From NCBI GenBank assembly GCA_036229005.1, contig JAZAMN010000043.1:74569-138568 (forward strand): DNA of 64,000 nt, in the 5' to 3' direction. The notes under the pieces are model-generated. The model was given only the letters and a program-made list of their open reading frames with translations, was not told the DNA's origin and did not search any database. Positions 1 through 64,000 of the stretch are shown in pieces. The stretch's first letter is position 1. Every line of letters starts with the position of its first letter. This DNA comes from Myxococcota bacterium. GTDB lineage: Bacteria > Myxococcota_A > UBA796 > CAJQPC01. Made by a program: the position numbers and the translations under genes.

Positions 1-2
1 AG

Positions 3-560
3 GAGGCCTACCTGACCCCGATGCACCGCATCCAGGGGCCGGAGGCGCAGGCGCTGGCCGTCTTCAAGGCCGCCATCGGCGAGCCCGACTGGGAGCCCGA
101 GCAGCTCCGCGCCCTGGTCGGCCGCCTGCACGAGGAGGGCCGCCTGCGCAGCACCACCCGCTTCTCGCTGCTGCACATCATCGCCGCCCACCCCAGGGTG
201 GGGAACTTCGCCGAGGCCGCCCGCATGGTGGGGGAGCAGGAGCTGGCCGCCCTGGACGAGGGCGGGCCCCTGATGGACGCGGACCTGGCGAGCGTGGATC
301 GCCACCGGGGTGTCCTCGCCTTCCTCAAGGGCCACTACGAGGTGGCGCTGGACTACTTTTCCCGGGCGTTGGACCGAGAGCGCTCCGCAGAGAACCTCAG
401 CAACATCCTCTGCACCCTGATCCGGCTCCGCGAGCTCCCCGAAGCCGAGAACCTGCTGGCCCAGATCCGCGCCAGCTACCCCGAGACCCTGGTGGATGAG
501 CTGGACGGCATCATCCGCCGCGACCCCGACCTTGCCCTCCTGCGCACGGAGACCCCATGA
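3..560 (+). CDS. TPR-repeat protein (possibly 5'-truncated at the window edge; first ATG at 21)
   Basis: TPR-like helices HRGVLAFLKGHYEVALDYFSRALDRERSAENLSNILCTLIRLRELPEAENLL. The frame is open back to the window start (EAYLTP-M). The stop overlaps the next ATG (ATGA, 557-560). Confidence 0.75.
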   Translation, partial: EAYLTPMHRIQGPEAQALAVFKAAIGEPDWEPEQLRALVGRLHEEGRLRSTTRFSLLHIIAAHPRVGNFAEAARMVGEQELAALDEGGPLMDADLASVDRHRGVLAFLKGHYEVALDYFSRALDRERSAENLSNILCTLIRLRELPEAENLLAQIRASYPETLVDELDGIIRRDPDLALLRTETP

Positions 561-757
561 CCCTGCAAGCCTTCTTCTTCTGGATCGCGTCGATCTTCCC
601 TGGCGGCCCCACCTCGGAGCGCTGCGAGCAGCCTCAGGTGGAGCTGTGCCCGGTCTCGGCGCCCGTCGAGGTGGAGCAGCAGAAGGAGAAGGAGGCCGGC
701 GGCTTCTGGAGTTGGGTGCTGGGGAACACCCGGCAGGGCATCAGCAACGGAGTCTGA
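557..757 (+). CDS. Small 66-aa peptide with hydrophobic N-terminus, two Cys and C-terminal ISNGV
   Basis: ATGA-coupled to the upstream TPR gene and ends 1 nt before the sigma ATG. Host-like GC3 codon bias. Exactly fills the gap between the two genes. Confidence 0.75.
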   Translation: MTLQAFFFWIASIFPGGPTSERCEQPQVELCPVSAPVEVEQQKEKEAGGFWSWVLGNTRQGISNGV

Positions 758-758
758 G

Positions 759-1370
759 ATGACGGGACTGCAAGACCAGCTCCGGGCTCTCCTCTCCGAC
801 AGGAACACCCCCGAGACCCGGGCTTTCTTCGAGAAGCTGCTTGGCTACATCGACCGGCGCGCACGCACCCTCTGGCGCACCCGCTACCCCGACCTGCTGC
901 AGGAGTCGCAGGTCGAGGAGGTCGTCGGCGAGGTCCTCAAGCGCCTGGTCACCGGCGCGCTGGCCTCCTTCCGTGGCGAGAGCCTGGGCGAGCTGATGGC
1001 CTTCGTGCGCACCGTCACCGACCGGGCCGTCTGGCGCTGCGCGCAGCGCGTGATCCGTGAGCGGGACCTGCTGGAGGGGCCCGCCCTGGAGGAGGCCGAG
1101 AGCTGGTTCTCCCACAGCGGACCGGACCTGGAGAGCTTCGAGCACGTGCCCGAGGTGCCCCTGAACGACCAGGACCAGGGCTTCCTGGTGGCGCTGCTGG
1201 AGGCCGAATCCAAGGTCGAGTACAGCCGGCGGCACGGGGTCTCCCGGGCGGCGGTCACCCAGCGCGTGCAGCGCATCCGCAAGCGGATCTCGGCCATGCC
1301 CCAGGACGACCAGAGCGCGGTGGACGCGTGGCTGCACATCCAGGCGCGCAGGCACCTGGCCCAGAGCTGA
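759..1370 (+). CDS. ECF-type sigma70 factor (divergent)
   Basis: Region 2-like QVEEVVGEVLKRL...FRGESLGELMAFVRTVTDR; region 4 HTH LNDQDQGFL...SKVEYSRRHGVSRAAVTQRVQRIRKRI; 203 aa. Confidence 0.75.
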   Translation: MTGLQDQLRALLSDRNTPETRAFFEKLLGYIDRRARTLWRTRYPDLLQESQVEEVVGEVLKRLVTGALASFRGESLGELMAFVRTVTDRAVWRCAQRVIRERDLLEGPALEEAESWFSHSGPDLESFEHVPEVPLNDQDQGFLVALLEAESKVEYSRRHGVSRAAVTQRVQRIRKRISAMPQDDQSAVDAWLHIQARRHLAQS

Positions 1371-1374
1371 GCTC

Positions 1375-1397
1375 GGTCCCACCGTGGGGGGGGGACC
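1375..1397 (+). terminator. Possible hairpin after the sigma gene
   Basis: GGTCCC...GGGACC inverted repeat just after the stop; no U-tract. Confidence 0.3.
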
Positions 1398-1459
1398 GCG
1401 ACATCCCTGCCCCTCTTTGCTCCCGCTCCGCGCCCGATTAGCCTGCGGGCAGGGCAGAT

Positions 1460-2515
1460 ATGGGAGTCGAGATGCTTGGATTCGCTTTGATGCTGGGGGC
1501 CGCTCCGGCCTACCCCTGCGCCAACCTGGTCACCACGGAAGGCGAGCTCGCCACCTCCGACACCCAGGAGGTCCTCTTCGAGAAGGAGGGGGAGGCCTCG
1601 GTGGTCGAATACCGGGTGGCCTACCAAGGGGACGCCGCGGACTTTGGCTGGATCATCGCGCTGGATGGCGAGTTCGAGGCGCTGGTGGACGGCGACGTCG
1701 CCCGCTTCGACACCCTGCGCGAGGCCAGCGATCCCCAGGTCACCTACTGGGAGGACGACACCAGCGACTCCGGTCCCTCCTTGGGGTGCCGTTCCAAGGC
1801 CGGCGGCACCGACCGGGTCAACAGCCTCTCGGACACGGGCAGCGGGAGCTGGGAGGTGGTCGCCGAGGGCTTCTCCGGCACCTACGCCTACACCGTCATC
1901 CAGGCCGACGACCCCGCGGGCCTCTCCGAGTGGCTGACCGAGGCCGGCTTCGACGCCAGCGCCTCCCAGGACACCCTGGACACCTACCTCCAGGAGGGCG
2001 CCCAGATGGTCCTGGTGCGCGTGAACCCCGACTCCGCCGAGACCCCCAGCGAGGGCGCCGAGCTGCCCCCCGTGCGCATCACCTACGCCGGTGAGTTCAG
2101 CTTCCCCGCGCGCATGGCCCGCGAGTCCTCCGCGACCGAGATGGCCACCACCGTCTACGTGCTCGGCGAGCAGCGCGCTCAGGTCAGCGGCTGGGCCCAG
2201 ACCGACGTGGACTACCTGGACGGGAGCGACGTCAGCGCCGAGCAGCTCTGGTACACCAGCCTGCTCGCCCTGGGCCTGAACAAGGGCTACGGCCGCGTCT
2301 ACGCCGGCGAGTACGAGGGCGCCTTCCTCACCCGCTTCGAGACCCGCGCTCCTACCGACGTGCACGACGTGGACCCCGTGTTCACCGTGGACGACGGCGA
2401 CCAGGCCTTCCGCGCCAGCATCGACATCTGGGGCGCCGCGCCCAGCTCCGAGGGCTGGATGCTCCTGCCGCTGCTGGGCCTGGGCCTGGGCCTGATGCGT
2501 CGTCGCCGCGCCTGA
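1460..2515 (+). CDS. DUF2330-like secreted protein with C-terminal TM + poly-Arg anchor
   Basis: Signal peptide ending AYPC; YQGDAADFGWII motif; L.EWL...GF, F.FP.RM and FLTRF motifs; C-terminus WMLLPLLGLGLGLMRRRRA. Confidence 0.75.
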   Translation: MGVEMLGFALMLGAAPAYPCANLVTTEGELATSDTQEVLFEKEGEASVVEYRVAYQGDAADFGWIIALDGEFEALVDGDVARFDTLREASDPQVTYWEDDTSDSGPSLGCRSKAGGTDRVNSLSDTGSGSWEVVAEGFSGTYAYTVIQADDPAGLSEWLTEAGFDASASQDTLDTYLQEGAQMVLVRVNPDSAETPSEGAELPPVRITYAGEFSFPARMARESSATEMATTVYVLGEQRAQVSGWAQTDVDYLDGSDVSAEQLWYTSLLALGLNKGYGRVYAGEYEGAFLTRFETRAPTDVHDVDPVFTVDDGDQAFRASIDIWGAAPSSEGWMLLPLLGLGLGLMRRRRA

Positions 2516-2527
2516 TAGCTTCGGGGC

Positions 2528-3952
2528 GTGCGCGCCCCCCCGCCCCCCGGTCTGTGCTTGCCCGCCCTGGGCCTCTTCGCCCTGGGCCTGCTGATCCACG
2601 GCCTCTGGGCCCTGTCCATCCCCGTCCCGGTGGACTGGGATCCCGCCTACTACCGGGAAATCGCCGGCAACATCGCCGCCGGGGAGGGCGCCGTCACCCA
2701 CGCCGGCGTGCTCTGGGGCCTGGCCGAGCTGGGCCTCCCGCAGCCCGCCGACCTTCACTGGAGCCCGCTGCCCTCCCGCGTGCTCGTCCCTGGCCTCTGG
2801 CTCTGGCCGGCCCACGGCGATCAGCTCGTCAGCGTGGTCCTGGGCGCGCTCTGGGCCCCCCTGGCCTGGGTCATCGCCCGCAGCCTGAAGGCCTCCCCCC
2901 GATCCGCCCTCCTGGCCGGCCTCATCGGCGCCACGGGTCTGGGCTACGCCCGCTTCCTGAGCACCCCCGACTCCATCGCCCTGGCCGGCGTCTGCGGGGG
3001 CCTGCTCACCTGGGGCCTGGCCTCCCGGCGCTGGTGGCTCGCCGCGATGGGGGCTGCGTTGCTGGCGCTCACCCGAGGCGAGGGCTTCCTGGTCGCTGGC
3101 CTCGCCGGGGTGGCGCTCTTGAGCCGGCGTGAGCTGCGCGGCGCCCTGATGGTCGGCGGCGCCGGGATCCTGAGCTGGGGGGCCTGGCAGGCTCGGTGTG
3201 TCCTCGTTGGCGGGGAGATCTGGCTCAGCCAGCGCGCGCAGGTCGCAGTCCAGGTGGACTACCTGGCGTTCGTGCGGGCCGAGTCCTCTTCCTCCTCCCT
3301 CCTTGAGCGGCTGGGTTTCGTGGTGGGGGAGCTGCCCGAGGCTGCCCTGATCATCCTCCTGGCCTCTGCGGTGCTCGGACTCCCCCTGGCCGGGGGGGCC
3401 TCCCGCCAACGAGGACAGGCTGCCTGGATCCGCGCCTTCTGGCTGACGCTGTTCGCGCTGCCGGTGCTGGTGTTGGGCCTCGCGCCCGCGGTGGCGGCCT
3501 CCGGCTCGGTGTTCCGCAGCCTGGCCTGCCTGGCCCCCGCGATGGCGGCGCTGATGGGCGTGGGCCTGGAGCGGGCGGCAGAGTGGGGGAGCGCCCGGCG
3601 CGGCTACCCGCCGGCCTTCGTGTTCACGCTGGGGCTGCTCGGGGTGGGGGGCCTCTCGCTGGGGGTGGGGTGGAGCACCCTCAAAGCGCGGCCCTCCAGG
3701 GCTCTGTCTTGCCCCGAGCTGAAGGGCCCGGTGCTGGCCTCCGATCCGCTGTCCCTGGCGGACCGCTGCGGCGTGGACGCCTGGCTGCTCCCGGGGGGCG
3801 CGCAGCCCGATGCCGTGCGGGATCTCGTCCGGTCCCAGGGCATCTCCGAGGCGGTGATCCGGGAAGGGGATGGCCTGGCCATGGACCCCGAGCAGGCCGC
3901 GGCGCTGTTGGGCTGGACGCTGGATCCCCAGGGGGTCCTCCGCTCTGATTGA
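2528..3952 (+). CDS. Polytopic membrane GT-C-type glycosyltransferase (PMT/ArnT-like)
   Basis: N-terminal TM then DWDPAYY..IA.NIA.GEG; H-W-x-P-L-P motif; LALTRGEG; many hydrophobic segments. Confidence 0.6.
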   Translation: MRAPPPPGLCLPALGLFALGLLIHGLWALSIPVPVDWDPAYYREIAGNIAAGEGAVTHAGVLWGLAELGLPQPADLHWSPLPSRVLVPGLWLWPAHGDQLVSVVLGALWAPLAWVIARSLKASPRSALLAGLIGATGLGYARFLSTPDSIALAGVCGGLLTWGLASRRWWLAAMGAALLALTRGEGFLVAGLAGVALLSRRELRGALMVGGAGILSWGAWQARCVLVGGEIWLSQRAQVAVQVDYLAFVRAESSSSSLLERLGFVVGELPEAALIILLASAVLGLPLAGGASRQRGQAAWIRAFWLTLFALPVLVLGLAPAVAASGSVFRSLACLAPAMAALMGVGLERAAEWGSARRGYPPAFVFTLGLLGVGGLSLGVGWSTLKARPSRALSCPELKGPVLASDPLSLADRCGVDAWLLPGGAQPDAVRDLVRSQGISEAVIREGDGLAMDPEQAAALLGWTLDPQGVLRSD

Positions 3953-4003
3953 CACAATGTCAGGCCCCCAGGGGGCGCTGATTTGAAGGCTGACACCCTG
4001 TCC
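3950..4003. promoter_or_regulatory. Two TGACA-N3-TGTC(A/C) palindromes, putative enhancer-binding-protein sites
   Basis: TGACAcaaTGTCA at 3950-3962 and TGACAcccTGTCC at 3991-4003, upstream of a -24/-12 promoter. Confidence 0.55.
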
Positions 4004-4043
4004 CCTTTGGCCGAATCGCCCCAGCCTGTGGGCCTTGTTGGGG

Positions 4044-4059
4044 TGGCCCGATGCTTGCA
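4044..4059 (+). promoter_or_regulatory. Sigma54 (-24/-12) promoter of the gsp operon
   Basis: TGGCCCG-ATGC-TTGCA vs consensus TGGCACG-N4-TTGCW; GG-N10-GC spacing exact; about 50 nt before the gspC ATG. Confidence 0.75.
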
Positions 4060-4107
4060 GGACGGGGGCTGAGAGCCCCCCTGTGGGCATGGAGACTGGC
4101 AAAAGCC

Positions 4108-5064
4108 ATGCGAGAGCATCTTTCCGACAAGCGGGTCTGGATCGGAGCCGGGGTCATCGCCCTCGCGTCCTTTGCAGCCGCCGCTGGCCTGAACCTGGTG
4201 GTGATCAAGCCCAAGCTTGCCCTCCCGGACGACGCCGAGCTCCCCAGCGTGGGGGAGTTCGTCGCGGACGCGGGGTCGGATGGGCCGGACATCGAGGACG
4301 GCGGGCGCGCCCCCGCGCCGCGGCCCCGAGCCACCAGCGAGAGCCGCTTTCTGGACATCATCGTCAAGGGCAACATCTTCGACAGCTCCAAGGTCGGGCA
4401 GGAGCCCGAGGCCGAGCTGATCGACGATGGCAGCGGTCGCAAGACCAAGCTGGACCTGGTCCTCATCGCCACCATGGTGGCCGAGCCCGCGCAGTTCTCC
4501 TCTGCCCTGATCTCAGGAAAGGGCAAGGACGACCGGGCCTTTGGTTATGGCGTCGAAGACGAGATCATGGGCGCCACCATCCTGGAGATCCAGCAGAAGG
4601 CGGTCAAGCTCGAGGTCAACGGCGAGGTCGAGTGGCTCTACATGGACCCGGGTGCCGTCAAGGAGCCCAAGGCGGCCACGGCCTCCAATGACCGCAGCCT
4701 GCTCCGGGACGACGACGCCGAGGACGGCATCACCGAGTCCGGCGGCAAGATCATCGTCGAGCGCCGGGTCGTGGACGAGGCCCTGGCCAACGTCGAGACC
4801 CTGGCCACCAAGATGCGGGTCGTGCCCCACAAGGGCGCCGACGGCCAGATCGACGGCTACCGCCTGAGCGCAATCCGCCGCGGCAGCCTCTTCGACAAGC
4901 TGGGCATCAAGAACGGGGACGTCGTGCACGGCGTCAACGGCATGCCCCTCACCAGCACCGACGGTGCCTTCCAAGCCTTCCAGACGCTGCAGAGCGAGAG
5001 CGCCTTCACCTTCGAGGTGACCCGCCGCAACCAGCGCCAGACCTTTGAGTACGAGGTCCGCTGA
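4108..5064 (+). CDS. gspC: Type II secretion protein C (PDZ-type)
   Basis: N-terminal TM, HR domain (LVLIATMVAEPAQFSSALI), C-terminal PDZ (GYRLSAIRRGSLFDKLGIKNGDVVHGVNG); first gene of the gsp operon. Confidence 0.9.
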   Translation: MREHLSDKRVWIGAGVIALASFAAAAGLNLVVIKPKLALPDDAELPSVGEFVADAGSDGPDIEDGGRAPAPRPRATSESRFLDIIVKGNIFDSSKVGQEPEAELIDDGSGRKTKLDLVLIATMVAEPAQFSSALISGKGKDDRAFGYGVEDEIMGATILEIQQKAVKLEVNGEVEWLYMDPGAVKEPKAATASNDRSLLRDDDAEDGITESGGKIIVERRVVDEALANVETLATKMRVVPHKGADGQIDGYRLSAIRRGSLFDKLGIKNGDVVHGVNGMPLTSTDGAFQAFQTLQSESAFTFEVTRRNQRQTFEYEVR

Positions 5065-5098
5065 GCCCCTGGCTCAGGACCCCCGCAGGAGCAGAACC

Positions 5099-7465
5099 TT
5101 GCAGAACCTCTCGCAGATTTCCCGTCGCTTGGGCCTGGGTGCCTTCCTGGCGCTCACCGGTCTGGCCCTCCCCGGGGCCGCCTTCGCCCAGGACAAGGAC
5201 CTGGACGACTCCCGGAACAAGCCCCCGTGCGCGACGCCGGCCACGGTGACCCTGGACTACGTCGAGTACGACGTCCAGGAGCTGGTCAAGTACATGGCCG
5301 AGACCTCCTGCCGGAACCTGATCCTGGGCGGTGACGAGCTCAAGGGCAAGGTCACCATCATCAGCCACAAGCCGGTGCCCTACTGGAGCGCCTTCGCGGC
5401 CATGGAGTCCGCGCTGGCCACCGCCGGCTACACCATGGTCGAGGTCGGCGGGACCTACAAGGTGCTCCCCACCAGCGAGGCCGCGCAGGCCCCCGTGGCC
5501 GTGTACGAGGGCACCACCATCCCGGCCACGGACCGGGTGGTCACCCAGATCTTCCAGCTCGACAACGTGCAGGTCTCGGACATCTCCTCCATCGCCAAGG
5601 AGATGGCCGGCCCCAAGGCCAAGATCATCGCCTACGTGCCCACCAACACGCTGATCGTGACCGACTCGGCCTACAACATCCGCCGCATGTGGAAGGTGGT
5701 CGGCCAGCTCGACGTCGAGGCGCCCAAGTCCGAGATCCACGTCGTCCAGATCAAGAACGCCACCGCGAGCGAGATCAAGACGCTGATCGAGACCATCTAC
5801 GGCACCTCCGAGAACGAGAGCAGCAGCAGCACCACCACCAGCAGCAGCACCAGCAACTCGGCCGCTGCTCGCCGTCGCCGCCGCCGGAACCGGGACGCCG
5901 CCGCCGCCGCCTCCACCGAGGCCTCCGCCTCCAACGTGGGCAAGCAGGGCAGCTACATCGAGAAGATCGTCGCGGACGACCGCACCAACCGCCTGATCAT
6001 CCTGGCCAACGACGCGGCCATGGAGAAGGTGCAGGAGCTGATCGACGAGCTCGACGCCGACGTGGACCCCGCCAACCGGGCCAAGATCCACGTGGTCTAC
6101 CTGGAGCACGCCAAGGCCGAGGACGTCGCCTCCACCCTGGCCGCCCTCTCCCAGGGCAGCAGCAACAACGCCACCACCCGGCGCACCACCCAGACCGCCC
6201 GGAACGGCCGCACCATCCCGCAGCCCGACGCCGCGGCCGAGGGCAGCCCCAGCGTCACCGCCCTGCTGGACGACGACGTCCGCATCACCGCGGATGAGAA
6301 CACCAACAGCCTGGTGATCGTGGCCTCCCCCGAGGCCTTCCGCATCCTCAAGAACGTCATCGACCAGCTCGACATCCGCCGCAAGCAGGTGTTCGTCGAG
6401 GTCGTCATCATGGAGATGGCCACCGACGACAGCACCGACCTGGGCCTGAGCTACCACACCGGCATCCCCGGGGACTCCGCGACCACCGTCCTGTCCTCGC
6501 AGATGGGGCCCAGCTCGCTGGGTGTGAGCACGGACCTGCTGTCCGGCGTTGCGATGGGCGTGTTCGGCGACACCATCCCCGTCACCGTCGACGGAACCAG
6601 CGTGGATCTGCCCGCCTTCGGTGTGGTCGTGAACGCCCTGCAGGCCAACTCGCAGGTCAACATCCTCTCCACGCCCAACATCATGACCCTGGACAACGAG
6701 GAGGCGGAGATCGTCGTCGGTCGCAACGTGCCCTTCCCCACCTCCCAGGGCCGCGACTCGAACAACAACCCCATCATCTCGTTCACCCGCGAGGACGTGG
6801 CCATCACGCTGCGCGTGACCCCCCAGATCAACGAGTCCGACTACGTCACCCTCGAGGTCTACCAGGAGGTCACCGAGATCGAGGACAGCGCGTCTTCGTC
6901 CAGCTCCGACGTCACCCTGTCGGGCGGCCCCACGACCTCCAAGCGCACGGCCGAGACCACCGTGCTGGTCCGGGACAACCAGACCGTGGTGATCGGCGGA
7001 CTGATGTCCTCGACGGACTCCGAGATCGAGACCAAGGTGCCGCTGCTGGGCGACCTGCCCCTGATCGGTGTGCTCTTCCGTTCGACCTCCAAGAGCTCCC
7101 GCAAGACCAACCTGCTGATCTTCCTGACCCCCCACGTGATCGACGATCCCGGGGATCTGGAGGAGGTCTACCGGGTCAAGGTGGCCCAGCGCGAGGAGTT
7201 CCTGCGCCGCTTCTACGGCAAGTCCGAGCTGGAGCAGGCCCAGGCCCTGGACGAGCTGCTCTCCTACTCGATGAACATCATCGATGACCCCAGCGGGCCC
7301 CGCTACTCGGCCACCTTCACCGACGAGGACGGCACCGAGACCTACGTGAACGGCGGCGCGGAGGGCGAGGAGGCCGATGCGGCCCAGGACACCGAGATGC
7401 GCACCGCCGGGGACCCCATCCCCCCCGCTGATGTCGACCCTGACGCCCAGCCCGAGGACCTCTGA
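5099..7465 (+). CDS. gspD: Type II secretion secretin D
   Basis: N-domain repeats (TNTLIVTD, ADDRTNRLII, ADENTNSLVI); QVFVEVVIME; NILSTPNIMTLDNEEAEIVVG; KVPLLGDLPLIG.LFRS. TTG start after AGGAG. Confidence 0.95.
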   Translation: MQNLSQISRRLGLGAFLALTGLALPGAAFAQDKDLDDSRNKPPCATPATVTLDYVEYDVQELVKYMAETSCRNLILGGDELKGKVTIISHKPVPYWSAFAAMESALATAGYTMVEVGGTYKVLPTSEAAQAPVAVYEGTTIPATDRVVTQIFQLDNVQVSDISSIAKEMAGPKAKIIAYVPTNTLIVTDSAYNIRRMWKVVGQLDVEAPKSEIHVVQIKNATASEIKTLIETIYGTSENESSSSTTTSSSTSNSAAARRRRRRNRDAAAAASTEASASNVGKQGSYIEKIVADDRTNRLIILANDAAMEKVQELIDELDADVDPANRAKIHVVYLEHAKAEDVASTLAALSQGSSNNATTRRTTQTARNGRTIPQPDAAAEGSPSVTALLDDDVRITADENTNSLVIVASPEAFRILKNVIDQLDIRRKQVFVEVVIMEMATDDSTDLGLSYHTGIPGDSATTVLSSQMGPSSLGVSTDLLSGVAMGVFGDTIPVTVDGTSVDLPAFGVVVNALQANSQVNILSTPNIMTLDNEEAEIVVGRNVPFPTSQGRDSNNNPIISFTREDVAITLRVTPQINESDYVTLEVYQEVTEIEDSASSSSSDVTLSGGPTTSKRTAETTVLVRDNQTVVIGGLMSSTDSEIETKVPLLGDLPLIGVLFRSTSKSSRKTNLLIFLTPHVIDDPGDLEEVYRVKVAQREEFLRRFYGKSELEQAQALDELLSYSMNIIDDPSGPRYSATFTDEDGTETYVNGGAEGEEADAAQDTEMRTAGDPIPPADVDPDAQPEDL

Positions 7466-9168
7466 TGGCCATCCGCCGCCGCTCCCTGGACGAAGTCCTG
7501 CAGGACCGGGGCCTGGCCCCCGAGCTGCTCGCCGACGCCCGCAAGACCGCTGAGAAGACCGGCTCCAGCCTGCTCGAGACCGTGCAGCGGGGCGAGGCCT
7601 CCCAGCTCGCCGTGACCCGGGGCCTCGCGGACCTGACCGGCCTGCGCGTGCTGGAGACCATCGACCTGGAGCGCATCGACATCGAGCTGGTGCGGCGCAT
7701 CCCCCTGGGCCTGGCCCGCGAGCAGCAGATCCTGCCCCTGTGGATCGAGGACGACGGCCGCGTGCTGGCTGGCATCGCGTCCCCGAGCTGCCTGCCCTCC
7801 GCCGACGACATGCGCGTGGTGCTCAAGCGCCCCATCGACCCGGTGCTGGTGCCGGCGGATGTCCTCAAGGACGCCATCAACAAGAGCTTCGACCGCGCGG
7901 CCCGCTCGGCCTCCGCCGTCATGTCCGAGATCGAGGAGGAGCAGGAGGACGACCTGGCCGGGGACCTGTCCCTGGAAGAGGACATCCTGGATGACCCCAA
8001 CCAGGCCCCCATCATCCGCTTCGTGAACACGCTGCTCACGCAGGCGATCAAGGACCGGGCCTCGGACATCCACATCGAGCCCTTCGAGAAGGAGCTGCTG
8101 GTCCGCTTCCGGATCGACGGCGTGCTCTACGAGATCGTGAAGCCGCCGCCCCGGCTGCAGGCCTCCATCGTCAGCCGCATCAAGATCATGGCCGGCCTGA
8201 ACATCGCCGAGAAGCGCATCCCCCAGGACGGCCGCATCCGCATCCGCATGGCCGGCCGCGAGGTCGATCTGCGCGTGAGCACGCTCCCCGTGCGCTACGG
8301 CGAGCGCGTCGTCATGCGTATCCTGGAGAAGGGTCAGGTCTTCTCCCTGGAGCGCGTGGGCATGTCCCAGGAGAACCTGGAGGTCTTCCGCGAGTACATC
8401 CGGCGGCCCCACGGCATCATCCTGGTCACCGGCCCCACGGGCTCTGGTAAGACCACCACGCTCTACTCGGCGCTGGCGGAGATCAACCGCCCGGACCTGA
8501 ACATCCTCACCATCGAGGACCCCATCGAGTACGAGCTGCGCGGCATCGGCCAGACGCAGGTCAACCCCAAGATCGACCTGACCTTCGCCAGCGTGTTGCG
8601 CGCCCACCTGCGTCAGGACCCGGACGTCATCCTGGTCGGTGAGACCCGTGACAAGGAGACCGCGGACAACGCCGTCCAGGCCTCGCTCACCGGTCACCTG
8701 GTGTTCTCCACCCTGCACACCAACGACTCCCCCGGCGCCTTCCCCCGCCTCACCGATATGGGCGTCGAGCCCTTCCTGGTCGCCAGCTCCCTGCTGATGA
8801 TCCTGGCCCAGCGCCTGGTCCGCCGGCTCTGCCCCGAGTGCAAGACCCCCTACGAGCCCCTGGACGGGGAGCTCGCCGATCTGGGCCTGACCCGCGCGGA
8901 CGTCGCCGGACGCACGGTCTACAAGGCCTGCGGCTGCGATGTGTGCCTCAAGACCGGGTACAAGGGCCGTACCGGCATCTACGAGCTGCTGGAGGTGACC
9001 GACGCCATCCGCAACGCCGTGATGCAGGAGGCCGACGGCTCGGCCATCAAGCGCGTGGCGACCGAGGGGGGCATGAAGACCCTCCGCGACGACGGCATCC
9101 GCAAGGTCTTCGAGGGTGAGACCACCTTCGAGGAGGTCATGCGCGTCACCAGCGAGGACTCCCGCTAG
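7465..9168 (+). CDS. gspE: Type II secretion ATPase E
   Basis: ASDIHIEP; Walker A GPTGSGKTTT; LRQDPDVILVGE; LTGHLVFSTLH; CxxC...CxxC. Confidence 0.97.
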   Translation: MAIRRRSLDEVLQDRGLAPELLADARKTAEKTGSSLLETVQRGEASQLAVTRGLADLTGLRVLETIDLERIDIELVRRIPLGLAREQQILPLWIEDDGRVLAGIASPSCLPSADDMRVVLKRPIDPVLVPADVLKDAINKSFDRAARSASAVMSEIEEEQEDDLAGDLSLEEDILDDPNQAPIIRFVNTLLTQAIKDRASDIHIEPFEKELLVRFRIDGVLYEIVKPPPRLQASIVSRIKIMAGLNIAEKRIPQDGRIRIRMAGREVDLRVSTLPVRYGERVVMRILEKGQVFSLERVGMSQENLEVFREYIRRPHGIILVTGPTGSGKTTTLYSALAEINRPDLNILTIEDPIEYELRGIGQTQVNPKIDLTFASVLRAHLRQDPDVILVGETRDKETADNAVQASLTGHLVFSTLHTNDSPGAFPRLTDMGVEPFLVASSLLMILAQRLVRRLCPECKTPYEPLDGELADLGLTRADVAGRTVYKACGCDVCLKTGYKGRTGIYELLEVTDAIRNAVMQEADGSAIKRVATEGGMKTLRDDGIRKVFEGETTFEEVMRVTSEDSR

Positions 9169-10406
9169 TGGCTGTGTTCGAGTACAAGGGCTTCGACGCC
9201 GCCGGCAAGTCCGTCTCGGGCATCATCGATGCCGAGGGGGCCAAGACCGCCCGCTCCAAGCTGCGCAAGCAGGGCCTGTTCCCCACCGACCTGCGCGAGC
9301 AGAAGGCGGGGGCCAAGGCGGCCTCGGGCAGCGGCCTGAACGTCGAGATCGACTTCTCCAAGTACCTGGAGCGCATCTCGGTCCAGGACGTGGCCACCCT
9401 GACGTCCCAGCTCTCCACGCTGGTGGGCGCGGGCATCCCCATGGTCGAGGCGCTCTCCGCGCTGCTGGACCAGGTCGAGAACGACAAGCTGCGCGTCATC
9501 CTGGCCGAGGTCCGGGACAAGGTGAACGAGGGCGCGACCCTGGGCGATGCCATGAAGGGCCACCCCGAGGTCTTCTCGCAGCTCTACGTGAACATGGTGC
9601 GCGCGGGCGAGGCCTCCGGCGCGCTGGAGACCGTGCTCCTGCGACTGACGGAGTACACCGAGGCCGCCGTGCGCCTGCGCGGCAAGCTGGTCTCCGCGAT
9701 GATCTACCCGGTGCTCATGACCCTGGTGGGCTTCGGCATCGTGGTCGGCCTCTTTGTGTTCGTCATCCCCAAGATGCGCCGCATCTTCGACTCCTTCGAC
9801 GCAGAGCTCCCCTGGATCACCTCGGCCCTGCTGAGCATCTCGGACTTCGCCACCCAGTGGTGGTGGCTGATCGGCATCCTGATGGGCGGCGCGGGCTTTG
9901 GCTTCTACCGCTGGAAGCAGACCCCCGAGGGCACCGAGAAGTGGGACCGCTTCATGCTCAAGGTGCCCATCTTCGGCCGCATGAACCGGCTGGTGGCGGT
10001 CGCGCGCTTCTGCCGCACGCTCTCCACCCTGCTGGACGCCGGTGTGCCCATCCTGCAGGCCATGGCCATCGTGTCCACCGTCGTGGAGAACAAGGTCATC
10101 GAGGAGGCCATCAACGCCTCCGCCCGCAACGTGACCGAGGGCCAGTCGCTGGCCGTGCCGCTCAAGCAGTCCGGGCAGTTCCCCCCCATCGTGACCCACA
10201 TGATCAACATCGGGGAGCGCACCGGTGAGCTCGAGAAGATGCTCGCCAAGGTGGCCGACGCCTACGAGACCGAGGTCGACAACATGGTCACGGGCCTCAC
10301 CTCGCTGCTGGAGCCCCTGCTCATCCTGATGATGGGCGGCATCGTGGCCTTCGTGGCGCTGGCCATCCTGCTGCCCATGCTGAACATGTCCTCGATGGCA
10401 GGCTGA
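9168..10406 (+). CDS. gspF: Type II secretion inner-membrane platform protein F
   Basis: Two GspF domains (NMVRAGEASGAL; IGERTGELEKML; SLLEPLLI). Confidence 0.97.
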   Translation: MAVFEYKGFDAAGKSVSGIIDAEGAKTARSKLRKQGLFPTDLREQKAGAKAASGSGLNVEIDFSKYLERISVQDVATLTSQLSTLVGAGIPMVEALSALLDQVENDKLRVILAEVRDKVNEGATLGDAMKGHPEVFSQLYVNMVRAGEASGALETVLLRLTEYTEAAVRLRGKLVSAMIYPVLMTLVGFGIVVGLFVFVIPKMRRIFDSFDAELPWITSALLSISDFATQWWWLIGILMGGAGFGFYRWKQTPEGTEKWDRFMLKVPIFGRMNRLVAVARFCRTLSTLLDAGVPILQAMAIVSTVVENKVIEEAINASARNVTEGQSLAVPLKQSGQFPPIVTHMINIGERTGELEKMLAKVADAYETEVDNMVTGLTSLLEPLLILMMGGIVAFVALAILLPMLNMSSMAG

Positions 10407-10477
10407 AGTCAGAGAGCGGTCCGAATAATCCGAATTGTCAAACGTTATAGGTTCAAACTCTCTTTTGGAGAAAAGCA

Positions 10478-10918
10478 ATGGCATCCCCCACCGCCTTCCG
10501 TAGCGCACTCAAGAGCCAGCAGGGCATGACCCTGGTGGAGATCATGGTCGTCATCGCCATCCTGGGCACCATCATGTCCGTGGTGGCCTTCTCCGTGGTC
10601 GGCAAGCTGGACGAGGCCAACTGCGAGGCCACCAAGCTGACCATGAAGAACGCCGACCAGGCGCTGCAGCTCTACTCCGCCAAGAAGAAGGGCAAGTTCC
10701 CCTCCACCAGCGATGGCCTGGCCGCCGCCAAGAAGTACTTCAACGACGGCGACGTGCCGGTCGACGCCTGGGGCAACGAGCTCCAGTACTTCTCCCCCGG
10801 CAGCCACTCGGACGCGCCCTACGAGCTGGTCTCCCTGGGCAAGGACGGTGTCGAGGGTGGCGATGAGGCCAACGCCGACATCCAGAGCTGGAACATGGAC
10901 GAGGCCTGCGACTGGTAA
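10478..10918 (+). CDS. gspG: Major pseudopilin G
   Basis: Prepilin site QQG/MTLVEIMVVIAILG; DAWGNELQYFSPG; SLGKDGVEGGDEANADIQSW. Confidence 0.92.
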   Translation: MASPTAFRSALKSQQGMTLVEIMVVIAILGTIMSVVAFSVVGKLDEANCEATKLTMKNADQALQLYSAKKKGKFPSTSDGLAAAKKYFNDGDVPVDAWGNELQYFSPGSHSDAPYELVSLGKDGVEGGDEANADIQSWNMDEACDW

Positions 10919-11010
10919 TGCAGCGGCGCGAGCTGGTGCAGTTCTCCTTGGTGGGCGCCGCCCTGGCGGCCCTGCCGGTGGTGTGGATCGTGATGGGCAT
11001 TGGAGCCTGA
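10918..11010 (+). CDS. Unannotated 30-aa single-TM peptide MQRRELVQFSLVGAALAALPVVWIVMGIGA
   Basis: TAATG overlap with the gspG stop; overlaps the gspH TTG start; high GC3; one hydrophobic helix. Confidence 0.6.
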   Translation: MQRRELVQFSLVGAALAALPVVWIVMGIGA

Positions 11011-11782
11011 GCACTTGAAGACCCGGAAGGCACGCGAGGGCATGACCCTCATCGAGATCATGGTCGTCATCGCCATCCTGGCGGTGGTGCTCAGCGTCTC
11101 GATCATCTCCATGAGCGGAGTGCTCGGGGTGCGCCAGACCGGAGCCGCCAAGGAGCTGGCCCAGACCTACCGCTTCCTCCAGAACGAGGCCGCCCTGCGG
11201 AACGTGACCTTCCGGATCGCCTTCAACCTGGACACGCGCAGCTACAAGATCGAGGTCGGCGCCCCCGACGCCGTGGTGTTCACCAACCCCGAAGACCGCG
11301 AGGCCTACGAAGAGCTGCTGGCCGAGAAGCTCACGGACGTCTCCCTGGACAACCTGGACGAGGCCAACCTGGACGACGACGAGCTGGAGCTGCTGGAGGG
11401 CAGCCGCCGCTTCGAGGGCATGAACGACCCCGCCCTGAACACGGAGGTCAAGATGCCCCGGGGGACCTACATCGCTTGGGTCTACACCCCCCAGTACGGG
11501 GAGGAGCCCGTCGAGCCCGGTATCGACTTCGCGGTCGAAGGCGAGGACATCGACCCCGAGTCCCTGGATGAGCAGCCCACCATCGTCTACAGCTACATCT
11601 TCTCCAACGGCCAGGTGGAGCACACCCTGGTGCGCATCGCCAGCATCGACGACCCCGAAGACGGCCTGACCATCGAGGTCGAGCCCCTGTCCGGCCGGGT
11701 GGAGCTGCACGACGCCCCCTCCTTCGGGCCCTCCGACTCCATGACCTGGCTGCCCGACGAAGGGCCGGAGCTGGACCTGTGA
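11000..11782 (+). CDS. gspH: Minor pseudopilin H
   Basis: REG/MTLIEIMVVIAILA N-methylation motif; position in the operon. Confidence 0.8.
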   Translation: MEPEHLKTRKAREGMTLIEIMVVIAILAVVLSVSIISMSGVLGVRQTGAAKELAQTYRFLQNEAALRNVTFRIAFNLDTRSYKIEVGAPDAVVFTNPEDREAYEELLAEKLTDVSLDNLDEANLDDDELELLEGSRRFEGMNDPALNTEVKMPRGTYIAWVYTPQYGEEPVEPGIDFAVEGEDIDPESLDEQPTIVYSYIFSNGQVEHTLVRIASIDDPEDGLTIEVEPLSGRVELHDAPSFGPSDSMTWLPDEGPELDL

Positions 11783-12426
11783 TGCGCCGGCTCGCCCGCT
11801 CCGCCTTCTCGCTGCTCGAGGTCATGGTCGCCCTGGGCATCCTGTCCGTGGCGCTGTTCGTGCTCATCGAGGGGCAGGCCTCCGCGGTGCTCATGACCCA
11901 GGAGGCCTCCAAGATCTCCGTGGCCACCGCCCTGGCCCAGGAGAAGATGAGCGAGTGCGTGCTGCTCCTTGAGTCCGAGGGCTTCCAGGAGCAGGACATC
12001 AACGAGGAGGGCGACTTTGAGGACGGCATCTTCTCGGAGTTCCAGGCCGGCGGGCTGGACGGCACCTTTGACGAGGTGAACGAGGAGACCTACGCCGACT
12101 ACCACTGGGCCTACACCATTCGGGAGGTCCAGATCGGCCTGTCGGGTGACATCGCGTCCATGGCGAGCAGCTTCGCTGGCAGCGGGATGGCGGGGGAGGA
12201 GGTCCAAGAGGCCAGCCAGACCCAGGACGCGCAGATGGACCTGGGGGACCTGGGTGTCTCCGATGACATGCTCACCGAGCAGCTCTCCCCCTTTGTGCGC
12301 GAGATCCGCGTGCTGGTGTGGTGGGGGAGCGAGGACATCGACGTCGAAGAGGACGACGACTGGGTCGAGCTGGTCACCCACGTGGTGAACCCCTCCGGCA
12401 ATGTCGTGAGCGGGACGCAGCAATGA
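11779..12426 (+). CDS. gspI: Minor pseudopilin I
   Basis: SA/FSLLEVMVALGIL; ATALAQEKM; EEGDFE; position. Confidence 0.8.
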   Translation: MMRRLARSAFSLLEVMVALGILSVALFVLIEGQASAVLMTQEASKISVATALAQEKMSECVLLLESEGFQEQDINEEGDFEDGIFSEFQAGGLDGTFDEVNEETYADYHWAYTIREVQIGLSGDIASMASSFAGSGMAGEEVQEASQTQDAQMDLGDLGVSDDMLTEQLSPFVREIRVLVWWGSEDIDVEEDDDWVELVTHVVNPSGNVVSGTQQ

Positions 12427-13208
12427 GCGCCCACAGGTCCACACCAGCCGCACCTCGCTTGCGCCGATCCCTTCTCAGATCTGTGGGGGGCATGACGCTG
12501 ATCGAGGTGATCATCGCGCTTGGGATCCTGGCCACGATCGGCGTCCTCACCCTCTCGACCGTGAGCTCCACCCTCAAGGCGCGGGACGTGCTGGCGGAAG
12601 AGGACGAGGTCCAGCAGTCCGCCCGGGTGGCCCTGGACACGCTCACCCACGAGCTGCGCCTGGCCTACCTGAGCTGGAACAAGAACTCGCCGAACACCTA
12701 CCGCACGGTGTTCGTGGGCAAGGACACGGGCGACATCGACACCCTGTGGTTCGCCAGCCTCAGCCACCAGCGGCTCTACCAGGGGGCCCGCGAGGGCGAC
12801 CAGACCGAGATCACCATCTGGGGGGACGACGACCCCTACCACGACGGCCGCTACGTGCTGCTGCACCGAGAGGCCCCCCGCATCGACCACGAGCCGGATG
12901 AGGGCGGGGTGATCCAGCCCATGTCCTACAACGTGCGCAGCCTGTCCATCCGCTACCTGGACCCCCAGACCTGCGAGTGGGCGGATGAGTGGGACTCGAC
13001 GGCGGTGGAGCAGCTCAACCGGCTGCCCCGGGCGGTGCAGTTCAGCCTGACCCTGATGGGCCCGGACCCGGACGAAGACGGCAAGGAGAAGCCCTACACC
13101 TTCGCGTCCACCACCGTGCTCCAGTACGGCAAGCGCGCCCGCTGCGCTGTGTTCGCCAACGACGAGAACGACGAGGGCGAGATCTCCGCCTCGGGGGATG
13201 ACTCTTGA
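12423..13208 (+). CDS. gspJ: Minor pseudopilin J
   Basis: GG/MTLIEVIIALGIL; W..EWDS...RLPRAV motif; ATGA coupling at 12423. Confidence 0.85.
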   Translation: MSAHRSTPAAPRLRRSLLRSVGGMTLIEVIIALGILATIGVLTLSTVSSTLKARDVLAEEDEVQQSARVALDTLTHELRLAYLSWNKNSPNTYRTVFVGKDTGDIDTLWFASLSHQRLYQGAREGDQTEITIWGDDDPYHDGRYVLLHREAPRIDHEPDEGGVIQPMSYNVRSLSIRYLDPQTCEWADEWDSTAVEQLNRLPRAVQFSLTLMGPDPDEDGKEKPYTFASTTVLQYGKRARCAVFANDENDEGEISASGDDS

Positions 13209-14482
13209 GCGCCGCCCTGGCCAGGCTCTGGCACGAGCTGGTGCGCCCTCGGGGGCGCCGGGCCATGCCCTTTGCGGGGGTGGCGCGGCGGCGTCAGGGG
13301 GAGCGCGGGATCGCCCTGTTGATGGTCATGGCCTCGCTGGCGATCATCACCGTGATCACGGTGGAGCTCAGCTACGACTCGCGGGTGCGGCTGCTCAAGA
13401 GCGCCCACCAGCGGGACCAGATCGCCGCGCGCTACCTGGCCGAGTCCGGGGCGAACATCTACCGGCTCATCCTGGTGGCCGACCGGCAGATCAACAGCCA
13501 GCTCTCCGGGCTGATGCCCGAGGGGATGAACGTGCAGGGGCTCTGGCAGATGCTGCCGGGGCTGAACACGGGCCTGATGCGCATGCTGTTCACCGCGGGC
13601 GGCAGCGTGGACGACCAGGAGATGCAGGAGTTCGCCGAAGAGGGCGTCACCGACGAGATGCGGGACGAGTCGCGGGAGCAGGCCAGTCGCTTCGACTCCA
13701 AGAGCTTCCTGGACTTCGAGGGCGACTTCGAGGCGGAGATCAAGGACATCGACGGGCGGATCAACATCAACCGCCTGGGCCGGAGCTGCACCGCGCGGGT
13801 GTGCACGTCCATGGCCGAGCTCCAGCAGGACCCCATCGCCCAGCAGCTCTTTGGGCTGATGAGCGGCGAGGAGAACGACCAGTGGTTCTATGACCGCAAC
13901 ATCGACCGCTGGGAGCTGATCGGCAACCTGGCGGACTGGATCGACGTGGACGCCAACCGCGTCTACCAGGGCGGCTACGAGGACACCCTCTACCAGTCCC
14001 TGGACGACCCCTACCTGGCCAAGAACGCCCAGTTCGACACCCTGGCAGAGATCCAGCAGGTGGACGGCTGGCAGGGTGAGGTCTACGACCGCTTCGTGGA
14101 CCGGCTGACCGTGTACGGCAGCGGCAAGATCAACGTGAACAGCGCCGACAACGAGGCCCTCTGCGGGCTGCTGAGGGCCTACACCACCACCCCCGGTGTG
14201 CTCTCCGACTGCGACGGCTTCATCGAGCGCTGGCAGAACAACGAGCTCATCCTGTTCCAGTCCTGGGGCACCGCGGATGAGTTCATCACCAGCGCGACGG
14301 ACAAGGGCGGCCTGCCCCTGGACGACGCCAGCAAGCTCAAGGAAGCCATCGGCTTCGAGTCCCAGACCTTCATCGTCGAGTCGACGGGGCTGGTCGGAGA
14401 TTCCGTGGCCCACCTCACCGTGGTCTACGACTTCTCCACCGCGCAGAAGGTGGGACGCATCAAGTACTGGAGGATGGACTGA
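13205..14482 (+). CDS. gspK: Minor pseudopilin K (start may be ATG 13265)
   Basis: ERG/IALLMVM; DGRININ; ADWIDVD; Y..KNA.FDTLAEI..V.G; KINVNSA. Confidence 0.92.
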   Translation: MSAALARLWHELVRPRGRRAMPFAGVARRRQGERGIALLMVMASLAIITVITVELSYDSRVRLLKSAHQRDQIAARYLAESGANIYRLILVADRQINSQLSGLMPEGMNVQGLWQMLPGLNTGLMRMLFTAGGSVDDQEMQEFAEEGVTDEMRDESREQASRFDSKSFLDFEGDFEAEIKDIDGRININRLGRSCTARVCTSMAELQQDPIAQQLFGLMSGEENDQWFYDRNIDRWELIGNLADWIDVDANRVYQGGYEDTLYQSLDDPYLAKNAQFDTLAEIQQVDGWQGEVYDRFVDRLTVYGSGKINVNSADNEALCGLLRAYTTTPGVLSDCDGFIERWQNNELILFQSWGTADEFITSATDKGGLPLDDASKLKEAIGFESQTFIVESTGLVGDSVAHLTVVYDFSTAQKVGRIKYWRMD

Positions 14483-16236
14483 TGGCCAAAGTCATCGGCA
14501 TCGATCTCGGCGCCCACACGGTCAAGGTGGCTGTGATGGAGGGGCGTCTGGGCAACATGGAGCTCACGGAGCTGCGGCTGCGCAATGTGCCGCCGCCGGA
14601 GCCCGCGTTGGTCCCGGACCCCGTGCCTGTCGCGGAAGGAGAGGAGGGGGAGGAGCTGCCCGCGCCGCCGCCCCCACCTCCTGCGAGTCCCAGCCTGGGC
14701 GCACGCCTTGCGACGCTCGCGGCCCTGCTCGAGGACATCGAGCGGGACGAGAACACCACCTACGCGGCGGCGCTGCCGGCCAACCGGGTGTCCGTGCGCC
14801 TGGTGCCCATGCCCTTCGCGGACCGGGACCGGATCGCGCAGACCCTGCCCTTCGAGCTGGAGGGCTACGTGCCCTTCGACCTGGAGGACTTCATCCTGGA
14901 CTGGCGGGTGCAGCCCACCGACACCGGGGCCCGGGTGCTGGCCGCGATGGCCCACCGCCAGAGCGTGCAGGAGCTGCTGACCGGCCTGCAGGCCATGGAC
15001 GTGGACCCCAAGCATCTGGTGCTGGACGCCGAGGTGCTGGGTGCCTTCGCCCCCGACACGGGGACCCAAGCCGTCGTGGACCTGGGGCATGACCGCAGCA
15101 CCGTGGCGCTGGTGCGTGACGGCGAGGTCCTGGCGGTGCGCGCGCTCTCCCGCGCTGGCCGCGACCTGACCGAGGGGCTCTCCTTCGCGCTGGGCATGTC
15201 GCCGCAGGACGCGGAGGCCGCCAAGCTGGTGGCCGAGATCGCCTCCGAGGGTGGCATCGCGGGGCCCGCGGCCACCGAGGTCGACGCCGAGTGGGAGGGG
15301 GACGAGCACACCGACCCCCTGCTGGGGGAGTCCACCGCCTCGCCGAACCTGGCGCTCAAGCAGAAGGAGGACCTGCCCAGCGCGCTGATGCGCGCCCTGG
15401 ATCCGCTGCTGGCCGAGCTCCGCGCCAGCCTGATCGCCCTCGAGGACGAGCTGGGGCTGGGCATCGACGAGGTGCTGATCACCGGCGGTACCGCCGGCCT
15501 CCGGGGCCTGCCGGCGCAGCTCAGCCACGACCTGGGCGTGCCCGTCCGGCGGGTGGACCTGGGCCCGGTCGCCGAGGCCGCCGGGGACCCCGAGCGCTTT
15601 GGCCTGTCCGTGATGCTGGCGCGGCGCGCGGGCGGCATCGCCGCGGCCCAGGCCATGAACTTCCGCAAGGGGGAGTTCGCGTTCAAGGGCGACGTCGCCC
15701 TCGCTCGCACCGTGGTCGGCGTCGGGTTGATCGCGCTGCTGATGTTCGGGTTGGTGGGGACGGGCATCTTCCTGTTCCAGGCAGCCGGCTACCGCAGCGA
15801 GCTGGCGGAGATCCGCGCGGAGAACCGCGAGATGGTGGCCGACGCCTTCCCGGACGCGGTGGAGTCCGAGCTGTCGGACCCGCGCAACACGGCCTTCGCC
15901 CGCAACCTGGAGGCGACCACCCGCCGGGACAACCTGGGCAGCACTGTGGGTGGCGAGCCGCCCGTGCTGACCACCCTGATGACCCTGACCGAGCTGTCCC
16001 CCAAGAGCGCCGAGGCGCCCCTGGACATCTCGGACCTGAGCATCACCGAGAGCACCATCACCTTCAAGGCGGAGACCGTGAGCTTTGACGCCGCGTCTCA
16101 GATCGAGAAGGCCCTGCAGGCGGAGCCCCGCTTCTCGGAGGCCAAGAAGGCCAACGAGACCAAGGCCGGCCAGGGGATCCGCTTTGACATGAGCATCCCC
16201 CTGCCCGTCGACGAGGACGAAGAGGAGGACATCTGA
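14482..16236 (+). CDS. gspL: Type II secretion protein L (PilM-like actin-fold domain + TM + PilN-like periplasmic domain)
   Basis: IGIDLGAHTVKV; LPFELE..VPF; VVDLGHDRS; ITGGTA; NFRKGEFAF then TM. Confidence 0.88.
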   Translation: MAKVIGIDLGAHTVKVAVMEGRLGNMELTELRLRNVPPPEPALVPDPVPVAEGEEGEELPAPPPPPPASPSLGARLATLAALLEDIERDENTTYAAALPANRVSVRLVPMPFADRDRIAQTLPFELEGYVPFDLEDFILDWRVQPTDTGARVLAAMAHRQSVQELLTGLQAMDVDPKHLVLDAEVLGAFAPDTGTQAVVDLGHDRSTVALVRDGEVLAVRALSRAGRDLTEGLSFALGMSPQDAEAAKLVAEIASEGGIAGPAATEVDAEWEGDEHTDPLLGESTASPNLALKQKEDLPSALMRALDPLLAELRASLIALEDELGLGIDEVLITGGTAGLRGLPAQLSHDLGVPVRRVDLGPVAEAAGDPERFGLSVMLARRAGGIAAAQAMNFRKGEFAFKGDVALARTVVGVGLIALLMFGLVGTGIFLFQAAGYRSELAEIRAENREMVADAFPDAVESELSDPRNTAFARNLEATTRRDNLGSTVGGEPPVLTTLMTLTELSPKSAEAPLDISDLSITESTITFKAETVSFDAASQIEKALQAEPRFSEAKKANETKAGQGIRFDMSIPLPVDEDEEEDI

Positions 16237-16820
16237 TGAGCGCATTCAAGGCCAGGATCGCGGGCCTGCAGGCCCGGGTCGAGGGCATGCTCGATGGCAT
16301 GTCCAGTCGCGACCGCACCCTGCTGATGGGGCTGGTCGTGTTCGCCGCGTTGGCCGCCGTCGGTGGCGGTGCGTGGAGCATGATGGGCCGCCTGGACACG
16401 CTGGAGAAGCAGGTCAAGGAGGCCCGCGGCGACCAGCAGTTCATCCAGAGCGAGATCGCCGAGTACAAGGCCGCCTCCACCGAGCTGGAGCGGATCCAGA
16501 AGGAGATGGCCAAGTACGAGGGGCAGGACATGTCCTCCTTCATGGAGAAGGCCGCCGAGGCCGCGGAGATCCGCGACCGGCTGGACAGCGTCCGGGAGAA
16601 CTCCGTGGTCGAGATGGGCGACCTGGAGCAGAAGAACTACAGCGTGCGCCTGACCCGGGTGAGCCTGGACCAGATGGTCAAGTTCCTCTACCAGGTCGAG
16701 GCCACCGGCTACCCCCTGCAGATCACCACCGCCAAGTTCAAGCGGGTGAAGGTCTCCGGGGAGTGGATGCTGAACGTGACCCTTGAGATCGCGGCCTACC
16801 GGCTGCTGCAGGAGGCCTGA
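16236..16820 (+). CDS. gspM: Type II secretion protein M
   Basis: S.RDR.LL motif, TM, coiled coil, VSLDQMVKFLYQVE. Confidence 0.85.
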   Translation: MSAFKARIAGLQARVEGMLDGMSSRDRTLLMGLVVFAALAAVGGGAWSMMGRLDTLEKQVKEARGDQQFIQSEIAEYKAASTELERIQKEMAKYEGQDMSSFMEKAAEAAEIRDRLDSVRENSVVEMGDLEQKNYSVRLTRVSLDQMVKFLYQVEATGYPLQITTAKFKRVKVSGEWMLNVTLEIAAYRLLQEA

Positions 16821-18163
16821 TGCAGCGCCTGATCTTTGCGCTCGGTGGCCTGGCCATCGGCATCGTCACCTTCGGCGCGGGCTTCGTGCTGACCTTCCCG
16901 TCGGGCCTCGCGGCCGAGCGGGCGGGCTACGAGCTGAACCAGGCCACGGACGGCGGGTTGATCCTGGAGGCCGAGAGCCTGCGCCCCTGGCGGCTCTCCG
17001 GCGCCAAGGCCCAGGACCTGCACCTCTACACCGTGCCCCAGAAGCGCGGCCGCAACGCGCCCGAGCCGGTGCCCAACCGGGTGCTCTCGATGGACAGCGC
17101 CGCGGCGCGCATCAAGCCCTTCGCCGCGCTGGGGGGCACCTACGACGTGACCCTGGACGGAGAGCTCTACGAGGGCGATCTGGACGGCCGCGTCGTCGTG
17201 ATCGGGGAGCGCCTGGAGGTGCCGGAGCTGCTGCTGGATGGCGCCGATCTCTCCCGCTACCCCTTGGACTTCGGCGAGGTCTCCGTGGACGCCCAGGGCA
17301 TCGTGCGCCTGCGCGTCACCAGCATGATCTACGACCCCTCCGAGCTGGACGACGCCAAGGGCAAGCTGCGCCTGGAGGTCGACGGGCTGGTGCTCGACGG
17401 TCTGTCCTTCTCGGGCATCGACCTGCCCACCAGCACCTTCTCCGAGTCCATCCTGTCCTTCACGCTGGACAACGGCCGGGCGCGGGTGAAGAAGGGCAGC
17501 TTCATGGCCGACACCCTGGAGCTCGAGGTGGACGGCGATATCGAGCTCAACAAGAAGCTCAGCCGCAGCCGCCTGAACCTGGAGCTGCGCCTCAAGCTGC
17601 TGGACGAGGCCCTGGACGGCCTGGCCAAGATCGCGCTGGGCTCCAGCCGTGATGACGCCGGCGTCTACCACTTCGAGGTGGGCGGCACCCTGGAGCGCCC
17701 GGCCCCCCGCCCCAAGCGCTTCGGGGCCAGCACCAGCGGACGCCGGAACCGCGCGCCCGGCCCCAGCGTGGGCAACCTCCCTGGCGCGGATCTGCCCGGC
17801 ATGAAGCCGCCCCCCGACAACCCCGACGAGAACTTCCGGCCCCTGGACCGGGAGGACCCCGAGGCCCGCCGTCAGGCGCGTGAGGAGCGGATCCGTCAGC
17901 GCCGCGAGGCCATGGATGCGCGCCCCGCTGAGCCTTCGCCCAACGAGCTGGACGACGAGTACGAGGACGACGAGGACTACCTCGACGACGAGGAGGACGA
18001 CTTCGAGGACGACGAGGAGTACCTGGACGACGAGGACTTCGGCGACGAGGCCATCGAGCCCATCCGGGATCTGCCCGGCATCCCCGACGCCCTGCCGGTG
18101 CCGGCGCCCCGCCCGATGGCGGACCGCGACTGGCCCGAGGCGATCCCCCCCGACCAGGACTGA
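16820..18163 (+). CDS. gspN: Type II secretion protein N with long Pro-rich/acidic C-terminal tail
   Basis: TM ending VLTFP, beta-rich body, GGTLERP; last gene of the operon. Confidence 0.75.
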   Translation: MQRLIFALGGLAIGIVTFGAGFVLTFPSGLAAERAGYELNQATDGGLILEAESLRPWRLSGAKAQDLHLYTVPQKRGRNAPEPVPNRVLSMDSAAARIKPFAALGGTYDVTLDGELYEGDLDGRVVVIGERLEVPELLLDGADLSRYPLDFGEVSVDAQGIVRLRVTSMIYDPSELDDAKGKLRLEVDGLVLDGLSFSGIDLPTSTFSESILSFTLDNGRARVKKGSFMADTLELEVDGDIELNKKLSRSRLNLELRLKLLDEALDGLAKIALGSSRDDAGVYHFEVGGTLERPAPRPKRFGASTSGRRNRAPGPSVGNLPGADLPGMKPPPDNPDENFRPLDREDPEARRQAREERIRQRREAMDARPAEPSPNELDDEYEDDEDYLDDEEDDFEDDEEYLDDEDFGDEAIEPIRDLPGIPDALPVPAPRPMADRDWPEAIPPDQD

Positions 18164-18172
18164 GCGGGGGGC

Positions 18173-19831
18173 TCAGCCCTCGGGGTCTTCGATGACGACC
18201 TGAGGGCCCTGCAGCTCGGCGTCCAGGGAGCGTCGGAGCGCCTGCAGGCCCTCAAGCTCGGGGTGCTTGGCCTCCAGCAGCCTGATCACGCGGCTGGCCT
18301 TGTCCCAGTCCTGGTCGTCCACAAGGGCCTCGGCCAGCCACAGGGTCCACTCCGGCTCGTCGGAGAGCTGGTGGGCCAACTGGAGCATCTCGCTGGCCTC
18401 CTTGCGCACCGCCGCCCGCGCGGTCTCGGGCAGCACCCTGGCTTCGAGGGTGAGCACGCGGCCCAGCCACGCCTGGTACTTGGGGTCGTAGACCTGCATG
18501 CGGTGCGCGGCCCGGAGCAGGCGGTTGGCCACGGCGTAGTCCCGGCGCTCCAGGTGGCGCATGGCCTCCTTGAACAGCCGCTGGTCGCGGGGGAGCGTGG
18601 GATCCTCCGCCTCCTGCAGGTCCGCCTGGGCGGCGGCCGCCTCCACCTTGCGCACAAGCTCGCGGGCCAGGCGGTGGATCTCGTCGGAGAGCTGGGGGTT
18701 CTCGGCGACCTCGCTGTAGCGCCGGACCATGCGGTCGGCGGCCTGCTGGATGCGCTCGGCGTCCTGGGTCGCTGGGATGCCCAGCACGGTCCAGGGGTCG
18801 GCGTCCTGCAGCCGCTCCAGCTCTCGGCGCAGGCGCTTGAGGACCATCAGCGCGTCGATGTTGGAGGTCGGGGCGCTGGCGCGCGGTGCGTGGCCGCGGG
18901 TGTCGGTAGCGCGGCGGCGCGGAGCGCGCGGCGCGGGGGGCATCCGGCGGGGTGGGGGGGCCTCCGGCTTGTTGGCGCGCGCCCTGCGGTGGCCCAGGCC
19001 CAGCAGCCCGAGCCTCAGGAGCGCGTCGAGCTCCGGGCCCACGGAGTCCGGGTCCAGGCGGAAGTTGGCGACGGTGGGGCCCAGCGGCTTCTCCAGGCCG
19101 TCGCGCAGCAGGCGGCGGGTGTCCCGGTGCAGGCTGAGGGCCTGGATCCGGGGCGTACCCGGCATGGCCTGGAGCACCCGGTTGCGCTGGTGGTCCACGA
19201 AGCGCTTGTCCGCGCCGGCCTTGGCAGCCTGGAAGAGAAGCTGTCCGAAGCGGTCGGGGTCGGGGTGGGGGCGCGCCCGGCCCGGGGTGAAGTCCAGCTC
19301 CGAGGTGTCGAAGAGCAGCCTGGAGACGAGCTGCTGAGAGGACTCGTCCAGGGGAGCGCCCTGGGCCATAAGCGCGGTGCCGTGGGGAGAGGTCAGGGTG
19401 CCGCTGCGCTCTCCAAGCCAGATGGCCACCAGCCGCGTGAGGGCGTGGAGGTTGGGGCGGCGCTCCCGCGCGCTGTTGTTGTGCGCGTGCACGCGGGCGA
19501 CCGTCTCGGCGATCTCCAGCAGGGGCGCGCCGCGATCCATGCCCGCGTCCGCCTGGAACTCCTGGCTGAGGCCGTCGATGCGGCGGCGGCCAAGCACCAC
19601 CACGGCCAGGTTGGGCGAGGCCCGCTTGCAGACCCGGATGGCGTCCGCGGCAGGCAGGCCGAGCTCCACGTTGGTGACCAGGACGTTTGGCGGGCGCGCG
19701 CGGCTGGACTGGCGGGCGGACTCCAGGTCGGGGCTCGCAGCGACGGAGAACCCCTGGGCCAGCAGAGCGGTCCGCATGCCTCGGCACCAGGAGGGGTCGT
19801 CGTCAAAGAGCAGGACGTGGGCTTTGGGCAA
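18173..19831 (-). CDS. Pseudo-receiver + J-like domain + TPR protein
   Basis: VLLFDDD receiver start; DPWTVLGI...IQQAA.RM..RY J-like segment; C-terminal TPRs. TTG start inferred. Confidence 0.7.
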   Translation of the reverse strand: MPKAHVLLFDDDPSWCRGMRTALLAQGFSVAASPDLESARQSSRARPPNVLVTNVELGLPAADAIRVCKRASPNLAVVVLGRRRIDGLSQEFQADAGMDRGAPLLEIAETVARVHAHNNSARERRPNLHALTRLVAIWLGERSGTLTSPHGTALMAQGAPLDESSQQLVSRLLFDTSELDFTPGRARPHPDPDRFGQLLFQAAKAGADKRFVDHQRNRVLQAMPGTPRIQALSLHRDTRRLLRDGLEKPLGPTVANFRLDPDSVGPELDALLRLGLLGLGHRRARANKPEAPPPRRMPPAPRAPRRRATDTRGHAPRASAPTSNIDALMVLKRLRRELERLQDADPWTVLGIPATQDAERIQQAADRMVRRYSEVAENPQLSDEIHRLARELVRKVEAAAAQADLQEAEDPTLPRDQRLFKEAMRHLERRDYAVANRLLRAAHRMQVYDPKYQAWLGRVLTLEARVLPETARAAVRKEASEMLQLAHQLSDEPEWTLWLAEALVDDQDWDKASRVIRLLEAKHPELEGLQALRRSLDAELQGPQVVIEDPEG

Positions 19832-19874
19832 CTCGGCAGCTCCAGAGTGTGCGCGCCAATGATAGTCCAGCCGC

Positions 19875-21113
19875 GTGATCGCCTCCCGACAACTGGACCT
19901 CGCCGCGAGCCCCGGCGCGCTGATCTCCGCTTTGGCTGGGCAGGTCTCGGACCTGTGCGCCCTTCGGCTGGGGGGGCGCGTTGTGCTCTGCTTCGGGGCC
20001 ACCGCAGAGGTCCAGGTCGCGCCCGGTTGGCAGGACGCCGTGCGCGCGCTCCTCCGCCCGGATCCGGCGCCCCAGGGTGTGGCCTTCGCGGGGGGCTGCG
20101 TGGGCTTCCTGGGCTACGAGGCGGGCCGCTTCTGCGAGCGCATGCCCGATCCCAGAGAGGGGGCCTCGCTGGGGGATGGGGTGTTCCGGCGCTACCCGGG
20201 CGGACTCCAGCGCCTCGCCGATGGGTGGGTGCTGGTGGGCGAGCCCGGGTGGGTCTCCCAGGCCCAGGCGGTGATCCAGGCATTGGACCTGCAGACCCCC
20301 ACCGCACCTCTCCCCCCCGAGCTGGTCCACGCGCCGCCAGACGCCGAGTACGCGGCCGGGGTGCGGGAGATCCTGGAGCGCATCGCCGCCGGGGACCACT
20401 ACCAGGTCAACCTGTCCCGGCGACTGGAGCTGGCCCCCACCGAGCGTCCGGAGCGCCTGCTGGCCGCCCTGCTCGCTGCCCACCCGCTGGCCCCCCACGG
20501 CGCGTTCCTCCAGGTTCCGGGGGGCGCGCTGATCTCCGACTCGCCCGAGCTCTTCTGGCGGCTGGAGTCGGGGCGGGTGCACACACGACCGATCAAGGGC
20601 ACGGCCCCTCTGGGCTGCGAGGCCGCGCTGGAGTCCGACCCCAAGGAGCGCGCCGAGCTCACCATGATCGTCGACCTGATGCGCAACGACCTGGGCCGCG
20701 TCTGCACGCCGGGCAGCGTCCAGGTGTCCCCCCGGCGGATCTTCGCGCTGCCGACCCTGCTCCACGCCGAGCAGCAGGTGGAGGGGCGGCTGGCCCCCGG
20801 GCGCGACGCGCTGGATCTGATGGACGCGAGCTTCCCGCCGGCCTCGATCACCGGGGCGCCCAAGGTCCAGGCCATGGCCACCATTCACGCCCTGGAGTCC
20901 ACGCCGCGCGGGGCCTATACGGGGGCCATCGGGGCCTTCCTGGACGGCGGGGACGCTGAGTTCTCGGTCGCGATCCGGGTGCTCCAGGCGCTCGACCACA
21001 CCACCTTGCTCCACGTGGGCTGCGGCATCGTCGCGGACTCGGATCCCGCGAGCGAGGTGCGGGAGACCTGGCTCAAGGCCCGGTCATGGCTGGGCGAGCG
21101 CCCGGGCGGCTGA
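19875..21113 (+). CDS. pabB: Chorismate-binding enzyme, aminodeoxychorismate/anthranilate synthase component I family (PabB-like)
   Basis: GDHYQVNLS; SPELF; TRPIKGT; KERAELTMIVDLMRNDLGRV; FPPASITGAPK; RGAYTGAIG; GCGIVADS. Confidence 0.8.
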   Translation: MIASRQLDLAASPGALISALAGQVSDLCALRLGGRVVLCFGATAEVQVAPGWQDAVRALLRPDPAPQGVAFAGGCVGFLGYEAGRFCERMPDPREGASLGDGVFRRYPGGLQRLADGWVLVGEPGWVSQAQAVIQALDLQTPTAPLPPELVHAPPDAEYAAGVREILERIAAGDHYQVNLSRRLELAPTERPERLLAALLAAHPLAPHGAFLQVPGGALISDSPELFWRLESGRVHTRPIKGTAPLGCEAALESDPKERAELTMIVDLMRNDLGRVCTPGSVQVSPRRIFALPTLLHAEQQVEGRLAPGRDALDLMDASFPPASITGAPKVQAMATIHALESTPRGAYTGAIGAFLDGGDAEFSVAIRVLQALDHTTLLHVGCGIVADSDPASEVRETWLKARSWLGERPGG

Positions 21114-21656
21114 GAGGGGGTCGGCGGCGGCCAGGATGTCGGAGATCACGGCCCAGGCGTCCACCCCGGTCGCGCGCAGCTCTGGCAGGCGGGCCCGGGT
21201 GATGCCCCCGATGGCGACCACCGGCACGGTCGCGGCCAGGGTGACCTCGGCGACGCGATCCAGTCCCTTTCCGTGGCCCGCGCTGCGCTTTGTGGCGGTG
21301 GAGAACACGGGCCCAAAGCCCACGTAGTCCACCCCCTCCTCCTGGGCCCTCTGGAGCTGAAGCAGGTCGTGGGTGCTGCGCCCGCGCAGGCCGCAGTCGG
21401 GGGGGAAGGGGCCGTCGTCCTGGCCCAGGTGCAGGCCATCGGCCAGGGCAGCGAGCTCGGCGTGGTCGTTGACGATCAGGGGGACGCCGGCGCGGACGCA
21501 CAGGGGATGGAGGGTGCGCAGGGCCTGGGCGACGCGCTCGGTGGGCCAGTCCTTGGCGCGGAGCTGGAGGGCGCAGAGGGGGACCTCCAGGAGCAGGGTG
21601 CCCAGGGCGACGGGGTCGCCGAAGCTGGCGTCGGCCATGCCGTAGAGGCCCTTCAC
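21084..21656 (-). CDS. thiE: Thiamine-phosphate synthase
   Basis: QLRAK; LIVND; GLHLGQDD; GRSTH; DYVGFGPVFST.TK; VAIGGI. Confidence 0.95.
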   Translation of the reverse strand: MKGLYGMADASFGDPVALGTLLLEVPLCALQLRAKDWPTERVAQALRTLHPLCVRAGVPLIVNDHAELAALADGLHLGQDDGPFPPDCGLRGRSTHDLLQLQRAQEEGVDYVGFGPVFSTATKRSAGHGKGLDRVAEVTLAATVPVVAIGGITRARLPELRATGVDAWAVISDILAAADPLSAARALAQP

Positions 21657-22853
21657 TCAGTCCTTCCTCAGGCCCAGACGGACGGCCTTGGTGTGCAGGG
21701 TGTTGCGGGCCACGCCCAGCAGGCGCGCGGCGGCCTTCTGGTTGCCTCCGGTGCGGGAGAGGGCCAGGCGGATCAGGGCGCGCTCGGTGGTGTTGACCAC
21801 GAGCTGGTAGAGGCCCAGGCCGGTGCTGGGATCGAGCTGCTCGACCATGGGGCGCAGGCGCTGCTCGACGAGCTCCTCGAAGCCCTCGGCCTGGATGATC
21901 ATGGACTCGTCGGCCTGGGGCTGGACCAGGCTGAGCACGGGCGGGGGCAGGGCGGCGGCGGCGATCACCGGGCCCTCGGTCGCGGCCAGGGCCTGGATGA
22001 TGAAGGCCTCCAGCTCCTGGGCGTTCCGGGTCCAGCGGTGGCGGCGGATCAGGGCCCAGAGCGCGCGGTCGAAGCGGCGGCGAGGCAGGCGCATGCGGCG
22101 GCGGTGGCGCTCCAGGTAGAGCAGGGCCAGGCGGCGGAGCTCGGGCTGGCGCTCGCGCAGGGGGAGCATGGGCAGGTGGCGCCAGGTCAGGAGCGCGCGG
22201 GGGCGGGGGCGGCGTGAGGAGGCGACCAGACCCCAGCCGGCGTCTTCGGCCTCCTGGGCGAGCTGCTCCAGGGCGGCGTCGGTGAGCAGCTCGGCGGCGG
22301 TGACGTAGACGGTGCCGGGGGGGCCGGTCAGGGGCCCGGTGAGCTGGCCCTTGGGGGCGACCAGGAACTCCCCGGGGCGGCCGGAGAGCTGGTGGATGCG
22401 CTCGGCCAGGCGCTTCTTGCCGGACCCGCGCTCCGCGGCGATCAGGACCGGGAGCCCCCCGGTGGCGGCGGCGGCCAACGTGTCGGTGGTGTCCTTGCCC
22501 AGGCCCAGCAGGCGGATCTCGCGGCCCAGGTCCCCGCGCTCCACGCGGCCGGTCTGCAGGCGGGTGAGCAGCAGGGGGAGGTTGCCGGCGGCCTTGAGGC
22601 CGTCCAGATCGGGGCCCACCGTCCGGAGCTTGGGGCGGTGCTCCACGGAGCGCGCGATGGCCGAGAGGAGGCCGGGATCCAGCTCGGGCAGGCGGCTGTC
22701 GACCAGGGCCAGCTTGAGCTCGGGCTGGCAGATGGCGGCCAGGAGCTGGGTCCAGCTCGCGGCGCGGGAGTAGGGGCGCCCGGCGCGGCGGAGCTGTCCC
22801 TCCACCTCCTCCAGGAGCGTGTCGTCTGCGCTGGCGATCACCACTTGGGCCAT
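21657..22853 (-). CDS. Degenerate NtrC-like regulator (receiver - eroded AAA+ - Fis HTH)
   Basis: AERGSGK.RLA..IH..S.R; PLRER..EL; W..NA.EL; ALSRTGGNQKAAARLLGVARNTL; no GAFTGA. Confidence 0.8.
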   Translation of the reverse strand: MAQVVIASADDTLLEEVEGQLRRAGRPYSRAASWTQLLAAICQPELKLALVDSRLPELDPGLLSAIARSVEHRPKLRTVGPDLDGLKAAGNLPLLLTRLQTGRVERGDLGREIRLLGLGKDTTDTLAAAATGGLPVLIAAERGSGKKRLAERIHQLSGRPGEFLVAPKGQLTGPLTGPPGTVYVTAAELLTDAALEQLAQEAEDAGWGLVASSRRPRPRALLTWRHLPMLPLRERQPELRRLALLYLERHRRRMRLPRRRFDRALWALIRRHRWTRNAQELEAFIIQALAATEGPVIAAAALPPPVLSLVQPQADESMIIQAEGFEELVEQRLRPMVEQLDPSTGLGLYQLVVNTTERALIRLALSRTGGNQKAAARLLGVARNTLHTKAVRLGLRKD

Positions 22854-22922
22854 GGGCCTGCGACTAACCCGCTCAAGCTGCCCCTTGCCCTTGACGTTGC
22901 AGGCGCGATAGACAGCGACGCT

Positions 22923-24674
22923 GTGAAGACCTGGATCCTCTTGTGCGCGGCCGCGGGCCTCGCCGCTGAGCCCCCGACCTCCACCTCGAAAGAGGGGAGC
23001 ATCTGGTCGGAGATCGAGCAGGAGTCCGGGGTACAGCTCTCGGAGACGGCCGAGCAGGCCACCCTGGAGCTGGCCGAAGAGCGCTTTGACGAGGAGCGCT
23101 TCCTGGGCACCGGCGGCGTCGGCCGCGAGGTCGAGTGGGGGATCTACCTGGACCCCGTCAAGGCCCTGGAGGACGACCCGCTGCACCTGGCCAAGGTGGT
23201 CCCCGCGGAGTTCGACATCCCCGTCGTGGTCAACCCCATGGTCGAGAAGTGGATGCGCTACTTCACCGGCCGGGGGCGCGCGCACTTCCACCGCTACCTG
23301 GAGCGCCGGGCCCGCTACGAGAGCATGATCCACGCCCAGCTCGAGGCCGCCGGGCTGCCCCGGGACCTGCTCTACGTGTCCATGGTGGAGTCCGGGTTCT
23401 CCAACACCGCCCGCAGCTACGCCAGCGCGGTGGGCCTCTGGCAGTTCATGACCCCCACGGGGCGCGCCTACGGCCTGCGCATCGACTACTGGGTCGACGA
23501 GCGCACCGACCCCGCCAAGTCCACCGTCGCCGCCGCCAAGTACCTGGACGACCTCTACAAGATGCAGGGCGACTGGTACCTGGCCTGGGCCTCCTACAAC
23601 GCCGGCCCCGGGCGCGTGAACGCCGCCTGCCGCAAGCACAACACCCGGAACTTCTGGGTGGTCGCCGAGCAGGAGACCCTGGCCGTCGAGACGCGCAACT
23701 ACGTGCCCAAGATCCTGGCCGCAGCCATCCTGGGCAAGCACCCCGAGCGCTACGGCTTCACGGATCTGGACCTCAAGGCGCCCATCGCCTACGACACCGC
23801 CGTGGTCGAGGGCAGCTACACCGTGGCCCACCTGGCCCGTCTGGCCGGGACCGACGCCGACACCATCGAGTCCCTGAACCCCGCGCTGCTCCGCGGGGCC
23901 ACCCCGCCCAAGGGCAAGACCGAGGTCCGCCTCCCCCGGGGCACCCACGGCGCCTTCGTGGCCGCCCTCGCCGCCCAGCCCGAGCCCGATCAGGTCGCCT
24001 ACCAGCGCCACAAGGTGCGCAAGGGCGAGTCTCTGGGCAGCATCTCCAAGCACTACGGCGTCCCGGTCGAAGAGCTCGTCCGCCTCAACAAGATCCGGGA
24101 CCCCAACCACATCTACCCGGGCCTGGAGCTGGTGGTCCCCGTCAGCGGCGCCGCCCCAACCGGCAGCGCGGACACCCCCGCCAGCGCGCCCGCCAAGGCC
24201 GCCACCCGCACCACCCACACCGTGCGCAGCGGCGAGACCCTGGCCGCCATCGCCACCGCCTACGGCGTCAGCATCGAGCAGCTCGTCGCCGACAACGACC
24301 TGGGCAACGCCGACCACATCGAGGTCGGCCAGAAGCTCACCGTGCTGGGCGGCAGCCCCCAGGCCACCCAGAAGCTGAGCTACACCGTCAAGCGCGGCGA
24401 CTCCCTGTCCGTCATCGCCTCGGACTTTGGCGTCACGACCGCCCAGATCATGGAGTGGAACGGCCTCAAGGACGCCTCCCACATCGAGCCCGGCCAGGTC
24501 CTCAAGCTCTACGGCGCCTCCCACCAGTGGGTCGAATACCAGGTGCGCGCCGGCGACTCCCTGGGCCTCATCGCCGAGCGCAACGGCTGCTCCGTGAGCG
24601 ACCTGCGCTCCTGGAACGACCTGAGCAGCTCCACCATCTACCCGGGCCAGACCCTGCGGATCAAGCGTGGCTGA
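22923..24674 (+). CDS. mltD: MltD-like lytic transglycosylase with four C-terminal LysM domains
   Basis: VESGF; A.GLWQFM..TG..YGL; ASYNAGPG; ETRNYVPK; four V..G(D/E)(S/T)L..I LysM repeats. Confidence 0.92.
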   Translation: MKTWILLCAAAGLAAEPPTSTSKEGSIWSEIEQESGVQLSETAEQATLELAEERFDEERFLGTGGVGREVEWGIYLDPVKALEDDPLHLAKVVPAEFDIPVVVNPMVEKWMRYFTGRGRAHFHRYLERRARYESMIHAQLEAAGLPRDLLYVSMVESGFSNTARSYASAVGLWQFMTPTGRAYGLRIDYWVDERTDPAKSTVAAAKYLDDLYKMQGDWYLAWASYNAGPGRVNAACRKHNTRNFWVVAEQETLAVETRNYVPKILAAAILGKHPERYGFTDLDLKAPIAYDTAVVEGSYTVAHLARLAGTDADTIESLNPALLRGATPPKGKTEVRLPRGTHGAFVAALAAQPEPDQVAYQRHKVRKGESLGSISKHYGVPVEELVRLNKIRDPNHIYPGLELVVPVSGAAPTGSADTPASAPAKAATRTTHTVRSGETLAAIATAYGVSIEQLVADNDLGNADHIEVGQKLTVLGGSPQATQKLSYTVKRGDSLSVIASDFGVTTAQIMEWNGLKDASHIEPGQVLKLYGASHQWVEYQVRAGDSLGLIAERNGCSVSDLRSWNDLSSSTIYPGQTLRIKRG

Positions 24675-25932
24675 CATGCTCTCGGCCAAGGCCGCGTTGG
24701 CGCGTTGCCTGCAGGCCACCCTCCCCGTGCTCGCCGAGCGCGTCTCCCTGGACCTCGCGTTCGATCGCGTGCTGGCCGAGCCCATCGTCAGCCCCCTGAA
24801 CGTCCCCCCCTGGGACAACTCGGCCATGGATGGCTACGCGGTCCGCGCCTGCGACGTACAGCAGAGCGGCGTCACCCTGCGCGTGCTCGAGACCATCGCC
24901 GCCGGGGCGGTCCCCAAGAACGAGGTGGTCGAGGGGACCTGCGCCCGGATCATGACGGGTGCACCGATTCCCCGCGGTGCTGACACGGTCATCATGGTCG
25001 AGCGGACGTCCACCAGCGAGGACATGCGATCCGTGACCCTGCATGAGCGGCCCAGCCCCGGCCAGAACGTGCGCCCCCTGGGCGGCGACGTGCGCAAGGG
25101 CCAGCGGGTGCTCGAGCCCGGCACCGTGCTCACCCCCGCGGCGGTCGCCCTGATCTCCAGCCTGGGCATCCCCAGCGTGCTGGTCGCGCAGAAGCCCCGC
25201 GTCGCCATCCTCTCCACCGGCGACGAGGTCGTGCCCCCCGGCTTCCCCAAGACCGCTGGCCAGATCTACGGCTCCAACACCCTCGCGCTCATAGGCCTGG
25301 TCCGCCAGGCCGGCGCCGAGCCGGTGCACTGCGGCATCGCCCCCGATGACCCCCAGGGCCTGCGCGACGCCCTCCAGCGCTGCCTGCGCTGCGACCTGAT
25401 CCTGACCACCGGCGGCGTCAGCGTGGGCGACTTCGACCACGTCAAGGACGTCATGGGCGGCGTGGACTTCTGGAAGGTCGCCATCAAGCCCGGCAAGCCC
25501 CTGGCCTTCGGGGACCTGGAGGGCGTGCCCTTCTTCGGCCTCCCCGGCAACCCGGTCTCCTGCATGGTGAACTTCCTCCAGTTCGTCCGGCCGGTGATCC
25601 GCCAGTCCCTGGGCGACCCCAAGCCCTACCTCCCCGTGGTCCCCGCGACCCTCACGCACCCCCTGCGCAAGAAGCCCGGCCGCGCCCACCTGTCCCGGGT
25701 GATGTTGCGCCGGGATGGGCAGCGCTGGCTGGCCACCCCGACCGCCACCCAGTCCTCCGGCGTGCTGATGACCATGGTGCTGGCCGACGGCCTCACCCTG
25801 CTGCCACCGGACGCCGGGGACCAGCCCGAGGGCGCCGAGCTCCTGGTGCAGCTCATCCGCCCCGACTGGGGCCGCGCCGAGGACCCCCAGTACCCCTGGG
25901 ACCACGACCCGCTGCACGACCACGGGTGCTGA
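24667..25932 (+). CDS. moeA: Molybdopterin molybdotransferase
   Basis: PPWDNSAMDGYA; IMTGAPIP; STGDE; TGGVSVGDFD; KPGKP; GLPGNPVS. Confidence 0.96.
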   Translation: MADMLSAKAALARCLQATLPVLAERVSLDLAFDRVLAEPIVSPLNVPPWDNSAMDGYAVRACDVQQSGVTLRVLETIAAGAVPKNEVVEGTCARIMTGAPIPRGADTVIMVERTSTSEDMRSVTLHERPSPGQNVRPLGGDVRKGQRVLEPGTVLTPAAVALISSLGIPSVLVAQKPRVAILSTGDEVVPPGFPKTAGQIYGSNTLALIGLVRQAGAEPVHCGIAPDDPQGLRDALQRCLRCDLILTTGGVSVGDFDHVKDVMGGVDFWKVAIKPGKPLAFGDLEGVPFFGLPGNPVSCMVNFLQFVRPVIRQSLGDPKPYLPVVPATLTHPLRKKPGRAHLSRVMLRRDGQRWLATPTATQSSGVLMTMVLADGLTLLPPDAGDQPEGAELLVQLIRPDWGRAEDPQYPWDHDPLHDHGC

Positions 25933-26439
25933 GTGCAGGCGGTTGTCCTCGCTGGCGGGCGCTCGTCTCGATTCGGCTCGGACAAGGCCCGTTTCCCGGT
26001 GATGGGCCAGCCCATGGCGCTGCGGACGGCGCGCCTCCTCCAGGAGCTGGGCCTGCCCGTCGTCCTCTCCGTGCGAGACCGCGGGCTCGGTGACCTGGGC
26101 CTGACCCTGCTGGTCGAGGATCCCGAGCTGCCGCGCCACCCCCTGGCCGGGGTCGTGACCGCTCTGGAGGCCTTCCCCGAGGTCCTGCTCGTCCCCTGCG
26201 ACCTGCCCCAGCTCCCCCTGGCCGCCCTCGTCCGCCTGCGCGCGACCCCCGCCCCTGCGGTGGCTTTTGACGGCGAGCGGGTCCACCCTCTGCTGGCCCA
26301 CCTGGACCGCCGCAGCCTGCCCAAGGCCCGCGCCCTGCTGGAGGCACAGGGCCCGGTGATGCCCCTCTCCGACGGCGCCGCCCGCGTTGAGCTTCCGCCG
26401 CCCTGGCTTGTGAACCTCAACCGGCCGCCTCCGGGATAG
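25933..26439 (+). CDS. mobA: Molybdenum cofactor guanylyltransferase
   Basis: VLAGGRSSRFGSDKA; PLAGV; PCDLP; NLN.P. Confidence 0.9.
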   Translation: MQAVVLAGGRSSRFGSDKARFPVMGQPMALRTARLLQELGLPVVLSVRDRGLGDLGLTLLVEDPELPRHPLAGVVTALEAFPEVLLVPCDLPQLPLAALVRLRATPAPAVAFDGERVHPLLAHLDRRSLPKARALLEAQGPVMPLSDGAARVELPPPWLVNLNRPPPG

Positions 26440-26457
26440 AGTGGCTGTCTGGAGGCT

Positions 26458-27204
26458 GTGATGGCGGATCTGCGCGTTCTGGTGGTCGACGAGGCCCTCG
26501 CGGCCAAGGCGCTCAAGGCCCTGGGGGCCGCGGAGATCGCCGTACAGGCGCAGGGCAAGGTCGCCCAGGACCAGGACCCCGTTCGGGCCGCCGTCTCCAT
26601 CCTGGGAGAGCTGCGCGCAGCCCGCACCCCCGCTGCGCCCGCTCAGGAGGGCCTGCAGGTCCAGCCGATGGCCGCTGAAGAGGCCCCCGAGACCCCGCTC
26701 CCGTCCTGGCAGATCGCTCTGGCGGAGAGGGGAGGGGTTCTGCAGCGCGACAAGCGGGTGGGCCCACCGCCTGCGCTCGCGTCCTCTGCCCCCATCATGG
26801 ACGTGCTCAACTCCGCCGGCGAGGTCGGGGTGGTGCAGCTCGGCGATGAGCGCTACGCCGCCTACGGCTGGCCCGATCTGCGCCGGGAGAACGCCAAGGT
26901 GCTGCTGGTCGGCCCCGGCGAACCCCTGGGCGAGATCGTCGCCCTCCACCGCCTCCCCGCCAAGGTCGGCCTCTGCCGCCGCGGGGGCGGGCTCCTCCAC
27001 AGCACCGGGCGCATGGGCCGGACCTCCACCGAGGTCACCGGCAGCGACTACCCGGGGGATGGACGGCTCTTCGCGGTCGACAGCGACGCGATCTGGGTCC
27101 TGGACGGACAGCAGGTCAGCCGCTGGGACGGCCACAGGGTCCAGCCGCAGGGGGCACCGAGCTCCGCGCTGGCCTCGCTGATGCTCACCTGGAGTCAAAG
27201 ATGA
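26458..27204 (+). CDS. Hypothetical protein
   Basis: GGAGG RBS, host codon bias, ATGA-coupled to the next gene. Confidence 0.6.
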   Translation: MMADLRVLVVDEALAAKALKALGAAEIAVQAQGKVAQDQDPVRAAVSILGELRAARTPAAPAQEGLQVQPMAAEEAPETPLPSWQIALAERGGVLQRDKRVGPPPALASSAPIMDVLNSAGEVGVVQLGDERYAAYGWPDLRRENAKVLLVGPGEPLGEIVALHRLPAKVGLCRRGGGLLHSTGRMGRTSTEVTGSDYPGDGRLFAVDSDAIWVLDGQQVSRWDGHRVQPQGAPSSALASLMLTWSQR

Positions 27205-28622
27205 CGATGTTCCACCTTCTCGCCGCACTCGCCTGCACCCCCGACGAGGTCCCCGACAGCGACCCACCCCCGGTGGACGACACGGGGCAGCCCCTCACAG
27301 ACGAGCACCCCATCGTGTTCATCGAGGGGGAGACCCTGGTGTTCGCCCAGGACCAGTCCGTGCAGGTCTCGGGCACCGCGACCGACCGCCAGACGCCCGA
27401 CGAGCTCACGGTGGAGTGGTGGTCCGACGTGGACGGCCTGCTGGCCACCAGCACCGCCAAGAACGGGCTGGTCAGCCTGCGCGCGCCCGAGATGAGCCTG
27501 GGCTGGCACACCCTGACCCTCAAGGCCATCGACCCCGACGGCCTGGAGGCCACCACCAGCGCGCAGCTCAAGCGCAACCAGCGGCCTCTGGAGCCCGAGT
27601 TCCAGGTGCTCCCCGCCGAGCCCACCGACAGCGAGGCCCTGAGCGTCGAGCTGCTCTCCGAGGGCGTGGACCCCGACGGGGACGCGCTCACCCCCGGCTA
27701 CCGCTGGTACCGCGACGGCGAGCTGAGCGCCTACCAGACCGCCACCGTGCCGGCCTCCGCGCTGAGCGGCGGCGAGATCTGGGAGGTCGAGGTCTTCTTT
27801 GAGGACGGGATCGAAGAGGGAGAGGTGGGGGTCGCCAAGGTCCAGATCGAGAACCACCTCCCGGGCACCCCGGGGGTCGCGATGTCGCCGGAGCGCATCG
27901 CAGCGGGGGTGGAGCCGGCCGTCTGCGAGGTCACCAAGGCCGCCACCGACGTGGACGGTCAGGAGCTGAGCTACTGGACCGTGTGGGTGGGCGATGGCCT
28001 GAGCTACCCCGACGACTTCAAGGACGCCCTGGGCGCCACCGACACCGTGTGGCCCGGGGACACCCTCCCGGCAGCCGACACCGACCTGGCCGAGACCTGG
28101 ACCTGCTCGATGCAGGCCGACGATGGCTGGGATCTGGGGCCCGCGGGCAGCGCGTTCGGCACCGCGGTGGAGCCCACGGCGCTGGGCATGACCACCCTGC
28201 AGAAGGGCCAGAAGGTCGAGGCCGGGCGGGTGATGATGGTCCCCGTGACCGTCTACAAGGACGCAACCCTGGTGGCGCTGGTGCTCTACACCAGCAGCGC
28301 GAACGGCGAGCTCAAGATGGCCCTCTATTCGGACACCAACGACGGCCCCCGCGAGCTGCTGACCACCACCGACACCGTGACCCTGGTCGAAGGCGAGAAC
28401 ATCCTGCTCACCCAGGAGCAGCTCGAGCTGGAGCCGGGGGAGACCTACTGGGTGGCCTTCACCCACTCCGACACGGAGACCCTGCACTACCGCTCGGACT
28501 CCAAGCAGAAGTCGGTGTATTACCCCCTCAAGTACGGAAAGCCCTGGCCTTCCAGCTTCACGTCCAGCGGGCTCTACGAGCTGGACGGTTACCGATTCAA
28601 CACTTGGATGCTCGTAAAGTGA
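27201..28622 (+). CDS. Putative lipoprotein with Ig-like/beta-rich domains
   Basis: Lipobox LLAALAC; D.DGD.L...Y.W repeats; G.HTLTL.A.D.DG. Confidence 0.7.
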   Translation: MTMFHLLAALACTPDEVPDSDPPPVDDTGQPLTDEHPIVFIEGETLVFAQDQSVQVSGTATDRQTPDELTVEWWSDVDGLLATSTAKNGLVSLRAPEMSLGWHTLTLKAIDPDGLEATTSAQLKRNQRPLEPEFQVLPAEPTDSEALSVELLSEGVDPDGDALTPGYRWYRDGELSAYQTATVPASALSGGEIWEVEVFFEDGIEEGEVGVAKVQIENHLPGTPGVAMSPERIAAGVEPAVCEVTKAATDVDGQELSYWTVWVGDGLSYPDDFKDALGATDTVWPGDTLPAADTDLAETWTCSMQADDGWDLGPAGSAFGTAVEPTALGMTTLQKGQKVEAGRVMMVPVTVYKDATLVALVLYTSSANGELKMALYSDTNDGPRELLTTTDTVTLVEGENILLTQEQLELEPGETYWVAFTHSDTETLHYRSDSKQKSVYYPLKYGKPWPSSFTSSGLYELDGYRFNTWMLVK

Positions 28623-29737
28623 CTGACCCCTTGTCCATCCTGGAGCCCGCGGCCACGCGGGTGCGTGACCCCCTGTCCAACCGCAGCGTGTACCTGGCGG
28701 GCATGATCCAGAAGCCCGCCTACGCCGGCAACAAGCTGAGCTTCGAGCTGCACTTCCAGAAGGAGCACAGCCGCGAGGACCGCAAGCTGATCACCGAGTC
28801 CCTCAAGTCCAACATCCAGGGGCAGGGCTTTGACGGCGAGCTGGAGATCTCCATGATGGTCGCGGGCGTGCGCCGCGGCGGCGGTCAGGCCAAGCTCAAG
28901 ATGGGCGGGGACCAGGCCCCCAAGAAGGACCCCGTGCGCGGCATGAGCGGCCCCGGCATGCAGGCCCACGGTGGCCCCGTCACCCTCCAGCCCCTCCAGG
29001 GCGTCAAGCACATCATCGCCGTGGCCAGCGGCAAGGGCGGCGTGGGCAAGTCCACCGTCTCCACCAACCTGGCCGTGGCCCTGGCCGACATGGGCTACCT
29101 GGTGGGCATCCTGGACGCCGACATCTACGGCCCCAGCGTGCCCCTGATGCTGCAGGTCAACGGCCGCCCCGTGGCCGGCCCCGGCAAGAAGATCCTGCCC
29201 CTGATGGCCTACGGCACCAAGGTCATGTCCATCGGCTTCATGGTCGACGAGACCGAGCCCATCATCTGGCGCGGCCCCATGGTCATGGGCGTCATCCGCC
29301 AGTTCCTGCAGGACGTGGCCTGGGCCCCCCTGGACTACCTGATCGTCGACCTGCCCCCGGGCACCGGCGACACCCAGCTCACCATGGTCCAGAACGTCCC
29401 CATCTCGGCCTCCATCATCGTGACCACCCCGCAAGAGGTCGCCCTGCTGGACGCGCGCCGCGGCGTCGAGATGTTCCGCAAGCTCAACGTGCCGGTCATG
29501 GGCGTCATCGAGAACATGTCCTACCTGGAGGCCGGCGGACAGCGCGTCTACCCCTTCGGGCAGGGCGGCGGTGAGCGCCTGGCCAAGGAGCTGGACGTCC
29601 CCTTGCTGGGGCAGGTCCCCCTCAACCCCGAGATCGCCAAGCGCGGTGACGACGGCAGCCCAGCCGCTCTGGCCGGTGAGATCGGCGCGCCCTTCAAGGC
29701 CCTCGCGGAGGCGGTCGCCGACCAGGTCTCCATCTGA
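28619..29737 (+). CDS. mrp: Mrp/ApbC/NBP35 Fe-S cluster carrier ATPase
   Basis: VASGKGGVGKST; DADIYGPS; WRGPM; DLPPGTGD; VTTPQ; ENMSY. GTGA overlap with the upstream stop. Confidence 0.93.
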   Translation: MTDPLSILEPAATRVRDPLSNRSVYLAGMIQKPAYAGNKLSFELHFQKEHSREDRKLITESLKSNIQGQGFDGELEISMMVAGVRRGGGQAKLKMGGDQAPKKDPVRGMSGPGMQAHGGPVTLQPLQGVKHIIAVASGKGGVGKSTVSTNLAVALADMGYLVGILDADIYGPSVPLMLQVNGRPVAGPGKKILPLMAYGTKVMSIGFMVDETEPIIWRGPMVMGVIRQFLQDVAWAPLDYLIVDLPPGTGDTQLTMVQNVPISASIIVTTPQEVALLDARRGVEMFRKLNVPVMGVIENMSYLEAGGQRVYPFGQGGGERLAKELDVPLLGQVPLNPEIAKRGDDGSPAALAGEIGAPFKALAEAVADQVSI

Positions 29738-30723
29738 TGGCGCCTCTGGTGGACCGCTTCGGTCGCCAGCACACCTACCTGCGTGTGTCGGTGACCGACC
29801 GCTGCAACTACCGCTGCGTCTACTGCATGCCCCACGAGGGCCTGGACTGGATGGACCGCGACGAGCTCCTCACCTATGAGGAGATCGCTCGCCTGGTCCG
29901 CGTGTTCGCCTCCATGGGCGTGCGCAGCGTGCGGCTGACCGGCGGCGAGCCCATGCTGCGCCGGAACATCGAGTTCCTCATCTCCGAGCTCGGCGCCATC
30001 GACGGCATCGAAGACCTGGCCATGACCACCAACGGCCACCGCCTCGCCCAGCTCGCGCCTCTGCTCAAGGAGTCTGGGCTCACGCGCCTCAACGTCAGCC
30101 TGGACAGCCTTCAGCCCGAGCGCTTCGCGGCCCTCACCCGCGGCGGCAAGCTGGACAAGGTGCTCGCGGGCCTGGAGGCCTGCCGCCAGGTCGGCCTGGG
30201 CCCCATCAAGATCAACTGCGTGATCCTGGAGGACGAGAACGACGACGAGCTCTACGACCTGGTCGAGTTCTTTGGCCGCCATCCCGACCACTACGAGCTG
30301 CGCTTCATCGAGTACATGCCCTTCGAGGCCCGCTGGCACCTCTCCGTGCGCAGCGCCGACCTGCGCAAGCGCCTGAGCGCCGTCTACACCCTGGAGCCCC
30401 AGGAGCAGACCCGCGTCGGCCGGGGCCCCGCCCGCATGTGGCGCGTCGCCGAGAGCGGCCTCAAGGTGGGCTTCATCTCGCCGCTCTCCAAGAAGTTCTG
30501 CGGCGACTGCAACCGCCTGCGCCTGATGGCCAACGGGCACCTGCGCACCTGCCTGAGCGACGACGGCACCCCCAGCCTGCGCGACATCCTGCGCGGCGGA
30601 GCCAGCGACCCGGAGCTGGAGTCCACCATCCGGGCCATGGTCCTGAACAAGATCGAGGGCCACAACGCCTTGATCCAGGGCGGCACCCCCTTCGAGGGCG
30701 TCATGACCCGCGTGGGCGGCTGA
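29737..30723 (+). CDS. moaA: GTP 3',8-cyclase (radical SAM)
   Basis: YLRVSVTDRCNYRCVYCM; LTGGEP; FCGDCNRLR; C-terminal GG. Confidence 0.97.
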   Translation: MAPLVDRFGRQHTYLRVSVTDRCNYRCVYCMPHEGLDWMDRDELLTYEEIARLVRVFASMGVRSVRLTGGEPMLRRNIEFLISELGAIDGIEDLAMTTNGHRLAQLAPLLKESGLTRLNVSLDSLQPERFAALTRGGKLDKVLAGLEACRQVGLGPIKINCVILEDENDDELYDLVEFFGRHPDHYELRFIEYMPFEARWHLSVRSADLRKRLSAVYTLEPQEQTRVGRGPARMWRVAESGLKVGFISPLSKKFCGDCNRLRLMANGHLRTCLSDDGTPSLRDILRGGASDPELESTIRAMVLNKIEGHNALIQGGTPFEGVMTRVGG

Positions 30724-31681
30724 GTGGCGCGCCGCGATGGGGTCAAGGAGGCCCTGGACCAGCTCCGGCCTCTCCGGGGTCAGGTCGAGGGGGGTGAAGA
30801 TCTGCTGCGCAAGCACCTGGCCCACCGCTCGGGCCACGTGGTGGGCGCGGCCGCCGACATCATCCGCGAGCGCGAGGACATCGGCTTCGAGTCCGCTGCG
30901 CGCCGCCTTCCGGCGCCTGAACGCCAAGGGCGCCAAGCTGGACCCCGGGTGCACCGGCCAGCTCGCCTGCGTTCAGGCCCTCGATGTCCTCGGCTGCGCC
31001 GACGAGTCCCTGTTCATGAAGGCCGTGTCCACCATCCAGCGTGAGCCCGCGTGGGGCGGTGCGCAAGACACGGCCGCGGGCCTCCGATCCCAGGCGGTGT
31101 GGAGCCTGACCCGGCTGGGGCCCAGCGACCTCCTCATCCTCCTCTCCCAGGCGCTGCTGGACGAGAGCGAGCGCGTGCAGGAAGAGGCCGCCCGCTGCAT
31201 CGGCATCTACGGCCACCCCCACGGCCTGGCCCTGCTTCACCTGGCCCTGGGACACCCCAAGCGACCGCCCCGGGGCCTCTCACCCGGCCTGGCCTTCTCG
31301 GCGCTGCGCAGCATGCTCGCCCTGGACGCCGCCGCCGGACTGGACTGGGCGCGGCAGGCCCTGCAGATCGAGCACCCGCTGCTCCCCGAGCTCCTCCTGG
31401 CCATCGGGGAGAGCCGGGAGGAGGAGGGGCTCTCGCTGCTGCAGCACGCCTTGGCCCACCACCACGCGCCCGCCGCCCTCACGGCCGCCGGCCTGCTCCG
31501 CTCCGAGGCCGCCCGCGACTGGCTGCTGGACCTGCTCGCCAGCGAGGACAGGCCGGTCGCAAAGCCCGCTCTGGAGGCCCTCAAGGTCTATGCCTTCCAG
31601 GGGGACACCCTGGCCAACGCGCGCCGGGCGGCCGCGCGGAATCCCTACTGGGAGGCGGATGTGGACGGGGTGTTGGGGTAG
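30724..31681 (+). pseudogene. HEAT-repeat protein split by a frameshift near 30890 (pseudogene or sequence error)
   Basis: Frame of 30724 gives a sensible MARRDGVKEAL...DIGFE. The +1 frame continues PLRAAFRRL...DPGC...EPAWGG..DTA..LR into helical repeats up to 31681. Confidence 0.7.
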
Positions 31682-31693
31682 GCTGGGGCGCAC

Positions 31694-32572
31694 GTGGAGG
31701 GACAGATGGGGGGCTTGGGTCTGATGCTGCTGGTGGCCTGCGGGGCGCCCCCGCCCCAGACCTGCGTGGCGGTCACGCCCCACGACGGCGCCGGCCAGGT
31801 GCGCCTGGAGCACGACGACGGGGTGATGGTGCTCGCGCTGGAGACGGGGGCGGAGAACCTCAAGGTCTTTGACCACGGGGCGCCCTGGCTGGAGGATCAC
31901 TGGACCGGCCGCGAGAAGCGCTACAGCCTGTGGGGGAGCAGCGTTCGGCGGCTGCGGCGGCAGCGGCGCCTGCGCTTTGGGTGGGGGCGGGGGGCGCTCG
32001 TGGTGGACCCCTGGCGGCAGCTCGAAGCGCCGGTTCACGAGCTGGACTCCGCCTGGGGCGGACTGGTCGACGCCTGGGGTGGCAAGGACTTCTTCTTTGC
32101 CCTGGGCGACCAGGTCACCTACCAAGGCGGGCAGCTCTGCGGAGAGCGGCGCGGACACTGCCACGCGCCCTTGGCGGACAAGGCGCTGGTGTCGCTGCGG
32201 GATCCCCAGGGAGAGACCCTGCGCTTGATGGTGGACTCGGCCTTCCACCACAGCCGCCTCTGGGGGCGCGGCGAGCAGCCGGTGCGCCTGCAGCTCGTGG
32301 ACGGCAGCCTGGGCAGCCTCTGGGCCTGGCCCTACCCGAGCAGCAGCAAGAGCGACCGCTCCGGAACGGGGACCCTGGGCGAGCAGTCGCCCGACGGGGT
32401 GCTGGGGTGGGCGGACCTGCAGGACAGCGCGTGGAGCTGGGACCTGTGCACCGCCGAGTTCGTGTTCACCCAGGGACCGAGCGCGGCCGACAGCGCCCCG
32501 GCGCTCAGCGCCCACACCCTCCGGCGCAACGGCCACAACGCCAGGCTGCGGCAGCAGGACCGGGCGGAGTAG
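31694..32572 (+). CDS. Hypothetical lipoprotein
   Basis: Lipobox LMLLVAC; host codon bias; start uncertain. Confidence 0.55.
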   Translation: MEGQMGGLGLMLLVACGAPPPQTCVAVTPHDGAGQVRLEHDDGVMVLALETGAENLKVFDHGAPWLEDHWTGREKRYSLWGSSVRRLRRQRRLRFGWGRGALVVDPWRQLEAPVHELDSAWGGLVDAWGGKDFFFALGDQVTYQGGQLCGERRGHCHAPLADKALVSLRDPQGETLRLMVDSAFHHSRLWGRGEQPVRLQLVDGSLGSLWAWPYPSSSKSDRSGTGTLGEQSPDGVLGWADLQDSAWSWDLCTAEFVFTQGPSAADSAPALSAHTLRRNGHNARLRQQDRAE

Positions 32573-32581
32573 AGTGCGGCC

Positions 32582-33436
32582 ATGTTCCTGCTTCAGCTTG
32601 TCCTCGCCTGCACCCACACTCCAAAGATCTCGCAAGAGGACGCCTCGTACCTGGCGTTTCACTCCTGCAACCTGACGGTGCCCACCAGCCTCTTGCCCCC
32701 TGAGCTGGAGCTCGCGCCCGTCAAGGGCGGCTGGGACCGGCCGGCGGAGTTCTCGCCCCTGGTGGCGGTGGGGAAGGACGGGATTTGGCTGGATGGGGAG
32801 CGGATGGACAACGCGGAGCAACTGCGCTCTCACCTCATCGACCGGGGGGAGCGCGGAGCGGGTGGAATGACTCTGGGCGCCGGCGAGGCACCCGGTGGTC
32901 AGCGCGTGCTCCTGGCCATCGACCGAGGCCTGACCCTGATGGAGGTGGGGCCTGTGCTCACTGCCCTCCGCAGCGTCGGGCGCACCGACTGGGAGCTCTT
33001 GGCCGCCCACGCGGACCCGCTGCCGCCGCCCGAGCTCCCCCATCCGGAGCTGGGCGCGCGGGTCCAGGCCGAGATCGCCGCCACCCCCAGCGAGCGGTCC
33101 GCCATCCTGGCCCGGGAGCTGGAGCCTCTGGCCGTGCGCTGCGGGGCCCTGACCGATGCCCTGAGCGCTGCCCAGATGGCCCCCGCCGAGGCCCAGTGTC
33201 GTGTGCTGCTCGCCCAGGACTACACCAAGCGCTGCAAGCAGGACGCCGCGGCCATCCTGACCCTGCTGCAGATCGCCGAGGGCAGCGGCCCCGCCGTCAC
33301 CCACCTGCGCGTCCACATCGCGCCCACCGGCACCCTGGTCCCCCTCAATCAGACCGCCCTGTGGTCCGAGGCCATCACCCGCCTGGCGGAGTTCGACGGG
33401 GAGACGGTGAATCCGGCGGTGTCCGCGCCGCGTTGA
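32582..33436 (+). CDS. Hypothetical lipoprotein with ExbD-like segment
   Basis: MFLLQLVLAC lipobox; V.VGKDGIWLDG and VLLAIDRGL...V..VL.AL resemble the ExbD periplasmic domain. Confidence 0.55.
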   Translation: MFLLQLVLACTHTPKISQEDASYLAFHSCNLTVPTSLLPPELELAPVKGGWDRPAEFSPLVAVGKDGIWLDGERMDNAEQLRSHLIDRGERGAGGMTLGAGEAPGGQRVLLAIDRGLTLMEVGPVLTALRSVGRTDWELLAAHADPLPPPELPHPELGARVQAEIAATPSERSAILARELEPLAVRCGALTDALSAAQMAPAEAQCRVLLAQDYTKRCKQDAAAILTLLQIAEGSGPAVTHLRVHIAPTGTLVPLNQTALWSEAITRLAEFDGETVNPAVSAPR

Positions 33437-33454
33437 GGCGGTGGCTCGCGCGCT

Positions 33455-34345
33455 CTACTCGATGCAGGTCCAGCTCTCGTTGGGAAAAGCCTGGTCCCAA
33501 TCCTGTCTCCAGGCTGGGTTCATCTCCTCGAGATCGTTGGCTTCGTTCACGCGGCGGAGGGCGGACCACGCTGCAGAGCGGAAGCGGTCTGGCCGACAGC
33601 TCTGGCCTGAGACCGTCAACAGACCCGACACGGAGAAGGCGTATGCGCCGTCAAATCGCTCGTCGCAGCCTCCGCTCTCTGGGACCAGCTCCGAGTGGTG
33701 CGTGCAGTCGACGTGGTCCCTGAAGGTCTCCACATGGGCCGGCTCATGCAGCAAGACGGAGAGCGCCTCGGTCGGGGTGGGTGAGCGCAGCCCGAGGTAG
33801 AGGGTCCCGGTGGCTCGCTCGAACCTGGCGTAGGCCGATGTGTTCTCGGTGAGGACCACCGGCTCGACATGGTTCACAAGCGAAGTCAGGTAGTTGTAGT
33901 TGGTGGCGCGAAGGGACTGCAGATCGGTCTCGAAAGCCGCCTGTTCCACCACTTCAAGGTACGCGTCTGCGATGAGTGGTGAAGGCTCCAAGGCGTCTAC
34001 CCGGCCCAGGTCGTAGAGGAGCAGCAGGCGCAGGCCCGCCAGGAGCATGCCCAACCTTTGACTTGTGTAGCCGCGTCCCGCGCTGTTCACGCTCTCGTAG
34101 GGGTCCAGCTCGTCCATGGCGACGAAGGCGTCCATGTCGATCCCCAGGTCCACGCTGATGTGGTCCAGGCAGTCCTCGGAGGGGAAGGCGGGGCGGTCCC
34201 CTGTGGGGTACCAGATCGCGCCCGGGGTCTCCGCGTCGATCGCTGCGGTGTAGTCGTCCCAGTGACACACCGCCTCCATGGCGGTGTATTGGTCGGTGTA
34301 GGTTGGCGCGCAGCCGGTCCCCAGCAGCAGCAGAATGGTGGTCAT
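33455..34345 (-). CDS. HExxH zinc-metallopeptidase-like lipoprotein, copy A
   Basis: MTTILLLLGTGC lipobox; LLHEPAH-x6-H-x2-C...GCDE; paralogue of the next two genes. Confidence 0.8.
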   Translation of the reverse strand: MTTILLLLGTGCAPTYTDQYTAMEAVCHWDDYTAAIDAETPGAIWYPTGDRPAFPSEDCLDHISVDLGIDMDAFVAMDELDPYESVNSAGRGYTSQRLGMLLAGLRLLLLYDLGRVDALEPSPLIADAYLEVVEQAAFETDLQSLRATNYNYLTSLVNHVEPVVLTENTSAYARFERATGTLYLGLRSPTPTEALSVLLHEPAHVETFRDHVDCTHHSELVPESGGCDERFDGAYAFSVSGLLTVSGQSCRPDRFRSAAWSALRRVNEANDLEEMNPAWRQDWDQAFPNESWTCIE

Positions 34346-35250
34346 GTGGGGTGCGTCGGCTGGCAGCTCGGAACACCCTCCAAGAACACAGCATCCAGGT
34401 CCGCCTCCCACTCGGGGAGCATGGTTTCGGGCCCGTTGGCCTCGTTGACTTGGCGCAGGTTGCTCCAGCCTGCTTCCCGCCAGACCTCGGGCTGACATGC
34501 GGCGCTGAGGGTCACAGCCATGGCTGAGATCGAAAAGCCGATGCTCCCTCCCTCGTAGGTCTCATCACATCCAAGGGGGTGGTCTGACGTGTAGGCGCTC
34601 TCGTGGCCGCACGCTGTGTGGCTGGCAGTGGGCTCGCTGTGGCGGGCTTCGTGCATCAGCAGCGCAGCATTCAGGCCTTGCCCTTGGTTCGGGGCCCAGA
34701 GCGTGAGGCGCATGAGGTCCCGGTTGTAGTCGGCCTGCAGATCGGCGTCTTCTTCCAGAGGAACCGGGCGGGTGTACTGGATCCAGGACGTCAGGTAGTT
34801 GTAGTGCGCCGCTCTGGCCTGGGAGAGGTCGGTATCGCGCACGACCTCCAGCATGGCGTCCGTGTACTGCCCGGAGACGAGCAGCCCCCCGGCGTGGTCT
34901 TGGACGTCGCCGTATTCCCGGGTGAGCAGTGCGCGCAGCCCAGCCAGCATCCCGCCCAACCGCGTGTACTGGTAGCTCCGACCCGTCTCATTCACCCCCT
35001 GGTACACATCGACCCCATCCGCGGCGATGAAGGCATCCACGTCCGTCCCGAGGTCCGCCAGCAGGTGGTCGACGCACTCCTCGGACGGGAAGGCGGCGTA
35101 GTCCATGGTGGGGTACCAGACCGCCCAGGGGGCCTCCGCGTCGATCTCCGCGGTGTAGTCGTCCCAGTGACAGACCGCCTCCATGGCGGTGTATTGGTCG
35201 GTGTAGGTGGGCGCGCAGCCGGTCCCCAGCAGCAGCAGAGCGGTGGTCAT
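34342..35250 (-). CDS. HExxH zinc-metallopeptidase-like lipoprotein, copy B
   Basis: MTTALLLLGTGC; LMHEARH-x6-H-x2-C...GCDE. Confidence 0.8.
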   Translation of the reverse strand: MTTALLLLGTGCAPTYTDQYTAMEAVCHWDDYTAEIDAEAPWAVWYPTMDYAAFPSEECVDHLLADLGTDVDAFIAADGVDVYQGVNETGRSYQYTRLGGMLAGLRALLTREYGDVQDHAGGLLVSGQYTDAMLEVVRDTDLSQARAAHYNYLTSWIQYTRPVPLEEDADLQADYNRDLMRLTLWAPNQGQGLNAALLMHEARHSEPTASHTACGHESAYTSDHPLGCDETYEGGSIGFSISAMAVTLSAACQPEVWREAGWSNLRQVNEANGPETMLPEWEADLDAVFLEGVPSCQPTHPT

Positions 35251-36229
35251 TTGAGGGGAGGGTACATTGGAAGCACGGCCTCTGGTTGGTGATCTGTGAG
35301 GTGTGGGTACGCCTGCTGCTCAGAGCGTCTCAGCCGTCCCCGCAGTCAATGAACTCGTCCGGAAAGACGATGTCCAAGCCTTCGAGGGCCTGTGGGGTCA
35401 ACCCGTCCTTCGCGCTGTGGTTGTTCACCATTCTCAGGGCAAGCCAGGCGGCGTAGCGGAACTCGTTGGAGTGGCAGCTTGAGCGAACAAGCACCTCAAG
35501 TCCGGCGACGGAGAAGCCAAAGGCGCCCTCCAGATCTTCGTCGCAGTAGTTCCCCGCTGGGTCCGGAGTGTAGGCGGTGGGGTGCGTGCAGGGGACGTGA
35601 TTCGCTTCCTCTGCGCTGTGGATTGGTTCATGCAGCAAGATGCCTGCGGCCCTTGCTGGCCTCTCCGAGGCCGTCGCCCAGACCAGTGTCTGTGTGCCGC
35701 GCTCGTATTTCGCTTCGAAGGGCACATCTCCGTCCACTCGGGGTGGAATGGTCTCCCAGACCATGGAGGTCAGGTAGTTGTAGTGCGCAGCTCTGGCCTC
35801 GGGCTGATCCGTGTCCCTCGAGACCTCCCGCATGGTTGCCAAGTAGGTCTCCGAGAGAAACTGGCCCTCCGTGTGCTCGTCGACCTCCCCGTAGTCGGCC
35901 AGGACAAGTGCGCGTACTCCCGAGAGCAAGCCGCCCAGGCGTGTGTACCGGTAGGTGCCTCCCGTCTCATTCACCCCCTGGTACACATCGACCCCATCCG
36001 CCGCGATGAAAGCATCCACGTCCGTGCCGAGGTCCGCCAGCAGGTGGTCGACGCACTCTTCGGAGGGAAAGGCGGCGTAGTCCATGGTGGGGTACCAGAC
36101 CGCCCAGGGGGCCTCCGCGTCGACCTCTGCGGTGTAGTCGTCCCAGTGACAGACCGCCTCCATGGCGGTGTACTGGTCGGTGTAGGTTGGCGCGCAGCCG
36201 GTCCCCAGCAGCAGCAGAATGGTCGTCAT
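34982..36229. repeat. ~270-bp direct repeat (5' ends of copies B and C: 34982-35250 and 35961-36229); shorter third copy near 34230-34345
   Basis: Direct comparison by eye shows near identity with only scattered, mostly synonymous changes. Confidence 0.9.
35330..36229 (-). CDS. HExxH zinc-metallopeptidase-like lipoprotein, copy C
   Basis: MTTILLLLGTGC; LLHEPIH-x6-H-x2-C...YCDE. Confidence 0.8.
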   Translation of the reverse strand: MTTILLLLGTGCAPTYTDQYTAMEAVCHWDDYTAEVDAEAPWAVWYPTMDYAAFPSEECVDHLLADLGTDVDAFIAADGVDVYQGVNETGGTYRYTRLGGLLSGVRALVLADYGEVDEHTEGQFLSETYLATMREVSRDTDQPEARAAHYNYLTSMVWETIPPRVDGDVPFEAKYERGTQTLVWATASERPARAAGILLHEPIHSAEEANHVPCTHPTAYTPDPAGNYCDEDLEGAFGFSVAGLEVLVRSSCHSNEFRYAAWLALRMVNNHSAKDGLTPQALEGLDIVFPDEFIDCGDG

Positions 36230-36332
36230 GTGGGGAGAGGGTACACGGGGATCGCAGAGCGTTGCAGGCGCTCTCTGCTTGACGCATCCGCCGGTCTCGG
36301 TGGATACAGGGGCACATCGACAAGGTGACCCC

Positions 36333-38138
36333 GTGGTGCTGATCGCGCTGATGCTTGGCTGCTCCGACTACAACCTGACGGGGGAGAACGACAACTCCGG
36401 CGGCCGCGACACCAGCGTGGTGACCGACCCCTGCGGCTTCGAGGGGACCCCGGTCCAGGCCCTCGAGATGGTGGAGGAGTGCGTGCCGGAGCCGGAGATC
36501 GGGGGCTGGACGCCGGTGATCGAGTGGAGCTCGACGGCCCCCGGAGACACCTACACCACCCCCGCAGTGGCGAACCTGACAGACGACAACGGGGACGGTG
36601 TGGTCGACCACGAGGACATCCCGGACGTGGTCGTGTCCAACGCAGTTGGGGTGACATGGGCGCTCAGCGGCGCGGACGGGACGCCGCTCTGGAACGTGCC
36701 CGGTGCCGGCTCAGAGCCGGCGAGTCCGGCCATCGGAGACGTGGACGGGGACGGGCTGCCCGAGGTGGTTGTGGGCGGCGGCGTCTCGGTGCGGGCGCTG
36801 GATGGGGCGACGGGGGCGGTGGAGTGGACGAGCACCCAGATGCCGACGGGACGCAGCCTGGTGTGTGGTGCCATTGGACTCTATGACCTCGACGGGAACG
36901 GGGAGATCGAGGTGGTGCTGGGCAACACGGTGCTCAACGGTTGGGACGGAAGCATGAGGAGCCGCGGTGGCTATGGAACCGGCTCAGGACACCCCTACGC
37001 GGCCTCCATGGGCGTGGCTGCGGACATCGACGGGGACGGCTCGCTGGAGGTGGTCACGGGCAACGCGCTCTACCGGCTCGACGGCAGCATCGTCTGGTAC
37101 AACGGGCAGAGCGATGGCTTCGTGGCGGTCGCGAACTTCGATGGCGACGACAAGGGCGAGATCGTGGTCGCGGACCAGGGGACGCTGCGCCTGCAGGATG
37201 ACGACGGCTCGGTGCTCTGGAGCAAGCCGGGGCTGACGGGCAGCACCATCGGGCCGCCCACGGTCGCGGACTTCGACAACGACGGGGAGCCGGAGATCGG
37301 GGTGGCCGGCAACGGCGTCTACAAGATGGTCGAGGGCGACGGGACCGTGCGCTGGACGCGCAGCACGCAGGACTACTCCTCGGGGTTCACCGGGAGCTCG
37401 GTGTTCGACTTCGAGGGGGACGGCGCGGCCGAGGTCGTGTACGCGGATGAAAACAGCGTGTGGGTCTTCTCGGGCGCGAACGGCGAGCCCAAGATGGAGG
37501 AGACCCGGCACAGCAGCGCGACCTGCAGCGAGTACCCGGTCATCGCGGACGTGGACAACGACGGGCACGCGGAGATCATCTACAGCTCCGGCGCCTACTC
37601 GGGGACGGAGACCGGCGTGACGGTCATCGGGGACTCCGAGGACTCCTGGCAGGCCGCGCGGCCGGTGTGGAACCAGCACACCTACAGCGTCACGCACATC
37701 GACGACGACGGGAAGGTGGTCAGCAACCCGGACACCAACTGGCTCAGCTACAACACCTTCCGCTCAGGCGACGAGGTGGCCGGGCAGGGCGGTGAGCTCG
37801 CGGACCTGGTCGCCGAGGTCCAGAACCTCTGTGAGGAGTGCGCCGACGACCGGGTGACCCTGAGCTACCGCGTGGGCAACCAGGGGCGCTGGGACTTTGA
37901 GGGCGCCATCGCGCTGGAGCTGCTGGTGGTGACGCCGGATGGCCAGCAGTCCCTGCACACCGAGGAGGTGGAGCTGAGCCTGGACATGGGCACCTGGGGG
38001 GCGACCCAGACCCTGGAGTTCGCGCCCGGGGGGCTGGACATCCGGGCCTTGGTCCTGCGGGTTCAGCCGGTCGGCGGGCTCGCGGAGTGCTCGGACGACA
38101 ACAACGAGGGGCTCCACACCGAGCGCGTCTGCGGGTAG
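36333..38138 (+). CDS. FG-GAP/VCBS-repeat lipoprotein with C-terminal CARDB-like domain
   Basis: LMLGC lipobox; many D.DGDG..E(I/V)V repeats; SSVFDFEGDG.AEVVYADE; WNQH.Y; EC...NN. Confidence 0.85.
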   Translation: MVLIALMLGCSDYNLTGENDNSGGRDTSVVTDPCGFEGTPVQALEMVEECVPEPEIGGWTPVIEWSSTAPGDTYTTPAVANLTDDNGDGVVDHEDIPDVVVSNAVGVTWALSGADGTPLWNVPGAGSEPASPAIGDVDGDGLPEVVVGGGVSVRALDGATGAVEWTSTQMPTGRSLVCGAIGLYDLDGNGEIEVVLGNTVLNGWDGSMRSRGGYGTGSGHPYAASMGVAADIDGDGSLEVVTGNALYRLDGSIVWYNGQSDGFVAVANFDGDDKGEIVVADQGTLRLQDDDGSVLWSKPGLTGSTIGPPTVADFDNDGEPEIGVAGNGVYKMVEGDGTVRWTRSTQDYSSGFTGSSVFDFEGDGAAEVVYADENSVWVFSGANGEPKMEETRHSSATCSEYPVIADVDNDGHAEIIYSSGAYSGTETGVTVIGDSEDSWQAARPVWNQHTYSVTHIDDDGKVVSNPDTNWLSYNTFRSGDEVAGQGGELADLVAEVQNLCEECADDRVTLSYRVGNQGRWDFEGAIALELLVVTPDGQQSLHTEEVELSLDMGTWGATQTLEFAPGGLDIRALVLRVQPVGGLAECSDDNNEGLHTERVCG

Positions 38139-38255
38139 CCCCGGGGAGCTCCACAGGGCGTCTGTGCAGGGGCCTTGGGGGCGGCTGCACAAAAACTCCC
38201 GGCCCGCCCCCGCCGGCGCTCCGGTTAGTGCTGCGGGCTGCTGGAGATCTCCCTC

Positions 38256-39599
38256 ATGGGCTTTGCGCTGATTGGACTCGCTGCCGCTGCGTTCGCTGCG
38301 GTCACCTGGTACGCCTGGACCGGCCACCTGGGCATGGTCGCCCTGGCCTCGCTGCTGGTGGCTGGCGTCACCTACTTCCTGGGCCGCCGCAAGATCGGCG
38401 CGGACACCCGCAAGCGCATCGACATGGTGGCGAAGATCCTCTTCACCATCGTGGGCTGCATGGCGCTGCTGCGGCACCCCATCCCCGTGGGCGAGAGCGG
38501 CGAAGAGCTGCCGATCTACGACGCGATCTCCGAGTACATCACCCAGGTGGACGCCACCACCTTCTTCACCTTCGCCGTGGTCGCGATGGTCGTGAAGTTC
38601 GTCGGCGTCATCTCCTCCGCCTTCGCCTGGAACCTGCTGCTCAAGGGCCAGGGGGTGCGCTACCCCTTCTGGTCCAAGATCATGACGGCCTTCCTGATCG
38701 GGCGCTTCATCGGCACCTTCCTGCCCAGCACCATCGGCCTGGACGGCTACACCCTGTATGAGGCCGGGCGCTACTCCAACCAGTGGGCGCGGGTCATCAC
38801 CGCCAAGGCGCTGGAGAAGTTCATCGGCGTGGCCGGCCTGTTCCTGGGGATGGTCCTGACCCTGCCCTTTGGCTACCAGGTGCTGGTCGACGTGGCGGAC
38901 GACAAGGCCCCCATCCTGGCCGCCATCATCGGCAGCGTGGCCGGCGGTGTGTGCCTGGTGGTCATCATCGGCCTGGTCTGGCCGGTGTTCATCGTCGGCA
39001 TCATGCGCATCATCGAGAAGATCGCCGGCGGCATCGTGGGCTTCATCCCGCCCCTCAAGAAGGTGAGCGACAAGGTCCTGGGCATGCTCTCGGACTTCAC
39101 CAACTCCGTGGGCGCCTACAAGGGCCAGGCCGGGCTGCTCTTCTCGGCCCTGTTCATGAAGTTCATCACCCACTTCACCACCGCGGCCGTGTACTTCTTC
39201 ACCGCGCTGGCCATCGGGGTGACCACCGCCAAGTTCTGGCCCATCACCTTCGGGTCCACCATCCAGATCCTGGCCACCCTCTTCTCGCCGACCATCGCGG
39301 GTGAGGGCGCCCGCGAGGCCTTCCAGGCCCTGCTGCTCTCCAACCAGCTCGGCGGCACCGCGCAGGCCGTGCTCTCCGGCGCCCTGGGCTTCATCGCCGC
39401 CGAGGCAGCCACCATGTGGGGCGGGGCCTTCCTGTGGACCCGCAAGCCCGGCTGGCGCCCCCGCTTTGCCGAGGTGGACGGCGCCCAGGTCGACTACGCC
39501 TGGATCAACGACGACGAGGACGGCGGCTTCGACGCGGACAAGATCGCGAAGATCCGGGCCGAGGAGGCCGCGAAGGCCCGGGAGTCCAAGGAGGGCTGA
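38256..39599 (+). CDS. Lysylphosphatidylglycerol-synthase TM / flippase-like membrane protein (UPF0104-like)
   Basis: W..LL..QG; IGRFIGTFLPS.IG.DG; P..AG.GAREA; multiple TMs. Confidence 0.75.
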   Translation: MGFALIGLAAAAFAAVTWYAWTGHLGMVALASLLVAGVTYFLGRRKIGADTRKRIDMVAKILFTIVGCMALLRHPIPVGESGEELPIYDAISEYITQVDATTFFTFAVVAMVVKFVGVISSAFAWNLLLKGQGVRYPFWSKIMTAFLIGRFIGTFLPSTIGLDGYTLYEAGRYSNQWARVITAKALEKFIGVAGLFLGMVLTLPFGYQVLVDVADDKAPILAAIIGSVAGGVCLVVIIGLVWPVFIVGIMRIIEKIAGGIVGFIPPLKKVSDKVLGMLSDFTNSVGAYKGQAGLLFSALFMKFITHFTTAAVYFFTALAIGVTTAKFWPITFGSTIQILATLFSPTIAGEGAREAFQALLLSNQLGGTAQAVLSGALGFIAAEAATMWGGAFLWTRKPGWRPRFAEVDGAQVDYAWINDDEDGGFDADKIAKIRAEEAAKARESKEG

Positions 39600-39701
39600 G
39601 TCCGCCCCCAGGGCGCATCGGAGCTCCCTGAGAGATTGGCGCAGGGTTCGCCTGCGCGACTGCGGGCCTAATTCTGGGACTCCAAGACCACAGGAGCTCC
39701 C

Positions 39702-41300
39702 ATGAACCGCATCCTCCGCAACACCGCGACCCTGATGGGCCTCGCCCTGCTCGCCAGCGCCGCGACCCCCATCGCGCAAGAGGCGGGGCTGTCCGTCGAC
39801 CGCGGCCAGGCCCAGGCCGCGAACATCCGCAAGACCCGAATCAAGCAGCGCAACAACGGCCTGTACAAGTCGGTGCTGCGGGTGGAGACGGGGAGCGGGG
39901 AGAGCCTGCCGGCCTCGGTCGAGCTGGCGTTCCAGCCCCTGGACGACAGCAGCGGGAGCGTGGACACCCAGACCCTGAGCGCCCCCAGCAAGGGCACGGT
40001 GCTCACCAGCGCGGAGATGCTGCTCTACGCGAACGCGGAGCTGGAGGACAGCCCCGGCTACGCCTTCCTGATCACCCGCCGGGCGGCCTCGGGGGCAGCG
40101 ATCGGGGAGTCCATCAGCGTGAGCGTGGACCTGCTCGACGGCGTGAGCGGCGAGGGCTTCTTTGAGTTCGAGGGCGGCGCGGGCGTGGTCAGCGTGACCG
40201 ACGCGACGGCCTACGTGGGCGAGGACGCCGAGCCCGGCGTGGACCCCAGCCTGGTGCAGGTGGACTTCGAGTTCGAGAGCTGGGACAAGGAGAACATCGA
40301 CTCCGTGGACATCCAGCTTGTGTCCCTGTCGGGCAGCGCGGACGCCTACGAGAAGGAGGTCACCGCCGAGCTGGACGGCAGCACGCTGGTCTACAAGGCC
40401 GACCTGGGCGCGGACATCGGCGGCGGGCGCTACCAGACCGACATCACGCTCTACGATGACGGCGGCAAGGAGCTCGAGTCGGGCTCGGTCTTCCTGCCGG
40501 CGGACGGCGCCGATCTGGCGGGCTCCATCAGCTACCTCAAGGTGAAGGACACCACCAAGAAGGAGTCGCCGGCCATCCGCGTCACCACCCGCCTGAGCTG
40601 GAGCAGCGAGGCCTCGCTGAGCTACGAGGCCTTCCTGGCCGGCGGCCAGAAGGTGGTCATCCAGGACGCAGACGGGACGCGCCTGGCCTCCCAGACCCCC
40701 GAGTTCGTCGCGGACCGCATCGTCGTCGAGGCCACCCAGGAGATGGAGGAGGATCCCTTCGCCTTCGCGGAGCAGGAGGGCGGCTACGAGGTCGAGCTGG
40801 GCGTGACCGTCTGGGATGAGACCGGTGAGCTGGACAGCGAGACCTACGAGCTGGTCCTGGACCTCGCGGACGTCCAGGAGGGCAAGGTCTACGACTACGA
40901 GTCCCCCTACGGCGAGGAGTTCGTCAACGCGGAGCCCCACAAGTGGGCCCTGCACTGGGACGAGGAGAGCAGCCAGCTCGTGCTCGGGCTCTCCTTCTCC
41001 GGCGACACCCCCTTCCTGTCCATGGAGGACCTGGAGGAGCGCCTGTCCTGGGACCTGGACTTCACCGGCGCCTACCCGAACAACGGCGGCGACAGCGCGG
41101 CGGATCTGAGCGCCGTCTGGGGCAACGCCAAGGGCAGCAAGGTCGTGGTCGACGCGGCCGGACAGACCTACGGGGTCTCCATCTCGGGGCCCGACGGCGA
41201 CGACATCGACGTCTCCGCGACCGCGGGCGTCAACGGCTTCGGCAGCGGCACCAAGAAGGCCAGCAGCAGCACCGCTGCGGCCCGCCCCGAGCTCCAGTAG
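39702..41300 (+). CDS. Secreted acidic beta-rich hypothetical protein
   Basis: AGGAG RBS; Sec signal MNRILRNTATLMGLALLASA; strong codon bias. Confidence 0.75.
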   Translation: MNRILRNTATLMGLALLASAATPIAQEAGLSVDRGQAQAANIRKTRIKQRNNGLYKSVLRVETGSGESLPASVELAFQPLDDSSGSVDTQTLSAPSKGTVLTSAEMLLYANAELEDSPGYAFLITRRAASGAAIGESISVSVDLLDGVSGEGFFEFEGGAGVVSVTDATAYVGEDAEPGVDPSLVQVDFEFESWDKENIDSVDIQLVSLSGSADAYEKEVTAELDGSTLVYKADLGADIGGGRYQTDITLYDDGGKELESGSVFLPADGADLAGSISYLKVKDTTKKESPAIRVTTRLSWSSEASLSYEAFLAGGQKVVIQDADGTRLASQTPEFVADRIVVEATQEMEEDPFAFAEQEGGYEVELGVTVWDETGELDSETYELVLDLADVQEGKVYDYESPYGEEFVNAEPHKWALHWDEESSQLVLGLSFSGDTPFLSMEDLEERLSWDLDFTGAYPNNGGDSAADLSAVWGNAKGSKVVVDAAGQTYGVSISGPDGDDIDVSATAGVNGFGSGTKKASSSTAAARPELQ

Positions 41301-41423
41301 GTCCTCGCTTGCGCTCCCCCGTGCTGCGGTGTGGGGGGGCATCCCAAGGCGGGGAGGTGGGCCCAGGTTGTCGTGTGCCGGGGCCCCCTCCTCGCCGACC
41401 CCGAAAGGGTGTAGACTGCCGTC

Positions 41424-42275
41424 ATGCTCCTGCTCCTCGCCACCTCCGCCCTCGCCGCCTGGCCTGACGACGTCACGCTCAGCAACCTGGCGACCAAGGG
41501 CGACACCCCCGTCCTGGACCCGGCCGACAACCGCGACGCCTACGACACGGTGCTCCGTGAGCTCGGCGTGGCCATCGCCAACAAGCCCATGTACGCCGCG
41601 GAGTCCCTGGGCCCCGACGGCTTCGAGGTCGGCGTGATGACCACCATCGGCTTCCACAGCGCCGCCACCGACGAGATCGGCGAGTACGCGCCCTGGGAGC
41701 GGGTGGACGCCGACGGCGACCCCGGGGACGTGCTGCTGGTCCCCTGGATCATGGTCCGCAAGGGCCTGCTCCCCAGCCTGGACGTGGGCGCCAACCTGGG
41801 CTGGGTGGGCATGTCCCGCCAGACCGCCGTGGGTGGCTACGCGCGCCTGACCCCGCTGGAGGGCTACCACAACGCCCCCGATCTGGCCTTCCAGGTCGGC
41901 TACAGCGGCTACGTCGGCAACAACGAGCTGGAGCTGGGCGTGCTCGACTGGTCCGGCACCATCTCCTACAGCCTGCCCTTCGGCGCGCTCCAGGGCATCA
42001 ACAACGCCCGCTTCGCGCCCTTCGCCGGCGTCGGCCAGCTCATCATGCACGGCCAGCCCCGCCTCAGCGACGAGCAGAGCGCTGATCTGGGCCTGCGCCC
42101 GGTCTCGGGCTTCACCGGCTCCGAGGTCTACGACGCCAGCGACCCCCAGTGGCGCCAGCTCCAGGTGCACGGCGGCTTCATGCTGGTCAACCGCGGCTTC
42201 CACTTCCGCGCGGGCACCGCCTGGACCCCCCAGACCATGCCCACCATCAACCTGGGCCTGGGCTTCACATACTGA
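41424..42275 (+). CDS. Probable outer-membrane beta-barrel protein
   Basis: Short signal peptide; amphipathic strands; C-terminal INLGLGFTY beta-signal. Confidence 0.65.
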   Translation: MLLLLATSALAAWPDDVTLSNLATKGDTPVLDPADNRDAYDTVLRELGVAIANKPMYAAESLGPDGFEVGVMTTIGFHSAATDEIGEYAPWERVDADGDPGDVLLVPWIMVRKGLLPSLDVGANLGWVGMSRQTAVGGYARLTPLEGYHNAPDLAFQVGYSGYVGNNELELGVLDWSGTISYSLPFGALQGINNARFAPFAGVGQLIMHGQPRLSDEQSADLGLRPVSGFTGSEVYDASDPQWRQLQVHGGFMLVNRGFHFRAGTAWTPQTMPTINLGLGFTY

Positions 42276-44548
42276 CGCCCCTCGCTTGGGCCGGGGTGGC
42301 GCTGGGTGCGCAGCTTGAGCTGAGCGCGACGGTGGACCCCGATCTCCGGGGGCTGAGCGGCCAGCTCCTCCATCCCCCTGGGCTGGCGCTGGATTCGGCT
42401 TTGGAGCGGCTCCCGGGCCCTCAGGACGACCTGGTCCACCGCCGGACCTACCCGGGTGCACAAGACGACGGAGAGCTGGTCTTTGCCAGCGAGGACACCG
42501 TCACCACCTTCCAGACCCGCCTGCCACATCGCTACGGCGCGCTGGGCTGGGAGCGCGGGCGGGGGCTCTGGGGGAACGGCGGGTGGTATCCGCAGCCGCT
42601 CCCCGCGGAGGAGGGCCAGCCCCTCGACATCCACGACTGGACGGTCACTTTGGAGCTGCCCCCGGGCACGGTCGGCGTGCTCAACGGTCAGGCGGGGGAG
42701 GGGACCCTGCGCTGGGAGGGCCCGGCCGAGCGCCTGTCCATCGCGGTGCTCGCCAAGGGGCGCCTGGAGGAGCTGACTCCCGGGCTCTGGCTGCTCGCCG
42801 ATGGACCTCGCCGGCCCCGTCGGGACGCTGCCCTGGTCGCTCTTGCTGCGCTGATGCCCGCGGATGCCCGCCCCACCGTGGTCGTGGAGGCGCCCCAGTA
42901 CCGCCGCCTGGTGCGCACGGGACCGGGCGTGCTCTACCTGAGCGACGCCGCGTGGCGGACCCCCGAGGCGCTGTGGCGCTTCCACAACCAGGCCGTGCTC
43001 GAGGGGCTGCTGGCCGCCAGCCTGGACCACCCTCTGCGCCTGCTGCGGGGCCTCTACGCTGCCGCCCGTGTCCCCACCCTGGAGAGCGAGCTCCAGAGCG
43101 CCAGCGCCGATCAGGTCCTGCGCTTCGCCGCCTTCCTGCCGCTGGTGGACATGCTGCTCTACAGCGGGCGGGTGCCCTTCCACGCCGAGCTCTTTGACGA
43201 GGTGCACCCCGGCGACCCCCTCCGCGACGACCTGTCTGAGCTCTACTCGGGCGAGCTGGATCCTGGTGTCCTTGCCGTCAAGGTCGATGATCGAGAGGGG
43301 GCGGGCACCGCCTGGGCCTGGGTGCAGGAGTGGTTGGCCCAGGACTCCGAGGTCGCCGAGATCCGCGCCTCCCTGAGCCCCTGGCTGGGGCCCTGGCCGG
43401 AGCAGGATCTGGTGATGGACGTGCGCCAGGATGGCGAGCAGTGGGGGGTGGCCCTGGAGCGCCTCACCGCCGAGAACGCCCCCGCCGAGTCCGTCCCGAT
43501 CAGCATCGACGGGCAGCTCCAGACCTGGCAGACCCAGCCCGGGCCGGACAGCGCGTGGATCCCCCTGCAGGCGCGGCCCGACGCGGTGCGCCTGGACCCC
43601 GACGGACACCTCCAGCAGACAGACCGCTCGGGCGAGCGCTGGCCGGGTGGCTGGACCGTCGTGGGGACCGCCGCGCCCACCGCCTACGACCTCAGTCAGG
43701 GGATTCTGTACGGCTCGGCAAACCTGCGCTTTCGGCGGCGCTATGACACGCGCAACCTCTACACCGGGTCGGCCAGCATCGGCGCCCAGGACCGCCTGCG
43801 CCTCCAGGGGGGCTACGCGCGCTACTTTGGCCCTCTGACCGACCGGCGGACGCGCGCCGGCTACGCCTATTTGTGGACCGGCGGCGCCTGGCTCTCCCCG
43901 GCCTACCGCGCCCGCGTCGACGGCCGCTACACCCTGGAGTCCGGCCTTACCCTGAGCTGGGACACCCGCGTGGACTGGCGCTTCCCCCTCCATGGCCACC
44001 GCCTGCGCGCCAGCATCGACGGTGGCGTCGTCCCCGAGAGCGGCCACCGCTGGGTGGGCACGCAGCTCAGCGCCATGCAGCTCTGGGCGCCCCACCCCCG
44101 GATCGTCCTGGCCGGCACCCTCAGCGGCGGCGTCACCACCGGCCAGGTCCAGCACCGCCTGCTCTCCCTGGGCGGCCCCATGCTCTCGGTCCCCCCCGGC
44201 CGGGTCGTCGGGCAGTCGCGGGCCGTCGCCGCCGCCGAGCTCCGGGTCCTGGCCGCCAAGAACCTCAGCGTGCCCCTGCTCTGGCTCTACTGGCTTGACG
44301 AGGTGCAGCTCACCGGCGGCCTTGAAGCGGGGGTGGTCCACCACGCCTCCCTGGTTGACGCTGGCCAGATCTCTGCGCTTGGCGGCCAATACGAGGCCAT
44401 CGGGGCGCGCGGCGCCGTGCTGCTCACCATGGACGGACTTGGCGCCATCCCCTGGACCTGCGGGATGACCGTCGGCGTGCCCCTGTCCGCGAGCGCGGGG
44501 CTGGAAGCCGGTCCGCAGCTCGGCGTGGTGCTCGGGCAGAACTTCTGA
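42272..44548 (+). CDS. M1-aminopeptidase-like N-terminal region fused to an Omp85/BamA-type barrel (start uncertain)
   Basis: NGGWYPQP and V.LDP...L.Q.DR...R motifs of the M1 fold; C-terminal barrel with AAAELR, ending LGQNF. Confidence 0.55.
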   Translation: MTPLAWAGVALGAQLELSATVDPDLRGLSGQLLHPPGLALDSALERLPGPQDDLVHRRTYPGAQDDGELVFASEDTVTTFQTRLPHRYGALGWERGRGLWGNGGWYPQPLPAEEGQPLDIHDWTVTLELPPGTVGVLNGQAGEGTLRWEGPAERLSIAVLAKGRLEELTPGLWLLADGPRRPRRDAALVALAALMPADARPTVVVEAPQYRRLVRTGPGVLYLSDAAWRTPEALWRFHNQAVLEGLLAASLDHPLRLLRGLYAAARVPTLESELQSASADQVLRFAAFLPLVDMLLYSGRVPFHAELFDEVHPGDPLRDDLSELYSGELDPGVLAVKVDDREGAGTAWAWVQEWLAQDSEVAEIRASLSPWLGPWPEQDLVMDVRQDGEQWGVALERLTAENAPAESVPISIDGQLQTWQTQPGPDSAWIPLQARPDAVRLDPDGHLQQTDRSGERWPGGWTVVGTAAPTAYDLSQGILYGSANLRFRRRYDTRNLYTGSASIGAQDRLRLQGGYARYFGPLTDRRTRAGYAYLWTGGAWLSPAYRARVDGRYTLESGLTLSWDTRVDWRFPLHGHRLRASIDGGVVPESGHRWVGTQLSAMQLWAPHPRIVLAGTLSGGVTTGQVQHRLLSLGGPMLSVPPGRVVGQSRAVAAAELRVLAAKNLSVPLLWLYWLDEVQLTGGLEAGVVHHASLVDAGQISALGGQYEAIGARGAVLLTMDGLGAIPWTCGMTVGVPLSASAGLEAGPQLGVVLGQNF

Positions 44549-44549
44549 C

Positions 44550-44696
44550 GCGCAAACCGGGGTGAGTGGGACGATCCGGCGCGCAACCCCGACCGAATGC
44601 ACCAGTCGCCTGCGCAACCCCGACCGAATGCACCCGTCGCCTGCGCAACCCCGACCGAATGCACCAGCCGCCTGCGAAACCCCGACCGAATGCACC
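44550..44696 (+). repeat. 31-bp-period tandem array (units at 44550, 44581, 44612, 44643, 44674), core GCGCAACCCCGACCGAATGCACC
   Basis: Units read directly from the sequence; the first is a variant, the last is partial. Confidence 0.9.
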
Positions 44697-44744
44697 AAAA
44701 ACCCGGCCGGTCGGGCCTCTGAGGCCGCGATGTTGGCCCGAGAT

Positions 44745-44891
44745 GGTGCACTCACCCCCGGTTGAGCACGCCAACGGTGCACTCACCCCTGGTTGAGGAC
44801 GCCCGTGGTGCACTCACCAACGGTTGAGCACGCCCATGGTGCACTCACCCCCGGTTGAGCACGCCAACGGTGCACTCACCCCGGGTTGCGC
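44745..44891 (-). repeat. Second 31-bp-period array, inverted (units at 44745, 44776, 44807, 44838, 44869), + strand core GGTGCACTCACCCCCGGTTGAGC
   Basis: Units read directly; the core is related to the reverse complement of the first array. Confidence 0.9.
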
Positions 44892-45334
44892 TACTCCACC
44901 GCCTTCTTGGTGGAGCGCCGCCCCTTGAGCGCCGGCCCCTGCGAGGGACCACCCGGCACCTGCGACTGGATGTAGGGCACAACGCACGCCGTCGTCCCCT
45001 TGTCCGCCGTGCCGGACACACCCACCGCGCACAGCTCCTTGCAGGGAATCGCGGACGTGCACTCGTAGACGGACGCAGGCAGTGTCGTCATGCTCGCTGC
45101 CCCCTTGCACTGCTCCAGCCCCTGGTCCTCGCTGCAGCCGCAGTGCTCCAGGTGCAGGCAGTGGTTGTGGATCGCCTTGGCTCGGGCGGCGTCGGCGGCC
45201 TCTTCCTCGGCGGAGGTGGCCGGCTTCTCGGCGGGCTCCGGGGCGGGGTCCACGACCTCGACGGGCGTCTGCGCGGGCGCTGCCGGGGTTTGGGGCTCGG
45301 GCGAAGAACAGGCGATGGCGATCAGCAGGAGCAT
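44891..45334 (-). CDS. Small Cys-rich lipoprotein
   Basis: MLLLIAIAC; Pro/Ala linker; C.HL..CGC...C...C...C..LC...C. Confidence 0.75.
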   Translation of the reverse strand: MLLLIAIACSSPEPQTPAAPAQTPVEVVDPAPEPAEKPATSAEEEAADAARAKAIHNHCLHLEHCGCSEDQGLEQCKGAASMTTLPASVYECTSAIPCKELCAVGVSGTADKGTTACVVPYIQSQVPGGPSQGPALKGRRSTKKAVE

Positions 45335-45343
45335 GCCCGCAGA

Positions 45344-46531
45344 CTACACCCCCCGGCGCCGCGCCTGCACCAGCAGGTTGCGCGGGCTCATCTGCGGCGC
45401 GCAGAAGGTGCCCAGGGTCACCTGAAAGCCCAGCTCCTCCAGCCAGAGCACCCGGTCCAGGGTCATCCACAGCTCCAGAGGCCGCCGGAAGGGGGCGCGC
45501 ACCACGCCCAGGGCCCGCCGGCGCCACATCAGCGCCTCGGCGCGCTCCAGCAGCCCCGGCGGCAAGGGATCCGGCAGGCTGTGCCCTTCGCGCTCGGCGA
45601 GCCGCGCCGCCCACTCCGAGAAGGGCAGCAGCACCCAGCTCTCCGGGGTCGCCCGGAAGGTCCCTGGGATAAGCATCTGGTAGGCCAGCCGGTAGACCAT
45701 CTTGTTCTCGCGTACCCGGCGCACCCGCTCCCCGCCGACCACCTGCTGGGCGGTGCTCAGGCGCAGCGCCGGCTCCTCCAGCGCGCCCAGTCGACTCAAG
45801 GCCCGCGCCTGCGACGAGCGCAGCGTGTAGCGCTTGTCCGGCCGCTTGTGGTGGCAGCAGGGGGAGAAGAAGAGGCTGGGGAGCCCCTGCGCGCTGGCCT
45901 CTTCCACCGCCCGGTCCGTGAGGAACCCGCACGCATGCAGCGCGATCAGGCTCGCCGCCGAGGACAGGCTGGGCCGCTCCGCCAGCACGTCCACGCTGTG
46001 CGCGCGGAGCGGGACCTCCAGGATGCCCGCGACCCGCTCGGCCTCTGCGCACAGGGGGGCCTGCAGCTCGTAGCTCTGGACCCTGAGCGTCCGCCCGCGC
46101 TCGGCGGCCAGCAGCGACAGCGTGCGACCCAGGTGCGCCTTGCCCGCGCACCAGTCGGCGACCTCATCGCCCGGCAGGTGGGGCAGCACCGCCCCCGAGA
46201 AGGCCAGGATCTGCTCCTGCTTGCGGCCACCCACCCCCCGCATCCAGCGCGCCCGGGCCTCCACCGGGGCGCCCCCGCAGTCGGGCAGCTCGCAGAGCGC
46301 CTGGGCCTGATCACTGAGCCCGCGCAGCAGCGGCGGGGCGTCGGGGGCTTGCCCGGCCGCTTCCTCCCAGGTGCGTACCCAGGCGGCGCCCCGCGCCGCC
46401 AGCCAGGCGTGGAGCTCGGGGTGCTGGGTCCTCCACGGGTCCTCGCCGTGAAAGGGCCGGGGCTCCCAGAGCGGCCGGTGCTGGGCCAGGAAGGCGTCCA
46501 GGGCCTGGAATCGCGAGAGGTGGGTCTGCAC
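45344..46531 (-). CDS. Class I SAM-dependent methyltransferase (Methyltransf_32-like)
   Basis: RK..QI..F; DWCAGKAHLGR; ALHACG.L; PCC; RRPLELW..LDR; SPRN. Confidence 0.85.
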   Translation of the reverse strand: MQTHLSRFQALDAFLAQHRPLWEPRPFHGEDPWRTQHPELHAWLAARGAAWVRTWEEAAGQAPDAPPLLRGLSDQAQALCELPDCGGAPVEARARWMRGVGGRKQEQILAFSGAVLPHLPGDEVADWCAGKAHLGRTLSLLAAERGRTLRVQSYELQAPLCAEAERVAGILEVPLRAHSVDVLAERPSLSSAASLIALHACGFLTDRAVEEASAQGLPSLFFSPCCHHKRPDKRYTLRSSQARALSRLGALEEPALRLSTAQQVVGGERVRRVRENKMVYRLAYQMLIPGTFRATPESWVLLPFSEWAARLAEREGHSLPDPLPPGLLERAEALMWRRRALGVVRAPFRRPLELWMTLDRVLWLEELGFQVTLGTFCAPQMSPRNLLVQARRRGV

Positions 46532-46553
46532 CGGCGTCGGCTAACCTGTGGGC

Positions 46554-46907
46554 ATGTCTCTCCGCCGCAGGCTGGCGCGCAGCCGTCCCCGACCCGATGA
46601 CCTCGCCTGCGCCCGGGAGTCCCTGTCGCGTTGCAGGGCCGCGCTGCGAGAAGGTGAGGGAGAGCTGGCCTTTGACCACGCGACCGCTGCCCACCTCCGC
46701 CTACAGAACAGCCCGGGCCTGCACGCCGTTGCGCACCTGCACCTGGCCGCGAGCTACCTGCGGCAGGGACGGCTCGGGGGGACGCTGGGGGAGCTCCGGA
46801 TCGGGGCGCTGGCGCCTCTGGCGAGTGTCGTGCGGCGCAGCGCGGGCTACGCGGCGGGGGAGCCGAACCCGGCGGGGATCCTCAAGACCTGGAGGGCCCG
46901 CCGATGA
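46554..46907 (+). CDS. Small helical protein, DUF3703-like
   Basis: AF.H...AH...Q.....H..AH pattern; ATGA-coupled to the next gene. Confidence 0.45.
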   Translation: MSLRRRLARSRPRPDDLACARESLSRCRAALREGEGELAFDHATAAHLRLQNSPGLHAVAHLHLAASYLRQGRLGGTLGELRIGALAPLASVVRRSAGYAAGEPNPAGILKTWRARR

Positions 46908-48622
46908 CGCTGCTGTTGAGTTCGCTGTCCTTCGCCCTGGACATCCAGGTGCCCGCCGATGGCGAGCTGGGCGCCGTGTGCTCGGGCCTGGCCGGGGAGA
47001 GCTACACCGAGACGGTCAACATCTACGTGGACCCGACGGCCGGGACACACACCCAGTGCGAGCTGACCAACGTCAGCGATGTGCGCGTCGTGAGCAGCGT
47101 GGACGGCACCCCGGCCCAGGTCTCCGGGATGATCCTGAGCGGGGTGAGCGGGGTCACGGTCAAGGACCTGGAGCTCGGCCTGAACACGCAGCGGACCAAC
47201 CTGCAGGGATCCGACTGCTCCGAGCTGGAGCTGCTGGATCTCAGCCTGAGCGCTGCGTATTCGCACGGGATCCTCCTGACAGGCGCCGAGGCCGTGACCA
47301 TCGATGGCCTCCAGACCACCCAACAGGGCCGCGCGGGGGCGAACCTGGTGCAGGTGGGGGCCACGCCGAACGACGCCGGCGACCTGCTGGTGATCCGGGA
47401 CGTGCAGGCCTCTGGGCTGTGGGCGCGGATCTACGCCACGACCCAGGGGACCGGCACGGTCGAGCTGGAGGGGATCAGCCTGGATGGCGCCCAGAGCGAC
47501 GATGACGGCGGCTGCCTGTCGCTGGACGCGAACGGGAGCTCGCAGCCGGTCACCCTCAAGGATGTGGACCTCAGCGTGTGCAGCTCGGGCGCGGACGGCG
47601 GCGCGGCCTTCCTGGCCAGCGGGACCTACGAGATCGAGAACAGCACCTTCCAGTCGAGCTCGGCCGCGGGCACGGGCGGCGGGATCTACTTTGGGGACTC
47701 CACCCTCAAGGCCACAAACGTGCGCGTGGCCGGGAATACCGGCACCCCGGGGGGCGGGATCGCGGGCGAGCGGGGCGGGAGCCTCGAGGGCCAGGACGTC
47801 GAGATCTGGCACAACGTGGGCGGCGGCATCAGGACTTGGGGCCCAGTAACCCTGAACGGGGGCAGCCTCTGCGGCAACGACGCCAGCGCGCTGACCGGTC
47901 AGTTCGGGGCGGCGGTCACGGTCACAGCAGACGCTACGACACCGGTCGACCTCACACGGGTCGAGGTGCGCGGGAACACCGCCGGCGTCAACTACCGCAC
48001 GCTCTTCTTCGTCACGGGCGCTCTGGACGTGGACCACCTGAGCGTCTGGGACAACGACGCGGAGAGCCTTGTCGACCCGGGCAGCAGCAGCGCCACCATC
48101 CGCTCCAGCCTCATCGCCAACCTGGACGAGGGCTACGCGACGGAGGTTCCCGTGGGCGGCTACAACTACTGGTTCGACGTCGCCGATCCGAACCCGAGCG
48201 GCGACCTTTGGATCGGCGACCACACCGAGGGCGTGACGGACCCGGGCATGGGCCTCTGGCCGGCGGGAGGGGACTGCGAGACCCTGCTGTACCTGCAACC
48301 GGGCTCACCGCTCGTGGATGCTGGTGACAGTGAACGGGCGGATCCAGACGGTGACACCCCCGAGGACATCGGGGCCCACTACCTGGGCGAGACGCCCGAG
48401 GACAGCGGAGACAGCGGCGAGACCGGCCTGGAGACCGGAGAGACAGGCGGCGAGACAGGGCACCTGGAGACCGGAGAGACCGGGAGCCCCGAGACGGGCG
48501 AGCCTGCCGTCCAGGCCTCCACCGTCACGCTGATGGGGGGCTGTGGGCGCAGCGCGGCGGGCGGGAGTGCGGCCCTGGTGCTGGGGCTGGGCCTGCTCCT
48601 GGGCCGGCGTCGCCGGGGTTGA
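46904..48622 (+). CDS. Right-handed beta-helix (Pmp-like) surface protein with MYXO-CTERM-like anchor
   Basis: GGA/GGG repeats; SPLVDAGD...DIGA; ETG linker; GGCG-TM-RRRR. Confidence 0.8.
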   Translation: MTLLLSSLSFALDIQVPADGELGAVCSGLAGESYTETVNIYVDPTAGTHTQCELTNVSDVRVVSSVDGTPAQVSGMILSGVSGVTVKDLELGLNTQRTNLQGSDCSELELLDLSLSAAYSHGILLTGAEAVTIDGLQTTQQGRAGANLVQVGATPNDAGDLLVIRDVQASGLWARIYATTQGTGTVELEGISLDGAQSDDDGGCLSLDANGSSQPVTLKDVDLSVCSSGADGGAAFLASGTYEIENSTFQSSSAAGTGGGIYFGDSTLKATNVRVAGNTGTPGGGIAGERGGSLEGQDVEIWHNVGGGIRTWGPVTLNGGSLCGNDASALTGQFGAAVTVTADATTPVDLTRVEVRGNTAGVNYRTLFFVTGALDVDHLSVWDNDAESLVDPGSSSATIRSSLIANLDEGYATEVPVGGYNYWFDVADPNPSGDLWIGDHTEGVTDPGMGLWPAGGDCETLLYLQPGSPLVDAGDSERADPDGDTPEDIGAHYLGETPEDSGDSGETGLETGETGGETGHLETGETGSPETGEPAVQASTVTLMGGCGRSAAGGSAALVLGLGLLLGRRRRG

Positions 48623-48679
48623 TGAAAGCCCCCACTTGCGGCATGCCCTGTGGCTGTGCACTCTGAAGATGGAGGAGCT

Positions 48680-50413
48680 ATGCTGCTTTTGATGGCCAGC
48701 GCCGCTTGGGCGACGACCGTGGGGCCGACGGAGTCCCTGGCGGCCGCATGCGCAGCGCTCTCGGATGGCGACGTGCTGTTCATCGAGCCGGGACGCGTGG
48801 TCGAAGCCGACGCCACGGACGCCAGCGATAGCTGCGAGATCTGGGGCGTGAGCGGCGTCACCATCCAGTCGGCCGGCACCGAGCTGGCCGATGTGGGCGG
48901 TATCACGGTGATGGCCAGTGCCAAGGTCACCCTCTCCAACCTGCGCGTCGGGGCGAGCTCCTATGACGCCAACGTGTGGGTGGTGCAGTCTTCGCTCGTG
49001 GCGCTGGAGGGCCTGCACCTGAGCGAGAGCACCGAGCTCGGAGTCTACCTCTTCGACAGCGAAGTGGAGGTCAGTGACCTTGTCGCCGACGTCGAGCTCC
49101 TCGATGGCGACGCGTTCATGTACATCGGCCGCCAGCCCGGGGGGAGCCACGGCGAGACCTACGTCGTGGACACCGCGACCGCGAGCGGGCCTGGCGCGCG
49201 GGTGGAGGTCGTCGGTCGGCCCACCACCAGCGTGAGCCTCACGGACCTCAGCCTCACCGGGGGCCGAGGGGGCAGGGAGAGCGACGACAAGGGCGGGTGC
49301 CTGGCCATCGACGGCCACTCCACTTCCACGAGCGGGCCCCAGGTCCTGCTGGACGGCCTCACCCTCAAGGAGTGCGACGCGTTCAAAGGCGGCGGGCTCA
49401 GCGTCTCGATGGGGGAGGTGACCCTCCAGTACAGCAGCGTCACCGGGGCCGCCGGGGAGTACGGCGGCGCGCTCCACATGGGGCCCTTTGCCAAGCTCAC
49501 CCTCAGCGATGTCACGCTCTCCGGGAACACCGCCGACTCCAGTGGGGGAGCGGTCTGGAACGAGGGCGGGGCGCTCAGCGGCGAGTCGGTGCACCTCAGC
49601 GGCAACGTGGCCCCTCGGGGCGCCGTGCTCGCCCAGACCATCGGCGAGGTCACCCTGGCCCACTCCACGGTCTGCAGCAACCAGGTCACCGGCTTCGAAG
49701 CGGGTGCCGGAACGGTCGCCAGCCTCCACGGCGGGACCGCGAGCTTTGCGCGCAGTGAGATCCGGGACAACGGCGGGGGGACCGCGCTGTTCCTGCTGGA
49801 GAACAGCGCGGGCCTGGAGCTGGACCACGTGAGCCTCTGGGAGAACGACGACGACCTGCTCTTTGGCATCCAGGACGCCACGTCGGCGGTCAAGGTGCGC
49901 GGCAGCCTGCTCAGCCACGCCCAGTTCGGCAGCGTCGGCTTCGGGCTCGCCGGCGGCTACAACCTCTGGTACGCCGTGGGGACCCCGGCGATGGGCACCA
50001 GCCTGCCCTCGACGGACACCGTCAGCGCAGAGGACCCCGGGCTGGGACTCTGGCCGAGCGGTGCAGACTGCAGCATTCCGTTGCACCCTGATGCAGCCTC
50101 TCCTCTGGTGGACGCTGGAGACCCCGCTCGGGACCCCGATCCGGACGGCAGCGTCGAGGACATCGGCGCCCACCCCTATGAGCACCCCGTTGACACCGGG
50201 GACAGCGGGGACTCCGGGGACAGCGGGGACTCCGGGGACAGCGGGGAGACGGGCGAGACCGGGGACAGCGGCGTGGTCGAGACCGGGACCCCAGACACCG
50301 GCGTCCAGGCCGCCCCCCTTCTCCTGGGAGGCTGCGGTCGGGGGGCCAACAGCGGGGCCTTCATCTTGGGGCTGGGGCTGCTGCTGCTGGGGCGGCGTCG
50401 CCTGGGTGTGTGA
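48680..50413 (+). CDS. Paralogous beta-helix surface protein with MYXO-CTERM-like anchor
   Basis: GGAGGAG RBS; N.A...GGA repeats; SPLVDAGDP; (GDS)n linker; GGCG-TM-RRR. Confidence 0.8.
   Translation: MLLLMASAAWATTVGPTESLAAACAALSDGDVLFIEPGRVVEADATDASDSCEIWGVSGVTIQSAGTELADVGGITVMASAKVTLSNLRVGASSYDANVWVVQSSLVALEGLHLSESTELGVYLFDSEVEVSDLVADVELLDGDAFMYIGRQPGGSHGETYVVDTATASGPGARVEVVGRPTTSVSLTDLSLTGGRGGRESDDKGGCLAIDGHSTSTSGPQVLLDGLTLKECDAFKGGGLSVSMGEVTLQYSSVTGAAGEYGGALHMGPFAKLTLSDVTLSGNTADSSGGAVWNEGGALSGESVHLSGNVAPRGAVLAQTIGEVTLAHSTVCSNQVTGFEAGAGTVASLHGGTASFARSEIRDNGGGTALFLLENSAGLELDHVSLWENDDDLLFGIQDATSAVKVRGSLLSHAQFGSVGFGLAGGYNLWYAVGTPAMGTSLPSTDTVSAEDPGLGLWPSGADCSIPLHPDAASPLVDAGDPARDPDPDGSVEDIGAHPYEHPVDTGDSGDSGDSGDSGDSGETGETGDSGVVETGTPDTGVQAAPLLLGGCGRGANSGAFILGLGLLLLGRRRLGV
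50192..50272 (+). repeat. Coding 9-bp tandem repeat encoding (GDS)n/GET
   Basis: Alternating ggggacagc/ggggactcc units. Confidence 0.85.
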
Positions 50414-50450
50414 GAACCCACAGGCCGGGTGTGGCATCCCGCCCATGGGT

Positions 50451-50478
50451 TGTTTCAGATCCACCCTGATCTGAAACA
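50451..50478. promoter_or_regulatory. 11-bp perfect inverted repeat TGTTTCAGATC-N6-GATCTGAAACA, putative activator site
   Basis: AT-rich palindrome about 30 nt upstream of a -24/-12 box. Confidence 0.55.
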
Positions 50479-50505
50479 CCCTGACGGGGGGCTCAAGAGG
50501 GGAGT

Positions 50506-50521
50506 TGGCACGGTCCCTGCA
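50506..50521 (+). promoter_or_regulatory. Sigma54 promoter of ccoG
   Basis: TGGCACG-GTCC-CTGCA, exact GG-N10-GC spacing. Confidence 0.7.
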
Positions 50522-50545
50522 GACGGGTGGCAGCGGAGGCCTCTC

Positions 50546-51892
50546 ATGGCGATCTTCGAGACCAAGCCCGGCTGGCATCGGACCTACATCTACCCGATGG
50601 AGGTCAAGGGCAGGTTCCAGACCATCCGCAAGTGGTCGATGCTGGCGCTGCAGGCCTTCTTCTTCATCATGCCCTGGGTGAAGATCGGCGGGAAGCGCAT
50701 GCTGATGCTGGACATCGGCGGGCGGGAGCTCCACATCTTCGGCGCGGTGTTCACCAGCACGGACAACGAGTTCATCCTGCTCATCCTGCTGATGTCGGGC
50801 TTCGCGCTCTTCCTGTTCACCAGCCTCTTTGGCCGCATCTGGTGCGGCTACGCCTGCCCCCAGACGGTGTTCCTGGAGCAGTGGGTCTACCCCATCGAGG
50901 AGTTCATCGAGGGCAAGCGCGGCGTGCGCATGCGCCGGGACCGCAAGGGCAAGGGCACCTGGGACTGGTGGTGGCGCAAGATCGCCAAGTGGACCGTCTG
51001 GGTCATCATGAGCGTCATCCTGGCCATGACGCTGACCAGCTTCTTTGTGGACGCGGCGACCCTGTGGACCTTCCAGGCCTCCGCCGGCTTCTACGCGGCC
51101 GCCTTCGTGCTCGGGGCCGGCGCTCTGGCCGACTACGGCTGGTTCCGCGACCAGTTCTGCTCCTACCTCTGCCCCTACGCCCGCTTCCAGGGCGCGCTGA
51201 CCGACGACGAGTCCTGGGTCATCGCGTACGACGAGCCCCGGGGTGAGCCCCGCCGCCGCGGCAAGCGCAAGAACGACGCCCAGGGCGCCTGCATCTCCTG
51301 CAACAAGTGCGTCTCCGTGTGCCCCCAAGGCATCGACATCCGCGACGGCTACCAGCTCGAGTGCATCTCCTGCGCCCGCTGCATCGACGCCTGCGAGGGC
51401 GTCATGGACAAGCTGGGGGAGGAGACCCTGGTCCGCTACACCTCGGTCGCCGAGGAGGCGGGCAAGAAGGTCCGCTGGCTGCGCCCCCGCACGATGGTGT
51501 ACGGCGCCATCATGACCGTGCTCATCGGCATCTTCGTGGCCCTGCTCGCCGGCCGCCACCAGATCGAGGCCTCGGTCAACCGCACCACGGGCACGCTCTA
51601 CACCATCGACGACGACGGCTACGTGCGGAACACCTACATGCTCTACGTGGCCAACCGCTCGGGTGACGATGCCCCCATCACCTACGACATCGATGTGGTC
51701 GGCGAGGGCCTGGAGGGCGCGGAGATCATCGAGCTCCCCATGGTGCTCTCCAGCGGCGAGTCCAAGACCCTGCCCCTCATCGTCCGCCTGCCCCCCGATG
51801 ACAGCCGGCCCGCCACGCTGCCCATCGAGGTCCGCATCGCCGACCAGGACGACGTCGTGGTCCTGGACACCAACTTCAAGTCCGGGAAGTAG
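50546..51892 (+). CDS. ccoG: Cytochrome c oxidase accessory protein CcoG/FixG
   Basis: GRIWCGYACPQTVF; FC.Y.CPYARFQ; CISCNKCVSVCPQGIDIRDGYQLECISCARCIDAC; RPRT..Y; FixG C-terminal domain. Confidence 0.95.
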   Translation: MAIFETKPGWHRTYIYPMEVKGRFQTIRKWSMLALQAFFFIMPWVKIGGKRMLMLDIGGRELHIFGAVFTSTDNEFILLILLMSGFALFLFTSLFGRIWCGYACPQTVFLEQWVYPIEEFIEGKRGVRMRRDRKGKGTWDWWWRKIAKWTVWVIMSVILAMTLTSFFVDAATLWTFQASAGFYAAAFVLGAGALADYGWFRDQFCSYLCPYARFQGALTDDESWVIAYDEPRGEPRRRGKRKNDAQGACISCNKCVSVCPQGIDIRDGYQLECISCARCIDACEGVMDKLGEETLVRYTSVAEEAGKKVRWLRPRTMVYGAIMTVLIGIFVALLAGRHQIEASVNRTTGTLYTIDDDGYVRNTYMLYVANRSGDDAPITYDIDVVGEGLEGAEIIELPMVLSSGESKTLPLIVRLPPDDSRPATLPIEVRIADQDDVVVLDTNFKSGK

Positions 51893-51894
51893 CC

Positions 51895-53181
51895 GTGACG
51901 GAGCTGCGCCCTTGGCAGCAGCGCTATCGGAGCAAGCTGCTCGGCGCTGACAAGGCGCTCTCGGGCCTGCCTGACGGCGCTTTCCTCTACCTGGGAGGGA
52001 ATGCCGCCACGCCCCGGCACCTGGCCGGGGCGCTCGCCCGCATCGCTGGGCCGGATCACCGCTTCTGCCTTGGGCATGTGCTCTTGCTCGGGCAGGACCC
52101 CGTGGTCACCCGAGGTCACCCGCATGTCCGCCACCTGGCCTGGTTCGTCGGGCCCGCGGACCGCGCCCAGGTCAACGCGGGGGAGGCCGACTATGTGCCC
52201 TGCAACCTCTCGGAGGTCCCCCGGCTGGTCCGGGAGCTGCCCCGGCTGGACGCTGCGCTGCTGATGGTCTCGCCGCCGGACCGCAACGGCCAGATGTCCC
52301 TGGGCACCGAGGTCATGGCCTCGCTGGCCGCCGCCGAGCGCGCCCAGCGGGTGATCGTGCAGGTCAACCGGCGCATGCCGCGGGTGCTGGGCAACACCTT
52401 CCTGCACGTGGACGACGTCGACGCCATCGTGGAGTTCGAGGAGCCGCTGCCCGAGCTGCGCCCGCGGGTCCCCACCCAGGTCGAGCAGCGCATCGCCGAG
52501 AACATCCTGCCCCTCATCGAGCAGGGGGCCACCCTGCAGCTCGGCATCGGCGGGATCCCGGATGCGGTCATCGGGCTGCTCTGTGACCGCCAGGGCATGG
52601 AGCTGGGGGTGCACTCCGAGATGATCTCCGATGGCGTGATGAACGCCGTCGAGGCCGGCGTGGTCACCTGCCGCTTCAAGACCCGGCACCGGCGCAAGGT
52701 GGTCACCACCTTCATCCTGGGCTCCCGCGAGCTCTACGACTGGGTGGACGACAACCCCCTGATCGAGGCCCACCCCTGCGACCACACCAACGACCTGTTG
52801 GTGGCCAGCCAGAACGACAAGCTGGTGGCCATCAACTCGGCCATCAGCGTGGACCTGAGCGGGCAGGTGAACTCCGACAGCATCGGCCAGCGGGTCTACT
52901 CGGGCGTGGGCGGGCAGGTGGACTTCATGCGCGCCGCCTCGCGCAGCAAGGGCGGGGTGCCCATCCTGGCCATCCCGTCGACCGCCCAGCGGGGCGCCAG
53001 CAGCCGCATCGTCGACACCCTGGCCCAGGGCGCGGGCGTCGTGACGCCGCGCGCGGACCTGCACTGGGTGGTCACCGAGTACGGCGCGGTGAACCTCTAC
53101 GGAGCCAGCCTGCGGGAGCGCCGGCGCAAGCTGAGCGCCATCGCCCACCCGGACTTCCGGGCGGAGCTGGGCGCGGTCTGA
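51895..53181 (+). CDS. Acetyl-CoA hydrolase / 4-hydroxybutyrate CoA-transferase family
   Basis: TLQLGIGGIPDAV; GVHSEM; SGVGGQVDF; VVTEYG; IAHPDFR. Confidence 0.93.
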   Translation: MTELRPWQQRYRSKLLGADKALSGLPDGAFLYLGGNAATPRHLAGALARIAGPDHRFCLGHVLLLGQDPVVTRGHPHVRHLAWFVGPADRAQVNAGEADYVPCNLSEVPRLVRELPRLDAALLMVSPPDRNGQMSLGTEVMASLAAAERAQRVIVQVNRRMPRVLGNTFLHVDDVDAIVEFEEPLPELRPRVPTQVEQRIAENILPLIEQGATLQLGIGGIPDAVIGLLCDRQGMELGVHSEMISDGVMNAVEAGVVTCRFKTRHRRKVVTTFILGSRELYDWVDDNPLIEAHPCDHTNDLLVASQNDKLVAINSAISVDLSGQVNSDSIGQRVYSGVGGQVDFMRAASRSKGGVPILAIPSTAQRGASSRIVDTLAQGAGVVTPRADLHWVVTEYGAVNLYGASLRERRRKLSAIAHPDFRAELGAV

Positions 53182-53185
53182 GGGC

Positions 53186-53866
53186 TCAGGTGGCGGGGCT
53201 GGGGCTCCGCTGCGCCTGGTACCAGACCTCGGCCGCTGCGAGGCGCTGGGGGGTGCCCGCGTCGAACCACCGCCCGCCGTGGTGGAAGGCCTGGACCGGG
53301 GCCAGGGCGCTGATGAGCTCCGGCATGTCCATGCGCTGCCCATGGAGCACCTGCGCCAGCGCCGCTCGGTCGAACACGTAGGCCCCCACGGTCACCTGGA
53401 GTGAGAGCCGGGGCCGCTCCTGCCAGCTCTGCAGTCGTCCGGCCTGGACCTGCACGACTCCCTGGGGGATCTCGTGCTCCACGGTGGTGGTCACGGCCGT
53501 CGCGCGCCCGTCGTGGGCCGCCAGCAGCGCGCGCAGATCCAGGTCCGAGACGTGGTCGACGTTCAGGGAGAGCCAGGTCCGCGGCTCGGGGGGGAGCTGC
53601 GCGAGCGCCCCGGCGGTCCCCAGGGGGCTTGGCTCCGCGATGACCTCGACGCCAGCGGGCGCGCAAGCCCGGAGCGTGGAGGCCTCGTAGCCTGCCAGCA
53701 GCACCACCCGGGCCGGGTTCAGGGGGGCCACGCGCTCCAGCAGGTGCGAGAGCAGGGTCCCGCCCGCGAAGGGGGCCAGCGCCTTGGGGGCGGTGCCGGT
53801 CACGGGGCGCAGCCGGGTGCCCAGGCCGCCTGCGATGATCGCCACGCCGGGCCTCAAGCCAGCCAC
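53186..53866 (-). CDS. Sugar-phosphate nucleotidyltransferase
   Basis: AGGLGTRLRPVT...PKAL; EPSPLGTAGAL; WFDAGTP. Confidence 0.88.
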   Translation of the reverse strand: MAGLRPGVAIIAGGLGTRLRPVTGTAPKALAPFAGGTLLSHLLERVAPLNPARVVLLAGYEASTLRACAPAGVEVIAEPSPLGTAGALAQLPPEPRTWLSLNVDHVSDLDLRALLAAHDGRATAVTTTVEHEIPQGVVQVQAGRLQSWQERPRLSLQVTVGAYVFDRAALAQVLHGQRMDMPELISALAPVQAFHHGGRWFDAGTPQRLAAAEVWYQAQRSPSPAT

Positions 53867-54516
53867 AGGGCCTCCACGCTGCGGGCGAAGTTCCGCAGCC
53901 CCGACAGTCCATCGTGCATCGAGGCGCCGCCGCTGCGCTCGGGCATCCGCACAGGGTGCTCGCGCAGCCGCAGCCCCGCCCGCCACGCCGCCACGCGGAT
54001 GTTCGCGTCCGCGCAGTCGCTGTCCAGCAGCGCCGCCAGGGTCTGGATCGCGCGCGCGTTGCTCGCCCACATCCCCGCCATCACGTCCTGCAGCGGCAGC
54101 CCCGTGCGCCCCCGGACCATCAAGGCCAGGGCCGCGTTCCCGGCCCGCCGCCCCCAAGGCCCGCCCGAGTCCGTGCCCGCCCGGCTCGCGAACACCAGAT
54201 CGTGGCCCTCCAGCGCCTCCAGGAGCGCCGGCAGGGCCTCTGGGGGGTGCTGCCCATCCGCGTCGAGCTGCAGCGCCCGCTGCACACCCTGCTCCGCCAG
54301 GAATCGGTAGCCGGTGGCCAGGGCGCGCGCGTAGCCTGGGCCGCGCTGACTCAGGACCAGGGCCCCGGCGGCCCGCGCCACCTGCGCCGTGTCGTCCTGG
54401 CTGTCCCCATCCACCACGATCCGCTGCGCGCCCGGCAGCACGCGCTCCAGCTCGGCCAGCACCGCGCCCAGGCGGGGGCCTTCATTCCGGGCGGGGATCA
54501 GGACAGCGGGCTGCAC
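53854..54516 (-). CDS. GT2 glycosyltransferase (polyprenol-phosphate type)
   Basis: LIPARNE; VVDGDSQDDT; LDADGQHPP; R..G.S. Confidence 0.9.
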   Translation of the reverse strand: MQPAVLIPARNEGPRLGAVLAELERVLPGAQRIVVDGDSQDDTAQVARAAGALVLSQRGPGYARALATGYRFLAEQGVQRALQLDADGQHPPEALPALLEALEGHDLVFASRAGTDSGGPWGRRAGNAALALMVRGRTGLPLQDVMAGMWASNARAIQTLAALLDSDCADANIRVAAWRAGLRLREHPVRMPERSGGASMHDGLSGLRNFARSVEALWLA

Positions 54517-54645
54517 CGCCCCAGAGTACCGCGGAGCCCTTGCGCAGGCCCGCCGGAGCGCCAGCGCAGGCGCCCGCGGAACTCCTCGCCCCCAGATCTG
54601 TCGGATAGGGTGAAGGCTGCAGCCGCGTCTTCCGTCACCCCTGGC

Positions 54646-55098
54646 GTGGAGGGATTCTTGTTCATCTGGCTCACCGCATCGCTGCTCGCCCAGGACGTGG
54701 GCGGAACCCTGGAGCAGGACGGCGTCACCACCGCCCGGGAGAAGATCCGCTTCGCCGGCGTGGCCGTCGCCGAGATGAAAGACGTGCGCGGCGAGCTGGA
54801 GACCCTCTACCAGGACGCCCAGGTCAACGAAGCGCGCCGCTGCCTGGAGCTCGAGCTGTCCTACGTCGACGAGCTCATCTCCGTCAGCGAAGCCAGCACC
54901 CTGGCCATCCCAGACGCCCTGGCGGCGGGGAACCACGGGCAGGCCGAGCAGGAGTTCCGCAAGATCACCGTCGCGTTGATGCGGGTCCGGCAGAGTCGGG
55001 AAGAGGGCTTTGCCTGCGCCGTGCTCCCGCCCCCCAACTCCCAGGGCTGGTCGGGGTCTCAGACCGAGGACTCCGATCCTGGCGTCAGCGAGGACTGA
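54646..55098 (+). CDS. Secreted helical protein with a C-x57-C pair
   Basis: Short signal peptide, amphipathic helices, host codon bias; GTG start inferred. Confidence 0.65.
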   Translation: MEGFLFIWLTASLLAQDVGGTLEQDGVTTAREKIRFAGVAVAEMKDVRGELETLYQDAQVNEARRCLELELSYVDELISVSEASTLAIPDALAAGNHGQAEQEFRKITVALMRVRQSREEGFACAVLPPPNSQGWSGSQTEDSDPGVSED

Positions 55099-55261
55099 CC
55101 GCCCGACAGCGCCCACACACAAAGTGCACGCGCCCCCCGTCGCCGCGCCCCGTGGTCGGTCCCACGGGCTGGAAGAGCCAGGCCTTGAGCGCGTCCACCG
55201 GCGCCACCCGCTTGCAGCGGTCGCAGCGCAGGCTGGGGCGCCAGAAGACCCGCTTGCTCAC
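55085..55261 (-). CDS. 58-aa zinc-ribbon-like protein
   Basis: CDRC...CGRC; GTGA overlap with the upstream stop. Confidence 0.55.
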   Translation of the reverse strand: MSKRVFWRPSLRCDRCKRVAPVDALKAWLFQPVGPTTGRGDGGRVHFVCGRCRAVSPR

Positions 55262-55845
55262 ATCCCCAGGCCGCTCTTGATGCGGTCCCACAGGCCGGTG
55301 GGCTGGGGCTCGGGGTCCTGCCCCGGATCGGCCTCCGTGCCGGTCAGGATCTGCACCGGGTCGGCGTCCAGGTCCCCAAAGATCTGGAGGCCCTGCTCCA
55401 GCTTGCGGTGGTGGGTCACGCCGGTGTCCTGGGCGCGGCGCTGCGCGGCCTCCAGGATCGCCAGGATCACGCCGGGGTCCACCACCTGCAGGGGGCTGTC
55501 GGTGGAGATGCGGATCACCTCGTTCTGGACCTCGCCGGGGTGCGCGCCCTTGAGGATGTCGACCCGGGTGACCTCGCCGGTGGCCAGATCCACGTCAAAG
55601 AAGACGGCGGTCCTGGCTTCCGTGTGGTGACGCTTCACGGCGATGGTGCGCACTTTTGCCCCTCGCTCGTGCCAGGTCTCGCTGGCGAAGCACTCCGCCC
55701 AGTCCCACTGCGCCGCGACGTCCAGATCGGCGTTCGCGGCCTGACGCGCGGCCACCACCTGACGCTTCCGCGCCTGCTTGCGCGCGGCGGCCTTCTTCTT
55801 CTTCTTCTCCAGGGCCTTCTGCTTGTGGCGCTCCGACTTGGCCAT
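55258..55845 (-). CDS. Hypothetical protein with Lys/Arg-rich N-terminus
   Basis: GAGG RBS; MAKSERHKQKALEKKKKK; strong codon bias. Confidence 0.75.
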   Translation of the reverse strand: MAKSERHKQKALEKKKKKAAARKQARKRQVVAARQAANADLDVAAQWDWAECFASETWHERGAKVRTIAVKRHHTEARTAVFFDVDLATGEVTRVDILKGAHPGEVQNEVIRISTDSPLQVVDPGVILAILEAAQRRAQDTGVTHHRKLEQGLQIFGDLDADPVQILTGTEADPGQDPEPQPTGLWDRIKSGLGM

Positions 55846-55873
55846 GCTGTCCTCGCTGCAGGGGGCAGGGTCT

Positions 55874-56968
55874 CTATCCCATCTGCGCCCAGTGTCCCGG
55901 CGCGAGCCAGGGGTCGGGCGCGCGCAGGCTCCAGATCGCCGCGTCCGGGGGGCCCATCGGGATGCGGGGCAGCGCCACCAGCACCGTCGCCAAGAGCTGC
56001 TGCAGCAGGCGCCGCTCCAGGTGGGGCAGGTGCGCGCTGGCCGGCAGGTGCGGTCCCGCCTCCAGGCCCAGGGGGAGCTGACAGGGGCCCAGCGTGGGGT
56101 CTCCCAGGATCGCGCGCGCGCGGCCCAGCACCGGCCCGACCAGCGCCAACTGCAGGTCCATCTGCGGGATCGCCGCCCGCAGCGCCGGCCCCAGAGGGTG
56201 GTCCGCCAGGGGATCCGCGCCGCCCTCCCAGGCTTGGACCTGCGCCATCACCTGGGTCTGGAGCTGAGCGGGATCCTGGCCCGTCACATGGGCCAGCCCA
56301 CCCCGCTTGAGCCCGACGTGTACCCACCTCCCAAAGCTCTCGGCATCGGCGAGGTGCGGCGGGGTCTGCTCCAGCTTCCGCGCATGGCGCCCGACCACCA
56401 GCGCGGCGGCCAGCCCCTGCACCCAGAGCTGCCCGGCGGCCTGCGCGATCGCCTGGACGGGGGATTCACCCTGGGGAGCCAGCCCCGCCGCCCGCAGGCG
56501 AGCCAGCAGCGCAGCGGGATCCCGGGGACCCGGGCGGCCCAGGGCGGGCAGGGGGAGCTGGCCACAGGGCGCGGGCCCCACCAGGCCGTGCTGCCGCAAC
56601 AGCAGGCGGCCCGGCAGGGAGGTCAGGGTGTCCGGCACGCGCGAGAGAGCGTCCACGAAGCGCTCGCTGGCGGAGTGGCGGGTGGGCTGGATGCGCTCCA
56701 GCACGCTGCGCTTGGCGGCGCTCCCCACCCGGCGGCGCAGGGAGCCGCTGCCAGAGGGGCGGGGTGGGGGCAGGTGCGCGCCAGCGAGCGCCTGGGAGAG
56801 GCGGGTGGTGTGGCGGAGCAGGTCCACGCGGGCGGCCTCGGCCAGCTCCGCGTCTTCGGTACTCAGGGTGAGCCTGGGGGCCTGGTCCAGCTCAGCGAGC
56901 AGCGCCCCGAGTCCGCGCAGAGTGGCCCCGGAGACGGCGGCCACGAGCTCGGGGCGGGCGGGACGCAT
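55874..56968 (-). CDS. Hypothetical protein
   Basis: Fills the space between co-oriented genes; Leu/Ala-rich helical sequence. Confidence 0.55.
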   Translation of the reverse strand: MRPARPELVAAVSGATLRGLGALLAELDQAPRLTLSTEDAELAEAARVDLLRHTTRLSQALAGAHLPPPRPSGSGSLRRRVGSAAKRSVLERIQPTRHSASERFVDALSRVPDTLTSLPGRLLLRQHGLVGPAPCGQLPLPALGRPGPRDPAALLARLRAAGLAPQGESPVQAIAQAAGQLWVQGLAAALVVGRHARKLEQTPPHLADAESFGRWVHVGLKRGGLAHVTGQDPAQLQTQVMAQVQAWEGGADPLADHPLGPALRAAIPQMDLQLALVGPVLGRARAILGDPTLGPCQLPLGLEAGPHLPASAHLPHLERRLLQQLLATVLVALPRIPMGPPDAAIWSLRAPDPWLAPGHWAQMG

Positions 56969-56974
56969 CCGGGC

Positions 56975-57259
56975 TCAGTCGCACTCCGAGGTCGGCGTGT
57001 TGTCGTCGGCCACCGCGCCGTCGTTGTAGCCCTGCGCGTAGCCCTCCTGGTAGCAGCTCACAAAGGAGCTGGCGGCGTAGGCGTCCGGGTAGTCCAGGAG
57101 CTGGGCGTCGGGCACGTCGTCGTCGTACTCGCAGTCGGAGTGGCCGTCGTTGTAGCCGTTGGTGTACCCCTGGGACTCGCCGTCCGAGCAGGCCGAGTCG
57201 TCCAGGAACCAGCCCTGGACCCAGGAGCAGCCGGTCAGCAGCAGGACAAAGGACAGCAT
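56975..57259 (-). CDS. Small acidic lipoprotein with GY.xG repeats
   Basis: GGAGG RBS; LLLTGC; QGYTNGYNDG and EGYAQGYNDG. Confidence 0.75.
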   Translation of the reverse strand: MLSFVLLLTGCSWVQGWFLDDSACSDGESQGYTNGYNDGHSDCEYDDDVPDAQLLDYPDAYAASSFVSCYQEGYAQGYNDGAVADDNTPTSECD

Positions 57260-57290
57260 CGGAGACCTCCAGTTGGGCGCACTCTATCGC

Positions 57291-58640
57291 CTATGCCGGC
57301 GCGCCGGGCAGCTTTCGCAGCCTGAGGGCCAGCAGCCCGGTGCCCAGCAAGCCTTCAGCAAAGGCGGTCCAGGCGATCGCCCCGAACACCCACTCCGGCG
57401 GCGCCTGCGCGGGGATCAGCCAGAGCAGGATCAGCAGCGCCAGGATGCCCACCCGGCCCATCGCGGCGGACAGCGGGGTCCAGGGCTGCTTGAGGGCCTG
57501 CAGCACCATCGTGGGGGGCATCGAGAGCCCCAGGCCCACGATCATGGGGGCCGACCACCGGAAGTACTGGCTGGCGACCGCGAGCTCCTCGGGCTGGGCG
57601 AACAGCGAGGCGAAGAAGCGGGGGAAGAGCAGGAAGGCCCCGCACATCAGCAGGGTGAACACCAGGCTCCAGCTCAGGGTGGTCCGGGAGGTGGTGCGGA
57701 TGCGGTCGGGCAGCCCGGCGCCCATGTTCTGACCCGACATGGCGGCCGCCGCGCTGGCCAGGGCGACCACCGGCAGGATGGCCTGCTGGAGCACCCGGAA
57801 GCCGCCGCCTGCGGTGGCTGTGTAGACCGCCCCGTGGGGCTTCATGGCCCACAGGCTCATGGCCATCACCACGCTCATGAGCAGGTACTGGGTGCCCGCG
57901 GGGACCCCGCGCACCAAGAGCTGCTGGAAGAAACCCCAGGTGTAGCGGGGCTTTCCGATGGACATCTGGTCAGCGTGTCCTCGGGCGCGGAGCAGCAGCC
58001 CCAGATACCCGGTCAAGGCCACCGACTGGCCCACGACGGTGGCCCACGCAGCCCCGGAGATCCCCATCCCCTCCCACTCCCCGACCCCGAAGATCAGCAG
58101 GGGATCCAGGACCAGGTTGGTGAGCACGGAGGCCACCATCACCAGCATCGGCGTGATGAAGTCCCCGCTGGCGCGCAGGCCGTAGCCCAGGACGATCAGC
58201 AGGAGCTGCAGCACAAAGGTGATGGCGTTGACCTGGAAGTACTCCAGGCCGAGCTGGCCCACGACGGGGTCGTCCGTGAAGGCGTGGACGTAGGCCTCGG
58301 CGCCCAGCTCCGCGAGCCCGAAGGTCAGCAGGCCCAGCCCCACGGCGACGCCCAGGAAGCTGGCGAAGGCGTCTCGGGCCTTGTCGCGCTCCCCCTTGCC
58401 CCACAGGTTGCTCATGTCGGCCATGGCCGTCGTGGAGATCACCTGGGACAGGGACAGGATGATGAAGAAGACCTGGAGGTTGATCGACAGCCCGGCGACG
58501 GCCTGCTCCCCCAGGCGCTTGATCCACATCAGGTCGACCAGCGCGTAGACCGACTGCAGCAGCATGGCGCCGATCACGGGCACCGCCAGCGCGAGCAGGT
58601 GCTTGGGGATCGAGCCGGTGGTGAGGTCGCGCGAGGCCAT
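57291..58640 (-). CDS. MATE family efflux transporter
   Basis: DLT.GSI...L..LA.P; LRASGD..TPM; N.VLDPLLIFG; GAAWAT; GQNMGA. Confidence 0.93.
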   Translation of the reverse strand: MASRDLTTGSIPKHLLALAVPVIGAMLLQSVYALVDLMWIKRLGEQAVAGLSINLQVFFIILSLSQVISTTAMADMSNLWGKGERDKARDAFASFLGVAVGLGLLTFGLAELGAEAYVHAFTDDPVVGQLGLEYFQVNAITFVLQLLLIVLGYGLRASGDFITPMLVMVASVLTNLVLDPLLIFGVGEWEGMGISGAAWATVVGQSVALTGYLGLLLRARGHADQMSIGKPRYTWGFFQQLLVRGVPAGTQYLLMSVVMAMSLWAMKPHGAVYTATAGGGFRVLQQAILPVVALASAAAAMSGQNMGAGLPDRIRTTSRTTLSWSLVFTLLMCGAFLLFPRFFASLFAQPEELAVASQYFRWSAPMIVGLGLSMPPTMVLQALKQPWTPLSAAMGRVGILALLILLWLIPAQAPPEWVFGAIAWTAFAEGLLGTGLLALRLRKLPGAPA

Positions 58641-58684
58641 TGACGCTCAAGCTAAGCCGTCGGCACCCCCCAGGCGCGAGACAC

Positions 58685-59362
58685 TCAGTTGTCGAACTGG
58701 TAGGTCTTGCCCTGGATGTACTCAAAGGGAGCTTCAAGCTCCTTCTTGATGGCGCAGCCGTTCCCGTCGCCCGCGCGGCCGGCCGAGATGGTGTAGACCA
58801 CGCGGTCGTTCAGGGACTTGAAGGCCTCCTCCTCCTCCAGCTCACCGGCGTCGACGGTGCGGTTGTCGTTCAGGGGCTTGAAGGAGATGGGCTCGTCCAG
58901 GCAGTTGGTCTCGTCCTCGCACTTGATGGACCAGTAGAAGTCGTCCAGGCCCTTGGCGTAGTCGATGCGCACCGAGAACAGCGCGATGGGGCCGCCGGTC
59001 CAGTCAAAGAGGGGGTAGTCGCTGGAGCTGTACTCGAAGGTCGCGGCCAGATCCCGCTCCTGGGGGCAGGCGCGGTAGCACTCCTTGGCCTCGTCCTCGC
59101 ACTCCTCTTCGGTGGGGAGGATCAGGGGCTCGGGATCGGCGGTGTCGATCACCACGCCGATGCCGTTGGCCAGGTCCATGCAGGCGTCCTCTTCGTCGTC
59201 GCAGGTGTCCTCGCAGTCCCAGCGCTCGTCGCGGCGCTCCAGCCAGGCGTCCTCCTGGTCCTCCAGGATGGTGTTCACCAGGATGCTCAGGTCCTCGCAT
59301 TCTTCGGGACCGCAGCTTGTGAAGGACTGCCACATCAGGACAAAGAAGTGGAGGTTGATCAT
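58685..59362 (-). CDS. Cys-rich acidic exported hypothetical protein
   Basis: AGGAG RBS; hydrophobic N-terminus; C-x3-C-x6-C repeats. Confidence 0.7.
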   Translation of the reverse strand: MINLHFFVLMWQSFTSCGPEECEDLSILVNTILEDQEDAWLERRDERWDCEDTCDDEEDACMDLANGIGVVIDTADPEPLILPTEEECEDEAKECYRACPQERDLAATFEYSSSDYPLFDWTGGPIALFSVRIDYAKGLDDFYWSIKCEDETNCLDEPISFKPLNDNRTVDAGELEEEEAFKSLNDRVVYTISAGRAGDGNGCAIKKELEAPFEYIQGKTYQFDN

Positions 59363-59448
59363 GAGAAGCCGGCTCCTGCGCGCAGTCTATCCAGACAAAG
59401 GCGCGATCTCATGTAAGAACTGGGCCTCCCTCCCGTTGTCTGGCCGCC

Positions 59449-60933
59449 ATGATGTTCTCCCTGCTGCTCTCCGTCTCCGCTCCCGCCCTCGCTGACAGCG
59501 GGGTCCGCTCGGCCCGCCAGTGGTCCGACGGCCAGGTCTCCGACGTGCTCCAGTGGAGCGCCGAGGTCCAGGACCTCCAGGAGCAGGCCGACGCCCAGCG
59601 CGATCTCGGGGCCTCCCGCTGCCTCGCCCCGCTGGCCGGCGATCTCAAGCGCATGGAGCGTCAGGGCGCGCAGCTCGCCGAGCGCTACGTGGCCGCCACC
59701 CGGGACCAGTCCGGCTACGCCCAGAGCGTCGCCCAGCAGGAGCTCTCCATGCTCCACAGCGAGGCCTACCAGCGCTACAGCGCCGCCTGGAGCTGCGGCA
59801 GCTTCGAGTCCCCGCGCGGGGGGCTGGACCTGGGCGGAATGGGCGTCGGTGGCACCGCCCGCGACCTGTACTGGCGGGCAGAGGACGGCGTCTACCTGGG
59901 CCCCGGCCACCTCAGCGCCGGGCTCTACGCGGAGGGCGGCTGGAGCGACAACCCCCTCCAGCAGAGCGCCGGCAGCGACGCGTCGACCTACTGGGCGCTG
60001 ACCCCGCGCTCCGACCTCACGGCCTCCCTGCCGCGCAGCGTGGTCCTGGACCTGGGCGGTCAGGTGCGCCTGTCCCGCTACCAATCGGCCCCTGAGCGGA
60101 ACGAGGTGGGGACCTGGGAGGGGCACGCCAGCCTGTACCGCTTGGACTACGGGGCGGGCGGAGGCCTCACCGCTGCGTCCGCTCGCGAGGTCAACCGGGT
60201 GACCCCCTGGCCCGACATCGCGGCGCCCTACACCCACGCGGAGCACCGGGCGCTGGCCCACCTCAACCACCTGGGCGGCAACCACTGGGTGGAGCTGCGC
60301 GGCGGCCTGGCCCAGGAGAGCTGGCAGGGCGCTGGCCTGGACCGCCAGCGGCGCAGCGCGCCCGCCACCCTGGACCTGGTCTACGGCGGCGGCACCGAGG
60401 GCTTCATGGTGCGGGGAGCGGGAGAGCGCCTGGCGTGGACCGGCGACGGCGCCCCCATGTCCGAGGGCACCCTGGCCCGGGTCGAGGGCGGCCTGCGCGC
60501 CAGCCGCCTGGAGAGCCACTACGGGGTGGCCTGGGTCCACAACGCCGACACCGGCGCGCTGGAGCGGGGCTGGGTGGGGAGCACCCGCCTGGAGATCCCG
60601 GTGCGCATGGTCACGGTGCAGGGCTTCCACGAGCGGGACTTTGGCGACCACTGGCTCGCGCCCACCGCCATCACCCACAGCGCGGGCGGCAAGGCCTGGC
60701 TCTGGTGGCGGGGCTTCAACCCGCACCTGCACGCGAGCTGGGGCGTCGAGCAGCCCGGCGATCTGCGCATGCGCAGCGTCCAGAGCGAGGCCGGCCTGCG
60801 CTACGCCCCGGTGCAGGGCTTCGCCATCGATCTGAGCGGCGCCTACACGGACCGGGAGCAGGTGGCGGGCGCGGATCTGGGCGCCCTGGACTTTGACGAG
60901 GCGCGGGTGATGCTGACGCTGGAGCTCTTCTGA
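59449..60933 (+). CDS. Outer-membrane beta-barrel with N-terminal C-x57-C helical domain
   Basis: Signal peptide, helical domain, then alternating strands (G...EGGWSDN); ends VMLTLELF. Confidence 0.65.
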   Translation: MMFSLLLSVSAPALADSGVRSARQWSDGQVSDVLQWSAEVQDLQEQADAQRDLGASRCLAPLAGDLKRMERQGAQLAERYVAATRDQSGYAQSVAQQELSMLHSEAYQRYSAAWSCGSFESPRGGLDLGGMGVGGTARDLYWRAEDGVYLGPGHLSAGLYAEGGWSDNPLQQSAGSDASTYWALTPRSDLTASLPRSVVLDLGGQVRLSRYQSAPERNEVGTWEGHASLYRLDYGAGGGLTAASAREVNRVTPWPDIAAPYTHAEHRALAHLNHLGGNHWVELRGGLAQESWQGAGLDRQRRSAPATLDLVYGGGTEGFMVRGAGERLAWTGDGAPMSEGTLARVEGGLRASRLESHYGVAWVHNADTGALERGWVGSTRLEIPVRMVTVQGFHERDFGDHWLAPTAITHSAGGKAWLWWRGFNPHLHASWGVEQPGDLRMRSVQSEAGLRYAPVQGFAIDLSGAYTDREQVAGADLGALDFDEARVMLTLELF

Positions 60934-60946
60934 GCGAGGCCGGCGA

Positions 60947-62470
60947 TCACCAGCTCAGGACCGCCACGTCCGCCAGCACCACGCCGGTCCCCTCCGTCCA
61001 GACCTGAACGGTGACGGCGCCGCCTTCGGACTCGGCCTCCAGGGTGAGCGCCTCCATCCAGGCCACGCCCGCGGCGTGGTCGGTCAGCGTGTAGTCCAGC
61101 GCCCCGGGGGCCAGGGTGCGCTCGGCGAGCACCTGCCCGCCCTGGACCAGCTTGAGGGTCACCAGGTCCGCGTCGCTCTGGCCGGTCAGGTCCAGGAAGA
61201 TGCTCGCGCGGACGGTCAGGCCACGGGTGACCTCGCTTGCGGACGAAGACTCCCACAGCAGGCCCGGTCCATCCGCAGGGGCCGAGCGGCGGGCCCCGGT
61301 GCCGGAGAGCTTCTCGACCTCTTGGGTCCCCTCGACGACCTGACCGAGGGCCCCGGTGCCGGACTCCGCCTCCAGGATCTGGACGCTGCGGCCGCTCAGG
61401 AACTCGGTCATGGCCACGCCGACGAACGCGGAGCTGGGGTCGTGGGCCTGGGTGTGGGTGGCCTTGGCGACTTCGTAGTCGAGCCAGGGGGCGGGGCTGT
61501 GGGCGGCCAACAGGGCGGCGATGTCCTGGTTCTGCACCGCGGGGGCGCCGCCGTCGTTCTCCGACCAGACGTGGAAGACGGGCAGGGCCACGCGGCCATC
61601 GACCAGCGCGCGCTCCAGGCTCATGTCGCGGTAGCTGTCGTAGAAGGCGCTGGGGGTGTCGTCGTCGGCGGCGGCGGTGGGGGGCCCGCCCAGGGTGTGG
61701 TCGCCGCGGGCTTGGCGGATCTCGAGGCCGAATGGGCTGTAGTCCTCCTCCCAGTAGTAGCGGACGAAGTCGCCGGCGCCGCTGTCGAAGGCCAGCCCGG
61801 CGAGCTCCTGTCGGAGGGCGAACGCGGTCGCTCCGGGGGCGCCCAGGCTGGAGCCGAGGGCGTACACGGGCCCGATGGAGAGGCTGTCCCGGCCCCAGCG
61901 CGCGAACCCGACGCTGAGCTCGGCGTGGAGGGCGCCGGCGTGCTCGCTGTCCACGGGGTCGTTGGGGCCTTGGCCGATCCAGCCGTCGCAGAAGGGGTTC
62001 TCGGGGAGGGCGACCACCCAGCCTCGGGCCACAGCGGCGCGCAGGGTGGGGCTGGCGCGGAGGATTCCGTCGATCTGCTCCGAGGCGTGCTCGGTGGTGC
62101 AGCGCCCAAAGTCTCCGGCGGGCTCCTGGTCGTCGATGTCGGTCGAAGACCCGTGGAACACCACCAGCAGCGGCCGGCCCTGTCCGCCACTCTGAGGGGC
62201 CAGCAGGTGAAAGCGAGGTGCGGCGCCGTCGGGCGCGAGCAGGGGCAGCTCGAAGTCGGGGCCGATCTCCCAGATCTCGTGAACGTAGCCCAGCTCGCCC
62301 CAGGACTCGGTGTCCTGGGACTGGAGGGTGATGCCCTGGCGGTAGTCACGGTCGGGCGTGGTCCCGGTGTCGCTGGCGCTGTCCTGGGCGCTGTCCGCTC
62401 CCGTCTCCGGGGAGGTGTCGGGCGGGGTGGGGGAGCGCGTGCAAGCCAGGGCCAGCAGGAGCGGGGTCAT
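60947..62470 (-). CDS. Alpha/beta-hydrolase lipoprotein
   Basis: MTPLLLALAC; PLLVVFHG; nucleophile elbow GSSLG; D and H downstream. Confidence 0.75.
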   Translation of the reverse strand: MTPLLLALACTRSPTPPDTSPETGADSAQDSASDTGTTPDRDYRQGITLQSQDTESWGELGYVHEIWEIGPDFELPLLAPDGAAPRFHLLAPQSGGQGRPLLVVFHGSSTDIDDQEPAGDFGRCTTEHASEQIDGILRASPTLRAAVARGWVVALPENPFCDGWIGQGPNDPVDSEHAGALHAELSVGFARWGRDSLSIGPVYALGSSLGAPGATAFALRQELAGLAFDSGAGDFVRYYWEEDYSPFGLEIRQARGDHTLGGPPTAAADDDTPSAFYDSYRDMSLERALVDGRVALPVFHVWSENDGGAPAVQNQDIAALLAAHSPAPWLDYEVAKATHTQAHDPSSAFVGVAMTEFLSGRSVQILEAESGTGALGQVVEGTQEVEKLSGTGARRSAPADGPGLLWESSSASEVTRGLTVRASIFLDLTGQSDADLVTLKLVQGGQVLAERTLAPGALDYTLTDHAAGVAWMEALTLEAESEGGAVTVQVWTEGTGVVLADVAVLSW

Positions 62471-62566
62471 CGGAGCTCCGGTGAGTCGCTCTCTTAGGGT
62501 GGCGGAGGCACCATTGTGCATGCCGAGCGGGGACTTTCGCGGGCGCGGAGGGGTTAGGGTGGCGGC

Positions 62567-63751
62567 ATGAACACACGCTCCAAGCCCCTCTGGCTCCTGG
62601 CCCTCTCCGCCGCCCTGGTCTCGGGGCTCTCCCTCGCGCAGGAGGGGAGCGCGCCGGCCGAGATGCCCCCTGGCGTGGGCCTGGCCCCCATCGCGATCAA
62701 CGGGCGCCTGGACAAGCTGCCCGCGGAGGCCTCCCAGCGGGAGCAGCTTCGGGCCGCCGGGGCGCTGCTGGGGGACTGGACGGTGAAGCTCGCTGGGGTG
62801 GAGGTCAACGGGCCGGTGCTCACCGCCTGGGCCGACACGGCGCCCGACGAGCCCTTTGAGCGGGTGGTGCGCGAGGCCATGGAGCGGCCCTTGGACCTGG
62901 GCGACCTGATCCTGCTGCTCGACGACGTGCTGGTGGCCGGCGACGCGGGCAGGCGGGGCGAGCCCTTCGACATCGGGGCCGGTCGCATGCGCAGCGTGGG
63001 TGCGCTGATCCACCCGGACGACGTGTTCAAGAACAAGCCGCGGAACTACCCTCGGGGCAAGAAGGAGATCTCGGTGGACACGCCGGCGCCTCCGGCGGTC
63101 TTTGAGCCAGCGCCCGATGGCAGCGTGCTGGGACCCGAGTGGAGCGCCCGCTACCCCAACCCCACCGAGCGCCACGAGCTCATGGAGACCTTGGCCCAGG
63201 CGCGGCCGGACTCGGACTTCGCCGCTCGGATGGAGAGTCTGCTCCGCCAGCTCGAGGCTCAGGGAGCGCAGCACTGGGTGACCAGCACTGTGCGTTCCCG
63301 CCATCGGGGCTACCTGATGTGGGGCGCTTTTGTGATGGCCAAGTGCGACAGCGAGGTCTGTGTGGGCCAGACCGCCGCGATGCTGGACGAGCGGAACAGC
63401 GCCTGGGGGCTGGACACCCAGATCCAGTGGCAGGACCCCGCGGGCTGGGAGGCGACGGTCGAGCAGGCCAGGCGCATGAAGGATGCCTACGACGTGGTGT
63501 ACGCCACCGAGAAGGGCGCCCGCTACAGCAATCACTACGGCGGAACGGCCATCGACGTGGTGGTGGTGGACCTGCCCCGCGCGCTGCACCTGGACGCGCC
63601 GGATGGTGAGAGCGCGGACTTTGATCTGAGCGGGGTGGAGCACGCGCGCGACCTGAGCCTGGAGCCGGCGCTGATCACCTGGATCGAGCAACACTTCGCC
63701 CTCCGCAAGCTCACCTCGGATTACCCCCACTGGGACGATTCCCGGGGGTGA
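62567..63751 (+). CDS. Secreted M15-like (D-Ala-D-Ala/endolysin-type) zinc peptidase
   Basis: Signal peptide; TS..RS; SNH..G.AID; D.PHW. Confidence 0.6.
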   Translation: MNTRSKPLWLLALSAALVSGLSLAQEGSAPAEMPPGVGLAPIAINGRLDKLPAEASQREQLRAAGALLGDWTVKLAGVEVNGPVLTAWADTAPDEPFERVVREAMERPLDLGDLILLLDDVLVAGDAGRRGEPFDIGAGRMRSVGALIHPDDVFKNKPRNYPRGKKEISVDTPAPPAVFEPAPDGSVLGPEWSARYPNPTERHELMETLAQARPDSDFAARMESLLRQLEAQGAQHWVTSTVRSRHRGYLMWGAFVMAKCDSEVCVGQTAAMLDERNSAWGLDTQIQWQDPAGWEATVEQARRMKDAYDVVYATEKGARYSNHYGGTAIDVVVVDLPRALHLDAPDGESADFDLSGVEHARDLSLEPALITWIEQHFALRKLTSDYPHWDDSRG

Positions 63752-63779
63752 GCGGCCCGAGGCCGCTCAGCTCTTTTTT
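63749..63779 (+). terminator. Rho-independent terminator
   Basis: TGAGCGGCC-CGA-GGCCGCTCA stem followed by GCTCTTTTTT. Confidence 0.7.
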
Positions 63780-63820
63780 GTGGGGGGGTATCCCCCACAC
63801 CCCCCGGGGAATCGTCACTC

Positions 63821-64000
63821 TGACCCTCCCCCCAAAGGCTGGACCACCTGGGTAAACCTCAAACACCCAGGAGCCAAAGATGGCGAAGCGACGGCAGTAC
63901 AGCGTCGAGTTCAAGAGAGAGGCCGTGCGCCTCGTGCAGGAAGAGAACCTCTCGTACACCCAGGTGGGGCGGGACCTTGGGGTTGACCGAAGCGTCATCC
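63821..64000 (+). mobile_element. IS3-family insertion sequence, left end (truncated by the window)
   Basis: 5'-TG IRL-like TGACCCTCCCCCCAAAGGCTGGACCA followed by orfA. Confidence 0.85.
63880..64000 (+). CDS. IS3-family transposase OrfA (partial)
   Basis: AGGAG RBS; MAKRRQYSVEFKREAVRLVQEENLSYTQVGRDLGV HTH. Confidence 0.9.
   Translation, partial: MAKRRQYSVEFKREAVRLVQEENLSYTQVGRDLGVDRSVI

What the first reader, a model, noticed from the sequence alone, without database searches (positions are those of the whole stretch)
1..1370. TPR protein - small peptide (ending ISNGV) - ECF sigma: candidate peptide-signalling module
Seen: three genes are tightly coupled (ATGA overlap at 557-560, 1-nt gap at 758). 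They encode a cytoplasmic-looking TPR protein, a 66-aa peptide and a divergent ECF sigma factor. The peptide has a hydrophobic N-terminus, a C-x7-C pair, an acidic linker and an aromatic tail GGFWSWVLGNTRQGISNGV. No membrane anti-sigma gene follows; the cassette ends in a hairpin. Known: in Firmicutes RRNPP systems, a TPR receptor binds a short C-terminal fragment of an adjacent exported pro-peptide. Inference: this could be an analogous peptide/TPR circuit in a diderm bacterium that outputs through a sigma factor, or a precursor whose C-terminal Asn-Gly motif is processed. Genes upstream of the window may belong to it.
Basis: partly seen in the sequence, partly recalled or inferred. Interest (0 to 1): 0.8.

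Follow-up and report, generated by a model that had tools for sequence, protein, structure and literature searches.

The report
Peptide-TPR switch on a myxobacterial sigma
A three-gene operon conserved across uncultured Myxococcota encodes a sigma factor, a TPR protein and a small, likely exported precursor whose five-residue tail changes in step with the TPR's predicted binding groove, so it probably works as a Gram-positive-style peptide switch on a sigma factor in a Gram-negative lineage.

Summary
The TPR gene starts 52 nt before the window (203 aa). The TPR / small ORF / sigma cassette recurs across the order: 30 of 30 sigma loci and 76 of 78 TPR loci inspected carry the small ORF. It has a hydrophobic N-terminus, a hypervariable linker and the tail [ILF]-x-[NVD]-G-[FILVY]-stop. 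Tail Ser(-4) pairs with TPR Glu148 without exception in 137 pairs (6 changes each on the tree; sign test not significant), and 148 is a TPR groove position. Distant relatives have classical signal peptides with an internal or tandemly repeated motif, and linker cysteines come in pairs, so the precursor is likely exported and cut. A promoter-like CGTTAAC-N17/18-CAC precedes 75 of 79 cassettes and some envelope genes, but is degenerate and not enriched in this genome. Best model: the released peptide returns, binds the TPR and frees the sigma. TPR-sigma contact, cleavage and import are untested; co-folding was unavailable. It works like RRNPP but is not a member (receptor 203 aa, no homology found). 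The scan noted this cassette before on another genome (e1-7686103).

The parts
1..560 (+). 3' part of the TPR protein gene (203 aa; starts 52 nt before the window). Predicted cytoplasmic peptide receptor. Groove residues S115, R118, H119, V122, E148, N152. A degenerate copy of the family promoter (CCTTAAC, no CAC) lies about 110 nt before the window.
   Evidence: (pLDDT 89.5)
557..757 (+). Small precursor ORF, 66 aa
557..601 (+). Uncharged hydrophobic N-terminal segment (aa 1-15), likely export signal or anchor
   Evidence: classical signal peptides in distant homologues
623..649 (+). C23-x7-C31 pair in the hypervariable linker, likely a disulfide
740..754 (+). Conserved C-terminal pentapeptide ISNGV, predicted TPR ligand
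759..1370 (+). Divergent ECF-type sigma factor (sigma2 + sigma4, 203 aa)
1374..1398 (+). GC hairpin after the sigma gene; not significant, no U-tract

Best explanation
The operon encodes a TPR protein, a small precursor and an ECF-type sigma factor; the precursor is likely exported and cut, its terminal pentapeptide likely returns to the cytoplasm and binds the TPR groove, and the TPR would then release the sigma it is predicted to hold inactive. The freed sigma would transcribe its own operon and a few envelope genes from CGTTAAC-N17/18-C[AT]C promoters, giving positive feedback. Shown: synteny, translational coupling, tail conservation, tail-groove covariation, the upstream motif. Inferred with good support: tail binds TPR (~0.85), precursor exported (~0.8), motif read by this sigma (~0.7). 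Inferred from gene coupling and ECF precedent only: TPR contacts sigma (~0.7). The sign (TPR as anti-sigma, peptide as inducer) and re-import by an Opp/Dpp-type transporter are the weakest steps.
For: Synteny: small ORF with tail upstream of 30 of 30 sigma loci examined (28 by script, L014 and L016 read), TPR upstream in 29 of 30; 76 of 78 TPR loci; 59 of 63 metagenome loci with at least 400 nt after the TPR. Covariation: Ser(-4) with Glu148 in 81 of 81, non-Ser with non-Glu in 53 of 53. With three IINEI loci missed by my filter, 0 mismatches in 137, the only one of 203 columns to do so; 6 changes each on the tree. Val(-3) goes with K/R97 and A122 in 11 of 11. APC-MI top peptide-TPR z 10.5 against best peptide-sigma z 5.2. 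Alignment to consensus TPRs puts E148/N152/C155 at repeat positions 2/6/9 and S115/R118/H119/V122 at 2/5/6/9; these are ligand-contact positions in PMC1261162 (passages). Export: 5 complete precursors in family f8 have basic-hydrophobic-AxA signals (by eye) with internal I-I-[FL]-G-Q-[DE]-R, and there R118 is His and N149 is Ser. One genome outside the class has a lipobox precursor with two tandem S-I-G-N-G-P-L copies. Linker Cys count: 44 with two, 22 with none, 11 with one, of 79; even in 22 of 26 de-replicated rows, p 5e-4. Net charge after the hydrophobic segment is never positive. Promoter: score >10 in 75 of 79; relaxed pattern in 121 of 128 against 38 with a wrong spacer. AAC-N17-CAC is kept in four distant loci. 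In the one split cassette (G045) the motif stays with peptide+sigma, and the relocated TPR has Gly148 matching IYNGF. Two target families score >=12 in 6 of 23 and 8 of 22 cassette-positive genomes against 0 of 7 and 0 of 7 negative; shuffled 0.7%.
Against: Covariation rests on few events: only 3 independent pairs on well-supported branches, sign test p 0.25; the Val(-3) switch is one event. No TPR-sigma covariation stands out (best z 6.6, no clear outlier). Main-clade precursors show no excess of small-x-small cleavage motifs (56 against 58.7 shuffled) and no conserved residue before the pentapeptide. Their N-terminus is more amphipathic and F/W-rich than signal-like N-termini of this genome (moment 0.86 against 0.55). 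ISNGF is shared by 60 of 134 pairs across families, low specificity for kin signalling. In this genome the cassette promoter scores only 6.2 and the motif is not enriched upstream of genes. The exact pattern is no commoner than its reversed control in many relatives. The regulon test is biased: families were picked from motif hits, kin are not independent, and G014 was counted negative though it has the TPR at a contig end. L302 keeps Glu148 beside a 12-codon ORF ending FDNGP.
Confidence: 0.5

Rival explanations
1. Export or envelope monitor. The tail binds the TPR, but as intact precursor that stays in the cytoplasm when export stalls, or as a fragment from the cell's own periplasm. It reports envelope state, not cell density.
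For: Tail nearly invariant across families; no conserved cleavage site; candidate targets are mostly exported proteins.
Against: Tandem internal copies in G158 and the internal motif in f8 imply excision. Paired cysteines suggest selection acting after export. Tail variants co-evolve with the groove as pherotypes do.
Confidence: 0.23
2. The TPR binds the peptide but acts on some other protein; the sigma is only the transcriptional driver of the operon.
For: No TPR-sigma covariation outlier; one genome has the TPR at a separate locus without the promoter.
Against: TPR and sigma lie within 700 nt in 74 of 78 loci while other neighbours change. No other anti-sigma is encoded. A second TPR copy follows the sigma in 9 of 50 loci.
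Confidence: 0.12
3. The small protein is a membrane anchor with its tail in the cytoplasm, tethering the TPR (and sigma) to the membrane until proteolysis.
For: Amphipathic, Trp-rich N-terminus without a clear cleavage site.
Against: The hydrophobic run is only about 14 residues, its C-terminal flank is acidic, cysteines are paired, and homologues have cleavable signals or a lipobox.
Confidence: 0.08
4. The small protein is itself a NepR-like anti-sigma and the TPR is an anti-anti-sigma that captures it by the tail.
For: It lies directly upstream of the sigma and is coupled to it; partner switching exists among ECFs (PMC7826278, passages).
Against: Only the tail is conserved and it covaries with the TPR, not the sigma; export signals in homologues.
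Confidence: 0.07

Closest known systems
RRNPP receptor/pro-peptide pairs (Rap-Phr, PlcR-PapR, NprR-NprX, AimR-AimP)
   Same: Adjacent TPR receptor and small precursor with a hydrophobic N-terminus; conserved short C-terminal peptide; groove Asn residues; peptide and pocket covary (PMC10075063, PMC3601965, passages). Repeated peptide copies in one precursor recall AimP/Phr (recalled).
   Different: Receptor is 203 aa with about three repeats and no HTH; a coupled ECF sigma is the likely output; host is a diderm (Myxococcota; T2SS secretin in the window); no RRNPP sequence among the 38 PDB hits at E<=10.
ECF sigma / anti-sigma operons (sigmaE-RseA, RpoE-NepR-PhyR, ECF42 with TPR extension, DdvS-DdvA)
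   Same: Sigma2+sigma4 protein, likely autoregulated AAC-type promoter, candidate envelope regulon, co-encoded regulator.
   Different: No membrane anti-sigma; stand-alone soluble TPR plus exported peptide. None of the 16 TPR mentions in the held (cut) supplement of PMC7826278 describes this arrangement.
PatS/PatX-HetR of cyanobacteria (recalled, no call)
   Same: Pentapeptide signal from a small precursor acting on a cytoplasmic regulator in a diderm.
   Different: HetR is not a TPR, there is no sigma factor, and the motif differs.
Hop/CHIP-type carboxylate-clamp TPR domains
   Same: Three-repeat groove reading a C-terminal tail; Sti1/Hop among fold matches (Z 12.8).
   Different: Ligand is a dedicated co-encoded exported protein; generic TPR folds tie at this Z.

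Membership tests
RRNPP | Propeptide of 10-100 aa | tested here: met
   48-97 aa in 79 cassettes; some distant ones are longer (165 aa)
RRNPP | Propeptide secreted by Sec (or PptAB) | tested here: inconclusive
   No signal predictor available. Classical signals by eye in 5 f8 precursors; main clade lacks an n-region, as do 208 of 245 signal-like N-termini of this genome, and lacks a cleavage-motif excess
RRNPP | Receptor of 250-500 aa | tested here: not met
   203 aa; no relative of 383-2000 aa at E<=1e-8 among 8000 candidates, weak evidence
RRNPP | Receptor has TPRs | tested here: met
   Pfam TPR hits below cut-off; profile matches consensus TPR proteins; TPR superhelix model
RRNPP | Receptor and propeptide genes adjacent | tested here: met
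   76 of 78 loci
RRNPP | Homology to known RRNPP receptors | tested here: inconclusive
   None in PDB sequence search; PlcR Z 12.3 and Rap Z 11.0 tie with unrelated TPRs
RRNPP | Mature peptide is re-imported and binds the receptor | not testable with these tools
   Covariation only; five family-5 solute-binding genes in the genome are not specific
ECF sigma factor | Sigma2 and sigma4 domains only | tested here: met
   Two-domain model; best fold matches are sigma factors (Foldseek E 0.08; Z 10.0-8.3); TIGR02937 in 63 of 79 members at E<=0.05, the window's member below cut-off
ECF sigma factor | Bipartite promoter upstream of own operon | tested here: met
   75 of 79 cassettes; degenerate in this genome; recognition by this sigma not shown
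ECF sigma factor | Co-encoded transmembrane anti-sigma (commonest mode) | tested here: not met
   None in the window; no neighbour family shared by more than 12 of 50 loci
ECF sigma factor | Assignment to a numbered ECF group | not testable with these tools
   Group models not available

The most novel reading that the evidence does not exclude
An independently evolved peptide quorum-sensing system in a Gram-negative phylum: an exported pentapeptide with co-evolving pherotypes (ISNGF, IYNGF, LYVGF, IINEI, IGNGP) is shared between cells and switches a stand-alone TPR anti-sigma, a mode of ECF control not found in the papers searched.
Probability: 0.35. Interest if true: 0.92.

Novelty: new variant of a known kind. 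Interest (0 to 1): 0.82.

Why it matters
Peptide signalling through cytoplasmic TPR receptors is described as a Firmicutes trait (PMC10075063, passages). A version in diderm Myxococcota that outputs through an ECF sigma would extend that logic across the cell-envelope divide and add a new way to control a sigma factor. It comes with directly testable parts: a five-residue ligand, a one-residue specificity switch (E148), a predicted promoter and candidate targets, all of which can be rebuilt in a laboratory strain.

Tried and rejected
The search of 50%-identity protein representatives was also unavailable, so range outside Myxococcota is only partly tested. Viral contigs: no relative among 54 pattern matches. 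No relative of the G158-type TPR in metagenomes (599 candidates) or in 60 of its relatives, so the tandem-repeat precursor is a single case. No fused longer TPR form found (weak). Genome scan for orphan ISNG-x ORFs: none. Regulon scan of this genome: no enrichment. Deamidation/Asn-Gly processing as the core mechanism: rejected because Val and Glu variants exist. Terminator: not supported. RNA runs: five short contig pieces in 4 of 4 runs laid cover parts of the TPR and sigma genes and none covers the small ORF; contigs cannot show transcription. Conserved protease or transporter neighbours: none; a family-5 solute-binding gene lies convergently next to the cassette in about 3 of 50 loci of one subclade. 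Literature: searches listed no description of this cassette. I saw passages of PMC10075063, PMC7826278 (plus passages of its supplement, which is cut in storage), PMC12700828 (nothing relevant), PMC1261162 and PMC3601965; all others only as listings. Subscription papers and bioRxiv supplements were not seen.

Full report
Observation. The TPR gene starts 52 nt before the window and encodes 203 aa without a signal sequence; upstream lies a divergent FGE-sulfatase-like gene. The closing hairpin is not better than chance and has no U-tract. Record titles of homologous loci and atlas clusters point to uncultured Myxococcota; many titles carry other or generic names, which I did not resolve.

Conservation. 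The sigma matched 41 of 61 related genomes, nearly always once. All 30 loci fetched had a small ORF with the tail just upstream and 29 had the TPR. A scan of species genomes gave 78 TPR loci: 74 with sigma within 700 nt and 76 with the small ORF. The two exceptions are a second TPR copy after a sigma at a contig end, and a TPR whose genome holds peptide and sigma elsewhere. In metagenomes 59 of 63 loci with enough DNA had the tail, three had an IINEI variant and one a 12-codon ORF. In 301 genomes of the phylum the TPR occurred in 38: 32 in the order, 5 elsewhere in the class, 1 outside it. The precursor is 48-97 aa with about 14 uncharged hydrophobic residues, a Pro/Asp/Ser-rich linker only 19-32% identical to the window's, and the tail [ILF]-x-[NVD]-G-[FILVY]. 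One gene in 5367 of this genome ends this way. My tail filter requires the Gly, so its invariance in the counted set is by construction.

The partners. The model of the first protein is a TPR superhelix (pLDDT 89.5). The third protein has sigma2 and sigma4 domains; its best fold matches are sigma factors and 63 of 79 members hit TIGR02937 weakly. It is a divergent ECF-type sigma.

The tail is likely the TPR's ligand. Ser at -4 goes with Glu148 in 81 of 81 pairs and non-Ser with non-Glu in 53 of 53. Adding three IINEI loci that my filter had missed gives 0 mismatches in 137, unique among 203 columns, with six changes of each trait on the tree. Only three pairs lie on well-supported branches, so the sign test is not significant (p 0.25). 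Val at -3 goes with Lys/Arg97 and Ala122 (one event), and the last residue tracks position 77 loosely. Peptide-TPR coupling (z 10.5) exceeds peptide-sigma (5.2). Registered against consensus TPRs, E148, N152, C155 and S115, R118, H119, V122 fall on repeat positions 2, 5, 6 and 9, which contact ligands in solved TPR complexes (PMC1261162, passages). In family f8 the motif is internal (I-I-[FL]-G-Q-[DE]-R) and the otherwise invariant R118 and N149 become His and Ser. That fits a clamp for the C-terminal carboxylate, though it is one event. One exception is L302, which keeps Glu148 beside a 12-codon ORF ending FDNGP.

The precursor is likely exported. Five complete f8 precursors have textbook signal peptides by eye, and the one cassette outside the class has a lipobox and two tandem S-I-G-N-G-P-L copies; that case is a single genome. 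In the main clade cysteines come in pairs (even in 67 of 79, 42 expected; 22 of 26 after de-replication) and the segment after the hydrophobic run is never net positive. Lack of an N-terminal Lys/Arg is normal for signal-like N-termini here (208 of 245). Against this, no cleavage motif is enriched and the segment is unusually amphipathic. Since the TPR has no signal, an exported tail must be cut and returned, or be read only when export fails.

Promoter and regulon. CGTTAAC-N17/18-CAC, often after a T-tract, precedes 75 of 79 cassettes (trained on the same sequences). A relaxed pattern hits 121 of 128 against 38 with a wrong spacer, and AAC-N17-CAC persists in four distant loci. In the split cassette it stays with peptide and sigma. 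Of 74 exact matches in relatives I fetched 40. Many lie just upstream of exported proteins, including a predicted outer-membrane protein family, M16 peptidases and a small secreted protein that recur in different genera; this inspection had no control. For two such families the motif scored 12 or more in 6 of 23 and 8 of 22 cassette-positive genomes and in 0 of 7 and 0 of 7 negative ones, with selection and kinship bias. In this genome the cassette's own site is degenerate and there is no genome-wide enrichment, although the homologues C52:274776 and C74:5458 carry variants.

Mechanism. I commit to export, cleavage, return, TPR binding and release of the sigma, with positive feedback (0.5). 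The anti-sigma role follows from ECF precedent and tight coupling, not from a test; no TPR-sigma covariation stands out and co-folding was unavailable. The main rival keeps tail-TPR binding but makes it a monitor of the cell's own export or envelope.

Comparison. It works like an RRNPP pair and meets three of the five criteria of PMC10075063. It fails the receptor length, Sec export is inconclusive, and no homology was found, so it is not filed as a member. No ECF group passage seen in PMC7826278 or its held supplement describes it, and nine paper searches listed nothing on it. My reading was set before I saw it; the promoter, regulon, export and distant-homologue results were not in the lines shown.

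Verdict: real, conserved and undescribed in what I could search; a new variant of peptide/TPR signalling with a sigma output; interest 0.82.

Noticed in passing
window 4051-9168: Type II secretion genes gspC, gspD (secretin), gspE; ordinary, supports a diderm host.
   Followed up: partly
window 1460-2515: DUF2330 protein with a signal-like start and a hydrophobic C-terminal tail ending RRRRA, resembling a C-terminal sorting signal (recalled).
   Followed up: no
L236 (G194:C1), L220, L223, L224; 9 of 50 loci: A second TPR copy directly after the sigma in one subclade; keeps R118/N149/N152 but H76 is Gln or Gly. Possible second receptor or antagonist.
   Followed up: partly
L230, L231, L233, L235 (family f8): The sigma has a duplicated sigma2-like N-terminal domain.
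   Followed up: no
L232:2630-3070 (G158): Lipoprotein-type precursor of about 144 aa with two tandem S-I-G-N-G-P-L copies between TPR and sigma; only case found.
   Followed up: partly
L302, between TPR and sigma: Only a 12-codon ATGA-coupled ORF ending FDNGP; possibly a precursor that lost its export signal.
   Followed up: partly
G045: L026 and L237: Split cassette: peptide+sigma keep the promoter motif, and the TPR sits next to a MotA/TolQ-like gene (label by eye) on another contig.
   Followed up: partly
L001:14430-14470 (upstream of the window): Two TTGACA-like repeats 11 nt apart precede the CCTTAAC site in this genus; possibly a replacement promoter or activator site.
   Followed up: no
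L075, L079, L089: Family-5 solute-binding protein gene convergent with the cassette end in one subclade.
   Followed up: partly
genome-wide: Signal-like N-termini in this genome are very short and mostly lack Lys/Arg (208 of 245); about half carry a lipobox-like Cys.
   Followed up: no
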